A DNA stretch of 64,000 nt from Myxococcota bacterium (GTDB lineage Bacteria; Myxococcota_A; UBA9042; PHBI01; JAWLBL01): NCBI GenBank assembly GCA_041687695.1, contig JAWLBL010000008.1, forward strand, positions 203,818 through 267,817. Reading direction: 5' to 3'. Below are positions 1 to 64,000 of the stretch, piece after piece. The position numbers and the translations under genes were made by a program. Within the stretch, counting starts at the first letter, position 1. The number at the start of each line of letters is the position of its first letter. The notes beneath the pieces were generated by a model, which saw only the letters and a list, made by a program, of their open reading frames with translations, did no database searches and had not been told where the DNA came from.

Positions 1-1
1 G

Positions 2-370
2 CGCCTGCACCGCACGGCGCCGATCGGCCCGCCCCAGCCGGACTACGTCAACGCCGTCGCGCGCGTCCGCACCACCCTCGCCCCCGAGGCCCTGCTGCTG
101 TCCCTGCAATCCATGGAGCGCGCCGCCGCCCGCCGCCGCACGGTCCGCTGGGGCCCCCGCACCCTCGACCTCGACCTCCTCCTCTATGACGACGGCCACG
201 GCCAGGTCCGCCTCGCCTCGCCCACCCTGACCCTGCCGCACCCGGAGCTCGCCCGCCGCCGCTTCGTCCTGGGCCCGCTGGCCGAGCTCGATCCCGATTT
301 GCGGCATCCCGTCCTTGACCGCAGTGTTACCGACCTCCTAGAAACGCTCGCCTCCCTGGAGTCGGCCTGA
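2..370 (+). CDS. folK: 2-amino-4-hydroxy-6-hydroxymethyldihydropteridine pyrophosphokinase (5' truncated by window edge)
   Basis: Frame reads TAPIGPPQPDYVNAV...RWGPRTLDLDLLLY...LTLPHPELARRRFVLGPLAEL, the hallmark HPPK motifs. Confidence 0.95.
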   Translation, partial: RLHRTAPIGPPQPDYVNAVARVRTTLAPEALLLSLQSMERAAARRRTVRWGPRTLDLDLLLYDDGHGQVRLASPTLTLPHPELARRRFVLGPLAELDPDLRHPVLDRSVTDLLETLASLESA

Positions 371-371
371 C

Positions 372-1379
372 ATGCCCATTCGCAGCACAGCCATCGCCCT
401 GGCCCTCGCGACCGCGCTCGCGGCCTGCGCCGACGGCCGGGCCGGTGACCCTCGGCTGACCCCCTCGGTCGAGCGCCGCCTCGACCGGGCCCCCGACGCC
501 CCGGCCCCGACCCTGCCGCTCGCGCCGGTCGCCCTCGCCACGCAGGCCGACTTCGACGCCTTCGAGCGCGACGCCCTGGCCCGCTCGACCCCGGAGACGG
601 TCCTCGGCGTCTACGAGGCGCTCGCCGACGGCGCCCAACCGGGCGCCCGCGAGGCCGACGCCATCCTGCTGCAGCGACTCGCCCTGCTCAGCTTCTCGGC
701 CAGCGCCGACCAGGCGCGCCTCGAGCGCACCTTCGCCCTGGCCGACCGCCTCCACCGCGAGGCGCCCGCCAGCCCGCACACCCTGTATCTGCTGGCCTAC
801 GTCAAGCGCCTGCTGCTGGTGTCGGCCCGCGCCGGCCGCGCCGGCGAGATCCCGGCCGAGCACCGCGACGTCGCCGACAAGCTCCGCGACGACTGGACCC
901 GCCTGCTCGCCGCCGCGCCCGACTACGTCGGCCCCTACGAGCAGTCCGCCGCCGGCATCCGCCGCGATCTGGCCGAGCTGACCGCCGCGTTGGCCCGCCC
1001 GGCCGCCGATCCCGGCGCCACGCCGCCGCCCCCCTCGGTCGCGGGCGCCGACGCGACCGAGGCCCGCAGCACCCTGTGGCGCCACGAGCACGCCAACCCC
1101 GGCGAGCGCAAGACCCTGTGCGAGACCTGGCTGGCCCGCGACGCCGACCTCACGCCCCGCGGTGAGCAGACCCGCTACGCGGAGCTCGTCTGCGCGGCCG
1201 AGGTCGGCGCCCCCGAGGCCGGCTACGCCGCCCTGACGGCGCTGGTCGGGACGCCGTCGCTGGCCGACCCGTGCGCCTGGGCCGCGCGCCTGGGCACGCC
1301 GCCCGCGGGCGCCGCCGACGCGCTGAGCGCCGCCCTGGCCCGCGCGGGGCTGCCCGCCTGCCCGGCGGCGGGGCCCTGA
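372..1379 (+). CDS. Hypothetical helical lipoprotein
   Basis: Signal peptide with lipobox LAAC; 1 bp after the folK stop; Ala/Leu-rich helical content. Confidence 0.75.
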   Translation: MPIRSTAIALALATALAACADGRAGDPRLTPSVERRLDRAPDAPAPTLPLAPVALATQADFDAFERDALARSTPETVLGVYEALADGAQPGAREADAILLQRLALLSFSASADQARLERTFALADRLHREAPASPHTLYLLAYVKRLLLVSARAGRAGEIPAEHRDVADKLRDDWTRLLAAAPDYVGPYEQSAAGIRRDLAELTAALARPAADPGATPPPPSVAGADATEARSTLWRHEHANPGERKTLCETWLARDADLTPRGEQTRYAELVCAAEVGAPEAGYAALTALVGTPSLADPCAWAARLGTPPAGAADALSAALARAGLPACPAAGP

Positions 1380-1380
1380 C

Positions 1381-2361
1381 ATGACGGCGCTGGGCCGACG
1401 CGTCGGCGTCGGGGTCGTCTTCGGCGTGCTCGTGGGGGTCGGCCTCATGGTCTACTCCGACGCCTCGCAGCTCGCCCAGGGCATCGCCTCGTTCGATCTG
1501 ACGGCGCTCGGGCCGGTGCTGGCGCTGTCGCTGGTCGGCTACGCGCTGCGCGTCGCGAAGTGGGAGGTCTACCTGGCCGCCCTCGACGTGCGCCTGCCGC
1601 GCGTCGACAGCGCGCTGGCGTTCCTCGCCGGCATGGTCATGTCCATCACGCCGGGCAAGGTGGGCGAGGTCCTCAAGAGCTTCCTGGTCCGCCAGCGCTG
1701 GGGGACGCCCGTCGCCACGACCGCGCCCATCGTGGTGGCCGAGCGGCTGACCGACTTCCTCGCGCTGCTGGTGCTGGCCGCCCTCGGCGCCGCCTCGGCC
1801 AGCGGCTACGGCGTCGGCGTCCTGGCCCTCGCAGGTGGGCTGACCGCCGCCCTCCTCGCGGTCGTCGCCTGGCCCCCGGCCAGCCGCCTGGCCCTGGCCG
1901 TCCTCGGGCGCATGCCGGTGCTGAGCCGCGTCACGCCCAAGCTCGAGGAGGCCCACCAGGCGATGCTGCGGCTCATCGGCACGCGCACCCTCCTGTGGAC
2001 CACGGCCTTGTCGGTCGTCGCCTGGGGCTGCGAGGCCGTCGGCACCTGGCTCATCCTCAACGCCTTCCCCGGCGTCGAGGCCACGCTCGCCGAGGCCACC
2101 TTCGTCTACGCCTTCGCGACCATCGCCGGCGCGCTGTCGATGCTGCCCGGCGGCCTGCTCGCCACCGAGGGCTCCATGATCGCGCTGCTCACCAAGGCGC
2201 TGGCCCTCACCGACTCGCGCGCCGTCGCCACCGCCGCGACCCTGCTCGTCCGCTTCTGCACCCTGTGGTTCGGCGTCGCCCTGGGCCTGGTCGCCCTCGC
2301 CGCCTTCCGCCACCGCGCCGCGGCCCACCCGTCCGCGCCCGCCGAGAGCCTGCAGCCCTGA
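1381..2361 (+). CDS. Lysylphosphatidylglycerol-synthase TM / flippase-like membrane protein (UPF0104)
   Basis: Multi-TM protein; motifs SITPGKVGEVLK, VVAERLTD, PGGLLATEG, LLVRFCTLW. Confidence 0.85.
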   Translation: MTALGRRVGVGVVFGVLVGVGLMVYSDASQLAQGIASFDLTALGPVLALSLVGYALRVAKWEVYLAALDVRLPRVDSALAFLAGMVMSITPGKVGEVLKSFLVRQRWGTPVATTAPIVVAERLTDFLALLVLAALGAASASGYGVGVLALAGGLTAALLAVVAWPPASRLALAVLGRMPVLSRVTPKLEEAHQAMLRLIGTRTLLWTTALSVVAWGCEAVGTWLILNAFPGVEATLAEATFVYAFATIAGALSMLPGGLLATEGSMIALLTKALALTDSRAVATAATLLVRFCTLWFGVALGLVALAAFRHRAAAHPSAPAESLQP

Positions 2362-4418
2362 TGGTCGTCCGCCCGCCACCGGCCTCCGACAGCGCCTTCG
2401 ACGTCCTGGCGCGCCTGGTCCGCCTGTCGACCGGCACGGGCGGCGCCTCGTCCGTCGTCAGCGCCGCCTTCGACGCCTGCGAGCAGCTCACCGGCGCCCA
2501 GGGCGTGATGCTGTTCTGCCCGGTGCCCGGCCGCGAGCGCATCGCCCTGGTCTCGCACCGGCACGTGCCCGACGAGGTCACCCAGCACATCCAGCGCCTC
2601 GACGCCGAGGTCGGCGCCGCGGGCCAGGCCGCGCGCGGCGCCCCGGTCGCCGTCATCTCGGTGGACGCCTACCCCGAAGGCCCCGCCCGCGAGGCCGCCA
2701 TCCAACTAGGCTACCGCACCACCGTCGGCGTGCGCGTCCACGCCTCGGGGCAGATGACCGGGGTCCTCGGGCTGCTCTTCCGCGACGCCCAGCCCAAGCT
2801 CGACTTCGCCCTGCTCGAGACCCTGGGCGGCGTCATCGGCATGGCCATGGCGCGCGACGCCCTCGAGCGCTCGGCCCAGTTCAGCGAGCACCGCTACCGC
2901 ACCCTGGTCGAGCACGTCCCGGTCGCCGTCACCGTCATCCGCAACGAGCGTTTCGAGTACGTCAACCCGGCCATGAGCCTGGTCCTGCGCCGCCCCGCCG
3001 AGGACTTCATCGGCCGCCCGCTGCTGGACCCGGCCGTCTTCCACCCCGACGACCACCCCATCGTCGCCGAGCGCTACGCCGCCAGCATGCGCGGCGAGGT
3101 CTCGCGAGACCTGTTCGACGTGCGCTGCGTCCGCGCCGACGGCGTCCTGCGCGAGGTCGCCTGCCACGGCGTCCGGGTCGACGACGAGCGTGGCCCCGCC
3201 ATGATCGCCATCGGGGTCGACCGCACCGAGCACAACCAGCTGCTCCGCAACGCCGCGCGCGCCCAGAAGCTGCACGCGCTCGGCACGCTCTCGGGCGGCA
3301 TCGCCCACGACTTCAACAACCTCCTCGGCACCATCGAGGGCTACGCCTCGCTGCTGCTCGAGGAGGTCGATCTCGGGCCGCGCGCCAGCTCGCGGCTGTC
3401 GATGATCGCCGACTCGGCGCGCCGCGGCAGCCAGCTGACCGCGCGCCTGCTCAACTTCGCGCAGGCGCGTCACCCCGAGCGCGGGCCGCTGGCCATCGAC
3501 GCCCTGCTCGCGACGGCGCTGGATCTCGCGCGCCCGCACTTCCACGGCGCCTTCCGCGTCGAGGTCGACCCGCCGCCCGGCGCCTGGGTCCTGGGCGACG
3601 AGTCGCAGCTGCAGCAGGTCCTGCTGAACCTGTTCATCAACGCCCGCGACGCCATGCCCGGCGGCGGGCTGCTACGCGTCGGGGCGCGCCCGGTCAAGGT
3701 CCGCGCCGCCGCCCCGCTCGAGGACCTCGCCCCCGGGCGCTACGTCGCCGTCGACGTGTCCGACACCGGCGGTGGCATTCCCCACGAGCACCAACGCACC
3801 ATCTTCGAGCCCTTCTGGACGACCAAGCCGATGGGCAACGGCACGGGCCTCGGCCTCGCGATGGCCCACGCCATCGTGACGGCGCACGGCGGCCACCTCG
3901 GCGTGCGCTCGCAGCCGGGGCGCGGCGCGACCTTCAGCGTCGTCCTGCCCGCCTGCGACCCGCCCGAGCGCGCCGAGGCGCCCCCGCCCGACGAGCCTCC
4001 ACGCGTCGCTGCGCCCCGCGGCGACCGGGCGCGCCCGCGTGTGCTCGCCTTCGACGACGAGGCCGGCATCCGCGCCTTCCTGGGCGAGGCCCTGAGCGCC
4101 ATCGGCTTCGACACGCGGCTGTTCGAGACCGGCCGCGCCGCCTTGGCGTTCCTGGACGGCGGGGCGGGCGAGGGCGAGGGCGCCGGCTGGCCGGACGTCG
4201 TGATGATGGACATCTCGATCCCGGGCGAGGACGCGGTGGCGACGCTGGCGGCGCTGCGTGAGCGGCTGCCCGACACGCCCATCCTCATCTCGTCGGGCTT
4301 CGCGCAGCCCCAGGTCGCCGAGCAGCTGACCGCCACGCGGGGCACGGCCTTTCTGCCCAAGCCGTACCGCATCGGGGCGCTGCGCAAGATGCTGCGCGAT
4401 CTGCTCGGCGGCGCCTGA
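2361..4418 (+). CDS. Hybrid sensor histidine kinase (GAF-PAS-HisKA-HATPase-REC)
   Basis: ATG at 2361 overlaps the upstream TGA; GGIAHDFNNLL H-box, QVLLNLFINARDAM, DTGGG, GTGLGL; C-terminal receiver (DDE, DVVMMD, FLPKPY). Confidence 0.93.
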   Translation: MVVRPPPASDSAFDVLARLVRLSTGTGGASSVVSAAFDACEQLTGAQGVMLFCPVPGRERIALVSHRHVPDEVTQHIQRLDAEVGAAGQAARGAPVAVISVDAYPEGPAREAAIQLGYRTTVGVRVHASGQMTGVLGLLFRDAQPKLDFALLETLGGVIGMAMARDALERSAQFSEHRYRTLVEHVPVAVTVIRNERFEYVNPAMSLVLRRPAEDFIGRPLLDPAVFHPDDHPIVAERYAASMRGEVSRDLFDVRCVRADGVLREVACHGVRVDDERGPAMIAIGVDRTEHNQLLRNAARAQKLHALGTLSGGIAHDFNNLLGTIEGYASLLLEEVDLGPRASSRLSMIADSARRGSQLTARLLNFAQARHPERGPLAIDALLATALDLARPHFHGAFRVEVDPPPGAWVLGDESQLQQVLLNLFINARDAMPGGGLLRVGARPVKVRAAAPLEDLAPGRYVAVDVSDTGGGIPHEHQRTIFEPFWTTKPMGNGTGLGLAMAHAIVTAHGGHLGVRSQPGRGATFSVVLPACDPPERAEAPPPDEPPRVAAPRGDRARPRVLAFDDEAGIRAFLGEALSAIGFDTRLFETGRAALAFLDGGAGEGEGAGWPDVVMMDISIPGEDAVATLAALRERLPDTPILISSGFAQPQVAEQLTATRGTAFLPKPYRIGALRKMLRDLLGGA

Positions 4419-4484
4419 ACGGCGACGGCCGGCGCCCCTCGCGAAGAGGAGGCCGGCCGGCGGGGAGGAGCGGGCCCGCGTCGC

Positions 4485-5183
4485 TCAGTAGGCGGCGCAG
4501 TAGCCCCAGGCGTCGCAGTAGCTGCCGACCGGGCAGTCCCAGTCGCTGTAGCAGGTCAGGACCTCGGCGCACATCCCGTCGATGCACACGTCCGCGCCGC
4601 CGCAGTCCCAGTCGTCGTAGCACTCGGCGTCGGGGTAGCACATCCCGTCGGCCGCGCAGAAGGTGCCCCAGGGGCACTCGCTGTCCGACAGGCAGCCGGG
4701 GAAGGGCTCGCACAGGCCGACGTCCGAGCAGTAGTCGGTCGGCGCGCAGTCCTGATCCTCCCAGCACAGCTCGCCCACCCAGCACTGGCCGTCGACCGCG
4801 CAGTAGGTCCCGGCGGGGCACTGGTCGTGGTCGACGCAGCCGGGCAGGGCGTAGCAGAAGCCGTCGGACTCGCAGTACTCGCCGGTGGGGCAGTGGTAGT
4901 CCGACGTGCACTCGACCTCCTGGTAGCACACGCCATCGGAGCCGCAGAAATAGCCCGGGGCGCAGTCGCTGTTGCGGTAGCAGCCCGACGCCGGGGGCGG
5001 CGGCGGCGCGGGCGTCGCGTCGTAGCAGACGCCGTCGGCCGCGCAGTAGAAGCCGGCTGGGCAATCCCAATCGTCGTAGCAGCCATGGGTGCCGCCTTCG
5101 ATGTAGCATCCGGTGGCGGTCGCCGACAGAACCATGACCGACAGGGCGAGCAGCGGAGCGGAGGGGCGGAGGGTGCGGGACAT
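4485..5183 (-). CDS. Cys-rich repeat lipoprotein
   Basis: Signal peptide ending ATGC, then about eight C-x2-D-x2-C-x2-G-x2-C-x2-DG-x-C units. Confidence 0.8.
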   Translation of the reverse strand: MSRTLRPSAPLLALSVMVLSATATGCYIEGGTHGCYDDWDCPAGFYCAADGVCYDATPAPPPPPASGCYRNSDCAPGYFCGSDGVCYQEVECTSDYHCPTGEYCESDGFCYALPGCVDHDQCPAGTYCAVDGQCWVGELCWEDQDCAPTDYCSDVGLCEPFPGCLSDSECPWGTFCAADGMCYPDAECYDDWDCGGADVCIDGMCAEVLTCYSDWDCPVGSYCDAWGYCAAY

Positions 5184-5310
5184 GGCTGACTCCATCAGGT
5201 GCGGGCCGAACGGGGCGTCGTGGTCGGCGTCGTTGGCAGCGGCAGAGACGGGACGGGCGAGGGAATCTTCAAAGCTCGTTTCACTTTGGCGGAATCGTCG
5301 CGCGCGTCGC

Positions 5311-5970
5311 GTGTTCGCGCCGCTCGCCGTGGCGCTGACGCTATCGCTCGGGGCCTGCCTCGAGGCCCCCCCCGCGTCGCCCGGCCCCGAGGCCACCGTC
5401 CAGGCCATCCACGCGGCCTGGGTGTCGGGCGACCTCGCGAGCATGCACCAGCACGTCGATTACCGACAGCGCCTGGCCGACGAGCTGGGGCCCATCTGGG
5501 ACGAGGCGCCCGAGGCCGACCGCGCGGACGCCGTCGCGCGGATGCAGGCGCTGTTCGAGCTGTCGACCGAAAAGTACTGGAACGATCGCGTCGCCGGCCG
5601 CGCGCAGAGGTTGACTGTACGGTACGAGGCGCCGGATATAGCCTGGGTCCGGGTCGAGGCGGTCCCCGTCGCAGGGGTGGCCGCGGCCGAGGACGCCGGG
5701 GCGCCACCGCGGTTCTCCTGGCAGTACCGCGTGCACGCTCGGGAGGGTCGATGGACGGTGACGCAACGGGAGCTCGCGCTCGGGTTCGCGCGAAGCGACA
5801 CGAGCGACTTCTTCCGTCAGGTCGTCCGGAGGGTCGAGGCGGAGTTCGGCCGGCGCCCGACGCTGGCGGAGCTGAACGCGAACTTGCCCTCGTGGGTGGG
5901 CCGGCTGAACCGGAAGGTCTACCGGGTGGAGGCGCTGCCCCCGGCGAAGCCGCGCCCTCGGTCACCCTAG
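5311..5970 (+). CDS. Lipoprotein, possible MlaC/NTF2-like fold
   Basis: GTG start re-picked; lipobox LGAC; HVDYRQRLADELGPIWDEAPEADRADAV resembles the MlaC/Ttg2D helical motif; C-terminal YRVH..EGRWTVT. Confidence 0.55.
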   Translation: MFAPLAVALTLSLGACLEAPPASPGPEATVQAIHAAWVSGDLASMHQHVDYRQRLADELGPIWDEAPEADRADAVARMQALFELSTEKYWNDRVAGRAQRLTVRYEAPDIAWVRVEAVPVAGVAAAEDAGAPPRFSWQYRVHAREGRWTVTQRELALGFARSDTSDFFRQVVRRVEAEFGRRPTLAELNANLPSWVGRLNRKVYRVEALPPAKPRPRSP

Positions 5971-6014
5971 CGGCGGCCGCGAGGTCGGGAGCCGTCCCCG
6001 ACGCCTCCGCACCG

Positions 6015-7199
6015 GTGGCCGCTCCTGGCCGCGCTCCGCGGAGCGCGGGCAACGGCTGGTTCGGGCTACAGTCGCAGCTGCAGGTCGGCGTCCAGGACTC
6101 GCCCATCGCGCTCCTGGTGCGCAACGACCGCACCAACCGGCTGCTGGCCGGGCTGGCGCAGCAGCTGGACGCGCTGCAGCTGGCGTCGACCAAGGGCGAC
6201 GAGCTGCCGGTCCTCGAGATGAGCGTGCGCGAGGTCGCCTACGCGCGCGCCCAGTGGCAGGCGGCCGTGCTCGCGGGTGAGCACCGCCTGTACGACCTGG
6301 CGACGCTGCTGACCTGGAAGCTGGCGCGGACGCGGCGCATCCAGCTGGTCGCGCGCGTCCTCGTGGGCCCCAGCGAGGAGGCCGAGAAGGACGGCGCACG
6401 CATCGTCATCGAGGAGACCATCACCAGGCAGCGGCTCAAGCGGACCACCGACCACACGCTGGCCGCCCGCATCGCGCGCCGGTACAAGTATCGGACCGCG
6501 GTCAACGAGCCGTTCGGCAAGCTCTACGCGCGCGCCAGCTACCTCGAGCTGCGTCCCCTCGAGACCAGCGAGGACATCGCGGCGACGCGTGTCCTGACGC
6601 GGGTCAAGGCCAACGATCAGATCTGGAACAAGGTCTGCGACGCGCTCTTCGACGTCGACGCCGTGGTGCAGCGCGACAAGATGCTCAACGCCGGCTCGAA
6701 GTACATCAAGGACGTCTTCGGCATCAAGATCCTGACGGCGCGGCGCGAGGACAGCTACCGGGTCGACGCGCTGATGAGCCAGATGGCCTTCGAGCCCGAG
6801 CTGGTCGCCGAGCTGGCGCTGAGCGCGGGCGAGCGCATCGAGCATCTGCCGCCGCTCGAGCTGGTCGAGCGCAAGGACTACCTGTCGCTGCCGCCCGAGC
6901 AGAAAAAGCGCACGGGCTGGGAGGCCATCAAGAACGTCTACCGCTGGGGCGGGCAGCTGTTCGAGGTGCAGATCCAGACGGAGGCGAACTACTACGCCGA
7001 GGCGTGGGACCTGTCGAACACGTCGCACCGCACCTTCGAGATGCAGCGGCGCAACATGCGGCGGCAGCTCGAGGAGCGCGTGCCGCACTACCGCGAGTTC
7101 CGGCGCATCCTGAAGGCCATCTTCGGGCGCACCGCCAGCGGCAAGAGCGAGATCGCGACCGACTCGGGCCTGCCGAGCTGGCTGAAGCTGGTGCCGTGA
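6015..7199 (+). CDS. Divergent RelA/SpoT-type synthetase (nucleotidyltransferase) domain protein, SAS-like; start uncertain
   Basis: Ordered motifs RVKANDQIWNK, KDVFGIKIL, KDYL..P..KKRTGWEAIK and FEVQIQT correspond to RSH synthetase motifs; no HD, TGS or ACT domain seen. Confidence 0.7.
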   Translation: MAAPGRAPRSAGNGWFGLQSQLQVGVQDSPIALLVRNDRTNRLLAGLAQQLDALQLASTKGDELPVLEMSVREVAYARAQWQAAVLAGEHRLYDLATLLTWKLARTRRIQLVARVLVGPSEEAEKDGARIVIEETITRQRLKRTTDHTLAARIARRYKYRTAVNEPFGKLYARASYLELRPLETSEDIAATRVLTRVKANDQIWNKVCDALFDVDAVVQRDKMLNAGSKYIKDVFGIKILTARREDSYRVDALMSQMAFEPELVAELALSAGERIEHLPPLELVERKDYLSLPPEQKKRTGWEAIKNVYRWGGQLFEVQIQTEANYYAEAWDLSNTSHRTFEMQRRNMRRQLEERVPHYREFRRILKAIFGRTASGKSEIATDSGLPSWLKLVP

Positions 7200-7669
7200 A
7201 CGCGCGCTTCGTCGCGATCGCCGTCGTGGCCGTGGGGATGGCCGCATGGCTGGGCCTGCGGGGCTGCGAGAGCGAGGCCGAGGCGCGCGTCACGGCGACG
7301 CTCGAGGCGCTGGCGCTCGCGGCCGAGGCGGGTGACGGCGACGCCATCCACGACCACCTGGCGGCCGACTACCGGGACCGCCTGGGGCACGACGCCGAGG
7401 GGCTGACGCGGCGCATCCTGGCGGAGCGCGAGCTCTGGGACCGCTGGGACGTCCAGCTCGACGGCCTGCGCGTCGAGGTCGACGAGGACGCCGGCTTCGC
7501 CAAGGCGAGCTTCCGGCCCGTCTTCGAGGGCGAGCCGGCCGAGGGCACGCGGCGCAAGCCCTACCGGTTCCGCGACGGGCAGCGCGTCACGGTCGAGCTG
7601 CGGCGGCACGGCGATCGGTGGCTGGTGCACCGCGCCGGCATGGGGCTGTCGCTGCGCGACGCGCTCTGA
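7196..7669 (+). CDS. Small exported NTF2/SnoaL-like protein
   Basis: GTGA overlap with the upstream stop; N-terminal hydrophobic segment; GDGDAIHDHLAADYRD and LRRHGDRWLV pattern. Confidence 0.65.
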   Translation: MNARFVAIAVVAVGMAAWLGLRGCESEAEARVTATLEALALAAEAGDGDAIHDHLAADYRDRLGHDAEGLTRRILAERELWDRWDVQLDGLRVEVDEDAGFAKASFRPVFEGEPAEGTRRKPYRFRDGQRVTVELRRHGDRWLVHRAGMGLSLRDAL

Positions 7670-7690
7670 GCCCGCTCAGGGGCGTGGCGA

Positions 7691-9406
7691 TCAGGGGACG
7701 AGCGCCTGCTGGATCTCGAAGGCGAGCCCGGTCGGCGTCGGGGCGCCCGACACGGTCAGCTCACCGTACTGCGAGGCCACGGCCTCTCCGAAGGCGCGCA
7801 GGGCGGCGATGAGCTCGGCCACGGCCGGGTCGTCGCCCTCGCCGGCCATGAGGGCGATGCCGGCGATGGTCTCCTCGGTGTCGAGGCGCTCGAAGGCGGC
7901 GCGGTCGAGGCGCGCGAAGATCATCGGGGCGGTGGGGGCCGGCGGCGCCGTCAGGACGCGCGTCAGCGACTCGGGCGTGGCGCCCCCGAAGGCGGCGCCC
8001 AGGGCGGACTGGGTCAGCGCGACCCACAGGTCGCCCAGGTCGGGGACGCCGAAGTCGGCGAGCGGCAGCCGCACCGGACGGGCGTCGGGGCGCAGGCCGA
8101 GCTCGGCGACCGCGGGCAGGAGCGTCGCGGCGATGTCGACGAGCTGGGCGGCCTGAGGGCTGGCGACGACGACGGTGCCCTGGACGACCTGGGGGACGCC
8201 GTCGTCCATGCGCAGGGTCGAGATGGCGAGATCGAAGCCGTGCAGGGCGGGGTAGGCGGCCAGGGTCTCGCGGAAGGCGACGGCGTTTTCGGCCAGCGGG
8301 TTGAGGGCCTGCAGGGACTCGCAGGTGTAGGGCTGGGTGCGCAGCTCGCCGAGGCGCTCGAGCAGGTCGAAGGCGAGCTTCTGGAGATCGATGGCGACGC
8401 CGAAGGTGGCGAAGCTGCCGCGGTGGAGGTCCGCGCCGAGCCCGGGGACGGTGGCGCGCGCGTTCGCCAGCATGGCGGCGACGTCCGAGGCGAGCTCGAG
8501 CTGCGCCACCCAGTGGCTGCGGCGGGCGTCGACGGCGCGGGCGCCGAAGGCGAGGCGGGGCGCGGCCTCGACGAGGCGGCGCACCTCGGGGAGGCAGCCG
8601 GGAGGCAGCTCGGGGGCGCCGAGGGCGGCCGCCACACGCCCGTTGAGGCCGGTGGCCGCGGGCGTGAGGGCCTCGAGCAGGCGCAGGTGATCGAGGTAAC
8701 CCAGGCCCCAGGCGCGCACGTCGTAGGCGCGGGCGAGGCGCTCGAGGGCGCCGGTGGTCGCGAGGCTGGGGCCGCCCAGGCGGCCGAGCAGGACGGCGTC
8801 CAGGACCAGGTCACGCGTGCCGGGCGTGAAGAGGGCGGTCGCGAGCTCGTCGCCCTGGACGGCCACGACCAGCTGCAGCTCGCCGCCGAGGAGGTCGACG
8901 ACCTGGGCGCGGACGCCGTGGTGGTCGAGCGTCTGCGGGGTCAGGCGCAGGTGGGCGAAGACCCGGTCGAGGGTCGCCCGGAAGCGCTCGCCGCTCGCGA
9001 GGCGGCCGCGGATGGCCGGCATCAGCCCGACCCCGTAGATCAGCATGGGCGCTTCGAGATCGATGCCGAGCTGCGTCAGGCCCTGCGGGCTCATGCGGCC
9101 GCGCAGCTCGCCCAGCAGCCCGAGCACGGCCTGGAGTTCGAACCCCAGCGCCTCGGGGCCGAGCTGGCCGGCCACGGCGTCGACCGCGTTCAGCAGGCGC
9201 TCGGTCGCGGGGGCGATGCGCGTCAGCTCGCGCGACCAGGTGCCCTCGGGGGCGCGCTCGACGGCGCCGAAGACGTACGGCGAGTCGGCGGGGACCCACG
9301 CGGCCAGCGGATCGCCGGCGCGCGGCAGGTCGTCGGGGCGGGGCTTGGCGCCGCCGCAGCCGACCAGGAGGCTGACGAGCGCCACAGCGCACAGCTTGGA
9401 GGACAT
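7691..9406 (-). CDS. Hypothetical lipoprotein
   Basis: 571 aa ORF, lipobox LVGC, protein-like composition. Confidence 0.75.
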   Translation of the reverse strand: MSSKLCAVALVSLLVGCGGAKPRPDDLPRAGDPLAAWVPADSPYVFGAVERAPEGTWSRELTRIAPATERLLNAVDAVAGQLGPEALGFELQAVLGLLGELRGRMSPQGLTQLGIDLEAPMLIYGVGLMPAIRGRLASGERFRATLDRVFAHLRLTPQTLDHHGVRAQVVDLLGGELQLVVAVQGDELATALFTPGTRDLVLDAVLLGRLGGPSLATTGALERLARAYDVRAWGLGYLDHLRLLEALTPAATGLNGRVAAALGAPELPPGCLPEVRRLVEAAPRLAFGARAVDARRSHWVAQLELASDVAAMLANARATVPGLGADLHRGSFATFGVAIDLQKLAFDLLERLGELRTQPYTCESLQALNPLAENAVAFRETLAAYPALHGFDLAISTLRMDDGVPQVVQGTVVVASPQAAQLVDIAATLLPAVAELGLRPDARPVRLPLADFGVPDLGDLWVALTQSALGAAFGGATPESLTRVLTAPPAPTAPMIFARLDRAAFERLDTEETIAGIALMAGEGDDPAVAELIAALRAFGEAVASQYGELTVSGAPTPTGLAFEIQQALVP

Positions 9407-9481
9407 CGGCGCACCTCGAGCTTCTTTGGGTGAGGGTGGGAGCCCGCTGCATACCCGACCCGGCCGGCGAGGGCCAATGAT

Positions 9482-11368
9482 TCAGCCGGCGCGTTTCTTG
9501 AGATGGATGAGCAGCGCGCTGACGGCGGCCGGCGGCACGCCCATCATGCGGCTGACCTGGCCGATGTTGCGCGGGCGCGCGCGGAGCAGGCGCTCTTTGA
9601 CCTCGGTGGTGATGCCCGCGACGGCCGCGTAGTCGAGGTCCCCCGGGAGGGCGACGTCCTCGAGCTTGCGGAAGCGCTCGACCTGCCTGTCCTGCCGCGC
9701 GATGTAGCCGGCGTACTTCACCCGGACCTCGATCTTCTCGGTCACCTCGGGCGGCAGCGCCGCGACCCACTCGGCGCCCAGGGCGGGCAGGTGCGCGGCC
9801 TCGACCTCGGGGCGGCGCAGCACCTCCTCAAGCGTGGCCGGCTTCACCAGCGGCGCCGACCCCAGCGCCGCCAGGCGATCGTTGGTCGCGTCGCAGGGGG
9901 TGATCTGGGTCGCCCGGAGCCGCTCGAGCCCGGCCTCGACCGTCGCTAGGCGCGCCTCGAAGGCCGCCCAGGTCGCGTCGTCGACCAGCCCCAGCGCCCG
10001 CCCGCGCGGCATCAGCCGCTCGTCGGCGTTGTCCTCGCGCAACATCAGCCGGTACTCGGCCCGCGACGTGAACATCCGATACGGCTCGTCCACCCCGCGC
10101 GTCACCAGGTCGTCGACCAGCACGCCCGCGTACCCCTCGGCGCGGTCGACCACAAAGGGCGCCTCGCCGCGCACCCGCAGCGCGGCGTTGACCCCGGCGA
10201 GCAGCCCCTGGATGGCGGCCTCCTCGTAGCCGGTCGTGCCGTTGATCTGGCCGGCCAGATACAGGCCGTCGACCCGGCGCACGGCCAGCGCGTGGTCCAG
10301 CTCGGTCGGCGGCACGAAGTCGTACTCGACGGCGTAGCCGGGGCGGCTGATCTCGGCGCGCTCGAGCCCCGGGATGGACCGCACCATCGCGATCTGAACG
10401 TCGATGGGAAGGCTGGTCGAGATGCCGTTGGGGTAGATCTCGCGCGTCGTGAGCCCCTCGGGCTCGAGGAAGATCTGGTGGCGCTCCTTGTCGGCGAAGC
10501 GGACGATCTTGTCCTCGATGGACGGGCAGTAGCGCGGCCCCGTGCCGACGATGTCGCCCGAGTACATCGGCGAGCGGTGCAGGCTCTGCCGGATGAGGTC
10601 GTGGGTGCGCGGCGTCGTCCAGGTGATGTGGCACGGGACCTGCGGCATCACCACGCGGCTGCCGTACATCGCGAAGGGGCGCGGCGGGTCGTCGCCCGGC
10701 TGCACCTCGAGCCCCTCCCAGTCGATGGTGCGCGCGTCCAGGCGCGGCACGGTGCCCGTCTTCAGCCGCCCGAGCGGCAGCCCCAGCCGCTCGAGCGTCG
10801 CGCTGAGCCCATAGGCGGCCCGGTCGCCGGCGCGCCCGGCCTTGACCTTGGTCTCGCCGTAGTGGCACAGGCCGCGCATGAACGTCCCGCTGGTCACCAC
10901 CACCGCGCCCGCCAGGTAGCGCACCCCCAGGTCGGTGTCGACCCCGCGCACGACCGGCCGGCCGTCGACCTCCTCCCAGGCCAGATCCAGCACGTCGGCC
11001 TGCTTGACCACCACCCCGGGCTGGCTCTCGACCACCAGCCGCATCTCGGCCGCGTACGCCACCTTGTCGGCCTGCGCCCGGCTGGCCCGCACGGCCGGCC
11101 CCTTGCTGGTGTTCAGCCGCCGGAACTGGATGCCCGTCCGGTCGGTCACCCGCGCCATGGCGCCGCCCAGGGCGTCCACCTCCTTGACCAGGTGCCCCTT
11201 GCCGAGCCCCCCGATGGCCGGGTTGCAGCTCATCCAGCCGACGCGGTCGATGTTCTGCGTCACCAGCAGCACCGACGCGCCCATGCGCGCGGCCGCCAGC
11301 GCCGCCTCACACCCCGCGTGGCCCGCCCCGATGACGGCCACGTCGAACGCGCGGTCGTAGACCAGCAC
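9482..11368 (-). CDS. mnmG: tRNA uridine-5-carboxymethylaminomethyl(34) synthesis enzyme MnmG/GidA
   Basis: [60 protein letters not shown]. Confidence 0.98.
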
Positions 11369-11371
11369 GCG

Positions 11372-12163
11372 CTACCTCTCCTTGCAGTCTTTCCCGAGCG
11401 TCTCGAGGCGCTTGGCCGCCTGGGCCGCCTCGGGCGCGCTCTTGTACTGCTTGCGCAGGTAGTCGTAGATGTCCTTGGCCCGCTTGCACGCGCCCTGGAC
11501 CGTCATCAGCTCGCCGATGCGCAGCACGGCCTTGGGCGCCTGATCCCCTTGCGGGTAGCGGCCCTCGACCGCCCCGTAGGTCTTGATGGCCGCCGTCAGA
11601 TCGTTCTCCTGCTCCTGGACGCCGCCGATCGCCATCAGGGCGTCGTCGGCCCGCGGGTCGCTCGGGAAGCTGGCCTCGAAGGTCTGGTAGATGGCCTTGG
11701 CCTCGAGCAGTTGCCCGGCCTTGCGGCGGTCCTCGGCGGCCTTCCACATCCCGTCGGCGTCCTTGGGGAGATCCGCCGGCAGGAACAGCCGCGTCGAGCC
11801 GAGCTTGTCGGCCAGCTCGCGCTTGATGACCTCGACGTCGCGCAGCGCCCGCTCGAGCCGCACCTGCAGCGCCTCGAGGTCGCCCTTGAGCTTGGGCATG
11901 TCGGCCTCGAGCCGCTCGACCCGGATGCCCAGGTTCGCGCCCTGGTTCCGCAGCGTCTCCTCGGCCTGCGTCAGCAGCGCGTGGAGGTTCTCCATGCGCT
12001 TGACGTCCTGCTCCATGGTCGCCTTGACGCGCTCGCGCTCGAGCTCGAGCTCCTTGACGCGCGCCGTGAGCTTCTCGTGCTCGCCCAGCGTGGCGCACCC
12101 CGGCGTCGCCACGGCCAGCGCGGCGAGGACCAGACCAACGAAAACGCCCGAGCGGTTCGACAC
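11372..12163 (-). CDS. cpoB: Tol-Pal associated coiled-coil/TPR lipoprotein (YbgF/CpoB-like)
   Basis: Lipobox TPGC, coiled coil, TPR-like repeats (FPSDPRADDAL, YPQGDQAPKAVLRIG); directly downstream of a Pal-like gene. Confidence 0.75.
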   Translation of the reverse strand: MSNRSGVFVGLVLAALAVATPGCATLGEHEKLTARVKELELERERVKATMEQDVKRMENLHALLTQAEETLRNQGANLGIRVERLEADMPKLKGDLEALQVRLERALRDVEVIKRELADKLGSTRLFLPADLPKDADGMWKAAEDRRKAGQLLEAKAIYQTFEASFPSDPRADDALMAIGGVQEQENDLTAAIKTYGAVEGRYPQGDQAPKAVLRIGELMTVQGACKRAKDIYDYLRKQYKSAPEAAQAAKRLETLGKDCKER

Positions 12164-12206
12164 GCTCGGGCGTTTAGCTTGGCGGAGGGGGCCCGTCAAG
12201 GGAGGG

Positions 12207-12980
12207 CTACCGGCGCTCGGTCTCGACGCGGCGGTTCTGCTGCCAGCACTCCTCGTTGCTCTGGTTGCAGACGGGCCGCTCCTCACCGTAGCTGATGGTG
12301 CTGATGAGGTCGTCCGTCACGCCGAGCTGGCGGTACTGGCGGGCGACGGCGTTGGCGCGGCGCTGGCCCAGGGCCAGGTTGTACTCGTCCGAGCCGCGCT
12401 CGTCGGCGTGCCCCGACACCTGGTGCGCGGCGGCGCGCTCGCGGATGCAGGTCGCGTTGTCGCGCACCTTCTGCTCCTCGCTCAGGCGGATGGTGTACTC
12501 GTTGAAGTCGAAGTAGACCGCCTCGGTGTCGCAGGCCGCCACGCACTCGTTGTTCACGCAGCGCTGGCCCGCCGGGCACTGGGCGTCACCGGTGCAGGCC
12601 ACGTCGGGCACGCACGAGCCGCCCGCGCAGCGCTGGCCGGCCGGGCAGTGCTCGTTGGTGCGGCACAGGCCGCCGCAGGTGCCGGTGACCGCGTCCGGGG
12701 TGTCCTTCCAGCAGCGGCCGCCGGGGCAGTCCAGGTCGCTCTTGCAGCAGCCGGCGCGGCGGACGCAGGCGTTGTTCGCGCCGCACTCCTGGCACGGGTC
12801 GATCTGCGCGCACTGCGCGTCGTCGCGGCACTGGCGGCAGAAGCCGTTGACGCAGACCTCGTTCTGCTTGGCGCAGTGCTTGTCGGCCTCGCACTTCGGG
12901 TACTCGGGGCCGCACGCGGTCATCAGCGCCAACAGGGCGGCGGCGAACAGGAACGGCACGAGGCGAATCGACCGGGTCAT
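12207..12980 (-). CDS. pal: Pal/OmpA-family peptidoglycan-associated lipoprotein with Cys-rich N-terminal repeats
   Basis: Lipobox MTAC; VYFDFN, GHADERGSDEYNLALGQRRANAV, ISYGEERP, QNRRVE. Confidence 0.85.
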   Translation of the reverse strand: MTRSIRLVPFLFAAALLALMTACGPEYPKCEADKHCAKQNEVCVNGFCRQCRDDAQCAQIDPCQECGANNACVRRAGCCKSDLDCPGGRCWKDTPDAVTGTCGGLCRTNEHCPAGQRCAGGSCVPDVACTGDAQCPAGQRCVNNECVAACDTEAVYFDFNEYTIRLSEEQKVRDNATCIRERAAAHQVSGHADERGSDEYNLALGQRRANAVARQYRQLGVTDDLISTISYGEERPVCNQSNEECWQQNRRVETERR

Positions 12981-13403
12981 GGCGGGGTCCTCTCCAAGGC
13001 GAAGCGAGGTCAAGGGCGCGTGCGGCGACGCCCGTCTGGGCGACAGCAGGATGCGATGGCAATGGAACGGGAAATGATGGTGTCGGGTCGACGTGGCCTG
13101 TCCCGCGCGTGCGGGGCCACGTCGAGCGCGAACATGGAGTCAAGCCCGTCGACTGTCAAGACAAAGCAGTCCATGCGAAAGCGCCTGTCATGGCGCGCCG
13201 CAGGGGGCCCGCCGGTGTGCGCCTCCGACTTGGTCGACGCGGCGCCCACCCGGGCTCCGCCGACGGCCCGATGCGCGTCCCTCGCCCGGTCGCCGCGCCC
13301 GCTCCCGCCGCGGGTTCGGCTCGCGCGGCCCGCGTAACCCTTGCGCGGCTGGCCGGCGTCTGTTTCATTGTCGCGGCTTTCGCCCCCGCGGCGCGTGAGG
13401 AGC

Positions 13404-14960
13404 ATGAGCCTGGAGAGCCCCCCCTACGTCGAACCGGCGCCGACCGCGCCCCCGCCGAGCCCGCCGGGCGACCGCGCCTTCTGGCGCCTCGACCGGGAGC
13501 TGACGGGGCGGCTGCTCCGGCTCGCGTACCCGGTCGTGCTCGCGATGCTCACGCAGACGGCCATCAACCTGCTCGACACGATCATGGTCGGGCGGCTGCC
13601 CAAGCAGTACAGCATCGCCGGGCAGTCGGCCATCGGCTACTCCCTCATCATGATGTGGGCGGTCGGCGGCTTCCTGTCCGCCATGCAGGTCGGCACGCAG
13701 GCCATCGTCGCCCGCCGCTTCGGCGAGGCCTCCTGGCTCGGCTCGGGCCGCGCGCTCGCGAACTCGCTGGTGCTGACGGTGACCAGCGGCCTCATCGCGG
13801 CCATCTGCGGCTACCTGTTCGTCGCCGACGTCTTCCCCTTCTTCAACTCGGACCCCGACGTCCTGCGGGTCGGCATCCCCTACGCCGAGTGGCGCATGCT
13901 CGGCGTCTTCTCCATGGTCGCCACCGTCTCGTACAAGGCGTTCTTCGACGGCGTCGGCTTCACCAAGGCCCACATGATGGCCGCCATCGTGATGAACGTG
14001 GCGAACGTCATCCTCAACTACGTCCTCATCTTCGGCGCCGGCCCCATCGAGCCCATGTACGTCGAGGGCGCCGGCATCGCCTCGGCCATCGCCAGCATGC
14101 TCGGCTTCGTCGTCATGTTCGGCTTCTCCCTGTGGCCCAAGTTCATCAAGCGCTACCGCTACTACCGCCTGGGCAACGTCAGCCGCGAGCTCATCTGGGA
14201 GATCGTCCGCCTGTCCGTCCCGAGCGGCCTCGCGACCGTCTTCGTCATGAGCGGCTTCGGCCTGTTCCTCAAGATCGTCGGCATGCTCGACCAGCAGGCC
14301 GTGGTCAAGAGCGTCGAAGCGGCCGGCTTCTGGGCGGCCGAGGCCGTCCCGTGGCTGACCGCCGCCGAGGGCGTCCCCGCCGTGGGCGATCTCGGCCTGC
14401 ACGCCATCCAGGCGCGCCCTCCCATCTACGTCGCCGCGACCAAGGTCATCATCGACATCCTGTCCATCACCTTCATGACCTCCATCGCCTTCGGCACCGC
14501 TACGGCCACGCTCGTCGGGCAATCCCTGGGCGCCGGCCGCCCCGACCTCGCCGAGCGCTACGGCTGGGAGTCGGTCCGCATCGGCGGCTACGTCATGGGC
14601 GTCGTCGGCCTGGCCGCCATCCTCTTCCCGGACGCGCTCTTCAGCCTCTTCTCGAAGGATCTCGAGGTCATCGAGGCCGGGCGCGGCGCCCTGCGGATGC
14701 TGGGAGGCTGCGAGGCCCTGCTGGCCATCGCGCTCATCCTGGCGCAGGCCCTGTACGGCGCGGGCAACACCAAGTACGTGATGAAGGTCGAGCTCGTCCT
14801 GCACATGACGTGCCTCGTCCCGCTCGCCTACCTGTTGGGCATCGTCTGGGACTTCGGCCTCATCGGGATCTGGCTGGCGGCCTTCATCTACGCCGTCCTG
14901 ATGTGCTGGGCCATGGTCTGGAAGTTCAAGAGCGGCGACTGGAAGCACATCGAGCTCTGA
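13404..14960 (+). CDS. MATE family efflux transporter
   Basis: LAYPVVLAML..DTIMVGRL, NVILNYVLIFG, LVGQSLGAG, GLIGIWLA; multi-TM; GAGGAG RBS. Confidence 0.92.
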   Translation: MSLESPPYVEPAPTAPPPSPPGDRAFWRLDRELTGRLLRLAYPVVLAMLTQTAINLLDTIMVGRLPKQYSIAGQSAIGYSLIMMWAVGGFLSAMQVGTQAIVARRFGEASWLGSGRALANSLVLTVTSGLIAAICGYLFVADVFPFFNSDPDVLRVGIPYAEWRMLGVFSMVATVSYKAFFDGVGFTKAHMMAAIVMNVANVILNYVLIFGAGPIEPMYVEGAGIASAIASMLGFVVMFGFSLWPKFIKRYRYYRLGNVSRELIWEIVRLSVPSGLATVFVMSGFGLFLKIVGMLDQQAVVKSVEAAGFWAAEAVPWLTAAEGVPAVGDLGLHAIQARPPIYVAATKVIIDILSITFMTSIAFGTATATLVGQSLGAGRPDLAERYGWESVRIGGYVMGVVGLAAILFPDALFSLFSKDLEVIEAGRGALRMLGGCEALLAIALILAQALYGAGNTKYVMKVELVLHMTCLVPLAYLLGIVWDFGLIGIWLAAFIYAVLMCWAMVWKFKSGDWKHIEL

Positions 14961-14990
14961 GGCGTTCGGACGCCTGCCGGGGGGAGCGCC

Positions 14991-16346
<1,356 letters not shown>

Positions 16347-16362
16347 CGGCCAGGGGGACGGC

Positions 16363-16959
16363 ATGCGCAGGGCGACGGTGGTGGCGTGGGCGGCGGCGGC
16401 GCTGCTGGGGTGTGACGCGGGCGGCGGCGAGGCGACGCCCACGGCGCCGGACGCGAGCGGGTCGGCCAAGGGCTCGCCCGCGACGGCCTGGCCGGTGACC
16501 GACGCTACGGTCAAGACGCCGGCCTACGGGGTCAGCTGCCGGCTGGCGGTCGACGACGTCGTGACGGTGGCGTCCAACGGCGCGGCCGACGACGCGCTGA
16601 CGCTCTCGGCGCCGGCTTCGGGGCCGGCGACCCTGTCGCTGACGGTGACCGGCGCGGGCGGGACCTTCGAGGCGCAGGTGACGGCGGCGCGGGCGCTGCT
16701 CGGCAAGAGCTACCGCGAGGCGACCGGGACGGCGTCCCTGGGCGGACAGTCCTGGACCGTGGTCGACGGGACGCTCTGCTTCGCCGAGAAGCTGGCCACC
16801 GGGCAGGCCGTCGAGGGCGAGCTGTCGCTGATTCTGGCGCGGCCGGAGGGCGGGCACCAGTCGGTCGCCGGGACCTTCACCTTGCCGGGGGCGGCCGTCG
16901 ACGCCGGCTCGGACCCGACGACGGTCGCGGCGACCGCGCTGGACGTCGATCTGCGCTGA
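16363..16959 (+). CDS. Hypothetical lipoprotein
   Basis: Lipobox LLGC; beta-rich mature part. Confidence 0.7.
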   Translation: MRRATVVAWAAAALLGCDAGGGEATPTAPDASGSAKGSPATAWPVTDATVKTPAYGVSCRLAVDDVVTVASNGAADDALTLSAPASGPATLSLTVTGAGGTFEAQVTAARALLGKSYREATGTASLGGQSWTVVDGTLCFAEKLATGQAVEGELSLILARPEGGHQSVAGTFTLPGAAVDAGSDPTTVAATALDVDLR

Positions 16960-17003
16960 CCGGGGCGCGGCTTTCGGCGGGCGGACGCGGGGAGCGCGCC
17001 GCC

Positions 17004-17033
17004 TTGACGTCGCGAAACCCCGCGTGATACCCG
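17004..17033 (+). promoter_or_regulatory. Possible sigma70-type promoter for the FHA gene
   Basis: TTGACG at 17004, then TGaTACCCG (weak extended -10) about 60 bp before the GTG start. Confidence 0.3.
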
Positions 17034-17090
17034 TGGAAACCTCGGCCGGCCGGGCCTGCCTGGCGTCCTCGACGAGCGGAGCGGAACGTC

Positions 17091-18113
17091 GTGATTGTCT
17101 GCCCATCCTGCGGGAAGGATAACGAAGACTTCTTCATGTTCTGCCTCGGGTGCGGGTCCGATCTGACGGCGGCGCAGGCGGCCTCCTCCGCGGCCGCACC
17201 CGACGATCCGGCCGAGCCGCCCGACGCCGCCGAACCCAAGCTGGCGCCACGCGCGCCGGCGGCGCCGCGCCTCGGGGGGACGGTGCCGTTCCAGCACAGC
17301 GCCGCGACGTCGACCACCGACTGGATCGACCAGTCGTCGCTCGGGCAGCCGGAGATCGTCCCGACGCTCGACTACGACCCCGACGTGCGGACCGTGGTGC
17401 AAAAGCCCGCGCAGCTCGCCGTGGACGACGGGGCGGGCGTGGTCATCGAGACCGCCGACGAGGGCGTCGAGAGCCCGGCGCGCATCGTCCTCATCAACGA
17501 GGACGGCTCCGACGGGGAGGGGTTCACCCTCACCCGCGCGACGACGGTCATCGGACGCGAGGGCGCCGACATCGACTTCGGCGACGACGACTTCCTGGCC
17601 GGCCGCCACGCGGTGCTGTTCTACGAGAGCGGACGGCTGTTCGTACAGCCGCTGGCGACGACCAACGGCGTCTACAAGCGCATCCTGGACCAGTCCGAGC
17701 TCGAGTCGGGCGACGCCTTCCGCATCGGCCAGGAGCTGCTTCGCTTCGAACTGGTGCGCGACATGGTGGGCCCGGTCGAGCGGGACGCCGACGGGACCAT
17801 CGGCCTGGCGAGCCCCCTGCCGCCGGACACCTGGGGGCGCCTCGCGCAGCTGGTGTCGCTCGAGGACGTCGGCAGCGCCTTCTTGCTCAGCGGCGACGAG
17901 ATCTTCCTCGGACGCGAGCGCGGCGACATCACCTTCCCCGAGGACGGCTACGTCTCGGGCAGCCACGCGGTCATCGTGCGCCGGGGCGGGCGGTTCTTCC
18001 TCAAGGACCTGGGCTCGTCCAACGGCACCTACGTCCGGCTCAAGGCCAAGGCCGGGCTCGACGACGGCGACCTCATCCTGGCCGGGCAGCAGCTCTTCCG
18101 CATCGAAGCCTGA
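17091..18113 (+). CDS. Zinc-ribbon plus double FHA domain protein
   Basis: CPSCG..N..FCLGCG; two FHA units (IGR..RHA..TTNG and LGRE..SGSHA..DLGSSNGTY). Confidence 0.9.
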   Translation: MIVCPSCGKDNEDFFMFCLGCGSDLTAAQAASSAAAPDDPAEPPDAAEPKLAPRAPAAPRLGGTVPFQHSAATSTTDWIDQSSLGQPEIVPTLDYDPDVRTVVQKPAQLAVDDGAGVVIETADEGVESPARIVLINEDGSDGEGFTLTRATTVIGREGADIDFGDDDFLAGRHAVLFYESGRLFVQPLATTNGVYKRILDQSELESGDAFRIGQELLRFELVRDMVGPVERDADGTIGLASPLPPDTWGRLAQLVSLEDVGSAFLLSGDEIFLGRERGDITFPEDGYVSGSHAVIVRRGGRFFLKDLGSSNGTYVRLKAKAGLDDGDLILAGQQLFRIEA

Positions 18114-18146
18114 CCGCGTCGGCCGGCGTCGGCCGCTCGGAAGGCG

Positions 18147-19130
18147 TCAGCCGGCGGCTGCAGAGGCGCGGGGCTCGGCGGGTAGCTCGGGAGCGGGCGC
18201 CGTCACCAGGGCGCGCCGCACACGCCAGCGGGCCGCGAGGGTGTCGGGACGCGGCGTCGCGGCCGCGGGGCGCGCCAGGCCGTGCTCGTCCACGAAGCGG
18301 CGGATGCGGGTCTCGAGCACGTCGGGCAGCTCGATGGGAGCCGTGTGGCTGCCGCCGGGCAGGACCTCGAGCTCGCCGTGGGGCAGGGTCGAGGCCAGGA
18401 ACTGGCTGGTGTGGGCGGGCGTGAAGCCGTCGCGCTCGCCGGCCAGCACCAGGAAGGGCTGCGACAGCCGATGCAGGAAGGCCACGCTGGTGCGCTCGGC
18501 CGCGTCCTCGAGCATCGTCACGAACAGATCGAGCGGCATGCGCGAGAAGTGGTCGAGGTACGGCATGAAGTCCTCGCGCCGCACCAGGGTCCGATTGATC
18601 TCGCCGAGCTTGGCCAGCTCGAAGCTGAAGCGGGTCGGCATGAAGGCCTGGACGACGCGCTGGGCGATGGGCCGATAGCGGGTCATCAGCTCCTTGATGC
18701 GCGGCAGCACGCGGGCGCCGACGTCCGTGTTCTTGAAGGTGTCGAGCGCCCGGCCGTACGAGCCGCAGACCAGCACGCCAGCGCGCACGCGCTCGGGGTG
18801 CCGCCAGGCCATCTCGAGCACCACCTGCACGCCCATCGAGTGGCCGAAGAACACGGCCGGGCCCAGCTCGTGACGCTGCATCAGCTCGGCCAGGTCGCCG
18901 GCGAGGTGGGGCAGGGTGACCGCCTCGGCGTCGCGGGGCAGCCCGGAGCGGCCGTGGCCCCGGTAGTGCATGTGCAGCACCTGGAAGCGCTCGAGCAGCA
19001 CCGGGCGCAGGTAGCGCCAGACGTAGCCGTCGCACGAGATGCCGTCGCACAGGACGGCCACCGGCGCATCGGGCGGGCCCTCGAGCGTGTAGGCGATGCG
19101 GGTTCCGTCGGCGACTCGGCAGTGCTTCAC
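18147..19130 (-). CDS. Alpha/beta fold hydrolase
   Basis: YRGHGRS, GHSMG nucleophile elbow, GERDGFTP, GGSHTAP; GTGA coupling to the upstream gene. Confidence 0.9.
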   Translation of the reverse strand: MKHCRVADGTRIAYTLEGPPDAPVAVLCDGISCDGYVWRYLRPVLLERFQVLHMHYRGHGRSGLPRDAEAVTLPHLAGDLAELMQRHELGPAVFFGHSMGVQVVLEMAWRHPERVRAGVLVCGSYGRALDTFKNTDVGARVLPRIKELMTRYRPIAQRVVQAFMPTRFSFELAKLGEINRTLVRREDFMPYLDHFSRMPLDLFVTMLEDAAERTSVAFLHRLSQPFLVLAGERDGFTPAHTSQFLASTLPHGELEVLPGGSHTAPIELPDVLETRIRRFVDEHGLARPAAATPRPDTLAARWRVRRALVTAPAPELPAEPRASAAAG

Positions 19131-19765
19131 GGCAGCTTCCAGGACATCTTCACCTGCGCGGGTGCGCCCGCGACGATCAGGTGGACCGCCTGCCCGCTCG
19201 CGGCGAGGGGCTCGCCGGTCGGCAGGACCCGCGGGAAGCGCACTTCCCACAGAGTGTATTGATCCCCCATGTACGGGTACAGCTGTCGCCACGTCGGGTT
19301 GCTGCTGCGCTTGCGGTCGACCAGCGTCGGCCGGACGAACCGGCCGGCGTCGTCCTCGAGGCGCAGATCCCAGATGCCGTCGCGCGGGTCGAGCCGGTTC
19401 CAGCTGGGCTCGTGGGTGGCCGTGGCGATCATGACCACCCAGGCCTCCTCCAGCTCGGCCAGCTCCGTCGCGAGCAGCTGCTCGCGCTGCGAGTCGGGCA
19501 GCGCGAAGATGCGGGCGTACTCCAGCACCCAGGCGCGGCGGAACGGCTCGGTCTTGAGCGTCGCGTACACGAAGAGGCGGCTCTCCATGTCCTCGTACGT
19601 CTCGACGTGGCGCGTCCAGACCTTGCGCGTCTCGGTGTAGGACTCCACCGGGCCGTCGATCGACTGCAGGGCCACGCCACAGCCGGCAAGCAGCGCCGCC
19701 ACGAGCGCCAGCGCCACGCCCACGCCAAAGCGTGGCCGCGCTAGGCCGATCCGCGGCCTCGTCAC
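19127..19765 (-). CDS. Hypothetical lipoprotein
   Basis: GTGA overlap with the pyrE stop; lipobox LAGC. Confidence 0.75.
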   Translation of the reverse strand: MTRPRIGLARPRFGVGVALALVAALLAGCGVALQSIDGPVESYTETRKVWTRHVETYEDMESRLFVYATLKTEPFRRAWVLEYARIFALPDSQREQLLATELAELEEAWVVMIATATHEPSWNRLDPRDGIWDLRLEDDAGRFVRPTLVDRKRSSNPTWRQLYPYMGDQYTLWEVRFPRVLPTGEPLAASGQAVHLIVAGAPAQVKMSWKLP

Positions 19766-20343
19766 TCGCCGTCCGTCGCGCCCGGCCCCATGCCGGGGAA
19801 GTCGGCGCGCGTGTACAGGGCGGTCACCGCGACGCCCTCGGCCTCGATGGCCTCGCGGCCGCCCTCGAGGCGGTCGACCAGGCAGAACAGGCCCTGCACC
19901 TGCATGCCGGCCTCGCGCAGGCGGGCGATGGAGCGGATCGACGAGGCGCCCGTGGTGATGACGTCCTCGAGGACCAGCACGCGGCTGCCGGGGCCGAGCG
20001 AGCGGATGCCCTCGATCCACGACATGGTGCCGTGGCCCTTGGGCTCTTTTCGGATGAAGAAGCCAGGGATGGGCTGGCCGCGCCGCCGCGCCTGCAGCAC
20101 GAACGCGCAAGTCATCGGGTCCGCGCCCAGCGTGGGGCCGCCGACCGCGTCGATCGGAAAGCCCTGCTGTTGCCACGTGTCGACCAGCACCGTCCCGGTC
20201 AGCGCCATGCCGTCGGGGTGCAGCAGCGTCTGCTTGCAGTCGACGTAGAAGTCGCTGGTCCGCCCGCTGGACAGCACGATCTGGCGCCGCTCGAACGACA
20301 GCTGGGTGAGCAGCGACAGCAGCTCCTCGCGCGGTTGGCTCAT
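19762..20343 (-). CDS. pyrE: Orotate phosphoribosyltransferase
   Basis: LSSGRTSDFYVDCK, IRKEPKGHGT, PRPP motif VLEDVITTGAS, LVDRLEGG. Confidence 0.95.
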   Translation of the reverse strand: MSQPREELLSLLTQLSFERRQIVLSSGRTSDFYVDCKQTLLHPDGMALTGTVLVDTWQQQGFPIDAVGGPTLGADPMTCAFVLQARRRGQPIPGFFIRKEPKGHGTMSWIEGIRSLGPGSRVLVLEDVITTGASSIRSIARLREAGMQVQGLFCLVDRLEGGREAIEAEGVAVTALYTRADFPGMGPGATDGE

Positions 20344-20399
20344 CGGTCCTCTCAACGTGGTGACGGTTGCCTGGCTGGCCTTCCCGGCTTGGGGGCCTG

Positions 20400-20960
20400 T
20401 CAGCTCGCCTGCCCGCCGCGCGACGGGCGCGTCTCGACGACCTCGCCGGCGCCGGCCGACGGGCCCGTCTCGACGACCTCGCTGGCCTCGGGCTCGGGCC
20501 AGGCGCTTCGGCTGGGCGACGACGCCGCCGCCCACGGGTCGGCCGCCGGCGCGCTGCTCGCGCCATAGCGGGCCGCGCCCCGGGCCCCAGCGGCCGCCCC
20601 GGCCGCCGCGCCGCCGATGGCGACTCGAACCGTGGGCACCTCGACCCCGGTTTCAACGCGCCCCGCGACGCGCCCGCCGGGCGTCAACTTCAGACGCCGG
20701 GCCTTGATGTTGCCCTGCACCTGCCCGGTCGCGGCGATCTCGACGTCCTCGCTGGCGAAGATGTCGCCCACGACGACGCCCTGCACGACCAGGCGGCGGA
20801 CGTGCGCGTCGCCCTCGACCACGGCGCCGGCCTCGACCAGGACCGCGTGGTCGCTCTCGATGCGTCCGCGGACGTGTCCGCCCAGCGCGAGGTCCTCGGC
20901 GGCCCTGAGGACGCCCTCGATGCGGTGTCCCGGCGCGATTCGGCTCTGCGGTGCGGCCAT
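20400..20960 (-). CDS. Bactofilin with low-complexity C-terminal extension
   Basis: Beta-helix repeats (IEG..L.G.V.G.I, VQGNIKARRL), followed by an Ala/Pro/Glu-rich tail. Confidence 0.8.
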   Translation of the reverse strand: MAAPQSRIAPGHRIEGVLRAAEDLALGGHVRGRIESDHAVLVEAGAVVEGDAHVRRLVVQGVVVGDIFASEDVEIAATGQVQGNIKARRLKLTPGGRVAGRVETGVEVPTVRVAIGGAAAGAAAGARGAARYGASSAPAADPWAAASSPSRSAWPEPEASEVVETGPSAGAGEVVETRPSRGGQAS

Positions 20961-20964
20961 CCTG

Positions 20965-21282
20965 CTAACCCTGCATGTTGATGTTGCCCTTGAAGGCCGC
21001 CCCGTCGGCGATGAGGATGCGCGGCGCCTTGATGTCGCCGACGAGCCGTCCGCCCGACTTGATCTCGACCTTGTCGGTGGCGGTCACGTTGCCTTGGACG
21101 GAGCCGGCGACCTCGACCGACTGGCTCTCGACGTCGGCCTCGACGCGCCCGCCCGGCGGGATCGTGACGGCCTCCTTGACCTGGATGCGCCCGCGCACGA
21201 AGCCCAGGACGGTGATCGCCTCGGTGCCCGTGATCTCGCCGTCGATGGCGATGTTGCTGCCGATGATGGTGTCGGACGCCAT
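20965..21282 (-). CDS. Bactofilin (polymer-forming cytoskeletal protein)
   Basis: TIIGSNIAIDGEI...VQGNVTATDKVEI...GDIKAPRILIADGAAFKGNINM. Confidence 0.93.
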   Translation of the reverse strand: MASDTIIGSNIAIDGEITGTEAITVLGFVRGRIQVKEAVTIPPGGRVEADVESQSVEVAGSVQGNVTATDKVEIKSGGRLVGDIKAPRILIADGAAFKGNINMQG

Positions 21283-21414
21283 GTGTCGTTCCTCGAGCGT
21301 GGGGGGGCTGCAGGGGGTCGCCGCGCGGGCGGCCGTGCCGGTTCGGAAGTCAGGGGAGGGCGCGCGTCAACCGGGACCCGGCGCGAGAGGCGACGGGCCC
21401 GCGGGCGCGGTCGG

Positions 21415-21777
21415 CTACCAGCGGGCGCCGCCGCGCGCGCCGCCCAGGCCGCGTGGCAGGTCCAGCTCCATCTTCAGGTGCCCGACGAAGCGGGCCTGCG
21501 GGTCGATGCCGACGCGGGCCGCCGTGATGTCGCCCTCGACGTCGGCGCCCGAGGCCAGGGTGACCGCCTTGGTCGCGGTGACCGGCCCGCGGACCTTGCC
21601 GGCGACGAGCACCTCGGCGCCGTCGACGGTGGCCGCCACCAGGGCCGACGGGGCGACGCGCACGTCACCGCCGACCCTGACGGCCCCCTCGACGCGCCCG
21701 TGGATGGTCAGCGAGCCGGCGCCCGAGACGGTGCCCTTGACCCGGATCCCGGCCCCGATGACGTTTGCGCTTTCCAA
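21415..21777 (-). CDS. Bactofilin (polymer-forming cytoskeletal protein)
   Basis: VIGAGIRVKGTV..LTIHGRVEG..GDITAARV..FVGHLKM; TTG start uncertain. Confidence 0.85.
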   Translation of the reverse strand: MESANVIGAGIRVKGTVSGAGSLTIHGRVEGAVRVGGDVRVAPSALVAATVDGAEVLVAGKVRGPVTATKAVTLASGADVEGDITAARVGIDPQARFVGHLKMELDLPRGLGGARGGARW

Positions 21778-21936
21778 GGGACGCTCCTAGCATCTGCGGG
21801 TGGTCGTCGCGGGCTGGCCCGCGCCGCGGCCGCTGCAGGCGCCGTGCTAGCACCGGCGGCGCTCCGGTGTCAAGGACGCCCCGGCGGCGCGCGGGCGCGG
21901 AAGAGCCGCGCGCGGCGCGGGTTGTGAGGAGGACGC

Positions 21937-23514
21937 ATGGACTACGACTACCTCATCGTCGGCTCGGGGTTCGGCGGCAGCGTCTCGGCGCTGCGCCTGA
22001 CCGAGAAGGGCTACCGGGTCGGCGTCCTCGAGGCCGGAAAGCGCTGGAACCCCGAGGACTTCCCCCGCACCAACTGGGATCTTCGGCGCTTCCTCTTCCA
22101 GCCGTCCCTCGGGTGCTACGGGATCATGCGGATGGAGGTCTTCCGGGACGTCTTCATCCTGGCCGGGGCGGGGGTCGGCGGCGGCAGCCTGGTCTACGCC
22201 AACACCCTGCTGGTCCCGCCCGACCGCTTCTTCGCCGACGCCCGCTGGGCCCACATGAAGGATTGGAAGGCCGCGCTGGCGCCGCACTACGACACGGCCA
22301 AGCGCATGCTGGGCGTCACGCGCGCCCCCCAGGTCTTCGAGACCGATCGCGCCCTGCAGGCCGTCATGGACGAGATGGGCCGCGGCCACACCTTCCACCA
22401 CGCCGACGTCGGCGTACACTTCGGGCAGGGGCCCGGCGTGCGCTCGCCCGACCCCTACTTCGGCGGCCGCGGCCCCGAGCGCACCGGCTGCACCCTGTGC
22501 GGCGGCTGCATGATCGGCTGCAAGCACGGCTCGAAGAACTCGCTGGACCGCAACTACCTGTACCTCGCCGAGCAGAACGGCGCCGAGGTGCACCCCGAGA
22601 CGACCGCCTGGGACGTCCGCCCGCGCGAGGGCGGCGGCTACGAGGTGCGGACCCACCGCTCGGACTCGCCCTACCTCAAGCGCGGCCAGCGCACGTTCAC
22701 GGCCCGGCACGTGGTCCTGTCCGCGGGCGCCCTCGGGACCACCAAGCTGCTGCTCGCCTGCAAGGAGCGCGGCAGCCTGCCCCACCTGTCGGACCAGGTC
22801 GGCAACTACGTGCGCACCAACAGCGAGGCCATCCTGGGCGTCAAGGCGCGCGATCCCAAGGCCGACCTCACCCACGGCATCGCCATCGCCGCCGGCGCCT
22901 ACCCGGACGACGACACGCACATCGAGATGTGCCGCTACCCCAAGGGCTCGGACTCGCTGGCCGTCATCACCACCCACATGACCGACGGCGGCAGCCGCCT
23001 CGGCCGCATCGGGCAGGCGCTCAGGCAGTTCGTCACGCACCCCATCGACTCCGCCCGGGCCGCCTGGCCCTTCGGCTTCGCGCAGCGCGGCGCCATCGTC
23101 CTGGTCATGCAGCCGGTCGACAACTACCTGCGCTTCGTCCGCGAGCGCCCCTGGTACGCGCCGTGGCGCCGCCGCATGCAGACGCGCAACGACACCGACG
23201 CCGCCATCCAGGCGACCATCCCCATCGGCAACGAGGTCACGCGCCGCCTCGCCGAGCGCCTCGACGCCCACCCGCGCAGCGCCATCACCGAGCTGCTCCT
23301 GAACGTGCCGACCACCGCCCACATCCTGGGCGGCGCCACCATCGCCGACAGCCCCGAGCGCGGCGTCATCGACGCCCGCCACGAGGCCTTCGGGCACCCG
23401 GGCCTGTTCGTGGTCGACGGCTCGGTCATCCCGGCCAACCTGGGCGTCAACCCCAGCCTCACCATCACCGCCCTCGCCGAGCACGCGATGAGCCAGGTCC
23501 CGTCCCGGGTCTGA
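21937..23514 (+). CDS. GMC oxidoreductase, cholesterol oxidase (ChoD)-like
   Basis: IVGSGFGGSVSALRL, GAGVGGGSLVYAN, C..CG.CM.GC, TAHILGGA, NLGVNPSLTITALAE. Confidence 0.9.
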   Translation: MDYDYLIVGSGFGGSVSALRLTEKGYRVGVLEAGKRWNPEDFPRTNWDLRRFLFQPSLGCYGIMRMEVFRDVFILAGAGVGGGSLVYANTLLVPPDRFFADARWAHMKDWKAALAPHYDTAKRMLGVTRAPQVFETDRALQAVMDEMGRGHTFHHADVGVHFGQGPGVRSPDPYFGGRGPERTGCTLCGGCMIGCKHGSKNSLDRNYLYLAEQNGAEVHPETTAWDVRPREGGGYEVRTHRSDSPYLKRGQRTFTARHVVLSAGALGTTKLLLACKERGSLPHLSDQVGNYVRTNSEAILGVKARDPKADLTHGIAIAAGAYPDDDTHIEMCRYPKGSDSLAVITTHMTDGGSRLGRIGQALRQFVTHPIDSARAAWPFGFAQRGAIVLVMQPVDNYLRFVRERPWYAPWRRRMQTRNDTDAAIQATIPIGNEVTRRLAERLDAHPRSAITELLLNVPTTAHILGGATIADSPERGVIDARHEAFGHPGLFVVDGSVIPANLGVNPSLTITALAEHAMSQVPSRV

Positions 23515-23645
23515 CCCGCCCCGCGACCTCGGGGTTCGACCGTTCCCGAACGGCTGTTAGCTTGTAACCAGCACGGGAAGCCACGCGCCGTCCCGCCGGT
23601 TGGCTGGATGAAGGCATCACGGTTGGCGCTCGCGCTGGAGGTCCG

Positions 23646-24419
23646 ATGAGAGGCGTGCTGAGGTTCGCGGCGGCGTTGCTCGTCCCAGTCGTGGTGGCCG
23701 GCTCGGTGGGGCCGGCCCAGGCCGAGGCGCCGGTCGAGGCGCGGCGCGGGGGGCTGGGGTTCCTCGAGGGCGTCGTGCCCGAGGCCCTGCTGCCGCCGGT
23801 GCTGCACGAGATCGCCGTGCCCCTGATGCGTCAGGTCGGCGACAAGGCCAACTGCGGTCCGACCGCGGCGGCGATGGTGCTGGGCGCCTACCAGCAGCTG
23901 CGCGATGCGACGCAGCTCGAGGCGCTCCGCGATCAGCTGGGCGAGTGGTCGTGGGAGGCGTTCCCGGCGCGTCGCCTGAGCCTGCCCGGCTACGACCCGG
24001 GCCTGAGCACGACCGCGATGCTGCTGGCGATGCTCAACCACTTCGCCAGCGGCGAGGTCGCCTTCGACGAGCTGCCCGAGCACCCGTGGCTGCCGCGGAC
24101 GGCCTGGAACCTGCTCGCGCTCAAGGCCACCGTCGGCGAGGGGCGCCCGGTCGTCACGATGGTGCAGGCCTCGACCCTGTGGGGCACCCGCGAGCCCGGC
24201 CTGCACTGGGTCGTCGTCCGGGCGGTGGGCGACGGCAAGGTCGTCTACAACGACCCGGCCGACTCGACCCGCGTCGAGGTCCCCATCGACAAGTTCTGGG
24301 AGGCCTGGCGCCTGCTGCCCATCTTCCGCGAGCTGTCCCTGACGCGGTCCTTCACCGCCATCGTCGGGTCCAGGCCCGTCCCGGCGAGGCCCGGCGCGCA
24401 GGTGGCGACGGACCTCTGA
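23646..24419 (+). CDS. Secreted C39-like cysteine peptidase
   Basis: Signal peptide; Q..NCGPTAAAMVL, LHWVVV and YNDPA catalytic pattern. Confidence 0.8.
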   Translation: MRGVLRFAAALLVPVVVAGSVGPAQAEAPVEARRGGLGFLEGVVPEALLPPVLHEIAVPLMRQVGDKANCGPTAAAMVLGAYQQLRDATQLEALRDQLGEWSWEAFPARRLSLPGYDPGLSTTAMLLAMLNHFASGEVAFDELPEHPWLPRTAWNLLALKATVGEGRPVVTMVQASTLWGTREPGLHWVVVRAVGDGKVVYNDPADSTRVEVPIDKFWEAWRLLPIFRELSLTRSFTAIVGSRPVPARPGAQVATDL

Positions 24420-24434
24420 CCCGGGCCGTCGAGC

Positions 24435-27400
24435 TCAGAAGTTGGTGTCGGCCGACGCGCCGGCCGCGCCCGGGGTGCCGCTCTGGCCCAGCGAGGGGCC
24501 GCCGGCACCGCCCGGGCCGCCCTGACCACCCGGCAGGAAGGCGTTGGCGCTCTTGTAGGCGCTGGCGTTCAGCGACCCGCCGGCCTGGTGCAAGAACAGG
24601 CCGTAGCTGGCGCCGCCGCAGCCGCCGCCGCCGCCGCCGCCGTGGCCGCCCTGGCCCCCGTCACCGCCGGCCGCGCCGCCGGCCGCGCACCACATCTGCG
24701 CGTTGCCCTCGCCGCTGGCCCCGCCGGGGGCGCCGTCGCCGCCCAGGCCGCCGGCGCCGCCAGGCCCGCCGGTGCCACCCGCGCCGCCCGCGCCGCGCCG
24801 GATGGTGTTGTTCTGCAGGACCGGCAGGCTGCCGGGGGACGCCGTGAAGATGACGAACACCCCGAAGCTGCCGCCACCGGCCGAGCCACCCGCGCCGCCC
24901 GTGCCCGCGCAGCCGCCCGAGCCTCCGCCGCCGCCCTGGCCGCCGATGTCGTCGCCGCCCAGATCGGTGCTCCCCGTGGCGCACCCGTTGCCGACCACCT
25001 CGACGCCGCCGCCGGCCCCGCCGCCGCCGCCGCCCGAGCCGTGACCGCCCGCGCCGCCCGACTGCCCCGGCTGGCCCTGCCAGTGCCCGGCCACCACGCT
25101 GCCCTGCAGGGCGGCGCAGCCCTGCCCGAGCGCGCCCGTCGCCCCCTTGGCGCCGGCCGTCCCGAAGGCTCCATTGTGGTTCTTCTCGGAGTTGGTGTAG
25201 CAGGTCCCGCAGGAGGAGTTGGGGCCCTGCGTGATGTGGGTGTTGTCCACGCCCCCGGCGCCGCCCTTGCCCGCCGCGCCCGGCCCCTTGCCGTCCTTGC
25301 CCACCTCGGCCGCCAGCGGGTCGGTGTCGTAGACCGGGCACCGCCCGGCGCCACCGTCCCCGCCGGCGACGTCGACGCCGCCGCAGGTCAGCTTGCCGCC
25401 CGCGCCGCCGGCCTTCTCGTGGGTCGAGGTGCAGGTGCGGGTGCCCGCGTCATAGGCGGCGCCGCCGGTGACGCCGCCGCTGCCGTCGGCGCCGTCGCCG
25501 CCCGCCGCGCCCGCCGTGCCGTTGCCGCCGGCGCCGGCGAAGACCCGGTTGTTCCGGACGATCAGCTTGGCGCCGCCGTCGCGCAGGTACATGGCGTAGC
25601 TGTTGGCCCCCGCCTGGTTGGCGGCGTTGGGGCCGAAGACGGTGAAGCCGTCGACGACGGTCGGCTCGGGGGCGTCGGCCGCGCCCAGGCCGACGGCGGT
25701 CACGGCGCCCGGGGCGGCGGCGGTCGGGGCCTGGCCCAGGATGGCCGTCTCGTACAGCAGCGGGTTGCGCGTGGCGAAGTCGCTCGCGTAGCCGCCGAAC
25801 ACGCCCACGCCCGCGCGCAGGACGACGTTCTCGCCGTAGACGCCCGTCGCCACGTAGACGTCGCGCTTGCCCGCGTCGAAGGCCCGCTCGACGGCGGCCG
25901 AGATGGTCAGCATGGGCGCCTCGAGGGTGCCCGGCGCGTCGTCGTGGCCGTTCTTGGCGACGAACACCCCCTCGGCGACCTCGCCGTCGATGCCGTCGCA
26001 GTTGGTGTCTTGGCCGTCGCCCGCCAGATCGGGCCCGGCGACCGGCTGGCACTCGCAGCCGTCGTCGATGAGGCCGTTGACGTCGAACCAGCCGGGCTGG
26101 CAGGCGAAGGTGCACTGCGGGACCGGCAGGGAGGCGTCGCAGGCCGGCGCCGAGTTGGGGTAGGCGAGGGCGAGGCACGAGATGTTGCACCCGCCGCAGT
26201 GCTGGACGCCCGCGTACTTGCCGGCCGCGTCCTTGAACGCCTCGTCGGTCTCGCCGTCGCAGTCGTTGTCGACGCCGTCGCAGCTCTCGCCCGGCAGCTC
26301 GCACCCGGCCCAGCCCTCGGCCGTGCACTGCTCGAAGCCCGTGCACGTGTAGGCGGGCTTGCCCGGGTCGGCGGGCGTGTGGGTCACGCTGCACGCCCGC
26401 GAGAGATCGGTGTTGGTGCCGTCGCAGCTGCACGAGTCGGTCACCGGCACGCACATGGGGCTCGCCTTGCCGACCTCCTCGCAGGCGTAGCCGCCGGGGC
26501 AGTCGGCCGCCGTCGCGCAGCCCTTCGAACAGAAGGTTCCCGTCCCGACCGGGATGCAGGCCGCGCCCTCGCCCAGGCAGTTGGCGTCGACGGTGCACGG
26601 CTGGCAGATGCTGGCCACGTTCGGGACGCACTGGAACTCGTTGAGCTTGATGAAGCCCTGCTGGCACGTCTCGACGATGCACTGGGCGGCGCTGCCGGTG
26701 ACCTGACACGAGGTCACCGCCGCGTTGGGGAAGCCGCTGTCGCACGACGCGTTGCAGGTCCCGCAGTGCGCGTGGGCCGAGTAGACGTCGCCGGTCTTGA
26801 AGCCCTCGTCGACGTCGCCGTCGCAGTCGTTGTCCTTGAAGTCGCACGTCTCCGGCTCGGGGGTCGCCGCCTGGCACACCCAGCCCTGCGGGCCGAAGCA
26901 GACGTTGACGCCGACGCAGGTCCCGACCCCCTCGACCGTGTTCTCGCAGGCCTCGTCCTGCGGCAGCCCGTCGTCGACCAGGCCGTTGCAGTCGTTGTCC
27001 TTGCCGTCGCACAGCTCGGGCACGGGCGCCGCCGCCGTGCAGCCCGTCCACCCCAGCTCGGGGTCGCACGTCTCGACGCCGTAGCAGCTGCCGAGCTCGC
27101 TCGTCTGCTGGCAGCTCCGCTGCGCCCCGGTGAACTCGGGCGTGCACGTGCAGCTCCCGCTGCGGGGCTGGCACCACTGCCCGTCGTGGGTGCCGCCCGG
27201 CGCGTCGAGGCAGCCGAAGCCCTCGGGGCAGTCCTCGTCGGCCTCGCACGCGTAGCCGCACTGGCCCGACCCGTCGATGGTCAGGCACGCGCCGCCCTTG
27301 CACTGCGTGTCCGTCGCGCAGGGCGTGCACAGCTGCACGTAGCGTGGCAGGCACAGGAACACCACGTCCGCGCCCGCCGCCGACACGCCCTTGCAGTCGA

Positions 27401-27767
27401 AGTTGGCCGGGCAGCTGATCTCGCACGTCTTGGTGCAGATGAACCCCTGCGGCCCCTCGACGCACCAGCCGCTGTCACACTCGCCGTTCGAGCTGCACGG
27501 CGCCCCGAACGCGCCCTCCTCGGGCGGCACGTCGGGCGCCGCGCCTTCATCCCCGCCGGCGTCGGGCGCGTCCGCCGCGTCGGCCACGGCGTCCACCTTG
27601 CCGGCATCGCCGCCGGTGTCCGGCGCCACGTCCGCCTTCACGTCCACGCCGACGTCGGTCGCGCCGTCGGCGCCCCCGTCGTCCCCGCACGCGGCCAAAG
27701 CCGCCCCCAGCACCAGCGCCAGCCCGAGGCCCGCGCGCCCGCTCCCGAAGTCTCCTGCCACGCGCAT
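24435..27767 (-). CDS. Large Cys-rich lipoprotein with CDGxDNDC repeats and a Gly-rich C-terminal region (paralog B)
   Basis: Lipobox LAAC; repeated ExCDGxDNDCxGxxDE; FVAKNG.D..PGT.EAPMLTI module; long Gly-rich tail. Confidence 0.85.
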   Translation of the reverse strand: MRVAGDFGSGRAGLGLALVLGAALAACGDDGGADGATDVGVDVKADVAPDTGGDAGKVDAVADAADAPDAGGDEGAAPDVPPEEGAFGAPCSSNGECDSGWCVEGPQGFICTKTCEISCPANFDCKGVSAAGADVVFLCLPRYVQLCTPCATDTQCKGGACLTIDGSGQCGYACEADEDCPEGFGCLDAPGGTHDGQWCQPRSGSCTCTPEFTGAQRSCQQTSELGSCYGVETCDPELGWTGCTAAAPVPELCDGKDNDCNGLVDDGLPQDEACENTVEGVGTCVGVNVCFGPQGWVCQAATPEPETCDFKDNDCDGDVDEGFKTGDVYSAHAHCGTCNASCDSGFPNAAVTSCQVTGSAAQCIVETCQQGFIKLNEFQCVPNVASICQPCTVDANCLGEGAACIPVGTGTFCSKGCATAADCPGGYACEEVGKASPMCVPVTDSCSCDGTNTDLSRACSVTHTPADPGKPAYTCTGFEQCTAEGWAGCELPGESCDGVDNDCDGETDEAFKDAAGKYAGVQHCGGCNISCLALAYPNSAPACDASLPVPQCTFACQPGWFDVNGLIDDGCECQPVAGPDLAGDGQDTNCDGIDGEVAEGVFVAKNGHDDAPGTLEAPMLTISAAVERAFDAGKRDVYVATGVYGENVVLRAGVGVFGGYASDFATRNPLLYETAILGQAPTAAAPGAVTAVGLGAADAPEPTVVDGFTVFGPNAANQAGANSYAMYLRDGGAKLIVRNNRVFAGAGGNGTAGAAGGDGADGSGGVTGGAAYDAGTRTCTSTHEKAGGAGGKLTCGGVDVAGGDGGAGRCPVYDTDPLAAEVGKDGKGPGAAGKGGAGGVDNTHITQGPNSSCGTCYTNSEKNHNGAFGTAGAKGATGALGQGCAALQGSVVAGHWQGQPGQSGGAGGHGSGGGGGGAGGGVEVVGNGCATGSTDLGGDDIGGQGGGGGSGGCAGTGGAGGSAGGGSFGVFVIFTASPGSLPVLQNNTIRRGAGGAGGTGGPGGAGGLGGDGAPGGASGEGNAQMWCAAGGAAGGDGGQGGHGGGGGGGCGGASYGLFLHQAGGSLNASAYKSANAFLPGGQGGPGGAGGPSLGQSGTPGAAGASADTNF

Positions 27768-27778
27768 ACGCCGCCTCC

Positions 27779-30700
27779 TCAGAAGTTGGTGTCCGCCGCC
27801 GCGCCGGTCGCGCCGGCCGTGCCGCTCTGCCCCAGCGACGGCCCGCCCGCCCCGCCGGCGCCGCCCTGGGCGCCCGCGACGAAGCTGTTGCCGGTCTTGT
27901 ACGCGCCCAGGTTCGCGCTCCCGCCGGCCTGCCACACGTACAGGCCCCAGGTCGACCCGCCGCAGCCGCCGCCGCCGCCGCCGCCGTGCCCGCCCTGGCC
28001 GCCGTTGCCGCCCGGCTGCCCGCCCGACGCGCAGAACAGGTGGTTGCCGATGACGTCGCCCGGCCCGCCGCCCGGCGCGCCCGCGCCGCCGACGCCGCCC
28101 GCGCCGCCCGGCCCGCCGGCGCCGCCGCTGCCGCCCGCGCCCCGCCGGATGGTGTTGTTCGCGATGACCGGCAGGCTGGCCGGCGCCGCGTCCCAGGTGA
28201 CGAACACGCCGAAGCTGCCGCCGCCCGCCTGGCCGCCCTGGCCGCCGGTGCCCGCGCAGCCGCCCGAGCCGCCGCCGCCGCCCGTGCCGCCGAGATCGTC
28301 GCCGCCGATGCCGGCGCAGACCCCGCAGCCGAAGGAGTCGACCTGCGCGACGCACTGGCTGTCCCACGCGGTGTTGCAGCAGTAGGAGTCGATGGCGCAG
28401 ACGCAGCTGCGGATCGCGCTGTCGCTGCAGGCGCCCGCCCCGCCCGACGAGCAGCACGAGGCCGGCGCGGTCGGGATGCCCGTGCACTGGCCGCCCGTCA
28501 CCTCGACGCCCCCGCCCGAGCCGCCGCCGCCCCCGCCGCCGCCGTGGCCGCCCTTGACGCCGCCGCCGCCGGCCGTGCCGACCCAGTGCCCGGCCACGAT
28601 CTGCCCGGCCGTGGCGCTACAGCCCGGCCCGGCCGCGCCCAGGGTGCCCGCCGCGCCCGACTTGCCGATGACGCCCTCGTGCGAGCCGACCGACGGCGTG
28701 TTGCACAGGTAGCAGTCCGAGTTCGACTGGATGCGCGCGTCCACGCCGGCCGCGCCGCCGGTCCCCGCGCCCGGCCCCGCGCCCGCGGCGCCCGCCTCGG
28801 CGGCGCCGGGTGCGCTGTTGTAGACGGGGCAGGTCGAGTCGCCGCCCTTGCCGCCGGAGACCGCCACGCCGTCCGAGCAGGTGCGGGCGCCGCCGGCCCC
28901 GCCCGAGGTGTGGTTCGAGGCCGCGCAGCTGCGCGTCACGATGTCCTTGGCGTCCAGGCCCGGCGCCCCGCCGACCCCGTCCGTCCCGTCGCCGCCGGCG
29001 CCGCCCGGCTGGCCGTTGCCGCCCGCGTTGCCGAAGACGCGGTTGTTGCGCACGAGCAGCTTGGACCCGACGTTGCGCAAGTAGATGGCGTAGCTGTTGG
29101 CGCCCGGGCTGTTGGCGGCGTTCGGCCCGAACACGGTGAAGCCGTCGAGCACGGTCGGCTCGGGCGCGCTGGCGGCGCCCAGGTTCACGGCGGTGACCGT
29201 GCCGGGTTTGCCGGCGCTGGGCTCCTGCCCGATGAGCGCCGTCTCGAACAGCAGCGGGCTGCGCTGGGTGAAGTCGCTGGAGTAGCCGCCGAACAGGCCC
29301 ACGCCCGCCTGCAGGGCCACGCTCTCGCTGTACACGCCCGTGGCCACGTAGACGTCGCGCTTGCCGGTCTGGAAGGCCCGCGCCAGGGCGGCCGAGACGG
29401 TCAGCATCGGCGCCTCGAGCGTGCCCGGGGCCGCGTCGTCGCCGTTCTTGGTGACGAAGACGCCCTCGGCGATGTCGCCGTCGATGCCGTCGCAGTTCGA
29501 GTCGACCCCGTCGCCCGCCAGGTCGTCGCCCGCCACCGGCTTGCACTCGCAGCCGTCGACCGGCGAGCCGTTGACGTCGTACCAGCCCTGGACGCACTCG
29601 TAGTCGCACTGGGGCACGGCGCCGCTGGTCTTGCAGGCCGGGACGGTGTTGGGCGCCTGCAGGGCGAGGCACGAGATGTTGCAGCCGCCGCAGTGCTGGA
29701 CGCTCGCGTACTGGCCCTGGGCGTTCTTGAAGCCCTCGTCGATGGCGCCGTCGCAGTCGTTGTCGAGGCCGTCGCAGGCCTCTACGGGCAGCTGGCAGCC
29801 GCCCCAGCCGTCGGCGGTGCACTGCTCGGAGCCCTTACAGGTGTAGGCGGGCTGGTTCGGGTCGGGCGGGGTCCAGGTCATGCTGCAGGCGCGCGCGAGG
29901 TCGGTGTTGGTGCCGTCGCAGCTGCACGACCCCGAGCTGGGCACGCACTGGTGCGACGCCTTGCCGACGTCCTGGCACCCGTAGCCGTCCGGGCAGTCGC
30001 CCTGGGTCTGGCAGGCCTTGCCGCAGAACCCGCCCTCGGCCAGCGCCACGCAGGCGGCCCCCTCGCCCAGGCAGTTCTCGTCGGTCGAGCACGGCTGGCA
30101 GATGGTCGCCACGTTCGGGATGCACTGGAACTCGTTCAGCTTGGTGTAGCCGGGCTCGCACGTCTCCACCGCGCACTGCGGCTGGGCGCCGAACACCTTG
30201 CACGCCGTCTCGGCCGCGTTCGGAAAACCCGCGCCGCAGCTGAGGTTGCAGGTCCCGCAGTGGTCGAACCCGGCGTACTGACCGCCCGCCTTGAAGTCCT
30301 CGTCGACCTCGCCGTCGCAGTCGTTGTCCTTGAAGTCGCACGTCTCGGCCTCGGGCGTCGGCCCCTGGCACTTCCAGCCCTGCGGCCCGAAGCACGTCTG
30401 CACGCCCGCGCACGCGCCCACCCCCTCGACCGCGTTGGTGCAGGGCGCGCCCTCGTCGGCCAGCTCCTCGTCGATGAGCCCGTCGCAGTCGTCGTCCACG
30501 CCGTTGCACTGCTCGGGCGCCGGCGCGGGCGCGGTGCAGCCGGTCCAGCCGGCCTCGGCGTCGCACGTCTCGACGCCATAGCAGCTCCCCAGGACGTCGT
30601 CGCTCTGGCAGCTGCGCTTCTTGCCGGCCGTCGCCGCGTTGCAGGTGCACGACCCGGTCACCGGCAGGCAGCGCAGCTCTCCGTCGGGCGCCGCCCCGCA

Positions 30701-31954
30701 GATCGCCCCGCTCGGGCAGGGCGCGTCCCCCTCGGCGCACGGCGACACGCAGACGCTCTGCCCGTCGAGCACCACGCAGCTGCCCCCGAAGCAGTCGGCG
30801 TCGCTGCCGCACGGCTGGCAGCCCACGTCCGGTGGCAGCCCGCACTGGAAGTCGTTGTACGGCACGTAGCCTTCGTCGCAGCTGGCCACCACGCAGCGCG
30901 GGTTGGCCGCGTCGCCGTTGCACGCGCCCGCGCCGTTCAAGATCTTCTCGGCGCACGCGTACCCGCACGCGCCGCAGTGCCCGTCGAGCACGAACGCGCC
31001 GTCCACGGTGAAGTCCTCGTCCACGGCCCCGTCGCAGTCGTCGTCGACGCCGTTGCAGACCTCGACCTCGGGCGTCTTCGCGTCGCACACCCAGCCGCCG
31101 CCGCCCGCGCACACCGACACGCCGGCGCAGCTGCCGGCCGCGTTGTCGATGGAGCAGGCCTCGGTCTTGGGCAGCCCGTCGTCGACCAGGCCGTTGCAGT
31201 CGTTGTCCAGGCCGTCGCAGACCTCGGCCGTCGCCGCCGTCGCCGTGCAGCCGACCCAGCCCACCTCGGCGTCGCAGGTCTCGACGCCCATGCAAGACCC
31301 GACCTCGCTCTCCACGACGCAGGTGCGCTGCCCCCCGTCGAAGTCCGGCGTGCACGAGCAGCTGCCCGTCACGGGCTGACAGAACGACCCCTCGCGCAGC
31401 CCCTCCGGGTCCGCCCCGCACGTGTACCCGCTCGGGCACTCCTCCTCGGCCTCGCAGACGAACCCGCACTGGCGCTCGCCGTCGAGCAGCAGGCAGGCGC
31501 CGCCGTTGCACTGGAAGTCCTGCTGGCAGGGCGCGCACAGCTTCAGCACCCGCGGCAGGCACAGGAACACGACGTCCGCCCCGGCGGCCACGCCCTTGCA
31601 GTCGAACCCGTCCGGGCAGCTCTCCTGGCACGTCTTGGTGCACACGAAGCCCTGCTTGCCCTCGACGCACCAGCCGCTGAAGCAGTCGACGTTGCCCTGG
31701 CAGGGCGCGCCGAACTCGCCCGCGGCGACCGGCACGTCCTCGTCCCCCTTCGCGTCCGGCGGGTCGCCCACGTCCGGGACCTTGGTCACGTCGTGACCGC
31801 CGCCCTCGACGTCCCCGGCTCCGGCGTCCTTGCCCGTCGCCGTCTCGGCCCCGACGTCGCCGCCCTCGCCCGGCCCGGCGCCCGTCCCCGAGTCCCCACA
31901 AGCCGCGGCGACCAGGGCGACCGCGACGGCCCCCCACCTCAGCGCTCCCAGCAT
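27779..31954 (-). CDS. Large Cys-rich lipoprotein with CDGxDNDC repeats and a Gly-rich C-terminal region (paralog A)
   Basis: Lipobox AAAC; same architecture as the downstream gene plus an extra Cys-rich module; ends AADTNF. Confidence 0.85.
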   Translation of the reverse strand: MLGALRWGAVAVALVAAACGDSGTGAGPGEGGDVGAETATGKDAGAGDVEGGGHDVTKVPDVGDPPDAKGDEDVPVAAGEFGAPCQGNVDCFSGWCVEGKQGFVCTKTCQESCPDGFDCKGVAAGADVVFLCLPRVLKLCAPCQQDFQCNGGACLLLDGERQCGFVCEAEEECPSGYTCGADPEGLREGSFCQPVTGSCSCTPDFDGGQRTCVVESEVGSCMGVETCDAEVGWVGCTATAATAEVCDGLDNDCNGLVDDGLPKTEACSIDNAAGSCAGVSVCAGGGGWVCDAKTPEVEVCNGVDDDCDGAVDEDFTVDGAFVLDGHCGACGYACAEKILNGAGACNGDAANPRCVVASCDEGYVPYNDFQCGLPPDVGCQPCGSDADCFGGSCVVLDGQSVCVSPCAEGDAPCPSGAICGAAPDGELRCLPVTGSCTCNAATAGKKRSCQSDDVLGSCYGVETCDAEAGWTGCTAPAPAPEQCNGVDDDCDGLIDEELADEGAPCTNAVEGVGACAGVQTCFGPQGWKCQGPTPEAETCDFKDNDCDGEVDEDFKAGGQYAGFDHCGTCNLSCGAGFPNAAETACKVFGAQPQCAVETCEPGYTKLNEFQCIPNVATICQPCSTDENCLGEGAACVALAEGGFCGKACQTQGDCPDGYGCQDVGKASHQCVPSSGSCSCDGTNTDLARACSMTWTPPDPNQPAYTCKGSEQCTADGWGGCQLPVEACDGLDNDCDGAIDEGFKNAQGQYASVQHCGGCNISCLALQAPNTVPACKTSGAVPQCDYECVQGWYDVNGSPVDGCECKPVAGDDLAGDGVDSNCDGIDGDIAEGVFVTKNGDDAAPGTLEAPMLTVSAALARAFQTGKRDVYVATGVYSESVALQAGVGLFGGYSSDFTQRSPLLFETALIGQEPSAGKPGTVTAVNLGAASAPEPTVLDGFTVFGPNAANSPGANSYAIYLRNVGSKLLVRNNRVFGNAGGNGQPGGAGGDGTDGVGGAPGLDAKDIVTRSCAASNHTSGGAGGARTCSDGVAVSGGKGGDSTCPVYNSAPGAAEAGAAGAGPGAGTGGAAGVDARIQSNSDCYLCNTPSVGSHEGVIGKSGAAGTLGAAGPGCSATAGQIVAGHWVGTAGGGGVKGGHGGGGGGGGSGGGVEVTGGQCTGIPTAPASCCSSGGAGACSDSAIRSCVCAIDSYCCNTAWDSQCVAQVDSFGCGVCAGIGGDDLGGTGGGGGSGGCAGTGGQGGQAGGGSFGVFVTWDAAPASLPVIANNTIRRGAGGSGGAGGPGGAGGVGGAGAPGGGPGDVIGNHLFCASGGQPGGNGGQGGHGGGGGGGCGGSTWGLYVWQAGGSANLGAYKTGNSFVAGAQGGAGGAGGPSLGQSGTAGATGAAADTNF

Positions 31955-32075
31955 GGCTCTCTCCCTGCGCGTGCTCCCAAGCCCACAGGAGTACCACGGC
32001 GGCCGGCCGCCGTTCAAACCGGCCGGTCGCCACCGCGCTTGCCGAGCCCCCCCGTCTGGCCTAACTTCCGTGGCC

Positions 32076-32891
32076 ATGTCGAATACGCCGTCCAACACCC
32101 CCGGCGCCCCGCCGCGCGCCCGCACGCCCCGCTGGCGCTACGTCGTCCCGAACGCCATCACGCTCATCGGGCTGCTCATCGCGCTGACCTCGATGTTCCG
32201 CGCCTTCGAGGGGCACTTCGAGTCGGCCGCCTGGCTCATCGTGCTGGTCGTCCTCCTCGACAAGCTCGACGGCACGGCCGCCCGCCTGCTCAACGCGACC
32301 AGCGACATCGGCGTGCAGCTCGACAGCTTCGCCGACTTCGTCAGCTTCGGCATCGCCCCCGGCGCCCTGGTCTTCTCGATGATGTGGCGCGACCCGGTGA
32401 CCTTCGACCTGTGGTCCGGCGGCACCGCGGCGGGCTGGGCGATGCGCGGCCTCGTCGCCACCTACATCCTGTGCGCCTGCGTCCGCCTCGCCAAGTTCAA
32501 CGTCCTGTCCGAAGAGGTCGCCGACGACAGCCCCAAGGTCTTCTACGGCATGCCCACCACGCAGGCGGGCGGCATCGTCGCCGCGACCGTCATCCTCAGC
32601 CTCAAGTACGAGCTGGCCACCTTCGCCGAGCTGCTGCCCTTCGTGCTGGCCGGCCTGGGCGCGCTGATGGTCAGCAACCTGCCGCTGCCCAAGATCGGCC
32701 CCCGCAAGACCAAGGCGCTCAACGTCTTTCAAGGCGTCAATGTCGTCGCCGGCTACGTCTGCGGCATTCTGCGCATTCTTCCAGAATACCTTTTCGCCGT
32801 CCTCGTGCTCTATGCGGTCATCGGCTTCGGCTGGGGCGTCGCCCACCGCGCGGACCTCAAGCCCAAGCGCCTCGACCCGTACCCGACCTGA
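32076..32891 (+). CDS. pssA: CDP-alcohol phosphatidyltransferase (PssA-like)
   Basis: PNAIT, DKLDGTAARLLNATSDIGVQLDSFADFVSFGIAP, RLAKFNV, FYGMPT. Confidence 0.85.
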   Translation: MSNTPSNTPGAPPRARTPRWRYVVPNAITLIGLLIALTSMFRAFEGHFESAAWLIVLVVLLDKLDGTAARLLNATSDIGVQLDSFADFVSFGIAPGALVFSMMWRDPVTFDLWSGGTAAGWAMRGLVATYILCACVRLAKFNVLSEEVADDSPKVFYGMPTTQAGGIVAATVILSLKYELATFAELLPFVLAGLGALMVSNLPLPKIGPRKTKALNVFQGVNVVAGYVCGILRILPEYLFAVLVLYAVIGFGWGVAHRADLKPKRLDPYPT

Positions 32892-32912
32892 CGCCGCCCG
32901 GGCTCCGGTCCG

Positions 32913-33979
<1,067 letters not shown>

Positions 33980-33983
<4 letters not shown>

Positions 33984-35251
33984 TTGGCCCCAGGACCACC
34001 CGCCGGGCCCGTCGGGGTGGGCGTCGGCGCCACCGTGAGCGACACCGGCAGGGCGTCCACCGGGATCTTCTCGGGGATGGTCAGCGGCGGCGGAGCGCCC
34101 AGGTTCAGCCCGCTCTGGGCGTCGGTCGTGGCGCTGGCCAGCAGCACGCCCACCGAGATGCCCACCACGCCCACCAGGCGCATCAGCAGCGCGTCGGCCG
34201 CCCCGGGCAGCAGCGGCGGGCTGTCGTGCACCCGCAGGTGCGTGCGCGCGACCGACACCGCCATCAGCCCCAGCACCGCCGCCACCGCCGCCACCGCCGT
34301 CGGCACGGCCCCGGCCGCGACCCAGCCCGCGACGAGCAGCACGCTGGCCCCGGTCAGCCCCACCCCGATCCACCCGGTCGGGCGCACCCAGTCGGTGGCC
34401 TCCGCCGTCGTCGTCGCCGACGCGCGCAGGGTCGGCGTCTTGGGCCGCACGTTCAGCTGCCGCTCCCACTCGAGCCACTCGTCCTGCGTCGCCGCCGCCT
34501 CGCTGGCGACCGCGCGCACCATGCCGACCTTCACGGTCGCCGCCGCCGCGGCCGCCTGCTCGAGCGCCGCCAGGTTCGCCGCGTCGCGCACCCAGGGCAC
34601 GTGCGGCCCGCGCTCCTCGAGCCCTCGCCGCAGCGTCGCCAGCTCGTCGCGCCACGCGCTCAGCCGCTCGCCCAGCCGCCCCCCGCGCGGGTCGCCCTTG
34701 CCCAGCGTCTGCGCCGCCTCGCCCGCCAGCCGCAGGTGCCGCTCGGCGTCGCGCGACGCCCTGAGCGCCCGCGGCCACGCCTCGCCGGTCTCGCGCGTCG
34801 GCCCGACCAGCACCCTCAGCAGCGGCCGCGCGAAGGCGCCCATCGTGGCCTCGAGCCCGCGCCGGTCTCGCGCCTGCAGCGCCGCCGAGGACGCCAGCGC
34901 GCGCAGCCCGAACCCGAGCGCCAGCGCCGTCAGGCCGAACATCCACCAGGCCCCCAGGACCTCCTTGCGGAACGCGCTCGGGCCCTTGTCGCGCGCCTCC
35001 TCGACGGCCGCCCGCCACTGCCGGGTGAAGCCCACCTTCCAGCCGCTCTCGAGCGCCTCGCGCTGCTTGCGCAGCCGCTCCATCCGCGCCCGCTCGGCCT
35101 CGCGCGCCGCCTCGTCCCCCGGCGACACCAGCGAGCTCGGCTCGCGCGCGCCGGCGCCCGGCTTGGACGCTTTCGTCGGACAGCCGCTCAACCCGGCCGC
35201 CCCCAGCGCCAGCAGCAGCGCCACCCCGAACCCGACGACCGCGCGCCTCAC
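33980..35251 (-). CDS. Hypothetical membrane protein
   Basis: Signal or lipobox LSGC, several TM segments, GTGA overlaps on both sides. Confidence 0.65.
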
Positions 35252-36012
35252 GCCAGCTCCTCCATGGCCGCGTTCAAGTCGGCGATGGCGTGCCGCACCT
35301 CGTCGTCCAGGGCGTCGCGCTCCTCGGTCGCCAGCCGCTCCTGCCACAGCCCGATCTGCGCGCGCAGCCGCTCGACCCGCCCGACCAGCTGGTCCAGCTT
35401 GCGGTAGTAGCTCTCGCGCTGCGCCCGCGCCGCCGCGTCCGCCGGCCCCTCACCCTCGGCTTCGGCCTCCTCGAGCGAGCGGCACAGCTGGCCGATCTGC
35501 CGCGCCTGCCGCTCGGTCTCGGCCAGCGGCCCGCGCACCCGCTCGACCAGCTGCGCCACCATCGGGTCGCCGCTCTTGGCCAGCGCGCGCACGCGGTCGG
35601 CCTCTCGCTCCAGCACCTCCAGCACGTGCGCCGCGTAGCCGGTCGGGCTCCCGCCGCGCCGCCTGGCCGCCCACAGCGCCGCCAGCAGGCTGCCGGCGAT
35701 CCACATCCCCACCGCGACCAGCGCCAGGCTGGCGACCTTGCGCAGCTGATAGCCGTCCTCGGTGCGCTGCCGCGCCCACCGCTCGCCCTGCAGGCGCCCC
35801 GCCTCGGCCCCGGCGGCGCGGCCCTTGTCGAAGGCCTGGCACTCCAGCGGGTCCGCCGTCCCCTCGAGGCAGCCCGCGTAGGCCGCCTCGGCCTCGGCGA
35901 CCGGGTCGCCCGAGGACTTGCCGCACCCGAGGCCGCCGGCCGCGACGATGATCAGCGCGGCGAAGGCACAAGCGGTCCATCGCCGGGTTGTAAAGGCAGT
36001 GATGTTCAGCAC
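35248..36012 (-). CDS. Hypothetical membrane-anchored coiled-coil protein
   Basis: Lipobox-like GLGC, one TM segment, heptad-rich C-terminus; start re-picked at GTG 36012. Confidence 0.65.
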   Translation of the reverse strand: MLNITAFTTRRWTACAFAALIIVAAGGLGCGKSSGDPVAEAEAAYAGCLEGTADPLECQAFDKGRAAGAEAGRLQGERWARQRTEDGYQLRKVASLALVAVGMWIAGSLLAALWAARRRGGSPTGYAAHVLEVLEREADRVRALAKSGDPMVAQLVERVRGPLAETERQARQIGQLCRSLEEAEAEGEGPADAAARAQRESYYRKLDQLVGRVERLRAQIGLWQERLATEERDALDDEVRHAIADLNAAMEELA

Positions 36013-36172
36013 GCCGCCAACCTTTGCCGCCTTCGCCCCGTTTTGCAACCCGCTCGACCTCTCGCCGCCGGAACGTTGAGGGCCGGTGGCGCCCGGGAGA
36101 CAATGACCTCCCCACCTCGCGCATTCCCCCACCGCACCCCGCTCCACCCCGCCCCCACCCCAGGAGCACCCC

Positions 36173-37039
36173 ATGCACCCGCCCTACGTGCGTCTCGCGC
36201 GCGCGCTCGCCCCGTGCGCGCTCGCCCTGATGACGCTCGCGGCCTGCGACCGCGACGGCATCGACGCCCGCCCGCTCGGCCCCCTCCCGACCCATCCCGG
36301 CAGCGGCGTCAGCGATCCCATAGGCCAGCCCGCCTTCGGCCCCATCTCCCCCGTGGTCGACGTCATCGAGGACGCCGACGCCGCCCCGTCCGACGTGCCG
36401 ATCGCCGACGTCCCCCTCGCCGACGCCCCGAACGACCTCGGCCCCGGCGTCGAGCCCTTCCCCGGCGACGCGGTCTCGCCCTTCCCGGGCGACGCCGTCG
36501 ACCCCTTCCCGGGCGACGCCGCCGGCCCGTTCCCCGGCGACGCCGTCGGCCCCTTCCCCGGCGACGCGGTCTCTCCCTTCCCCGGCGACGCGGTCGATCC
36601 CTTCCCAGGCCCCGACGACGACGAGGTGCCCCCCGCCCAGGGCGCCGCCTTCCTCGACTGGCTGCGCGACGGCTTCTACCTGCAGTTCCCCTTCGTCACC
36701 GACCTCCAGCTCTCGCAGGCCCACGGCCCCATCCGCGTCTTCATGAACGAGACGCTCGCCACCTCGCGCGCCGCCGGCGGCCTGCCCGGCCCGGCCAACC
36801 AGCACCCCGAGGGCGCCGCCGTCGTCGCCGAGCAGTTCGCCCCCGGCACCCTGCAGTTCCTGGGCTGGCTCGCCATCGTCAAGACCCAGCCCGACAGCCA
36901 GTCCGGCCTCGGCTGGTTCTGGGTCCAGTCCTCTCCGCTCGGCCCGCCCGCGATCGCCCAGCCGGGCGCCGGCTCCTGCCTGGGCTGCCACAGCGTCGGC
37001 GACGACTTCATCCTGTCCACCTTCCCGCCGGCCCCCTGA
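36173..37039 (+). CDS. Lipoprotein with PFPGDA repeats and a C-terminal cytochrome P460/c'-beta-like domain
   Basis: AGGAG RBS, lipobox LAAC; PEGAAVVAE..AIVK..GWFW..CLGCH..DFI, with the heme motif near the C-terminus. Confidence 0.7.
   Translation: MHPPYVRLARALAPCALALMTLAACDRDGIDARPLGPLPTHPGSGVSDPIGQPAFGPISPVVDVIEDADAAPSDVPIADVPLADAPNDLGPGVEPFPGDAVSPFPGDAVDPFPGDAAGPFPGDAVGPFPGDAVSPFPGDAVDPFPGPDDDEVPPAQGAAFLDWLRDGFYLQFPFVTDLQLSQAHGPIRVFMNETLATSRAAGGLPGPANQHPEGAAVVAEQFAPGTLQFLGWLAIVKTQPDSQSGLGWFWVQSSPLGPPAIAQPGAGSCLGCHSVGDDFILSTFPPAP
36455..36610 (+). repeat. In-frame 24-bp tandem repeat (about 6.5 copies, PFPGDAVx)
   Basis: cccttcccSggcgacgcSgtc unit recurring every 24 bp. Confidence 0.9.
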
Positions 37040-37079
37040 CCGGCCCCTCCGCCCCCACCCGCCTGCCCTGGAGCGGCCC

Positions 37080-38087
37080 ATGCGACTCGCCTTGACCCGA
37101 GGGGCGGCCCTCGCCGCGCTCGCCCTCGCCGCCGCCACGATCTCGTGCGCCGGCGACCCCTCCCCCACGCCGCGCTACGTGCCCCTCGGCGGCCCCGACA
37201 CGCCCGGGACCGGCCGCTGCCCCGACGCCGAGGACATCGGCCTCGTGCTCGCCGTCTGGGACGAGGCCGAGGCCCGCACCCGCTACGTCCTGCACCAGGC
37301 CACGCTCGACCTCGGCACGGTCGGGCTGCCCTTCATCCCCGAGCCGGTCGGCGACGGCGCCCTCCTCGTGCCCATCACGCGCCAGCAGGCCGACGCGCTC
37401 GGCGCCCCGCCGGACGGCGCGCCCGTCTGGGTCTGGGCTGCGCTCGGGCAGGGGCCCTGCCAGATGACCCCGGACCAGTACTTGCTGGTCCGCGACCGCG
37501 ACCGCCCGGGCGTCATCGCCCTGACGCGCGAGGTCACCGGCGTCTGCACGGTGCCCTCGACCCCGGGCTTCGCCATCGCCGCCCGGACCCTCACCGCGCC
37601 CCGCGCCTGCGTGCTCGGCTGGCCCTCCGAGGTCGCCTCGTCCACGCGCGCCGACGGCCCGCCGATGGGGATGCCGCCCGAGGTCGCGACGCGCCTCGCC
37701 GGCGGCCGCTGTCCGGACCCGTGCGATCTCCGCTGGCGCGTCATGGGCGTCCCCACGGCCTTCGGCGGCGGCGCCTACGAGGTGACCGTCGCCGAGGTCA
37801 CGCCGGGCCCCACCGGCGGCCCCTGCGACGGCCGCATCGACGAGGACCGCTGGGTGGTCTACTCGACGCGTTACGGGGCCGGCGCCGTGTTGCCCGAGGC
37901 CGAGGAGCTCGTCGGGCTGCTGCACGACGACGTCGGCGTGCAGACGGTGGTCGCGCGTGGCGCGGGGCAGCTGCGGGTGTACGCGACCGACCGCGAGGGC
38001 CGCGCCCTCAGCCTCCGCGGCACGGCGCCGCTGTGGATCGGCCCGCTGCGGCCCTCGCTGACGCCCGAGTGCCCGACCACGCTGTGA
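37080..38087 (+). CDS. Hypothetical lipoprotein
   Basis: Lipobox TISC; paired cysteines. Confidence 0.7.
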   Translation: MRLALTRGAALAALALAAATISCAGDPSPTPRYVPLGGPDTPGTGRCPDAEDIGLVLAVWDEAEARTRYVLHQATLDLGTVGLPFIPEPVGDGALLVPITRQQADALGAPPDGAPVWVWAALGQGPCQMTPDQYLLVRDRDRPGVIALTREVTGVCTVPSTPGFAIAARTLTAPRACVLGWPSEVASSTRADGPPMGMPPEVATRLAGGRCPDPCDLRWRVMGVPTAFGGGAYEVTVAEVTPGPTGGPCDGRIDEDRWVVYSTRYGAGAVLPEAEELVGLLHDDVGVQTVVARGAGQLRVYATDREGRALSLRGTAPLWIGPLRPSLTPECPTTL

Positions 38088-38101
38088 CCACAGGGCGGTG
38101 A

Positions 38102-38874
38102 CTACAGCGTCAGCGCGCCTTCGGCCGACAGCGGCTGGTCGAGGGCGCGTCGGGTGCGCTCGCGCGCGGTCTCGAAGGCGGCGCGGCCGCGCTCCAAGTG
38201 GAAGGGGTCGACCCGCGGCAGGTCGCGCAGGACCAGCGCGACCAGGCCCTCGCGGCGCGGGACGGCCAGGGCGGGGCTGCCGCGGCGGCGCCAGGGCGAG
38301 CGCGAGGCCAGGTGGTGGAAGAAGACGCGGTGGCCGGCCGGGACGCCCGCGAGGCCGGGGCGGTCCAGGACGCCACCGTCCAGGTAGGGCCGGCCGCCGA
38401 TCCAGACCGGGTGGAACATGCCGGGGACGGTGCAGGAGGCCTGGATGGCCGGCGCGAGCGGGCCGGCGTCGAGGACGCGCGTCTTGCCGGACAGGACGTC
38501 GAAGACCGACACGGCGAGCGGGGCGCGGCAGCCGGTGAAGTCGGTGGTCGGCAGCAGCGACTCGAGCTTGCGGCGGAACAGGCGGCCGCGCAGCAGGCCC
38601 GGGCCGGGCCACGGGTCCCAGAAGTGGGCGCGCTCCAAGGCTAGCAGCTCGCGGGCGAGATCGGCGGCGTCCAGGCCCGAGGCCCAGGTGCCCGCGACCA
38701 GGGCGCCGGCGCTGGAGCCGGCGAGGCGCGCGGGGCGCAGGCCGGCCTCTTCCAAGGCCGAGAGCATCCCGCAGTGGGCGAAGAAGCCGAAGAAGCCCGA
38801 CGACATGGCCAGGGCGAAGGGCTCGGCGGCCAGCCAGTCGCCGAGGGTGGCGGCGCGGTCCGGGGCGGCGGCGC

Positions 38875-38878
<4 letters not shown>
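38102..38878 (-). CDS. Patatin-like phospholipase
   Basis: [11 protein letters not shown] glycine loop, GSSAG nucleophile, ASC..PG.F.P, YLDGG; GTGA coupling. Confidence 0.9.
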
Positions 38879-41235
<2,357 letters not shown>

Positions 41236-41287
41236 GGACGAGCTCCTTGGAGGCGGCGCGGCGCCCGAGGGTCCCGGCGGGGGACCG

Positions 41288-42202
41288 TCAGGTCGAGGCG
41301 GCCTCCGGGACCGCCTCGCGGGCGGCGCGGAAGGTGGCGAGATCGGCGACCGGGCGGCCGGGGCGCATCTTGCGCAGGCCGTAGGCGCGGCGGACGGCGG
41401 CGCGGGCGAGGACGCGCGTGGGGTCGACCAGACGGCGGCCCCAGATGGACGGCTCGGTGAGCGTCATCGCCAGCTCGGTGCAGCCGGAGACGACGACGTC
41501 GGCGCCCAGGGTCTCGATGAGGATCTTGGCGGCGTCCTCGAGGGCCTTTTTGTGCTGCGGCTTGGGCCCCAGCGCCTTGATGCCGGTCGCGCCGCGGCCG
41601 CCCCGGGCCTCGAGGCGGCCGTACAGGGGCTCCATGACGAGGTGCTCCTGCAGCGTCTCGCCGTTGACGAGGTCCTGCAGGCTGACCGGGCGCAGGCCGA
41701 AGGCCTCGAGGGCGTCGTGGTACAGGCGCGCCTCGAGCGTGCCGGTCGTGGCCAACAGACCCACCCGGGCGCCCTCGTGGTACTCGTGGATGAAGCGGGC
41801 GGTCTCCTCGACCATGTCGAGGATGGGGATGCTCGACGCCTCGCGCAGCCGCGGCAGGTAGTGATGGGCCGTGTTGCAGGCCAGGATGGCGAAGTCGGCG
41901 CCCGGGATCTCGTGCCCGCTGGCCGTCCGGCCGCCCTCGAGCCGCCGCAGGCTGCGCAGCAGCCACGGCATCGGGTCGGGCGCGCGCCCCTCCATCGCCA
42001 GCGTGCGGTCGGGCGTGGCCGGGATCGAGCTGAGCACCCACTCGGGGAAGTCCTGCTCGCTGGTGACGCCCACCAGGTCCCGCGCCGCCTCCAGCACCTT
42101 GCGCTCGACGTCCAGGTGGCTGAACGGCCCCATGCCGCCGACGATGCCGATGACCTGATGCTGCCGCGGCGGATACAGGGACGTGTCGCTTCGCTCGCTC
42201 AT
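41288..42202 (-). CDS. Aspartate/glutamate racemase family protein
   Basis: IGIVGGMGP, PDRT, ACNTAH, GLLATTGT, GCTEL (both catalytic Cys present). Confidence 0.9.
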   Translation of the reverse strand: MSERSDTSLYPPRQHQVIGIVGGMGPFSHLDVERKVLEAARDLVGVTSEQDFPEWVLSSIPATPDRTLAMEGRAPDPMPWLLRSLRRLEGGRTASGHEIPGADFAILACNTAHHYLPRLREASSIPILDMVEETARFIHEYHEGARVGLLATTGTLEARLYHDALEAFGLRPVSLQDLVNGETLQEHLVMEPLYGRLEARGGRGATGIKALGPKPQHKKALEDAAKILIETLGADVVVSGCTELAMTLTEPSIWGRRLVDPTRVLARAAVRRAYGLRKMRPGRPVADLATFRAAREAVPEAAST

Positions 42203-42464
42203 CGGGCTCCGGTCCCCCCGAAGGCCTCGGGGGCAAGGGCGTCACCGCCGCGTTCCGCGGGCCCCGACCCATTACCACACCGGGCCCGCGCACGAAAAAT
42301 GCAAATGCCCGTTCCCGCATAGAATTCCCCGTCGGGAGGGGAGGGGAGGGGGGCGGCGACGTCTCTGGAGTTCAGGGCCGGTGGTGGTCGCCGGGACGGA
42401 AGGAGAGTAGGTGGTTCGGTAGCCACCGGGGGGCGCAGTCGAAGGCCAATGGTGCTGGTCGGGA

Positions 42465-42553
42465 GGGGCGTCCGGGCCGCTTCGCGTCCCGCCGCTCGGC
42501 CACGGCGCCTGGGGCTGGGATGGTCGGGGCGCTGAGCTTGGGTGGCGTGATAG
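42465..42553 (-). repeat. Left copy of an ~89-bp inverted repeat
   Basis: Reverse complement aligns to 44522-44610; the ~60-bp core differs by 2 substitutions and 1 indel. Confidence 0.9.
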
Positions 42554-42704
42554 CTCGTGCCTATGAAACGGCTGCATGTCGGCCGTCCCGGGACGGTGGC
42601 CACGTCCGCGGCCGACGGGCCGCTTTCGGAGGGTGCGGCCCACGGCCGCACTTTCCGGCCTGGCCCCGCCCAGGCCGGGGCGGCTGAGAGCATGCGCGAG
42701 TCAC

Positions 42705-42850
42705 CCGCCCCGGGGCGGAGAACCCGTCGTCCCGGCACGGTCGACGGATCATGGCGCCTCGGTGCCCTGACTTCCGCCCCGGGGCGGAAGGTCGTCGTGC
42801 CGGGGCGGAAGGTCGTGGCGCCGGGGCGGAAGGCCGTCGTCCCGGGACGA
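42705..42850 (-). repeat. Short array of CTTCCGCCCCGG-based ~21-bp units, including a perfect 20-bp palindrome at 42771-42790
   Basis: cttccgccccggggcggaag is self-complementary; ccggggcggaagg recurs three times at 21-bp spacing; a further ccgccccggggcgg lies at 42705. Confidence 0.85.
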
Positions 42851-43930
42851 CGCCTCGGCGATCTTGCGGGCGACGAAGCCGGCCCCCAGCTCCTGGCGGG
42901 CGATGAGCAGGTTGTGGGCCTGGCACAGGACCCGGACGTTGTCGACGCTGTGCTCGCCGCCCCGGGCGAAGGCCTCGTCGTGGTGAAGCTGTAGCCGCCG
43001 CGTCTCCCTGCAACGTCCGCCCGGGCCCTCGAAGGTGCAGCGCAGGCCGTCCCGTTCGACCACGGCGCGCTTGACCTCGACCGGAATGGCGCGACTCCGG
43101 TCCGTCGGGGCCCCGGGTTGCTCGGCGGTCTCGGCCTCGGTCTCCGCAGGCGGCGCCGTCACCGGCGTCTTCTTCGCCCGCGGCTTCGCGCCCACCCCGA
43201 AGCGCTGCTTCTTCCTCGCCGCCAGCAAGCTGTCCAGGGCCATCTCCAACAGCGTCTCGTAGTCGCCCGAGGCGACCTGATGGCCGACCAGCGCCATGGC
43301 CTCCTCCAGCTTGGCCGCCACGCGCGCGCCGACGGTGACCTGGACCTTGAACCGCGCCTCCGACAGCGGTTCGACGACCCGTTTCGGCCTGGGCGCCTCG
43401 AGCTTCAGCCCGCCGCCCACAGGCTCCCCCGCCGGCCTCTCGCGCTCGGCCCGCTTGGGGGCGCCGGCGCTCCGCCCCGCCGGCGCCGGCAGCCGAACGA
43501 CCCGCGCCGGCACGTCCGGCCGCGGCGCCCACTTCGCCACCAGCTCGGCCAGCTCGCGCTTGCTCTTCCCGGCCGCCTCGGCCAGCCGCTCCCTCACGTT
43601 CCCTTCACCCAAGTGCGGCCCTATGACCCGCATACCGCTCAGGCTCAGTCGCCCGTCGGCCAGCATCCCCCCCATCTCGGGCCACCGCCGCACCCACTCG
43701 ACGGCCTTGACGTAGTTGTAGGCCTTGTCCTCCCCAAAGCCCCACCGCGTCCGGCACCAGTCGAACAGCGATGGGCTGCCGTCGCGCAGATGAAGCTCCC
43801 TGGCCTCGACCTCGGCCAGATGGACGACCAGGTTGGCCGTCGTCCGCCGCTCCAGATCAACCAGCTCGCCGACCCGCCCCAGCAGCCTCTCGTCGGACAG
43901 ATTCTCCAGCATCTTCAGTCCCTTGCTCAT
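42749..43930 (-). CDS. HNH endonuclease with a DUF222-like N-terminal region
   Basis: C-terminal SRAIP..VKRAVVERDG.RCTF..RC..LQLHH..GGEHSVDNVRVLCQAHN; N-terminal LVVHLAEVEARELHL..SLFDWC; GGGAGG RBS. Confidence 0.88.
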   Translation of the reverse strand: MSKGLKMLENLSDERLLGRVGELVDLERRTTANLVVHLAEVEARELHLRDGSPSLFDWCRTRWGFGEDKAYNYVKAVEWVRRWPEMGGMLADGRLSLSGMRVIGPHLGEGNVRERLAEAAGKSKRELAELVAKWAPRPDVPARVVRLPAPAGRSAGAPKRAERERPAGEPVGGGLKLEAPRPKRVVEPLSEARFKVQVTVGARVAAKLEEAMALVGHQVASGDYETLLEMALDSLLAARKKQRFGVGAKPRAKKTPVTAPPAETEAETAEQPGAPTDRSRAIPVEVKRAVVERDGLRCTFEGPGGRCRETRRLQLHHDEAFARGGEHSVDNVRVLCQAHNLLIARQELGAGFVARKIAEASSRDDGLPPRRHDLPPRHDDLPPRGGSQGTEAP

Positions 43931-43957
43931 CCCGCAGCCCTCCCATCGAGTGACGGC

Positions 43958-43966
43958 AGCATAGCA
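43958..43966 (-). promoter_or_regulatory. Possible extended -10 element (TGcTATGCT) for the HNH gene
   Basis: Minus strand reads TGTGCTATGCT about 28 nt upstream of the ATG at 43930. Confidence 0.4.
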
Positions 43967-44185
43967 CAGGGGGGTCGGCCCCCTCGGAACACCCCCTGGA
44001 CGGCCGTTCAGGCCTTCCAGACGACTCGCGACGACCCAGGACCCTGATCAGGGCGCTGTAGAGCCTGCCAGGGGCCCTCCTGACCTTCCCCGATGTCGAC
44101 CCCGGATCGGCCGATCTCGGGCCACGAAAACCTGTCAACAACTATTTCGCCCCTCGCCCCCTCCCGATGTCGTTTTCTTGTCCGG

Positions 44186-44493
44186 CTTCCGCCCCGGGGC
44201 GGGTCACCGACTTCCGCCCCGGGGCGGGTCACCGACGTCCGCTTCGGCGCGACGGCCTTCCGCACCGGGCCAAGCAACTGGCTTCCGCCCCGGGGCGGGC
44301 CACCGACTTCCGCCCCGGCGCGACGACCTTCCGCACCGGGCCAAGCAACTGGCTTCCGCCCCGGGGCGGGCCACCGACTTCCGCCCCGGGACGGGCGACT
44401 GGCTTCCGTCCGGGACGGGCGACCGACCTCCGCACCGGGCCAAGCAACTGGCTTCCGCCCCGGGGCGGGTCACCGACTTCCGCCCCGGGCGGG
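44186..44493 (+). repeat. Tandem array of 13 units (21-25 bp, last one partial) starting CTTCCGC(C/A)CCGG
   Basis: Unit types cttccgccccggggcgggYcaccga (5x), cYtccgcaccgggccaagcaactgg (3x), 21-bp ...cggcgcgacg type (2x), plus variants. Confidence 0.92.
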
Positions 44494-44521
44494 CTCCGCC
44501 CAAGTCGATGATAATGTCAGA

Positions 44522-44610
44522 CTATCACCACCCCGGGTCCAGCGTCCCCACCATCCCAGCCCCAGGCGCCAGTGCCCGAGCGGCGGGACGCGCAGCGGCC
44601 CGGACGCCCC
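44522..44610 (+). repeat. Right copy of an ~89-bp inverted repeat
   Basis: accatcccagccccaggcgcc..ccgagcggcgggacgcg.agcggcccggacgcccc matches the reverse complement of 42465-42553. Confidence 0.9.
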
Positions 44611-44772
44611 CACGGGGGCTGCGCCCCCGCGCCCCGCTTTGAGAGCCCCCCAGCCGCAGCGTAGGCCGGGGTCAAGGGCTTTCTCGTCCGCGAGGAATTG
44701 GCCCGCCCGTCAGGGCGGGCCAGGGGGAGAAAGCCCTTGAGGCCGGCCGAAGCGGAGGCTACCAGCGTCGGG

Positions 44773-44917
44773 CCCCCCTTGCCCCCCACCCCCCCTTGCC
44801 CCCCACCTCCCCTTGCCCCCCACCCCCCTTCACCCCCACCCCTTGACTCCCCCCACCTCCCCTTGACTCCCCACCCCCCTTGTCCCCCACCCCTTGACGC
44901 CCCCACCACCCCCAGCC
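44773..44917. repeat. C-rich degenerate repeat (CCCCTTG..CCCCCA)n, G-quadruplex-prone on the minus strand
   Basis: Many runs of 4-7 C separated by ttg, a or t. Confidence 0.75.
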
Positions 44918-44930
44918 TAAGCCCCTCCAC

Positions 44931-46211
44931 ATGCACCCCGACCGCGTCTCCACCGTCCTCGCCGCCGCGCTGCACCAGGACCTCCTCACCGACACCCAGC
45001 CGCTCGCGCTCTTCTTCGACCTGGACGCCTACCGCGAGCGCTTGAAGTCGCTCACCGCCGCCTTCCCGGCCGGCACGCTGCACGCGGTCGCGGTCAAGGC
45101 CAACCCGCTCGCCGCCACGCTGCGCGAGGCCAACGCGCGGGGACTGGGCGCCGAGGTCGCGTCGCTGGCCGAGCTGGAGCACGCGATCCGCCTGGGCTTC
45201 CCACCCCACCGGGTCGTCTTCGACTCGCCCGCCAAGACGGCGCCCGAGATCGCCCGCGCGCTGCAGCTCGGCGTCCACCTCAACGCCGACAACCTGCACG
45301 AGCTGGCCCGCATCGCCGCCCTGGTCGAGACCGGCCGCTTCCCCGCGCCCTCGGTCGGCGTCCGGGTGAACCCGCAGGTCGGCGCCGGGGCCATCGAGGC
45401 GACCAGCACCGCCACCGCCACCAGCAAGTTCGGCGTCGCGCTGGCCGACGAGGGCGACGCGCTGCTCGAGGCGCTGCGCCGCTGGCCCTGGGTGCGCGGC
45501 CTGCACGTCCACACTGGCTCGCAGGGCGGCTCGCTCGACCTGATGGTCCGCGGCGTGCAGGCCGCCGTCGCCTTCGCCGACGCCGTGGACGCGCTGCCGG
45601 GCCGCCCGCCGCTGGCGGTCCTCGACGTCGGCGGCGGCGTCTCGGTCGACTACGCCGCCGACGCCCCCGACGACGCCTTCGCCACCTGGGCCGCCGCCCT
45701 CCAGGCCGCGGTCCCCGGCCTGGGCCGCTTCCAGCTGGTCACCGAGGTCGGCCGCGCCCTGTCCGCCAAGGCCGGCTGGGTCGCCAGCCGCGTCGAGGCC
45801 ACCAAGCGCGCCGGCGGCCGCCCCATCGCGGTCATCCACGCGGGCGCCGACCTCTTCGTCCGCACCGCCTACCAGCCCGACCGCTGGCCCCACCGCGTCA
45901 CCGTCCACCACCCCGACGGGCGCCCCAAGGACTTGCCCAAATCGCTCGAACCCTGGGACGTCGCCGGCCCGCTGTGCTTCTCCGGCGACCTCGTCGCCCG
46001 CGCCCGCCCGCTGCCGCCCATCGCGCCGGGCGACCTGCTCGTCGTCCACGACGCCGGCGCCTACACCCTGGCCATGTGGTCGCGCTACAACAGCCGCCAG
46101 GCCCCGGCCGTCTGGGGCCACGAGGACGTCGCGCCCGACGCGCCCCCCCGGCTGACCCTGCTCAAGCCCGCCGAGACCGTCGAGGACGTCCTGCGATTCT
46201 GGGGATCCTGA
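44931..46211 (+). CDS. PLP-dependent Orn/DAP/Arg decarboxylase family protein (LysA-like)
   Basis: AVKANP, EVAS..E, SKFGV, HVHTGSQ, DVGGG, EVGR, AGPLCFSGD, DAGAY. Confidence 0.9.
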   Translation: MHPDRVSTVLAAALHQDLLTDTQPLALFFDLDAYRERLKSLTAAFPAGTLHAVAVKANPLAATLREANARGLGAEVASLAELEHAIRLGFPPHRVVFDSPAKTAPEIARALQLGVHLNADNLHELARIAALVETGRFPAPSVGVRVNPQVGAGAIEATSTATATSKFGVALADEGDALLEALRRWPWVRGLHVHTGSQGGSLDLMVRGVQAAVAFADAVDALPGRPPLAVLDVGGGVSVDYAADAPDDAFATWAAALQAAVPGLGRFQLVTEVGRALSAKAGWVASRVEATKRAGGRPIAVIHAGADLFVRTAYQPDRWPHRVTVHHPDGRPKDLPKSLEPWDVAGPLCFSGDLVARARPLPPIAPGDLLVVHDAGAYTLAMWSRYNSRQAPAVWGHEDVAPDAPPRLTLLKPAETVEDVLRFWGS

Positions 46212-46250
46212 GCCGCCGCCCAGGACCCCCGTCCGCCCGACTCACCGCCC

Positions 46251-46946
46251 TCACCGCCACGTCCGCTCCGACAGCTCGCGCACGGCCGCGCTCGCGGCCT
46301 CCTCGGCCACCGTCAGCAGCGCGTCCCGCAGGACCGCCGGCGGCATGTCGCTCAGCACCATCAGGTTGTAGGCGCGCTCGGCCGCCTGGCCCTCGGGCGT
46401 GTTCGGGTAGACCGGCCCGCCCCAGCTCGCGAACAGCGGCTCGCCGTGCCAGGTCCACTGCTCGTAGATCTTGCGGCCCTCGGGGACGAACCAGCCGTGC
46501 AGGCTCATCTGCACCGTGACGTCGGCCTGCCCGCGCGCGTCGACCGAGACCTGCATCGAATCGACCACCACCTCGAAGCGCGCGTCGTGCGGCTGCCCCG
46601 CCGGCGCGACGCGCCAGTCCAGGCCCAGCGCCATGTCCTCGGCGGCCACCGCACCCACCGCCGCCCGCAGCGAGCCCTCGCGCGAGAAGTCGGCCAGGCG
46701 CACGGCGAAGCGATCGACGATGAAGCGCTCGGTCACGTCCAGCGCCACGTCGCTGGCGTCCCACTCGGTCTCCGGGCCCAGGGCGGTCGCCGGCGGCGCC
46801 ACCTCGAGGTCCACCGGCGCGTCGACCCGCGCCTCGACCCGCACCTGCTCGATGTTGTCCCGGTACTGGTGCATCTCGTCGATGCCGCAAGCCCCGGCGA
46901 GCCATCCCATCGCGACCATCAACAACGACTTCGTCATGCGCTTCAT
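46251..46946 (-). CDS. Hypothetical lipoprotein
   Basis: Signal peptide with lipobox AGAC. Confidence 0.7.
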   Translation of the reverse strand: MKRMTKSLLMVAMGWLAGACGIDEMHQYRDNIEQVRVEARVDAPVDLEVAPPATALGPETEWDASDVALDVTERFIVDRFAVRLADFSREGSLRAAVGAVAAEDMALGLDWRVAPAGQPHDARFEVVVDSMQVSVDARGQADVTVQMSLHGWFVPEGRKIYEQWTWHGEPLFASWGGPVYPNTPEGQAAERAYNLMVLSDMPPAVLRDALLTVAEEAASAAVRELSERTWR

Positions 46947-47112
46947 GTTGGCATCCCCAATCGTTCCGGCCCTGTCGCCGTGGCCCTGTGACCGAGGCCG
47001 CGCGCCACAAATTCACAGGCGCTGCCGTCGGCCGCGATGAAGGCCGCCGTCGCGCCCGACGGCCGACCGCGCCGGCATTCCCTCGCCCCCGGGTCTGGAC
47101 TACCCTTGCCCC

Positions 47113-47694
47113 ATGACCTCGCCCAGCCACCCCGATCCCGTGCCCCGGCGGCGCCTCAAGCGCACCGAGTACGACCGCCTGGCCGAGCTCGGCGCCTTCG
47201 AGGACGAGCGCGTCGAGCTGATCCACGGAGAGCTCCTCACCATGAGCCCCATCGGCGGCCGCCACGTCTGGACCGTGCGCAAGCTCACCACGCTGCTCGG
47301 CGCCGCCATGCTGGGCCGCGCGGACCTCGTCCCGCAGTGCTCCTTTGCCGCCTCCGACGACTCCGAACCCCAGCCGGATCTCGCGCTCGTGGCCCCCGAC
47401 GAGGGCGGGTTCGGCGAGCTGGCCGCCTCGGCCCTCCTCCTCATCGAGGTCGCCGAGACCTCGCTCGCCTACGACCTCGGCCTCAAGGCGGCCCTGTACG
47501 CGGCCTCCGACGTCCGCGAGTACTGGGTGGTCGATCTGGCGACCCGGAGCGTCATCGTCCACCGCGACTCCGACGGCACCCGCTGGGAGCAGATCACCAC
47601 CGTCCGCCCCGGCGGCACCGTCTCCCCCGTCGCCTTCCCCGACCTCGCGCTGCCGCTCGAGGCGTTCGTCCCGGCCGCCAGTGACGCACCCTGA
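47113..47694 (+). CDS. Uma2/DUF820 family endonuclease-fold protein
   Basis: ERVELIHGELLTMSPIG..H, SEPQPDLAL, LLIEVAETSL.YD..K..LYA..EYWVVDL. Confidence 0.92.
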   Translation: MTSPSHPDPVPRRRLKRTEYDRLAELGAFEDERVELIHGELLTMSPIGGRHVWTVRKLTTLLGAAMLGRADLVPQCSFAASDDSEPQPDLALVAPDEGGFGELAASALLLIEVAETSLAYDLGLKAALYAASDVREYWVVDLATRSVIVHRDSDGTRWEQITTVRPGGTVSPVAFPDLALPLEAFVPAASDAP

Positions 47695-48298
47695 CCTCGA
47701 CGCCCCGCCGCCGCCCGCCGTCGTCGTGCGCGAGATGCGCGCCGAAGACGCCGACGAAGTCGCCGCCCTGGCCGACGTCGTGGTCGGCCCTGGTTACTAC
47801 CCGACCCCGACCGTGCTCGAGTACCTGGGCCGCTCGACCCGGGGCGAGACCGTCTGCGCCCACGTCGCGCGCGTGGTGACCGACCGGGGCGAGGGCGCGC
47901 TGGTGGGCTTCCGCTTCGCCCTGCCGCCCGGCGCCTGGTCGTCCGGCCGCGGCCGAGGCCTGACGCCCGCCCGCTGGCCCGCCCCGCTCGACCGCTGCGG
48001 CTACTTCCAGTCGAGCTACGTCGCCTTCGATCACATGGGGCAGGGCCTCGGCCGCCGCATGGCCCAGCGGGCGCTCACCGCGCTGCGGAGCCTCGGGGCC
48101 GAGGCGGTCGTCACCCACTCGTGGAAGGAGTCGCCGCACGGCTCGTCCTTCCGCTACCTGTCGCGGCTGGGGTTCCGGCCGGTCGCCGAGCACGCCGACT
48201 ACTGGGCCGAGGTCGACTACGTGTGCTGGCTGGACGGGCAGCCTTGCCGCTGCACGGCCATCGAGATGGTGTTGGATCTGACCGACGAGGGCGCATGA
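47681..48298 (+). CDS. GNAT family N-acetyltransferase
   Basis: VREMRAED, V..DHMGQGLGRRM acetyl-CoA motif, RLGF. Confidence 0.8.
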   Translation: MTHPDLDAPPPPAVVVREMRAEDADEVAALADVVVGPGYYPTPTVLEYLGRSTRGETVCAHVARVVTDRGEGALVGFRFALPPGAWSSGRGRGLTPARWPAPLDRCGYFQSSYVAFDHMGQGLGRRMAQRALTALRSLGAEAVVTHSWKESPHGSSFRYLSRLGFRPVAEHADYWAEVDYVCWLDGQPCRCTAIEMVLDLTDEGA

Positions 48299-49464
48299 GC
48301 GTCGCCTACTGGCAGGACCGTTCGGGGCAGGCGGGCGAGGTCGAGGTCGACGTGCTGGTCGTCGGCGCGGGGATCACCGGCTGCTCCATCGCCTATTGGC
48401 TGCGCGGGCAGGGGCTGCGCGTGGCCATCGTGGACCGGGGGGACGTGTGCGCCGGCGCCAGCGGCCGCAACGCCGGCTTCGTCACCTGCGGCTCGGTCGA
48501 GCACTTCACGCGGCAGGTCGCCCGGCACGGCCGCGCGCTGGCCCGCGAGCTGTGGCGCCACTCGCAGGACAACCTGGCGCTCATCCGGTCCGAGGTGGTC
48601 GAGCGCGGCCACGCCTGCCACTTCGTCCAGCGCGGCACCTACTCGCTGGCCGGCTCGGACCACGAGCTGGACGAGCTGCGCCGCTCGGCGGCCCTCATGG
48701 CCGAGGAGGGCATCCCGGTCGAGGTGGTCGACCCCGCGCACATCGCCACCCACCTGAACGCCCGCGGCTTCGCCGGCGGCGTCCTGTACCTCGAGGACGG
48801 CGAGGTGCACCCGGTCGCCCTGGTCCGCGCCATCCTGTCGATGGCCGACGCGGCCCTGTACCCGCACCACGAGGTCTTCGCCCTGGAGGTGCGCGCCGAC
48901 GACGAGGTCCTGGTCCGCACCCAGCAGCGCACCTTCCGCGCGGGCAGCGTCGTCCTGGCCACCAACGGCTACTCGCACCTCATCGACCGCTGGTTCGCCG
49001 ACAAGATCTACCCCACCCGCGGCCAGATCCTGGTCACCGAGCCCGTCCCGCCGCTGCTCGCCGCCCCCTGCTACGCCAACTTCGTCCTCGACTACTTCCG
49101 GCAGCTCCCCGACGGCCGCGTCCTCATCGGCGGCTTCCGCCAGCTCGAGAAGGAGCGCGAGGTCGGCACGGCCGACGAGCCCAACGAGCGCATCCACGCC
49201 GCCCTCGAGGCCTTCCTCGAGCGCCACTTCGCCCCCCTGGTCGGCAAGCGCGTCGACTACCGCTGGGCCGGCATCATGGGGTTCTCCGCCGACGGCCTGC
49301 CCCTCATCGGCGCGCTGCCCGGCCGGCCCAACGTCTACTTCTGCGGCGGCTTCACCGGCCACGGCATCGGCCTCGCCTTCAAGGCCGCCCAGCTGACCGC
49401 CCGCCTGATGCTGCACGGCGAGTCGCCCGGCCCCTACGGCGCCCGCCGCTTCGTCGCCGGCTGA
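48295..49464 (+). CDS. FAD-dependent oxidoreductase (DAO/PuuB-like)
   Basis: VVGAGITG, GASGRNAG, VLATNGY, YRWAG, GFTGHG; ATGA overlap with the GNAT gene. Confidence 0.92.
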   Translation: MSVAYWQDRSGQAGEVEVDVLVVGAGITGCSIAYWLRGQGLRVAIVDRGDVCAGASGRNAGFVTCGSVEHFTRQVARHGRALARELWRHSQDNLALIRSEVVERGHACHFVQRGTYSLAGSDHELDELRRSAALMAEEGIPVEVVDPAHIATHLNARGFAGGVLYLEDGEVHPVALVRAILSMADAALYPHHEVFALEVRADDEVLVRTQQRTFRAGSVVLATNGYSHLIDRWFADKIYPTRGQILVTEPVPPLLAAPCYANFVLDYFRQLPDGRVLIGGFRQLEKEREVGTADEPNERIHAALEAFLERHFAPLVGKRVDYRWAGIMGFSADGLPLIGALPGRPNVYFCGGFTGHGIGLAFKAAQLTARLMLHGESPGPYGARRFVAG

Positions 49465-49477
49465 CCCGGCCCCCGCG

Positions 49478-50719
49478 CTACTTGCTCAGCAGCGGCTCGA
49501 GGTGGGTCATCAGATCGCCATGGCCCGAGTTGGTGCTCCACAGGTAGCGCATGTCGACGCCGCGCAGCAGGGCCTCCCAGGGCAGCCCGATGGTCCCGCC
49601 CTGCGCGCCCTGTGCATATGGGTCGATCTTCGCGAAGGTCTCTTGCCAGCCGCCGGTCAGCTCGCCGTGGTCGATCCACACGATGGCCGGGTCGACCCCG
49701 TGGGCGTCGGCGTAGGCCTTGCAGTACTGCTGCGTCGGCTTGGCGCCGGCCTGATCCTCGCCCAGCACGATCATCACCTCGAGCCCGTGGGCCTTGTGGC
49801 CCTCGTAGTAGGCGCCGATCTGCGGGACCTTCTCGCTGCACACCTGGCACCAGCCCGCCACCGCCGCGATCCACACGGCCTGCTTGCTGCCGCACAGCGC
49901 GTGCAGGCTGCGCGTGTCGCCCAGGCAGTTGGTCAGCGTGAAGTCGCCGATGCGGTCGCCCACCCGGTCCCCGTCGCCGGCGGGCTCGCACGCGTCGGTC
50001 AGGACCTGCTCATCGGCGGTCAGCTCGAAGGCCAACTCGGGCACGCACCAGCTGTCGCCGCCCGCCAGCGGCACCGACGCGAAGGTCTTGGGGTCGATGT
50101 AGACCTCGCGCAGCCGGGCGCCCTCGACGCGCCCCTTCAGCGCCTGCCCGTCGCCGCCCCCCGCGGCGGGCAGGGCGTCGATGTGGACCGTGCCGGCGTC
50201 GGCCAGGAAGGTGCGCGCGCAGCCCAGCGGGCTACAGCCCTTGTAGGCCAGCAGGCACAGGCCGCAGTCGGCGTAGTTGCTGCCCGTCAGATCGTAGGCG
50301 CCGGGGCCGGTCGGCCCGTCGTGGCCGTCGCCCAGCAAGGCCTCGAGGACCAGCCGGTCCTTCGAGGGCAGCGCCTGGGCCTCGTAGCGCAGCACGGGCG
50401 AGACCGCGCCGCTCTTCAGGGTGGCGGTGCCGCTGGCCGCCGCGAAGCCGGTGAAGTCGCACGAGGCGGCCGCCTCGCAGGCGCCGGCCACACACACGGC
50501 GCCGCCCTCGCAGCTGCCGCAGGGGTTGCCGCAGGGGTCGGTGCCGCAGACCGCCGCGCCGCAGGTGCACCCGTCGGCGCCCTGGCCCTCGTCGTGGGCG
50601 GCGGTGTCGGGCGCGCCTGCTCCGCCCCCCGAGGCCCCGCCGCAGCCGGTAGCCCCGGCCAGGCTCAGCGCCACGAGTGAAGCGAGGGCGAGGACGACGG
50701 CGAGCGGGTGCGAGCGCAT
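49478..50719 (-). CDS. Cys-rich lipoprotein with a C-terminal redoxin/thioredoxin-like domain
   Basis: Lipobox ATGC; CG.D.CG..CG.C module; VGDRIGDFTL..AGWCQVC. Confidence 0.75.
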   Translation of the reverse strand: MRSHPLAVVLALASLVALSLAGATGCGGASGGGAGAPDTAAHDEGQGADGCTCGAAVCGTDPCGNPCGSCEGGAVCVAGACEAAASCDFTGFAAASGTATLKSGAVSPVLRYEAQALPSKDRLVLEALLGDGHDGPTGPGAYDLTGSNYADCGLCLLAYKGCSPLGCARTFLADAGTVHIDALPAAGGGDGQALKGRVEGARLREVYIDPKTFASVPLAGGDSWCVPELAFELTADEQVLTDACEPAGDGDRVGDRIGDFTLTNCLGDTRSLHALCGSKQAVWIAAVAGWCQVCSEKVPQIGAYYEGHKAHGLEVMIVLGEDQAGAKPTQQYCKAYADAHGVDPAIVWIDHGELTGGWQETFAKIDPYAQGAQGGTIGLPWEALLRGVDMRYLWSTNSGHGDLMTHLEPLLSK

Positions 50720-50857
50720 GGGACGTCTCCTGGGCGGGCGGGCGAGCATAGGCCGTGCCCCCGGCCGGCTCAAGTCGACGCCCGGCGCCTTTACAGCGGT
50801 CACCCCTGGGGGCATCCATGGCTTGGGCCCGCTCCTCGCCCCACCCCCGGAGGTCCC

Positions 50858-52432
50858 GTGACCCGCGCCCCCGCACCCTTGTCCATCGACGACCTGCTCG
50901 GCCTGGTCGACGCGGTCGCCCGCCACCTGGGCGATCTGGGCGGCGAGCGCGGCCCCGACCTGGCGGGCCTCCCCGGCGCCTTCGTCGGCCGCTTCGCCGA
51001 CGGCTGCGAGCTGCAGGTGACCTTCGGCGGCGCCAGCGCCGAGCCCGAGGTGGCGCGCCACGCCGCCGGCGAGTCCCTCGAAGGGCTGGACGCCGTGCTC
51101 GAGGTGCCCCTGGCGGCCAGCGGCGGCCCCGAGGGCGTCCTGCGCCTGGGCCGTCAGCGCCCCTTCGCCCCCGAGGAGGTCCGCCTCGCCCAGACCCTGG
51201 GCCGCCGCATCGCCGGCTCGCTCGCCATCCGCCAGCTGGCGATCGACCGCGCCCGCCTGGCCGACGCCCTCGAGGCCGAGCGCGCCCGCCTCGAGGCCGT
51301 CATCCGCCAGATGCCGGGCGGCGTGGTCCTGGTCGGCGCGTCGGGCGAGATCCTGCTCAGCAACGACCGCATCGGTCAGGCGCTGGGGGTCCCCATCCCC
51401 GACCGCCCGCACCTGGCCGACTACGAGGGGCTGCCGCTCGTCCGCCCCGACGGCGCGCCGTTGCCCTTCGACGCCTGGCCGCTGACCCGCGCCCTGCGCG
51501 AGGGCGTCGAGGTGCACGACCAGCTGGGCATCCGCCGCCCCGACGGCACGGTGGGCACCCTCCGCGTCGACGCCGCGCCCGTGCGCGACCGGCTGGGCGA
51601 GGTCATCGCCGCCGTCGCCGTCATGAGCGACGTCAGCGAGACGGCGCGCCTCATCGAGGAGGTGCGCGAGGCCGTGCACACGCGCGAGAAGACGCTGTCC
51701 ATCGTCTCGCACGACCTCAAGAACCCGCTGCAGGTCGTGGTCTGGAACGCGCGGCAGCTGCGCCGGCACGCCGACAAGGGCGACTCGGTCCCCTCCGACA
51801 CCGTCCGGCGCATCGCCGAGTGGTTCGAGGGCGCGAGCCGCAAGATGACCACCATCGTCGACGATCTGCTGGACGCGTCGCGGCTGCAGGCGGGCAAGCG
51901 GCTGCAGCTCGAGCTGAACCTGGTCGATCTGGTGCCGCTGGTGCGCCGGGTGGCCGACGAGCTGCAGCAGGACACCAGCCGCCACACGCTGACGCTGACC
52001 AGCGGGCCGGGCGAGGTGGTGGGCCGCTGGGACGAGCAGCGGCTCGAGCGCGTGCTGGGCAACGTCATCGGCAACGCCATCAAGTACAGCCCGCAGGGTG
52101 GGGCGGTGCGCCTGACGGTCGAGCAGACCCCGGCGACCGCGGCCGACGGGCCCGATCACCCCGGCTGGGCGGTGGTGCGGGTGCAGGACGAGGGCATCGG
52201 CATCCCGCCGGCCGAGCAGGGCGTCGTCTTCGAGTGGTTCCGCCGGGCGAGCAACGTGCCGGCCCACCTCGACGGCACGGGCCTCGGGCTGCCCAGCGCG
52301 CGCCTCATCTGCGAGCAGCACGGCGGGCGGCTCGAGCTCGACAGCCGCCCGGACGAGGGCGCGACCTTCACCCTCGCCCTGCCGCTGGTAGACCTGATTG
52401 GTGATCGGGCTCGGCTACCGGGCGGCTCGTAG
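50858..52432 (+). CDS. PAS sensor histidine kinase
   Basis: GGAGG RBS before GTG; SHDLKNPL, NVIGNAIKYS, DEGIGI, GTGLGL. Confidence 0.92.
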   Translation: MTRAPAPLSIDDLLGLVDAVARHLGDLGGERGPDLAGLPGAFVGRFADGCELQVTFGGASAEPEVARHAAGESLEGLDAVLEVPLAASGGPEGVLRLGRQRPFAPEEVRLAQTLGRRIAGSLAIRQLAIDRARLADALEAERARLEAVIRQMPGGVVLVGASGEILLSNDRIGQALGVPIPDRPHLADYEGLPLVRPDGAPLPFDAWPLTRALREGVEVHDQLGIRRPDGTVGTLRVDAAPVRDRLGEVIAAVAVMSDVSETARLIEEVREAVHTREKTLSIVSHDLKNPLQVVVWNARQLRRHADKGDSVPSDTVRRIAEWFEGASRKMTTIVDDLLDASRLQAGKRLQLELNLVDLVPLVRRVADELQQDTSRHTLTLTSGPGEVVGRWDEQRLERVLGNVIGNAIKYSPQGGAVRLTVEQTPATAADGPDHPGWAVVRVQDEGIGIPPAEQGVVFEWFRRASNVPAHLDGTGLGLPSARLICEQHGGRLELDSRPDEGATFTLALPLVDLIGDRARLPGGS

Positions 52433-52505
52433 CGTGGATGCTGGCGGTCCGGGCTTGTTCATGAATCAGGGCTCGGCTGCACGAATTCGCTATCAGGGCC
52501 GGATT

Positions 52506-52694
52506 CCGTGGCCGTCGCCGAGGCCGTAGGCCGTGGCCGTGGCCGTGGCCGTGGCCGTACACCGTGGCCGTGGCCGTCGCCGAGGCCGAGGCCGTGGCCG
52601 TACACCGCGGCCGTGGCCGTCGCCGAGGCCGAGGCCGTGGCCGTACACCGCGGCCGTGGCCGTCGCCGAGGCCGAGGCCGTGGCCGTGGCCGTC
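52506..52694. repeat. Hexamer (GCCGTG/GCCGAG) repeat with a 43-bp higher-order unit
   Basis: gtacaccg recurs at 52557, 52600 and 52643 inside runs of gccgWg. Confidence 0.9.
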
Positions 52695-52939
52695 ATTGGG
52701 ACGCTGCGTCTGGGCTGCACGAGCTCGCTCGTGCTTCGGGCGCCGAGGTGGGCTGGGCACAGGCCTCGTCGCTGAGGGAGCCATCCATCGCGTCAGAGGA
52801 TGCGGGAGGGTCGCAGCGGTCCCCGGCGACGTAAAGGGCAAGCCGGCGCTCTCGCGCCGGTCGCCTTCGGCGACCCTTGACGCCGCCGGGGACCACTGCG
52901 GGGTGGGGCCGCATCCACTGACACGAAAGGATGGCCCCC

Positions 52940-53302
52940 ATGCAGAACCAAGGTGTGGTTCGGAACGGCAGCTCCCTCCAAGCTGAATCGCTGGCGATCG
53001 AGGCGGCGGCGGCGGTCGTGACATCGACGCGCGGCGTGAGTCCGCAATTGCGGTGCGTCGCCGAGCAGGCGGTGCGGGCGGTCGCGAGCACTCCGTTGAA
53101 CCTGGCTGAGGGCGCTGGCCGCGCGGGGCGTGACCGGGTTCAGCACTACAGGATCGCCTATGGCTCGTGCCGCGAGGCGTCGGCCGCGATGCGTCTTCTC
53201 GTCGCGACCGGCGCGGTGCCGAAGGCGCGCGGGGACGAAGCGCTGGCGCTGCTGGATCGCGTGCAGGCGATGACGTGGCGGCTGATGAACCCCAAGCGGT
53301 GA
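52940..53302 (+). CDS. Four-helix-bundle protein (23S rRNA IVS protein / Avd-like family)
   Basis: EQAVRAVAS.PLNLAEGAGR..DR..HYRIAYGSCRE; about 120 aa; AAAGGA RBS (alternative start 52931). Confidence 0.88.
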   Translation: MQNQGVVRNGSSLQAESLAIEAAAAVVTSTRGVSPQLRCVAEQAVRAVASTPLNLAEGAGRAGRDRVQHYRIAYGSCREASAAMRLLVATGAVPKARGDEALALLDRVQAMTWRLMNPKR

Positions 53303-53307
53303 GAGCG

Positions 53308-53339
53308 TCGGGGCCTCGTCGCTCCTGGCGAGGCCCCGA
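53308..53339 (+). terminator. Strong hairpin directly after the four-helix-bundle gene
   Basis: tcggggcctcg..cgaggccccga inverted repeat; no U-tract. Confidence 0.4.
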
Positions 53340-53661
53340 GGTGCCTGGTAGCCAAGGCGGTGCTCGGACTGTGTGCCGTCGACCTCCGAGACTCAGAGCG
53401 CCGCACGACACCTGCCTGAGCCGGGAACCGGGCCGCCAAGCACCCTCGGGCACGACAGAACGCGCCGACTCCCCTGAAGCCAGACCACCGGGCCAGCCGC
53501 GGCTACGGCGGACGGGATCGGTGCGCCGACACAGCCACGGAGCCGGGCCACGGAATCGGTAGGCGGACTCGGGAACGGTCTATCGCCATCCCTGACCGAT
53601 CAGGTCCGCTGCCGCTGGTGGGGCTGTAGCGCCGGACCTTCACCTCTGGTAGTGGGCAGGC

Positions 53662-55683
53662 ATGCGCACCCTGCTCGCCGCCGCCGCCCTGAGCCTGACC
53701 GTCGCCGCCTGCGGGGACGAGCCCGCCGCCCGCCCCGACGCAGGGCCCGATCTCGTGGACGACGCGGGGCCCGACGCGGGACCCGACGCCGCGCCCGATC
53801 CGCTCTGGGACAACTTCGGCGTCGCCGAGACCGAGGGCGACCCGGGCTGCGAGAACCTGGACGCGACCCACTGCCTGTTCCCCTTCCCGTCGGACCGCTT
53901 CCGCGTGGTGGACGGCGACGGCGCCCGGCTCGAGTTCGGCTCGGCCCTGCCGCGCAACACCCAGGGCGAGCCGATGAAGCCCGACCACTTCCGGCGCTTC
54001 GACGGCTTCTCGCCCATCACCCCGGTGATGTTCGCCCTGCCCGGCGTCACCCGCGCCAGCCTGGCCGACGCGCCGACCGTGCTGGACCCGTCACCCTCGC
54101 TCGAGCCCGACAGCCCGACCCTCATCCTGGACGCCGAGACCGGCGCGCCCATGGCCCACTGGGCCGAGATCGACCACTTCTCCGAGGGCTTCGGCGTGCC
54201 CGTGGTGGTGCTGCGCCCCGCCGCCCCGCTCGCCTTCGGCCGCCGCTACGTCGTCGCCGTCCGCGATCTACCCGGCCCGAACGGCGCCGCCCTGCCGGCC
54301 CACCCCGGCTTCGTGGCCCTGCGCGACCAGACGGCCAGCACCGTCCAGGGCGTCCACGCGCGCCGCGCCCACTTCGAGGACGCCGTCTTCCCGGCGCTGG
54401 CCCAGGCGGGCGTCGACCGCGCCGCGCTGCAGCTGGCCTTCGACTTCACGACCTCGACCGAGGCCAGCTCCACCGCGCTGGTGCTGGCGATGCGCGACGC
54501 CCTGATGGCGGCCATCGGCAAGGACGGCCCCGCGTGGGCCGTGACCCAGGTCGACCAGCTCGACGGCGACCCGCACATCGCCCGCGTCGTCAGCGGCGTC
54601 GCCCAGGTGCCCAGCTTCCTCACGCCCCCCGACGCCGAGGGCGTCCGCCGGATCCGCCGCGGGCCGGACGGCGCGCCCCTCATCGAGGGCACCGAGGCGG
54701 TCGCCTTCGAGCTGCAGATCCCCCACGCCGCCTTCGCCGCGCCCGGCACCGCCGCGGTCCTGCAGTACGGCCACGGCCTGTTCTACTCCAAGGCCGAGGC
54801 GCGCAAAGACTGGCTGCGCGCCATGGCCCAGCGCGACAACTTCGTCATCGTCGGCATCGACATGCAGGGCATGAGCGAGCCCGACATCCCGACCTGGGGC
54901 GCGGTGCTGGCGGGCGACCTGGGGCGCTTCCCGCAGCTGTCCGAGGCGGTGACCCAGGGCTTCATGAACCACCTGGCGGTGATGCGCCTGATGAAGGGCG
55001 ATCTCCACGGCGCTCCCGACAAAGGCCTGATGGCGCAGGACGGCGGCCCGCTGTGGGACCCGACGCAGCTCTGGTACTACGGCAACTCGCAGGGCGGCAC
55101 CTTCGGCGGGCTGATGGCCACGCTCACCCTGGACGTCCCGCGCTCCGTGCTGGGCGTGCCCGGCGGCGCCTTCTCGCTGCTGCTCAACCGCTCGACGGGC
55201 TTTTCGCAGTTCGCCGTCCTGCTGCAGCTGGCCTACGACGGCCTCGAGTTCGTCGCCGTCTTCGGCCCCATGCAGACCGGCATGGACCTCATCGAGCCGC
55301 TCAACTACGTGCGTCGCTTCGCCGCCGAGCCCTTCCCCGGCACGCCCGCCAGCACGGTCCTGCTGCAGGTCGCCAAAGAGGACTCCGTGGTCGACAACCA
55401 GGTCTCCTTCCTGCTCGGCCGCGCCGTCGGCGCGCGCCTGCTGACCCCCGCCGTCCGCTCGGTCTGGGGCCTGCCCGAGGTCGCCGCCCCCGCCACCGGC
55501 CCGGTCCTGACCGAGTTCGACTTCGGCTGGCCCGACAACCCCGACCCGACCGCCCCCGCCCCGGCCGAGCACGACACCCACGAGGACCTCCGCCGCCTCC
55601 GCGCCGCGCAAGACCAGCTGGTCCACTTCCTCCGCACCGGCGAGGCCGTCCACCTCTGCGACGGCGTCTGCGACCCGGAGTGA
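53662..55683 (+). CDS. Lipoprotein with a C-terminal alpha/beta hydrolase-like domain
   Basis: Lipobox VAAC; CLFPFPSD, DGFSP, QYGHGLF, YYGNSQGG nucleophile, D..V, terminal His. Confidence 0.8.
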   Translation: MRTLLAAAALSLTVAACGDEPAARPDAGPDLVDDAGPDAGPDAAPDPLWDNFGVAETEGDPGCENLDATHCLFPFPSDRFRVVDGDGARLEFGSALPRNTQGEPMKPDHFRRFDGFSPITPVMFALPGVTRASLADAPTVLDPSPSLEPDSPTLILDAETGAPMAHWAEIDHFSEGFGVPVVVLRPAAPLAFGRRYVVAVRDLPGPNGAALPAHPGFVALRDQTASTVQGVHARRAHFEDAVFPALAQAGVDRAALQLAFDFTTSTEASSTALVLAMRDALMAAIGKDGPAWAVTQVDQLDGDPHIARVVSGVAQVPSFLTPPDAEGVRRIRRGPDGAPLIEGTEAVAFELQIPHAAFAAPGTAAVLQYGHGLFYSKAEARKDWLRAMAQRDNFVIVGIDMQGMSEPDIPTWGAVLAGDLGRFPQLSEAVTQGFMNHLAVMRLMKGDLHGAPDKGLMAQDGGPLWDPTQLWYYGNSQGGTFGGLMATLTLDVPRSVLGVPGGAFSLLLNRSTGFSQFAVLLQLAYDGLEFVAVFGPMQTGMDLIEPLNYVRRFAAEPFPGTPASTVLLQVAKEDSVVDNQVSFLLGRAVGARLLTPAVRSVWGLPEVAAPATGPVLTEFDFGWPDNPDPTAPAPAEHDTHEDLRRLRAAQDQLVHFLRTGEAVHLCDGVCDPE

Positions 55684-55699
55684 GCCGGCGCCGCGGGCG

Positions 55700-56605
55700 T
55701 CAGCGGGGCCGGTAGCGCGCGCCCTCGGGGCCGAGGTCCCAGCAGCTCAGGTCGTAGACCTCGCGCTGGTCGACGCTGCCGTCCGCGCCCTGGTCGTGGG
55801 CCAGCTCGGTCAGCAGCCCCGCGGCGTTGCGGCGATAGACCAGCCGCAGCGGCGGCACGGGGATCCCGGCGCCGAAGGTGTTGGTCATCTCGGCGAGGCG
55901 GCCGTTCGCGTCCCAGACGTAGCGGCGCGTCCGGAAGACCTCCTCGCGGCCCTCGCGCCGTCGCACCAGCTCGGTCCCGACCGCCCGCCCGCCCTCGCAG
56001 CGCGCCCGGCTGAAGCCGCGCTCGCCCCCGCGCGACCGCATCGTCATCTCGGGGACGCGGCAGGCCCCAGGCGCGGGCCACCGGTACTCGCTGACCTGGC
56101 CCTGCTCGGGGTCGCCGGGCCACCGCTCCTCGACCCGCACCACGGCCCCGCGCGCGTCGTACTCCTGCACCACCACCACGTCCGGCTCGGCCCGCTCGGG
56201 GTCGTGCAGCCACCGCCGCGTCGTCGCCCGCCGCCCGTCCGCCGACCACTCGGTCTCCTCGCGCCGGACCCGCTCGCCGCCCCGCCAGCTCTCGCTCCCC
56301 AGCGGCCGCCCCTGCGCGTCGTAGCGGTGCGTCGTCCGCTCGACCTCGCCCCCGCCGGCGTCCAGCCGCCGGGTCCCGCACGGCCCCGCCACCTCGCAGG
56401 TCGTGTATTCACACACCAGCCCCGCCGCGCAGTCCCCGTCGTGCGTGCACACCCCGCCCGGCGGGCTCGCCCCCTCGGCCGCCGCCGCCCCGGACGCTTC
56501 GCCCCCAGCTTTCGGCCCGCACGCGACCAGCGCCAGCGCCAGCGCCACCCAGCGCCAGCCCGCCAACCGCCATCGCTTCTTCGGCCCGCCGATCGTCGCG
56601 TCCAT
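55700..56605 (-). CDS. Lipoprotein with YD-like repeats
   Basis: Lipobox LVAC; YDAQGR, YDARG, WDANGRL motifs. Confidence 0.65.
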   Translation of the reverse strand: MDATIGGPKKRWRLAGWRWVALALALVACGPKAGGEASGAAAAEGASPPGGVCTHDGDCAAGLVCEYTTCEVAGPCGTRRLDAGGGEVERTTHRYDAQGRPLGSESWRGGERVRREETEWSADGRRATTRRWLHDPERAEPDVVVVQEYDARGAVVRVEERWPGDPEQGQVSEYRWPAPGACRVPEMTMRSRGGERGFSRARCEGGRAVGTELVRRREGREEVFRTRRYVWDANGRLAEMTNTFGAGIPVPPLRLVYRRNAAGLLTELAHDQGADGSVDQREVYDLSCWDLGPEGARYRPR

Positions 56606-56945
56606 CGCCGTCCCTCCCCTCTCAGCCCCTCTGGCACGACCCGGGGCACCGGGCAAGCCCTGCAGAGGCCCTCGGCGATGGCTCAGGTCATTGGCCAGAC
56701 CCTATGGAGGCCCGTTGGGGACGACCCGGGCGACAAGGCGCCGCGACCTCGTACGATGGCCGTCCGATCCCGGCCGCCGCGCCCCGCGCCGTGCTGGGCC
56801 TCTGGGCCCCCTGAGCCCTGCCCGGCGAGCCGTCGCAGCGGACCGGCGGCCGAGATGTTGATTGAAATCACGGGCGTCTGCGCCGATAAAGGCGCCGCCC
56901 GGACTCCGCCCCGGACCGGGCGAACGCTTCGAGAGGACGTCTCCG

Positions 56946-58583
<1,638 letters not shown>

Positions 58584-58623
58584 GCCAGGCCGCGTTTCGT
58601 CGAGCCGCGAACAAGGACTCCGA

Positions 58624-61600
58624 ATGACTTCGCTCCCGAGATTGCTCCGCGCCCTGCTGGTCACGACGCTGATCGTCGCCGCCCCCGGCGCGCTCGCGCT
58701 GACGCGCACCGTCACCAACCTGAGCGACAGCGGCGCCGGCTCGCTGCGCGACGCGCTCGTGTGGACCTTCGACGAGCTCGGGCAGCCGCTGGTCATCGAG
58801 TTCGCCCCGGGCCTCGAAGGCACGCTGCAGCTGACCAGCGCCGGGCTGGTCGTCCCGTGGCAGTGGGAGAGCGTGACCATCACCGGCCCGGGCGCGGACA
58901 AGCTGACCATCGCCGGGCCGACCGACGGCGACTTCATCCTGGTCGACGCCGGCGGCCAGAGCACCTGGTTCCGCTACCTCACCATGAGCGGCCTCACCCT
59001 GACCGGCGGCCGCGGCACCTTCGGCGGGTGCCTGTACTCCCCGCGCATGACCACGCTCGAGCGCATGCGCTTCACCGGGTGCCACGACCTCGGCGACTTC
59101 GGCAACGCCGGCGGCGGGGCCATCCGCGCGACCGGGCAGTCCCTGACCATCCGCGACGCGCTCTTCGACGGCAACTCGGCCCTGTGGAACGGCGGGGCCA
59201 TCTTCGCCGAGGGCGGCGCGACGACCATCGTCAACAGCACCTTCTACGCCAACAGCGCCGGCAAGACCGGCGGCGCCATCGATCTGGCCCACAACACCGC
59301 CGGCTCGGCCGTGCTCGACTTCGTCACCATCACCGCCAACAGCGCCAACGCGGCCGGTGGCGTCCACGCCTACAACCCCGGCAACCCGGTCGCCATCACC
59401 AACTCGATCATCGCCGGCAACCCCTCGACCACCCCCGGCGACGTCTGGAACTCGGCGGGCGCCTCCATGACCGTCGCCTACTCCCACATCGGCGACGCCT
59501 CGCGCCTGTTCTCGGCCACGGTGCTCGAGGGCAACGCCCTGAACTACCCCGCCTTCCTGGGCGAGCTGGGCGACCACGGCGGCCCGACCATGACCGTCCC
59601 GCTGACGGTCTGCAGCCCCGCCTACGACGCGGCCGCCCCGACCAGCCTGCTGCCCGCCGACCAGCGCGGCGTCGCCCGCCCCGTCGGCCCCGGCCGCGAC
59701 ATGGGCGCCTTCGAGGCCCCGCCGCCGCCGCCCAACGGCGCGCCCGTGCTGACCGTCCCGGCCGAGGTCGCGGGCGCCGAGGACACGCCGCTGGCCGTCT
59801 CCGGCGTGTCGGTCGCCGACGCCGACATCTGCCTGGGCGACTACGTCGTCACGCTGATGCTCGACACCGACCAGGTCGCCCTGTCGGTCGACCCGACCGG
59901 CCTCACCTCGGTCGCCTCGGCCGGCCCCGACGCCCTCGAGCTGGTCGGCCCCCACGCCGCGATGAACGCCGCGCTGTCCTCGCTGGTGCTGACCCCCGCC
60001 GCCGACTTCAACGGGGACGTGCTGGTCGAGGTCCACGTCAGCGACCAGGGGAACACCGGCGCGGGCGGCGCCCTGGACGACTTCGACGCCTTCACGGTGA
60101 CCTTCGCGCCGGTCAACGACGCGCCGTCCTTCACCAAGGGCGCCGACGTCACGGTCGCCGAGGACTCGGGGACCTTCGCCCAGGCGGGCTGGGCGACCGC
60201 GCTCTCGGTCGGGCCGCCCGACGAGAGCGACCAGACGCTGCAGTTCGACGTCCTGTCGGTGACCAACAACGAGCTGTTCCTGGTGTCGCCCGCCGTCTCG
60301 CCCGACGGGACGCTGACCTTCACCCCGCGCGACGACGCCAACGGCGTGGCCGAGGTCACCCTCCGCGCCGCCGACAGCGGCGACGCCTTCTCGGCCCCGC
60401 AGACGTTCACCGTCACCGTCACGCCGGTCAACGACGCGCCCAGCTTCGGCGGCGCGCAGGACGTGACCGTGGCCGAGGACGCGGGCGCGGTGAGCCTGAG
60501 CGGCTTCGTGGACGCCATCAGCCCCGGCCCCGCCGACGAAGCCGGCCAGGCGGTCAGCTTCCAGGTCACGCCGACCGGCTCGACCAGCGTCCTGTCGGTC
60601 CTGCCCAGCGTCGCGGCCGACGGCACCTTGACCTTCACGACGGCCGCAAACGCCTACGGCAGCGCCGAGTTCGTGCTGACGGCCCAGGACGACGGCGGCA
60701 GCGCGGGCGGCGGGGTGGACACGTCGGCGCCGGTGACCTTCACCATCACCGTGACCCCGGACAACGACCCGCCGACCTTCACCCTGCCGGCGACCACGGT
60801 GTGGGCCGACGAGGACGGCGGGCCCATCGAGTACGTCCACTGGATCGACGACGCGAGCCCGGGGCCCTTGGAGGGCGGCCAGACGGTGGCCTTCGAGGTG
60901 GTCGGCAACACGGCCCCCGCGCTGCTGTCGGCCGGCCCGGCGCTGAGCCCCGTGGGCACGCTGACCTTCACGCCGGCGGCCGACGCCAACGGGTCGGCCG
61001 AGATCACGGTGCGCCTGGTCGACAGCGAGGGGGGCGTCTCGGAGCCCCAGACCTTCACCCTGGTGGTGCGCCCGGTGAACGACGCGCCGTCCTTCGTGAG
61101 CGGCGGTGACGTGACGGTCGCCGAGGATTCGGGCGCCTACGCGGCCGCGTGGGCGAGCGGAGTCAGCGCGGGGCCGCCCGACGAGGCGGGGCAGGGCCTG
61201 ACGTTCGAGGTGACCGGCAACACGGCGCCGGGGCTGTTCGCGGCGGGGCCGAGCGTCGGCAGCGACGGCACGCTGAGCTTCACGCCGGCGGCGGACGCGA
61301 ACGGGGCGGCGACGGTGACGGTGCGGCTGGTCGACGATGGCGGCACCGAGCTGGGGGGCGTGGACGTTTCGGCCGAGGTGGCGTTCCAGGTGACGGTGGC
61401 GGCGCTCAACGACGCGCCGAGCTTCACGGCGGGCGGCGACGTGACGGTGGCCGAGGACAGCGGCGCCTACGCGGCCGTGTGGGCGACGGGCGTGTCGGCG
61501 GGGCCGGCGGACGAGGTGGGGCAGGCGGTGACCTTCGAGGTGCTCGAGGTGTCGGCCCCGGCGCTGTTCGCGGCGGGACCGGCGCTGGCCGCCGACGGGA

Positions 61601-63420
61601 CGCTGAGCTTCGAGCCGGCGCCGGACGCCCATGGGCAGGCGACGGTGACCGTGCGGCTGGTCGACGACGGCGGGACGGCCGGCGGCGGGGTGGACGCCTC
61701 GGCCGAGGTCGCCTTCACCGTCACGGTGACGCCGGTCAACGACGCGCCGGTGGCCCAGGACGCGGCCTTCACGACGCCCGAGGACACGCCGCTGACCCTG
61801 GACGCGCCGGCCAGCGACGTCGACGGCGACGCGCTGACCTGGTCGGTGGTGACCCCGCCGGCCTCCGGCACGCTCGAGGCCGACCCGACGACCCCGGGGC
61901 GCTTCGTGTACACGCCGGCGCTGAACTTCGTGGGCTCGGACGCCTTCACCTTCACCGTGAACGACGGGACCGTGGACGCGGCGCCGGCGACCGTCACGCT
62001 GACGGTGACCGACGTCGCCGACGACGACGACGACCTCGACGGCGTGAACGACGACGTGGACAACTGCCCCGGCGTGGCCAACCCGGACCAGCTGGACACG
62101 GACGGCGACGGCGCGGGCGACGCCTGCGACGCGGACCTCGACGGCGACGGGGTCGACAACGGCGAGGACAACTGCGTGGCGCTGGCGAACCCGGACCAGC
62201 TGGACACGGACGGTGACGGCGTGGGCGACGCCTGCGACGCGGACCTCGACGGCGACGGGGTCGACAACGAGGTCGACAACTGCGTGGCGCTGGCGAACCC
62301 GGACCAGCTGGACACGGACGGTGACGGCGAGGGCGACGCCTGCGACGCGGACCTCGACGGCGACGGGGTCGACAACGAGGGCGACAACTGCGTGGCGCTG
62401 GCGAACCCGGACCAGCTGGACACGGACGGTGACGGCGCGGGCGACGCCTGCGACGCCGACGATGACGGCGACGGCGTCGAGGACGAGGGGGACAACTGCC
62501 CGCTGGCCCCCAACGCGCTGCAGACCGACACCGACGAGGACGGGCTGGGCGACGCGTGCGACGACGACATCGACGGCGACGAGGTGCTCAACGACGAGGA
62601 CAACTGCCCGCTGGTCGCCAACCCGGACCAGGCGGACCTCGACGGCGACGGCGAGGGCGACCCGTGCGACGGCGACCAGGACGGCGACGGGGTCGTCGAC
62701 GCCGAGGACAACTGTCCCCTCGTGGCCAACGCCGACCAGGCCGACCTGGACGAGGACGCGTTGGGTGACGCCTGCGACGTCGACGCGGACGGCGACGGCG
62801 TGGCCGAGGACGGCGACGGCAGCGGCACGCCGGGGGACGGCTCCTGCGGGGACGGCGAGACGGCGCAGTGCGACGACAACTGCCCTGGCGTGGCCAACCC
62901 GGACCAGCTGGACGGCGACGGCGACGGGGCCGGCGACGCTTGCGACGACGACGTGGACGGTGACGGCGTCCCGAACGCCCAGGACAACTGCCCCGCGGAC
63001 GCCAACCCCGACCAGGCCGACTGGGACGAGGACGGGCTGGGTGACGCCTGCGACGCCGACCAGCCCGACGCGGACCAGGACGGCGTGCTGGACGAGGCGG
63101 ACAACTGCGTCGAGGTGGCCAACCCCGACCAGGCGGACCTGGACGGCGATGGGGCGGGCGACGCCTGCGACCCCGACCGGGACGGCGACGGCGTCGACGA
63201 CGACGCGGACAACTGCCCGCTCGACCCCAACCCCGACCAGTACGATCTCGACGAGGACGGCCTGGGCGACGCCTGCGACCCCATCGACGACCGCCCCGTC
63301 CCGGGCCACTTCTCGGGGGGCGGCCTCGAGTCCTGCCAGGGCGGCCCGGCCAGCGGCCTGGTCAGCCTGCTGCTGGCTCTGGCGGCGCTGCTGTGGCGCC
63401 GCCGGCGGGTCGCGGGCTGA
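58624..63420 (+). CDS. Large surface adhesin: beta-helix/choice-of-anchor Q-like, cadherin/Ig-like repeats, TSP3 repeats, MYXO-CTERM-type tail
   Basis: [29 protein letters not shown]; repeated [15 protein letters not shown]; many DNCP..NPDQ.D.DGDG.GDACD; GGG..C..hydrophobic..RRRR. Confidence 0.9.
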
Positions 63421-63470
63421 GACGGCGACAGGGCCGACGCTGGAGCGCCGCCTTCGAGAGGGTGTCGTAG

Positions 63471-64000
63471 CGATGCCGGCGGAGGCGCCCTGGAGTGCTC
63501 CGGCTTGCCGGAGCCCCGGCCCCGGCGGCTTGCCGCCGGGATCTTGCCGCCAAACCCGGCGCAGCAAGTATCGATGCCGGCGGAGGCGCCCTGGAGTGCT
63601 CCGGCTTGCCGGAGCCCCGGCCCCGGCGGCTTGCCGCCGGGATCTGGCCGCCGAACCCGGCGCAGCAAGCTGCGCCGGATGGGGGCTCCACCAAGGTGGA
63701 GCACTCCGGTTGGCCTGTAGCGACACCTTCTTCCAGCCGGCCGGGGCTTCGTTCACTCGAAGGACCGAGGCTGGGAGCGCCGGGCCGGCTCCCACAGGCC
63801 GTCGTATCGATGCCGGCGGAGGCGCCCTGGAGTGCTCCGGCTTGCCGGAGCCCCGGCCCCGGCGGCTTGCCGCCGGGATCTGGCCGCCGAACCCGGCGCA
63901 GCAAGCTGCGCCGGATGGGGGCTCCACCAAGGTGGAGCACTCCGGTAGGTCCAGCAAGCTGGAGCGCCCCTGGAGTGCTCCAGCTTGCTGGAGCCCCGGC
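63471..64000. repeat. REP/REPIN-like cluster: ~98-150-bp direct repeats built from short palindromes with CTTG/CAAG loops
   Basis: cgatgccggcggaggcgccctggagtgctccggcttgccggagcccc... at 63471, 63572 and 63808; a further partial copy near 63966 runs off the window. Confidence 0.88.

Follow-up and report, generated by a model that had tools for sequence, protein, structure and literature searches.

A multicopy HNH nuclease gene framed by palindromes: a putative selfish element in a Myxococcota bacterium

The window analyzed here is a 64,000-nucleotide stretch of contig JAWLBL010000008.1 from a Myxococcota bacterium. Two of its genes, which encode an Asp/Glu racemase and a PLP decarboxylase, are separated by 2.73 kb that harbor an HNH nuclease gene between layers of repeats, and no transposase ORF is found in the element. 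This raises the question of whether the HNH gene itself drives a mobile or selfish element. Multicopy DUF222/HNH genes are widespread; those of the mycobacterial 13E12 type are damage-induced and lie at inversion breakpoints, and the accessible text of the papers on them gives no mechanism for their spread (PMC3381160, PMC13157036, PMC10589994).

The HNH gene and the parts of its locus

The 393-aa ORF (42749-43930, minus strand) has a codon-position GC of 0.76/0.51/0.91, which is shared by the flanking genes, and its HH...N...CxxHN motif is intact. Ten further overlapping ORFs tested in the interval lack such a pattern or are a shifted frame or antisense shadow of the HNH gene, so that its preliminary description as the only credible gene holds. 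The protein is predicted to consist of a ParB/Noc-like helix-turn-helix domain (residues ~26-138) with its recognition helix at ~66-77, a linker, a ribbon-helix-helix-like region (~186-250), and a zinc HNH domain (~277-348). Pfam recognizes only the HNH part, and PF02720 (DUF222) gives no match to the window protein at E ≤ 1; 8 of 94 homologs match it weakly (best 3e-4), and other genes of this genome exceed its curated cut-off. The family is homologous to DUF222 proteins, its profile matching true DUF222 genes at 1e-21 to 1e-24.

The conserved core of the element is a CCGG-centred palindrome of 16-20 bp, termed P. In at least four phyla it is found on either side of the gene and, in many cases, within it as well. 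The locus is composed as follows (window coordinates):

41288-42202, minus: Asp/Glu racemase gene, neighbor of the HNH locus
42334-42353, no strand: short G tract, left boundary
42465-42553, plus: module B in inverted form, making up the left arm of the outer inverted repeat
42586-42682, no strand: passenger, derived from a dispersed repeat of another kind (32 matches in the genome, the contig of a Y1 transposase gene included), ruled out as part of the element
42702-42853, plus: 3′ P-unit array, oriented opposite to its 5′ counterpart; it overlaps the ORF end
42749-43930, minus: HNH gene, 393 aa, with predicted domains
43347-43486, minus: probable gene-conversion tract with paralog subfamily 2 as donor; the gene is a mosaic from nt 445 onward
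43931-44185, minus: leader D, kept in 21 paralogs
43996-44011, minus: predicted LexA (SOS) box CTGAACGGCCGTCCAG, 81 nt upstream of the start codon
44186-44496, minus: 5′ array, made up of palindromic P units of the CTTCCGCCCCGGGGCGG type together with hybrids
44505-44643, minus: module B, a second hairpin plus spacer that holds the right arm (44522-44610) of the outer inverted repeat
44644-44763, minus: module A, a 120-nt hairpin with a GGTAG start, which occurs in 43 copies in this genome and is the constant 5′ end of the element there
44773-44915, no strand: C-rich tract of 17-bp tandem units beyond module A; on the element strand it is G-rich
44931-46211, plus: PLP decarboxylase gene, neighbor of the HNH locus

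The inner arrays in opposite orientations and the outer inverted repeats of ~89 bp, both noted previously, are present as listed. The outer arms are 88% identical over 91 bp, and each array unit is either the palindrome itself or a hybrid of two palindrome arms. The G/C tracts reported for both far ends are confirmed at the right (~145 bp of 17-bp tandem units) but shrink to ~20 bp at the left; a G-rich tract on the element strand accompanies 17 of 42 A ends. Module A (fold z = -6.4), the most conserved part and one that the earlier description overlooked, is found in the window copy at the right end only, with none beyond the left module B. The window copy is therefore asymmetric, and the symmetric end structure once ascribed to it is withdrawn. 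In leader D, the TTGAC hexamer near 44133-44138 is conserved, and a TATGCT that resembles a -10 element lies near 43958-43967. The conversion tract begins at the position that an in-gene palindrome takes in subfamily-1 copies and that lacks the palindrome in the window copy.

Copies in this genome and in other lineages

The window gene and its 21 paralogs constitute 22 family copies at unrelated genomic sites, all with intact HNH residues. The paralogs are under purifying selection, with a median dN/dS of 0.22 across 210 pairs. The closest pair has a dS of 0.13, and seven NCBI proteins, which look like orthologs from a second assembly, each match a different paralog at 89.5-99%; the copies therefore appear old and mostly vertically inherited.

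Whether the paralogs share flanks and whether the array unit is scattered without HNH enrichment had been posed as checks: the flanks are shared, and the scatter that would have counted against an element did not appear. Module A forms the 5′ end in 19/19 copies with sufficient upstream sequence and is followed by the second hairpin and a palindrome array. The end modules recur inverted at the 3′ end in 7/21 copies, the window copy not being among these, and gene-less units of the form A-B-array-B′-A′ exist as well. Within 1.5 kb of an HNH paralog, a zone that makes up 1.07% of the genome, lie 125 of the 151 TTCCGCCCCGG sites; 17 more belong to gene-less end copies (142/151 in elements overall) and nine lie elsewhere. 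The arrays reach 32 units. A CRISPR- or TIGR-like guide array was ruled out, as variable spacers are absent and the CRISPR-DR9 match scores 21 bits versus 45. P units follow 37 of 38 assessable copies of module A, which is 91% identical between subfamilies (ORF, 65%), shows compensatory changes in its hairpin, and occurs in partial tandem repeats of its end. Target duplications, which had also been asked for, were not seen: flanks of 30 nt around 10 inverted A pairs show no direct repeat. In 3/10 pairs of element ends the own partner ranked first, which leaves a mixed picture of concerted evolution of the two ends.

A relative (G011, 35-40% identity) takes on the same layout with an end module of unrelated sequence, which is found 5′ in 9/9 copies and inverted 3′ in 8/9. 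Its nine HNH genes are adjoined by 27 of its 31 exact P sites, and its leaders contain no LexA-type box of the kind listed above. Long inverted ends are lineage-specific and are present in two genomes. None occurs at 55 loci of other lineages, where any inverted match is confined to seven loci and to ≤32 bp; this rules out long terminal inverted repeats as a defining feature, and the nested repeats that had been taken to define the element are reduced to an attribute of 7/21 copies here. Module A was not found among 106 other genomes of the class, except for two matches of 31-42 bp in G011, and most lineages carry P without any long hairpin end. Copy number among relatives ranges from 0 to ~30. 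No relatives were found in the phage collection at E ≤ 1e-8, and 10/94 homologs carry a RuvA C-terminal domain.

Searches for an empty site covered the JGI metagenomes with the decarboxylase as query (no match), and relatives with flanks from G173, G174, two Armatimonadota-like sets, and Vicinamibacterales (none found). In the flank comparisons, identity was 66-78% in a different gene order, or the matches fell on multicopy kinase/permease genes; the paralog alignment retrieved three distant loci alone from the JGI metagenomes. No empty site emerged, and HNH-driven movement is therefore something that we infer; the available relatives are too distant.

The palindrome, its predicted reader, and the predicted SOS box

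P lies within the ORF in 19/22 copies, and its arms differ between the two subfamilies of the genome. In subfamily 1 (helix GEDKAYNYVKAV), 179/183 units have a GGCGG arm; in subfamily 2 (helix SEDQAWTYTKVV), 51/58 have exclusively GACG arms. The arms track the protein clade, including within one genome. On a tree of 79 proteins the P type changes 10 times (minimum possible, 6); one type spans three phyla, and two types occur side by side in single genomes. Since kin share both P and protein, the tree speaks for co-inheritance and leaves co-evolution unproven. Similarity between copies stops at P, with half-sites at three loci. In other genomes, 65.9 kb of flank contain 59 CYRG-centred 16-bp palindromes, versus 6 in 269 kb of distant DNA, and a P profile trained on the same loci finds a site at 46/88 and on both sides at 16. 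Most sites stand alone in G173, where 4 of the first 50 listed P sites adjoin a gene, and in G175, which has 21 P sites and one gene.

A resemblance to the DNA-binding domain of ParB/Noc is predicted for the N-terminal domain, albeit at a subthreshold Z score. In structure searches with its model, the top four hits were all ParB-family DNA-binding domains with both aligners (VIA and Foldseek). The VIA hits, KorB (Z 6.9, rmsd 3.7 Å over 97 residues), ParB (6.6), KorB (6.4), and Spo0J (5.7), are below significance; the Foldseek hits are Noc/ParB at TM 0.47-0.54 and E 1.6-2.6, and neither model has a Foldseek match at E ≤ 0.001. In the accessible text on ParB-parS, Noc-NBS, and KorB-operator pairs, a few helix-near residues set specificity for a 16-bp palindrome, which parallels the helix-turn-helix predicted here (PMC7383237, bioRxiv 2022.02.28.481274); the palindrome bound by Noc also has the CCCGGG centre of P (bioRxiv 2022.02.28.481274). 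Unlike these proteins, to which its fold similarity is below threshold, the window protein has no CTPase domain and is fused to a ribbon-helix-helix-like region and HNH, and its sites travel with the gene. P is predicted to be the recognition site of the HNH protein. The iterated binding sites previously proposed for the ends gain support from the co-variation of helix and palindrome and from the predicted fold; the idea that the long inverted repeats define the element is not supported.

A LexA-like box, judged against that of M. xanthus (PMC9705874), is present in 21/21 leaders, and the same motif lies upstream of dnaE2. The HNH gene is a candidate for SOS control via LexA.

Proposed spread and alternatives

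Twenty-two copies are framed by a palindrome that varies with the predicted DNA-reading helix, and a damage-induced selfish element that cuts its own repeat is therefore likely. The balance tips slightly toward a selfish cassette (P, leader, HNH gene, P) that is SOS-induced, binds P, and spreads via nick-triggered host recombination. We infer the following course. DNA damage would likely lift LexA repression of the HNH gene, the protein would bind P as a dimer through its predicted ParB/Noc-like helix-turn-helix domain, and the HNH domain would nick DNA at or near P. Host recombination may then copy, convert, or delete the cassette, which would seed further P repeats. In this lineage the core would have acquired P arrays and, at its ends, the long hairpins A and B, and the gene-less units may be a non-autonomous form or a deletion product. 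An HNH nick leaves no covalent intermediate, and the selfish-element model gives no account of how new sites without homology are colonized. HNH homing endonucleases, which act by nick-induced gene conversion and cut the element-free allele, likewise combine a site-reading domain with an HNH nuclease and share the proposed spread by host recombination. The difference is that the proposed site is kept here at both ends and in the gene, and that the copies are dispersed rather than allelic.

The genes could instead be old, domesticated SOS-response nucleases that arose by ordinary duplication, with P as autoregulatory operator and the hairpins and arrays as passive clutter. Purifying selection, the ortholog-like proteins, and the LexA-like box fit this reading, as do KorB, the top fold match, which is a repressor, and the mycobacterial 13E12 genes, described as LexA-bound and damage-induced in the accessible text of PMC3381160. 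It is nonetheless unlikely, as an operator does not account for copies that end abruptly at P on either side, for P 3′ of the gene, for the long arrays, for the gene-less end-to-end elements, or for the copy numbers among relatives.

The hairpin ends invite two other readings. Module A could be a REP doublet of the GTAG type (REPIN) that a host RAYT mobilizes in trans, with the HNH cassette as cargo between two of them, a rather improbable view that draws on the GGTAG start, the compensated long hairpin, the missing target duplication, the partial tandem repeats, further RAYT-type repeats clustered close by, and 11 Y1_Tnp matches in the genome. Yet no Y1 gene adjoins A or P, although five lie at contig ends; flanking repeats, where present, differ. 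A does not travel alone but with P units, P lacks a long hairpin in most lineages, and the G011 end module shows no GTAG head at its start. Alternatively, module A or the leader could be a structured ncRNA that guides the nuclease in an OMEGA-like manner. This is very improbable despite the conservation and covariation of A and a weak IscB profile match: NF040563 reaches 21.9 bits, where the cut-off is 175, and aligns with nothing but the HNH part; no RuvC is seen. There is no Rfam match near the gathering score, the Watson-Crick stems fold on either strand, the arrays lack variable spacers, and A is missing from other lineages and also occurs in inverted form at 3′ ends.

Neither the DDE gene nor the target duplication of an insertion sequence was seen, and the proposed selfish HNH cassette is best read as a RAYT/REP analog with different chemistry. 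In the accessible text on RAYT/REP systems, inverted palindromic units likewise lie on both sides of a nuclease gene, the sequence of the repeat parallels the protein tree, repeats also occur solo and clustered elsewhere, and target duplication is absent; module A shares the GTAG head (PMC2817692; PMC3733652). As in a REPtron, the repeat follows the enzyme phylogeny and occurs away from the gene too. Inverted flanks with a GT(A/G)G head are limited to A at both ends in the 7/21 copies. The differences lie in the nuclease, an HNH protein with a predicted double-strand, ParB-like reader instead of an HUH/Y1 transposase (PF01797 is absent between the repeats, its matches lying elsewhere); in the conserved unit, a tag-less perfect palindrome also within the ORF; and in the gene, itself multicopy with a predicted SOS box.

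REP13E12/DUF222-HNH genes of mycobacteria are also dispersed and multicopy, with recombination between copies, and they are under the LexA-type regulation that is predicted here; their accessible descriptions mention neither a cognate palindrome nor hairpin ends nor gene-less derivatives (PMC3381160, PMC13157036, PMC10589994). The family matches them as a dispersed multicopy gene with a C-terminal HNH and homology to DUF222 proteins. Searches of accessible full text returned no paper that connects HNH/DUF222 genes with a REP family or a cognate palindrome; the repeat tables of PMC3733652 could list some of the repeats described here. A wider reading, offered tentatively and at less than even confidence, is that DUF222-like HNH genes, mycobacterial 13E12 included, form an SOS-triggered mobile class in which a ParB-derived reader and HNH read a 16-20-bp palindrome, move without transposase or recombinase, and make REP-like repeats. 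If so, palindromic repeat families would not stem from RAYTs alone; bacteria would have a second way of making such repeats, with unrelated chemistry, and the genes would form a natural library of many compact, reprogrammed site-specific nucleases. The cognate palindrome, the candidate reading helix, and the matched natural variants provide a testable lead for the spread of DUF222/HNH genes, and two helix/palindrome pairs in one genome make a swap test straightforward. True DUF222 genes of this order have their own TTCCGCGGAA-centred palindrome at 8/17 loci.

Ends and copies of the HNH element

The locus of the window copy contains the following features:

42749–43930, HNH ORF of 393 aa, the sole credible gene between the racemase and decarboxylase genes
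44644–44763, module A, a 120-nt hairpin that starts with GGTAG on the gene strand (fold z −6.4)
42586–42682, segment of another dispersed repeat, not part of the element

The preliminary description had claimed a single credible HNH gene in this interval, inverted arrays and an outer inverted repeat, all of which are confirmed (the repeat spans 91 bp and is 88% identical). It had overlooked module A, the most conserved piece of the element. Module A is absent from the left end, which makes the window copy asymmetric, so that the symmetric end structure also proposed there is not borne out. Elsewhere in the window, a 786-aa ORF on the minus strand (38875–41235) fuses HMG-CoA reductase with polyprenyl synthetase.

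The genome (7.97 Mb, 73% GC) harbors 22 HNH paralogs that are 56–73% identical to the window copy. All of them keep the HNH and zinc residues and an open reading frame, one being without its first 71 residues. Over 210 pairs, the median dN/dS is 0.22; the lowest dS is 0.13. The element is ordered as module A, a second hairpin (module B), an array of palindromes (P), a 250-bp leader, the ORF, and an inverted array. Module A lies 5′ of 19/19 assessable paralogs (three at contig ends are left out of this count) and recurs inverted at the 3′ side in 7/21 copies. Between subfamilies 1 and 2, two protein clades of which the first includes the window protein, module A is 91% identical compared with 65% for the first 405 coding bases (52 pairs). 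Array units follow 37 of the 38 assessable copies of module A, of which the genome holds 43. Gene-less A-B-array-B′-A′ elements, where the prime denotes an inverted copy, are located on contigs C3, C7, and C27 and contain no remnant of leader or ORF.

The array-unit sequence TTCCGCCCCGG occurs 151 times in the genome. Enrichment near HNH genes is evident: 125 sites fall in the 1.07% of the genome that is no more than 1.5 kb from a paralog, another 17 belong to gene-less elements, and 9 are elsewhere. The unenriched scatter that would have spoken against the preliminary description did not occur, since the sites cluster at paralogs and gene-less elements. Ten pairs of inverted module A copies show no target duplication. 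At 17/42 ends, G makes up at least 55% of the outermost 80 nt, a level reached by 1.1% of random 80-mers. Tandem partial copies of the GGTAG end are found directly outside module A (C2:186863, C3:293017–293117, C9:2194–2260, C13:387–450, C33:12341–12448) and look as if replication restarted repeatedly at this end.

Palindrome P across lineages and protein clades

In the relative G011, nine homologs (35–40% identity) carry a multi-hairpin end of ~260 bp that is unrelated in sequence, 5′ in 9/9 and inverted 3′ in 8/9. Of the exact sites of its palindrome CAGTCCCCGGGGACTG, 27/31 adjoin these nine genes. Among 55 loci that could be assessed, drawn from Acidobacteriota, Armatimonadota, Eisenbacteria, Myxococcota, and Elusimicrobia, none has a long inverted end. 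An unbiased hairpin scan peaks at 0.15 per 100 bp in the interval 200–300 bp upstream of the gene and at 0.24 per 100 bp directly downstream of it (≤0.05 at >500 bp from the gene), and both peaks represent one site type, P (e.g., AACTCGTTCCGGAACGAGTT). Perfect 16-bp palindromes with a CYRG centre, which was fixed post hoc after the scan, number 59 in 65.9 kb of flank, whereas 269 kb of distant DNA contain 6. A profile trained on sites from the hairpin-scan loci detects P on at least one side at 46/88 loci and on both at 16/88, so about half of the loci are without P of the profiled type. Copies at separate sites resemble each other only as far as P's outer edge, and three loci begin inside P.

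Exact P sites adjoin HNH genes or fragments in 9/11 cases in G174, G176, and G177. Those of G173 (72 sites, about 30 genes) and G175 (21 sites, one gene) mostly stand alone, and several among 20 examined form doublets resembling REP clusters. At three loci of the acidobacterium G173 (L156, L157, L160), the ends are direct repeats in which a conserved tail with GGTAG comes after a P half-site. A search limited to four centres yielded CCGG 78, CTGG 17, CCAG 7, and CTAG 1 among 103 sites of other genomes, which is compatible with the inner C having changed to T. At positions 9–10, variant bases are mirrored above chance, suggesting hairpin formation or template switching. The orthologous loci L092, L095, and L105 of three genomes have ~1 kb of tandemly duplicated flank and a 150–165-bp direct repeat immediately outside both P sites. 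In Vicinamibacterales (L122:2016–2269, L260, L261, L264), one subfamily accompanies or adjoins the 5′ end of a multicopy gene, presumably a Ser/Thr kinase by its motif.

In subfamily 1 (15 copies), 179/183 array units have a GGCGG arm. In subfamily 2 (7 copies), whose predicted recognition helix differs, both arms are GACG in 51/58 units. This difference within one genome shows that P is not a host-wide site. P also lies within the ORF linker in 19/22 copies of this genome and, as yet another variant, in most of 20 examined G173 genes. A quick tree was built from 79 proteins (of 95 rows, those without perfect P and P types represented by fewer than three rows being left out); on it, the seven P types require 10 changes, the minimum being 6. 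Because kin share labels, the tree shows co-inheritance of P and protein only. One P type spans three phyla, and two types occur together in single genomes.

True DUF222 genes of this order are homologous to the window family (1e-21 to 1e-24) and have a different, TTCCGCGGAA-centred palindrome at 8/17 loci. A DUF222-HNH gene on one Rhodococcus plasmid comes with a 16-bp palindrome centred on CCGCGG and with an SOS-like box upstream; nothing of the kind was seen at an Arthrobacter locus. Two further HNH families of the window's genome, true DUF222 and a tandem-domain relative, both have LexA-type boxes; the DUF222 pair bears a TTCCGCGGAA-centred palindrome of its own, in the linker as well as upstream. 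The genes of these families are located at:

C12:173214–174764
C40:19348–20727
C22:2404–4326
C16:54622–56280

Protein fold and regulation

The AlphaFold2 model of the window protein (mean pLDDT 84) resembles HNH nucleases at residues 277–348 (Z 7–7.8) and weakly matches a ribbon-helix-helix plasmid ParB at residues 195–252 (Z 5.1, rmsd 7.4). A RuvA C-terminal domain ends 10/94 homologs, including P0034, P0038, P0041, P0048, and P0051, and hints at RuvB recruitment to junctions. In RuvA, this domain touches RuvB, the branch-migration motor. Folded alone, the N-terminal domain reaches pLDDT 95. Its top four structure matches are KorB, ParB, KorB, and Spo0J (Z 6.9–5.7; best rmsd 3.7 Å over 97 residues) and its top four Foldseek matches are Noc and ParB (TM 0.47–0.54, E > 1), scores that lie inside the range reached by chance among helical domains. 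A ParB/Noc-like fold is suggested in that two aligners agree and the 16-bp palindrome fits. The Noc site TATTTCCCGGGAAATA shares its centre with P of this genome (bioRxiv 2022.02.28.481274), and specificity in the ParB/Noc family is switched by four residues (PMC7383237).

All 21/21 leaders contain CTGAACGGCCGTCCAG or a close variant 81–84 nt upstream of the start codon, a box that resembles the Myxococcus xanthus SOS box (PMC9705874). With up to one mismatch, CTGAAC-N4-GTTCAG occurs 30 times in the genome, 20 of them in HNH leaders. It is also found upstream of three DUF222-like genes and, as a perfect copy, 13 bp upstream of dnaE2 (which passes the NF004225 cut-off); half-sites lie on either side of the lexA promoter. 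In mycobacteria, LexA binds the 13E12 genes (PMC3381160), and these recombine, yielding inversions (PMC13157036). In the window ORF, 9/11 diagnostic sites at nt 445–584 are of subfamily-2 type versus 2/50 upstream. The switch coincides with the usual place of the subfamily-1 in-gene palindrome, which the window copy lacks. A mosaic gene is only suggested, because the linker alignment is gappy.

Candidate mechanism and related systems

Slightly favoured is a selfish cassette, for which we infer binding, nicking, and spread. The HNH protein would be induced by DNA damage, bind P as a dimer, and nick at or near it, after which the cassette would be copied, converted, or deleted by host recombination and replication. 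If P sites upstream and downstream of the gene recombined, exactly leader and ORF would be lost, leaving gene-less units. Nicking at P with host recombination would explain why copies end at P, as well as the arrays, the units without a gene, P sites that stand alone, and the apparent mosaicism of the window ORF. Against this reading, no empty site was found in the relatives compared, and colonisation of new sites is left unexplained. The copies also look old, judging from seven NCBI proteins that, compared as proteins, each match a different paralog at 89.5–99%.

A domesticated SOS nuclease with P as its operator is unlikely. That the cassette is cargo moved by a RAYT, a Y1 transposase acting on REP repeats, is quite improbable, and the 11 Y1 matches in the genome have neither module A nor P alongside. 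RNA guidance of the HNH nuclease seems very remote.

The RAYT/REP pair (PMC2817692) works similarly to the selfish cassette; membership is ruled out by the enzyme. DUF222/13E12 is a sister group, and the window protein falls outside PF02720. An insertion sequence with target duplications and identity with IscB were rejected. The full-text literature search returned no description linking HNH/DUF222 genes to a cognate palindrome, and HNH goes unmentioned in the main text of PMC3733652. The element may, with some doubt, represent a new class. The genome has no fewer than four RAYT-like genes (on C15, C22, C26, and C54), each with distinct tandem repeats of its own; copies of these repeats frequently abut HNH elements. 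A second match to recA falls into two pieces ~35 kb apart (C19:107865–108425 and C19:143717–143947, profile positions 3–189 and 185–261), which suggests a large insertion in recA.
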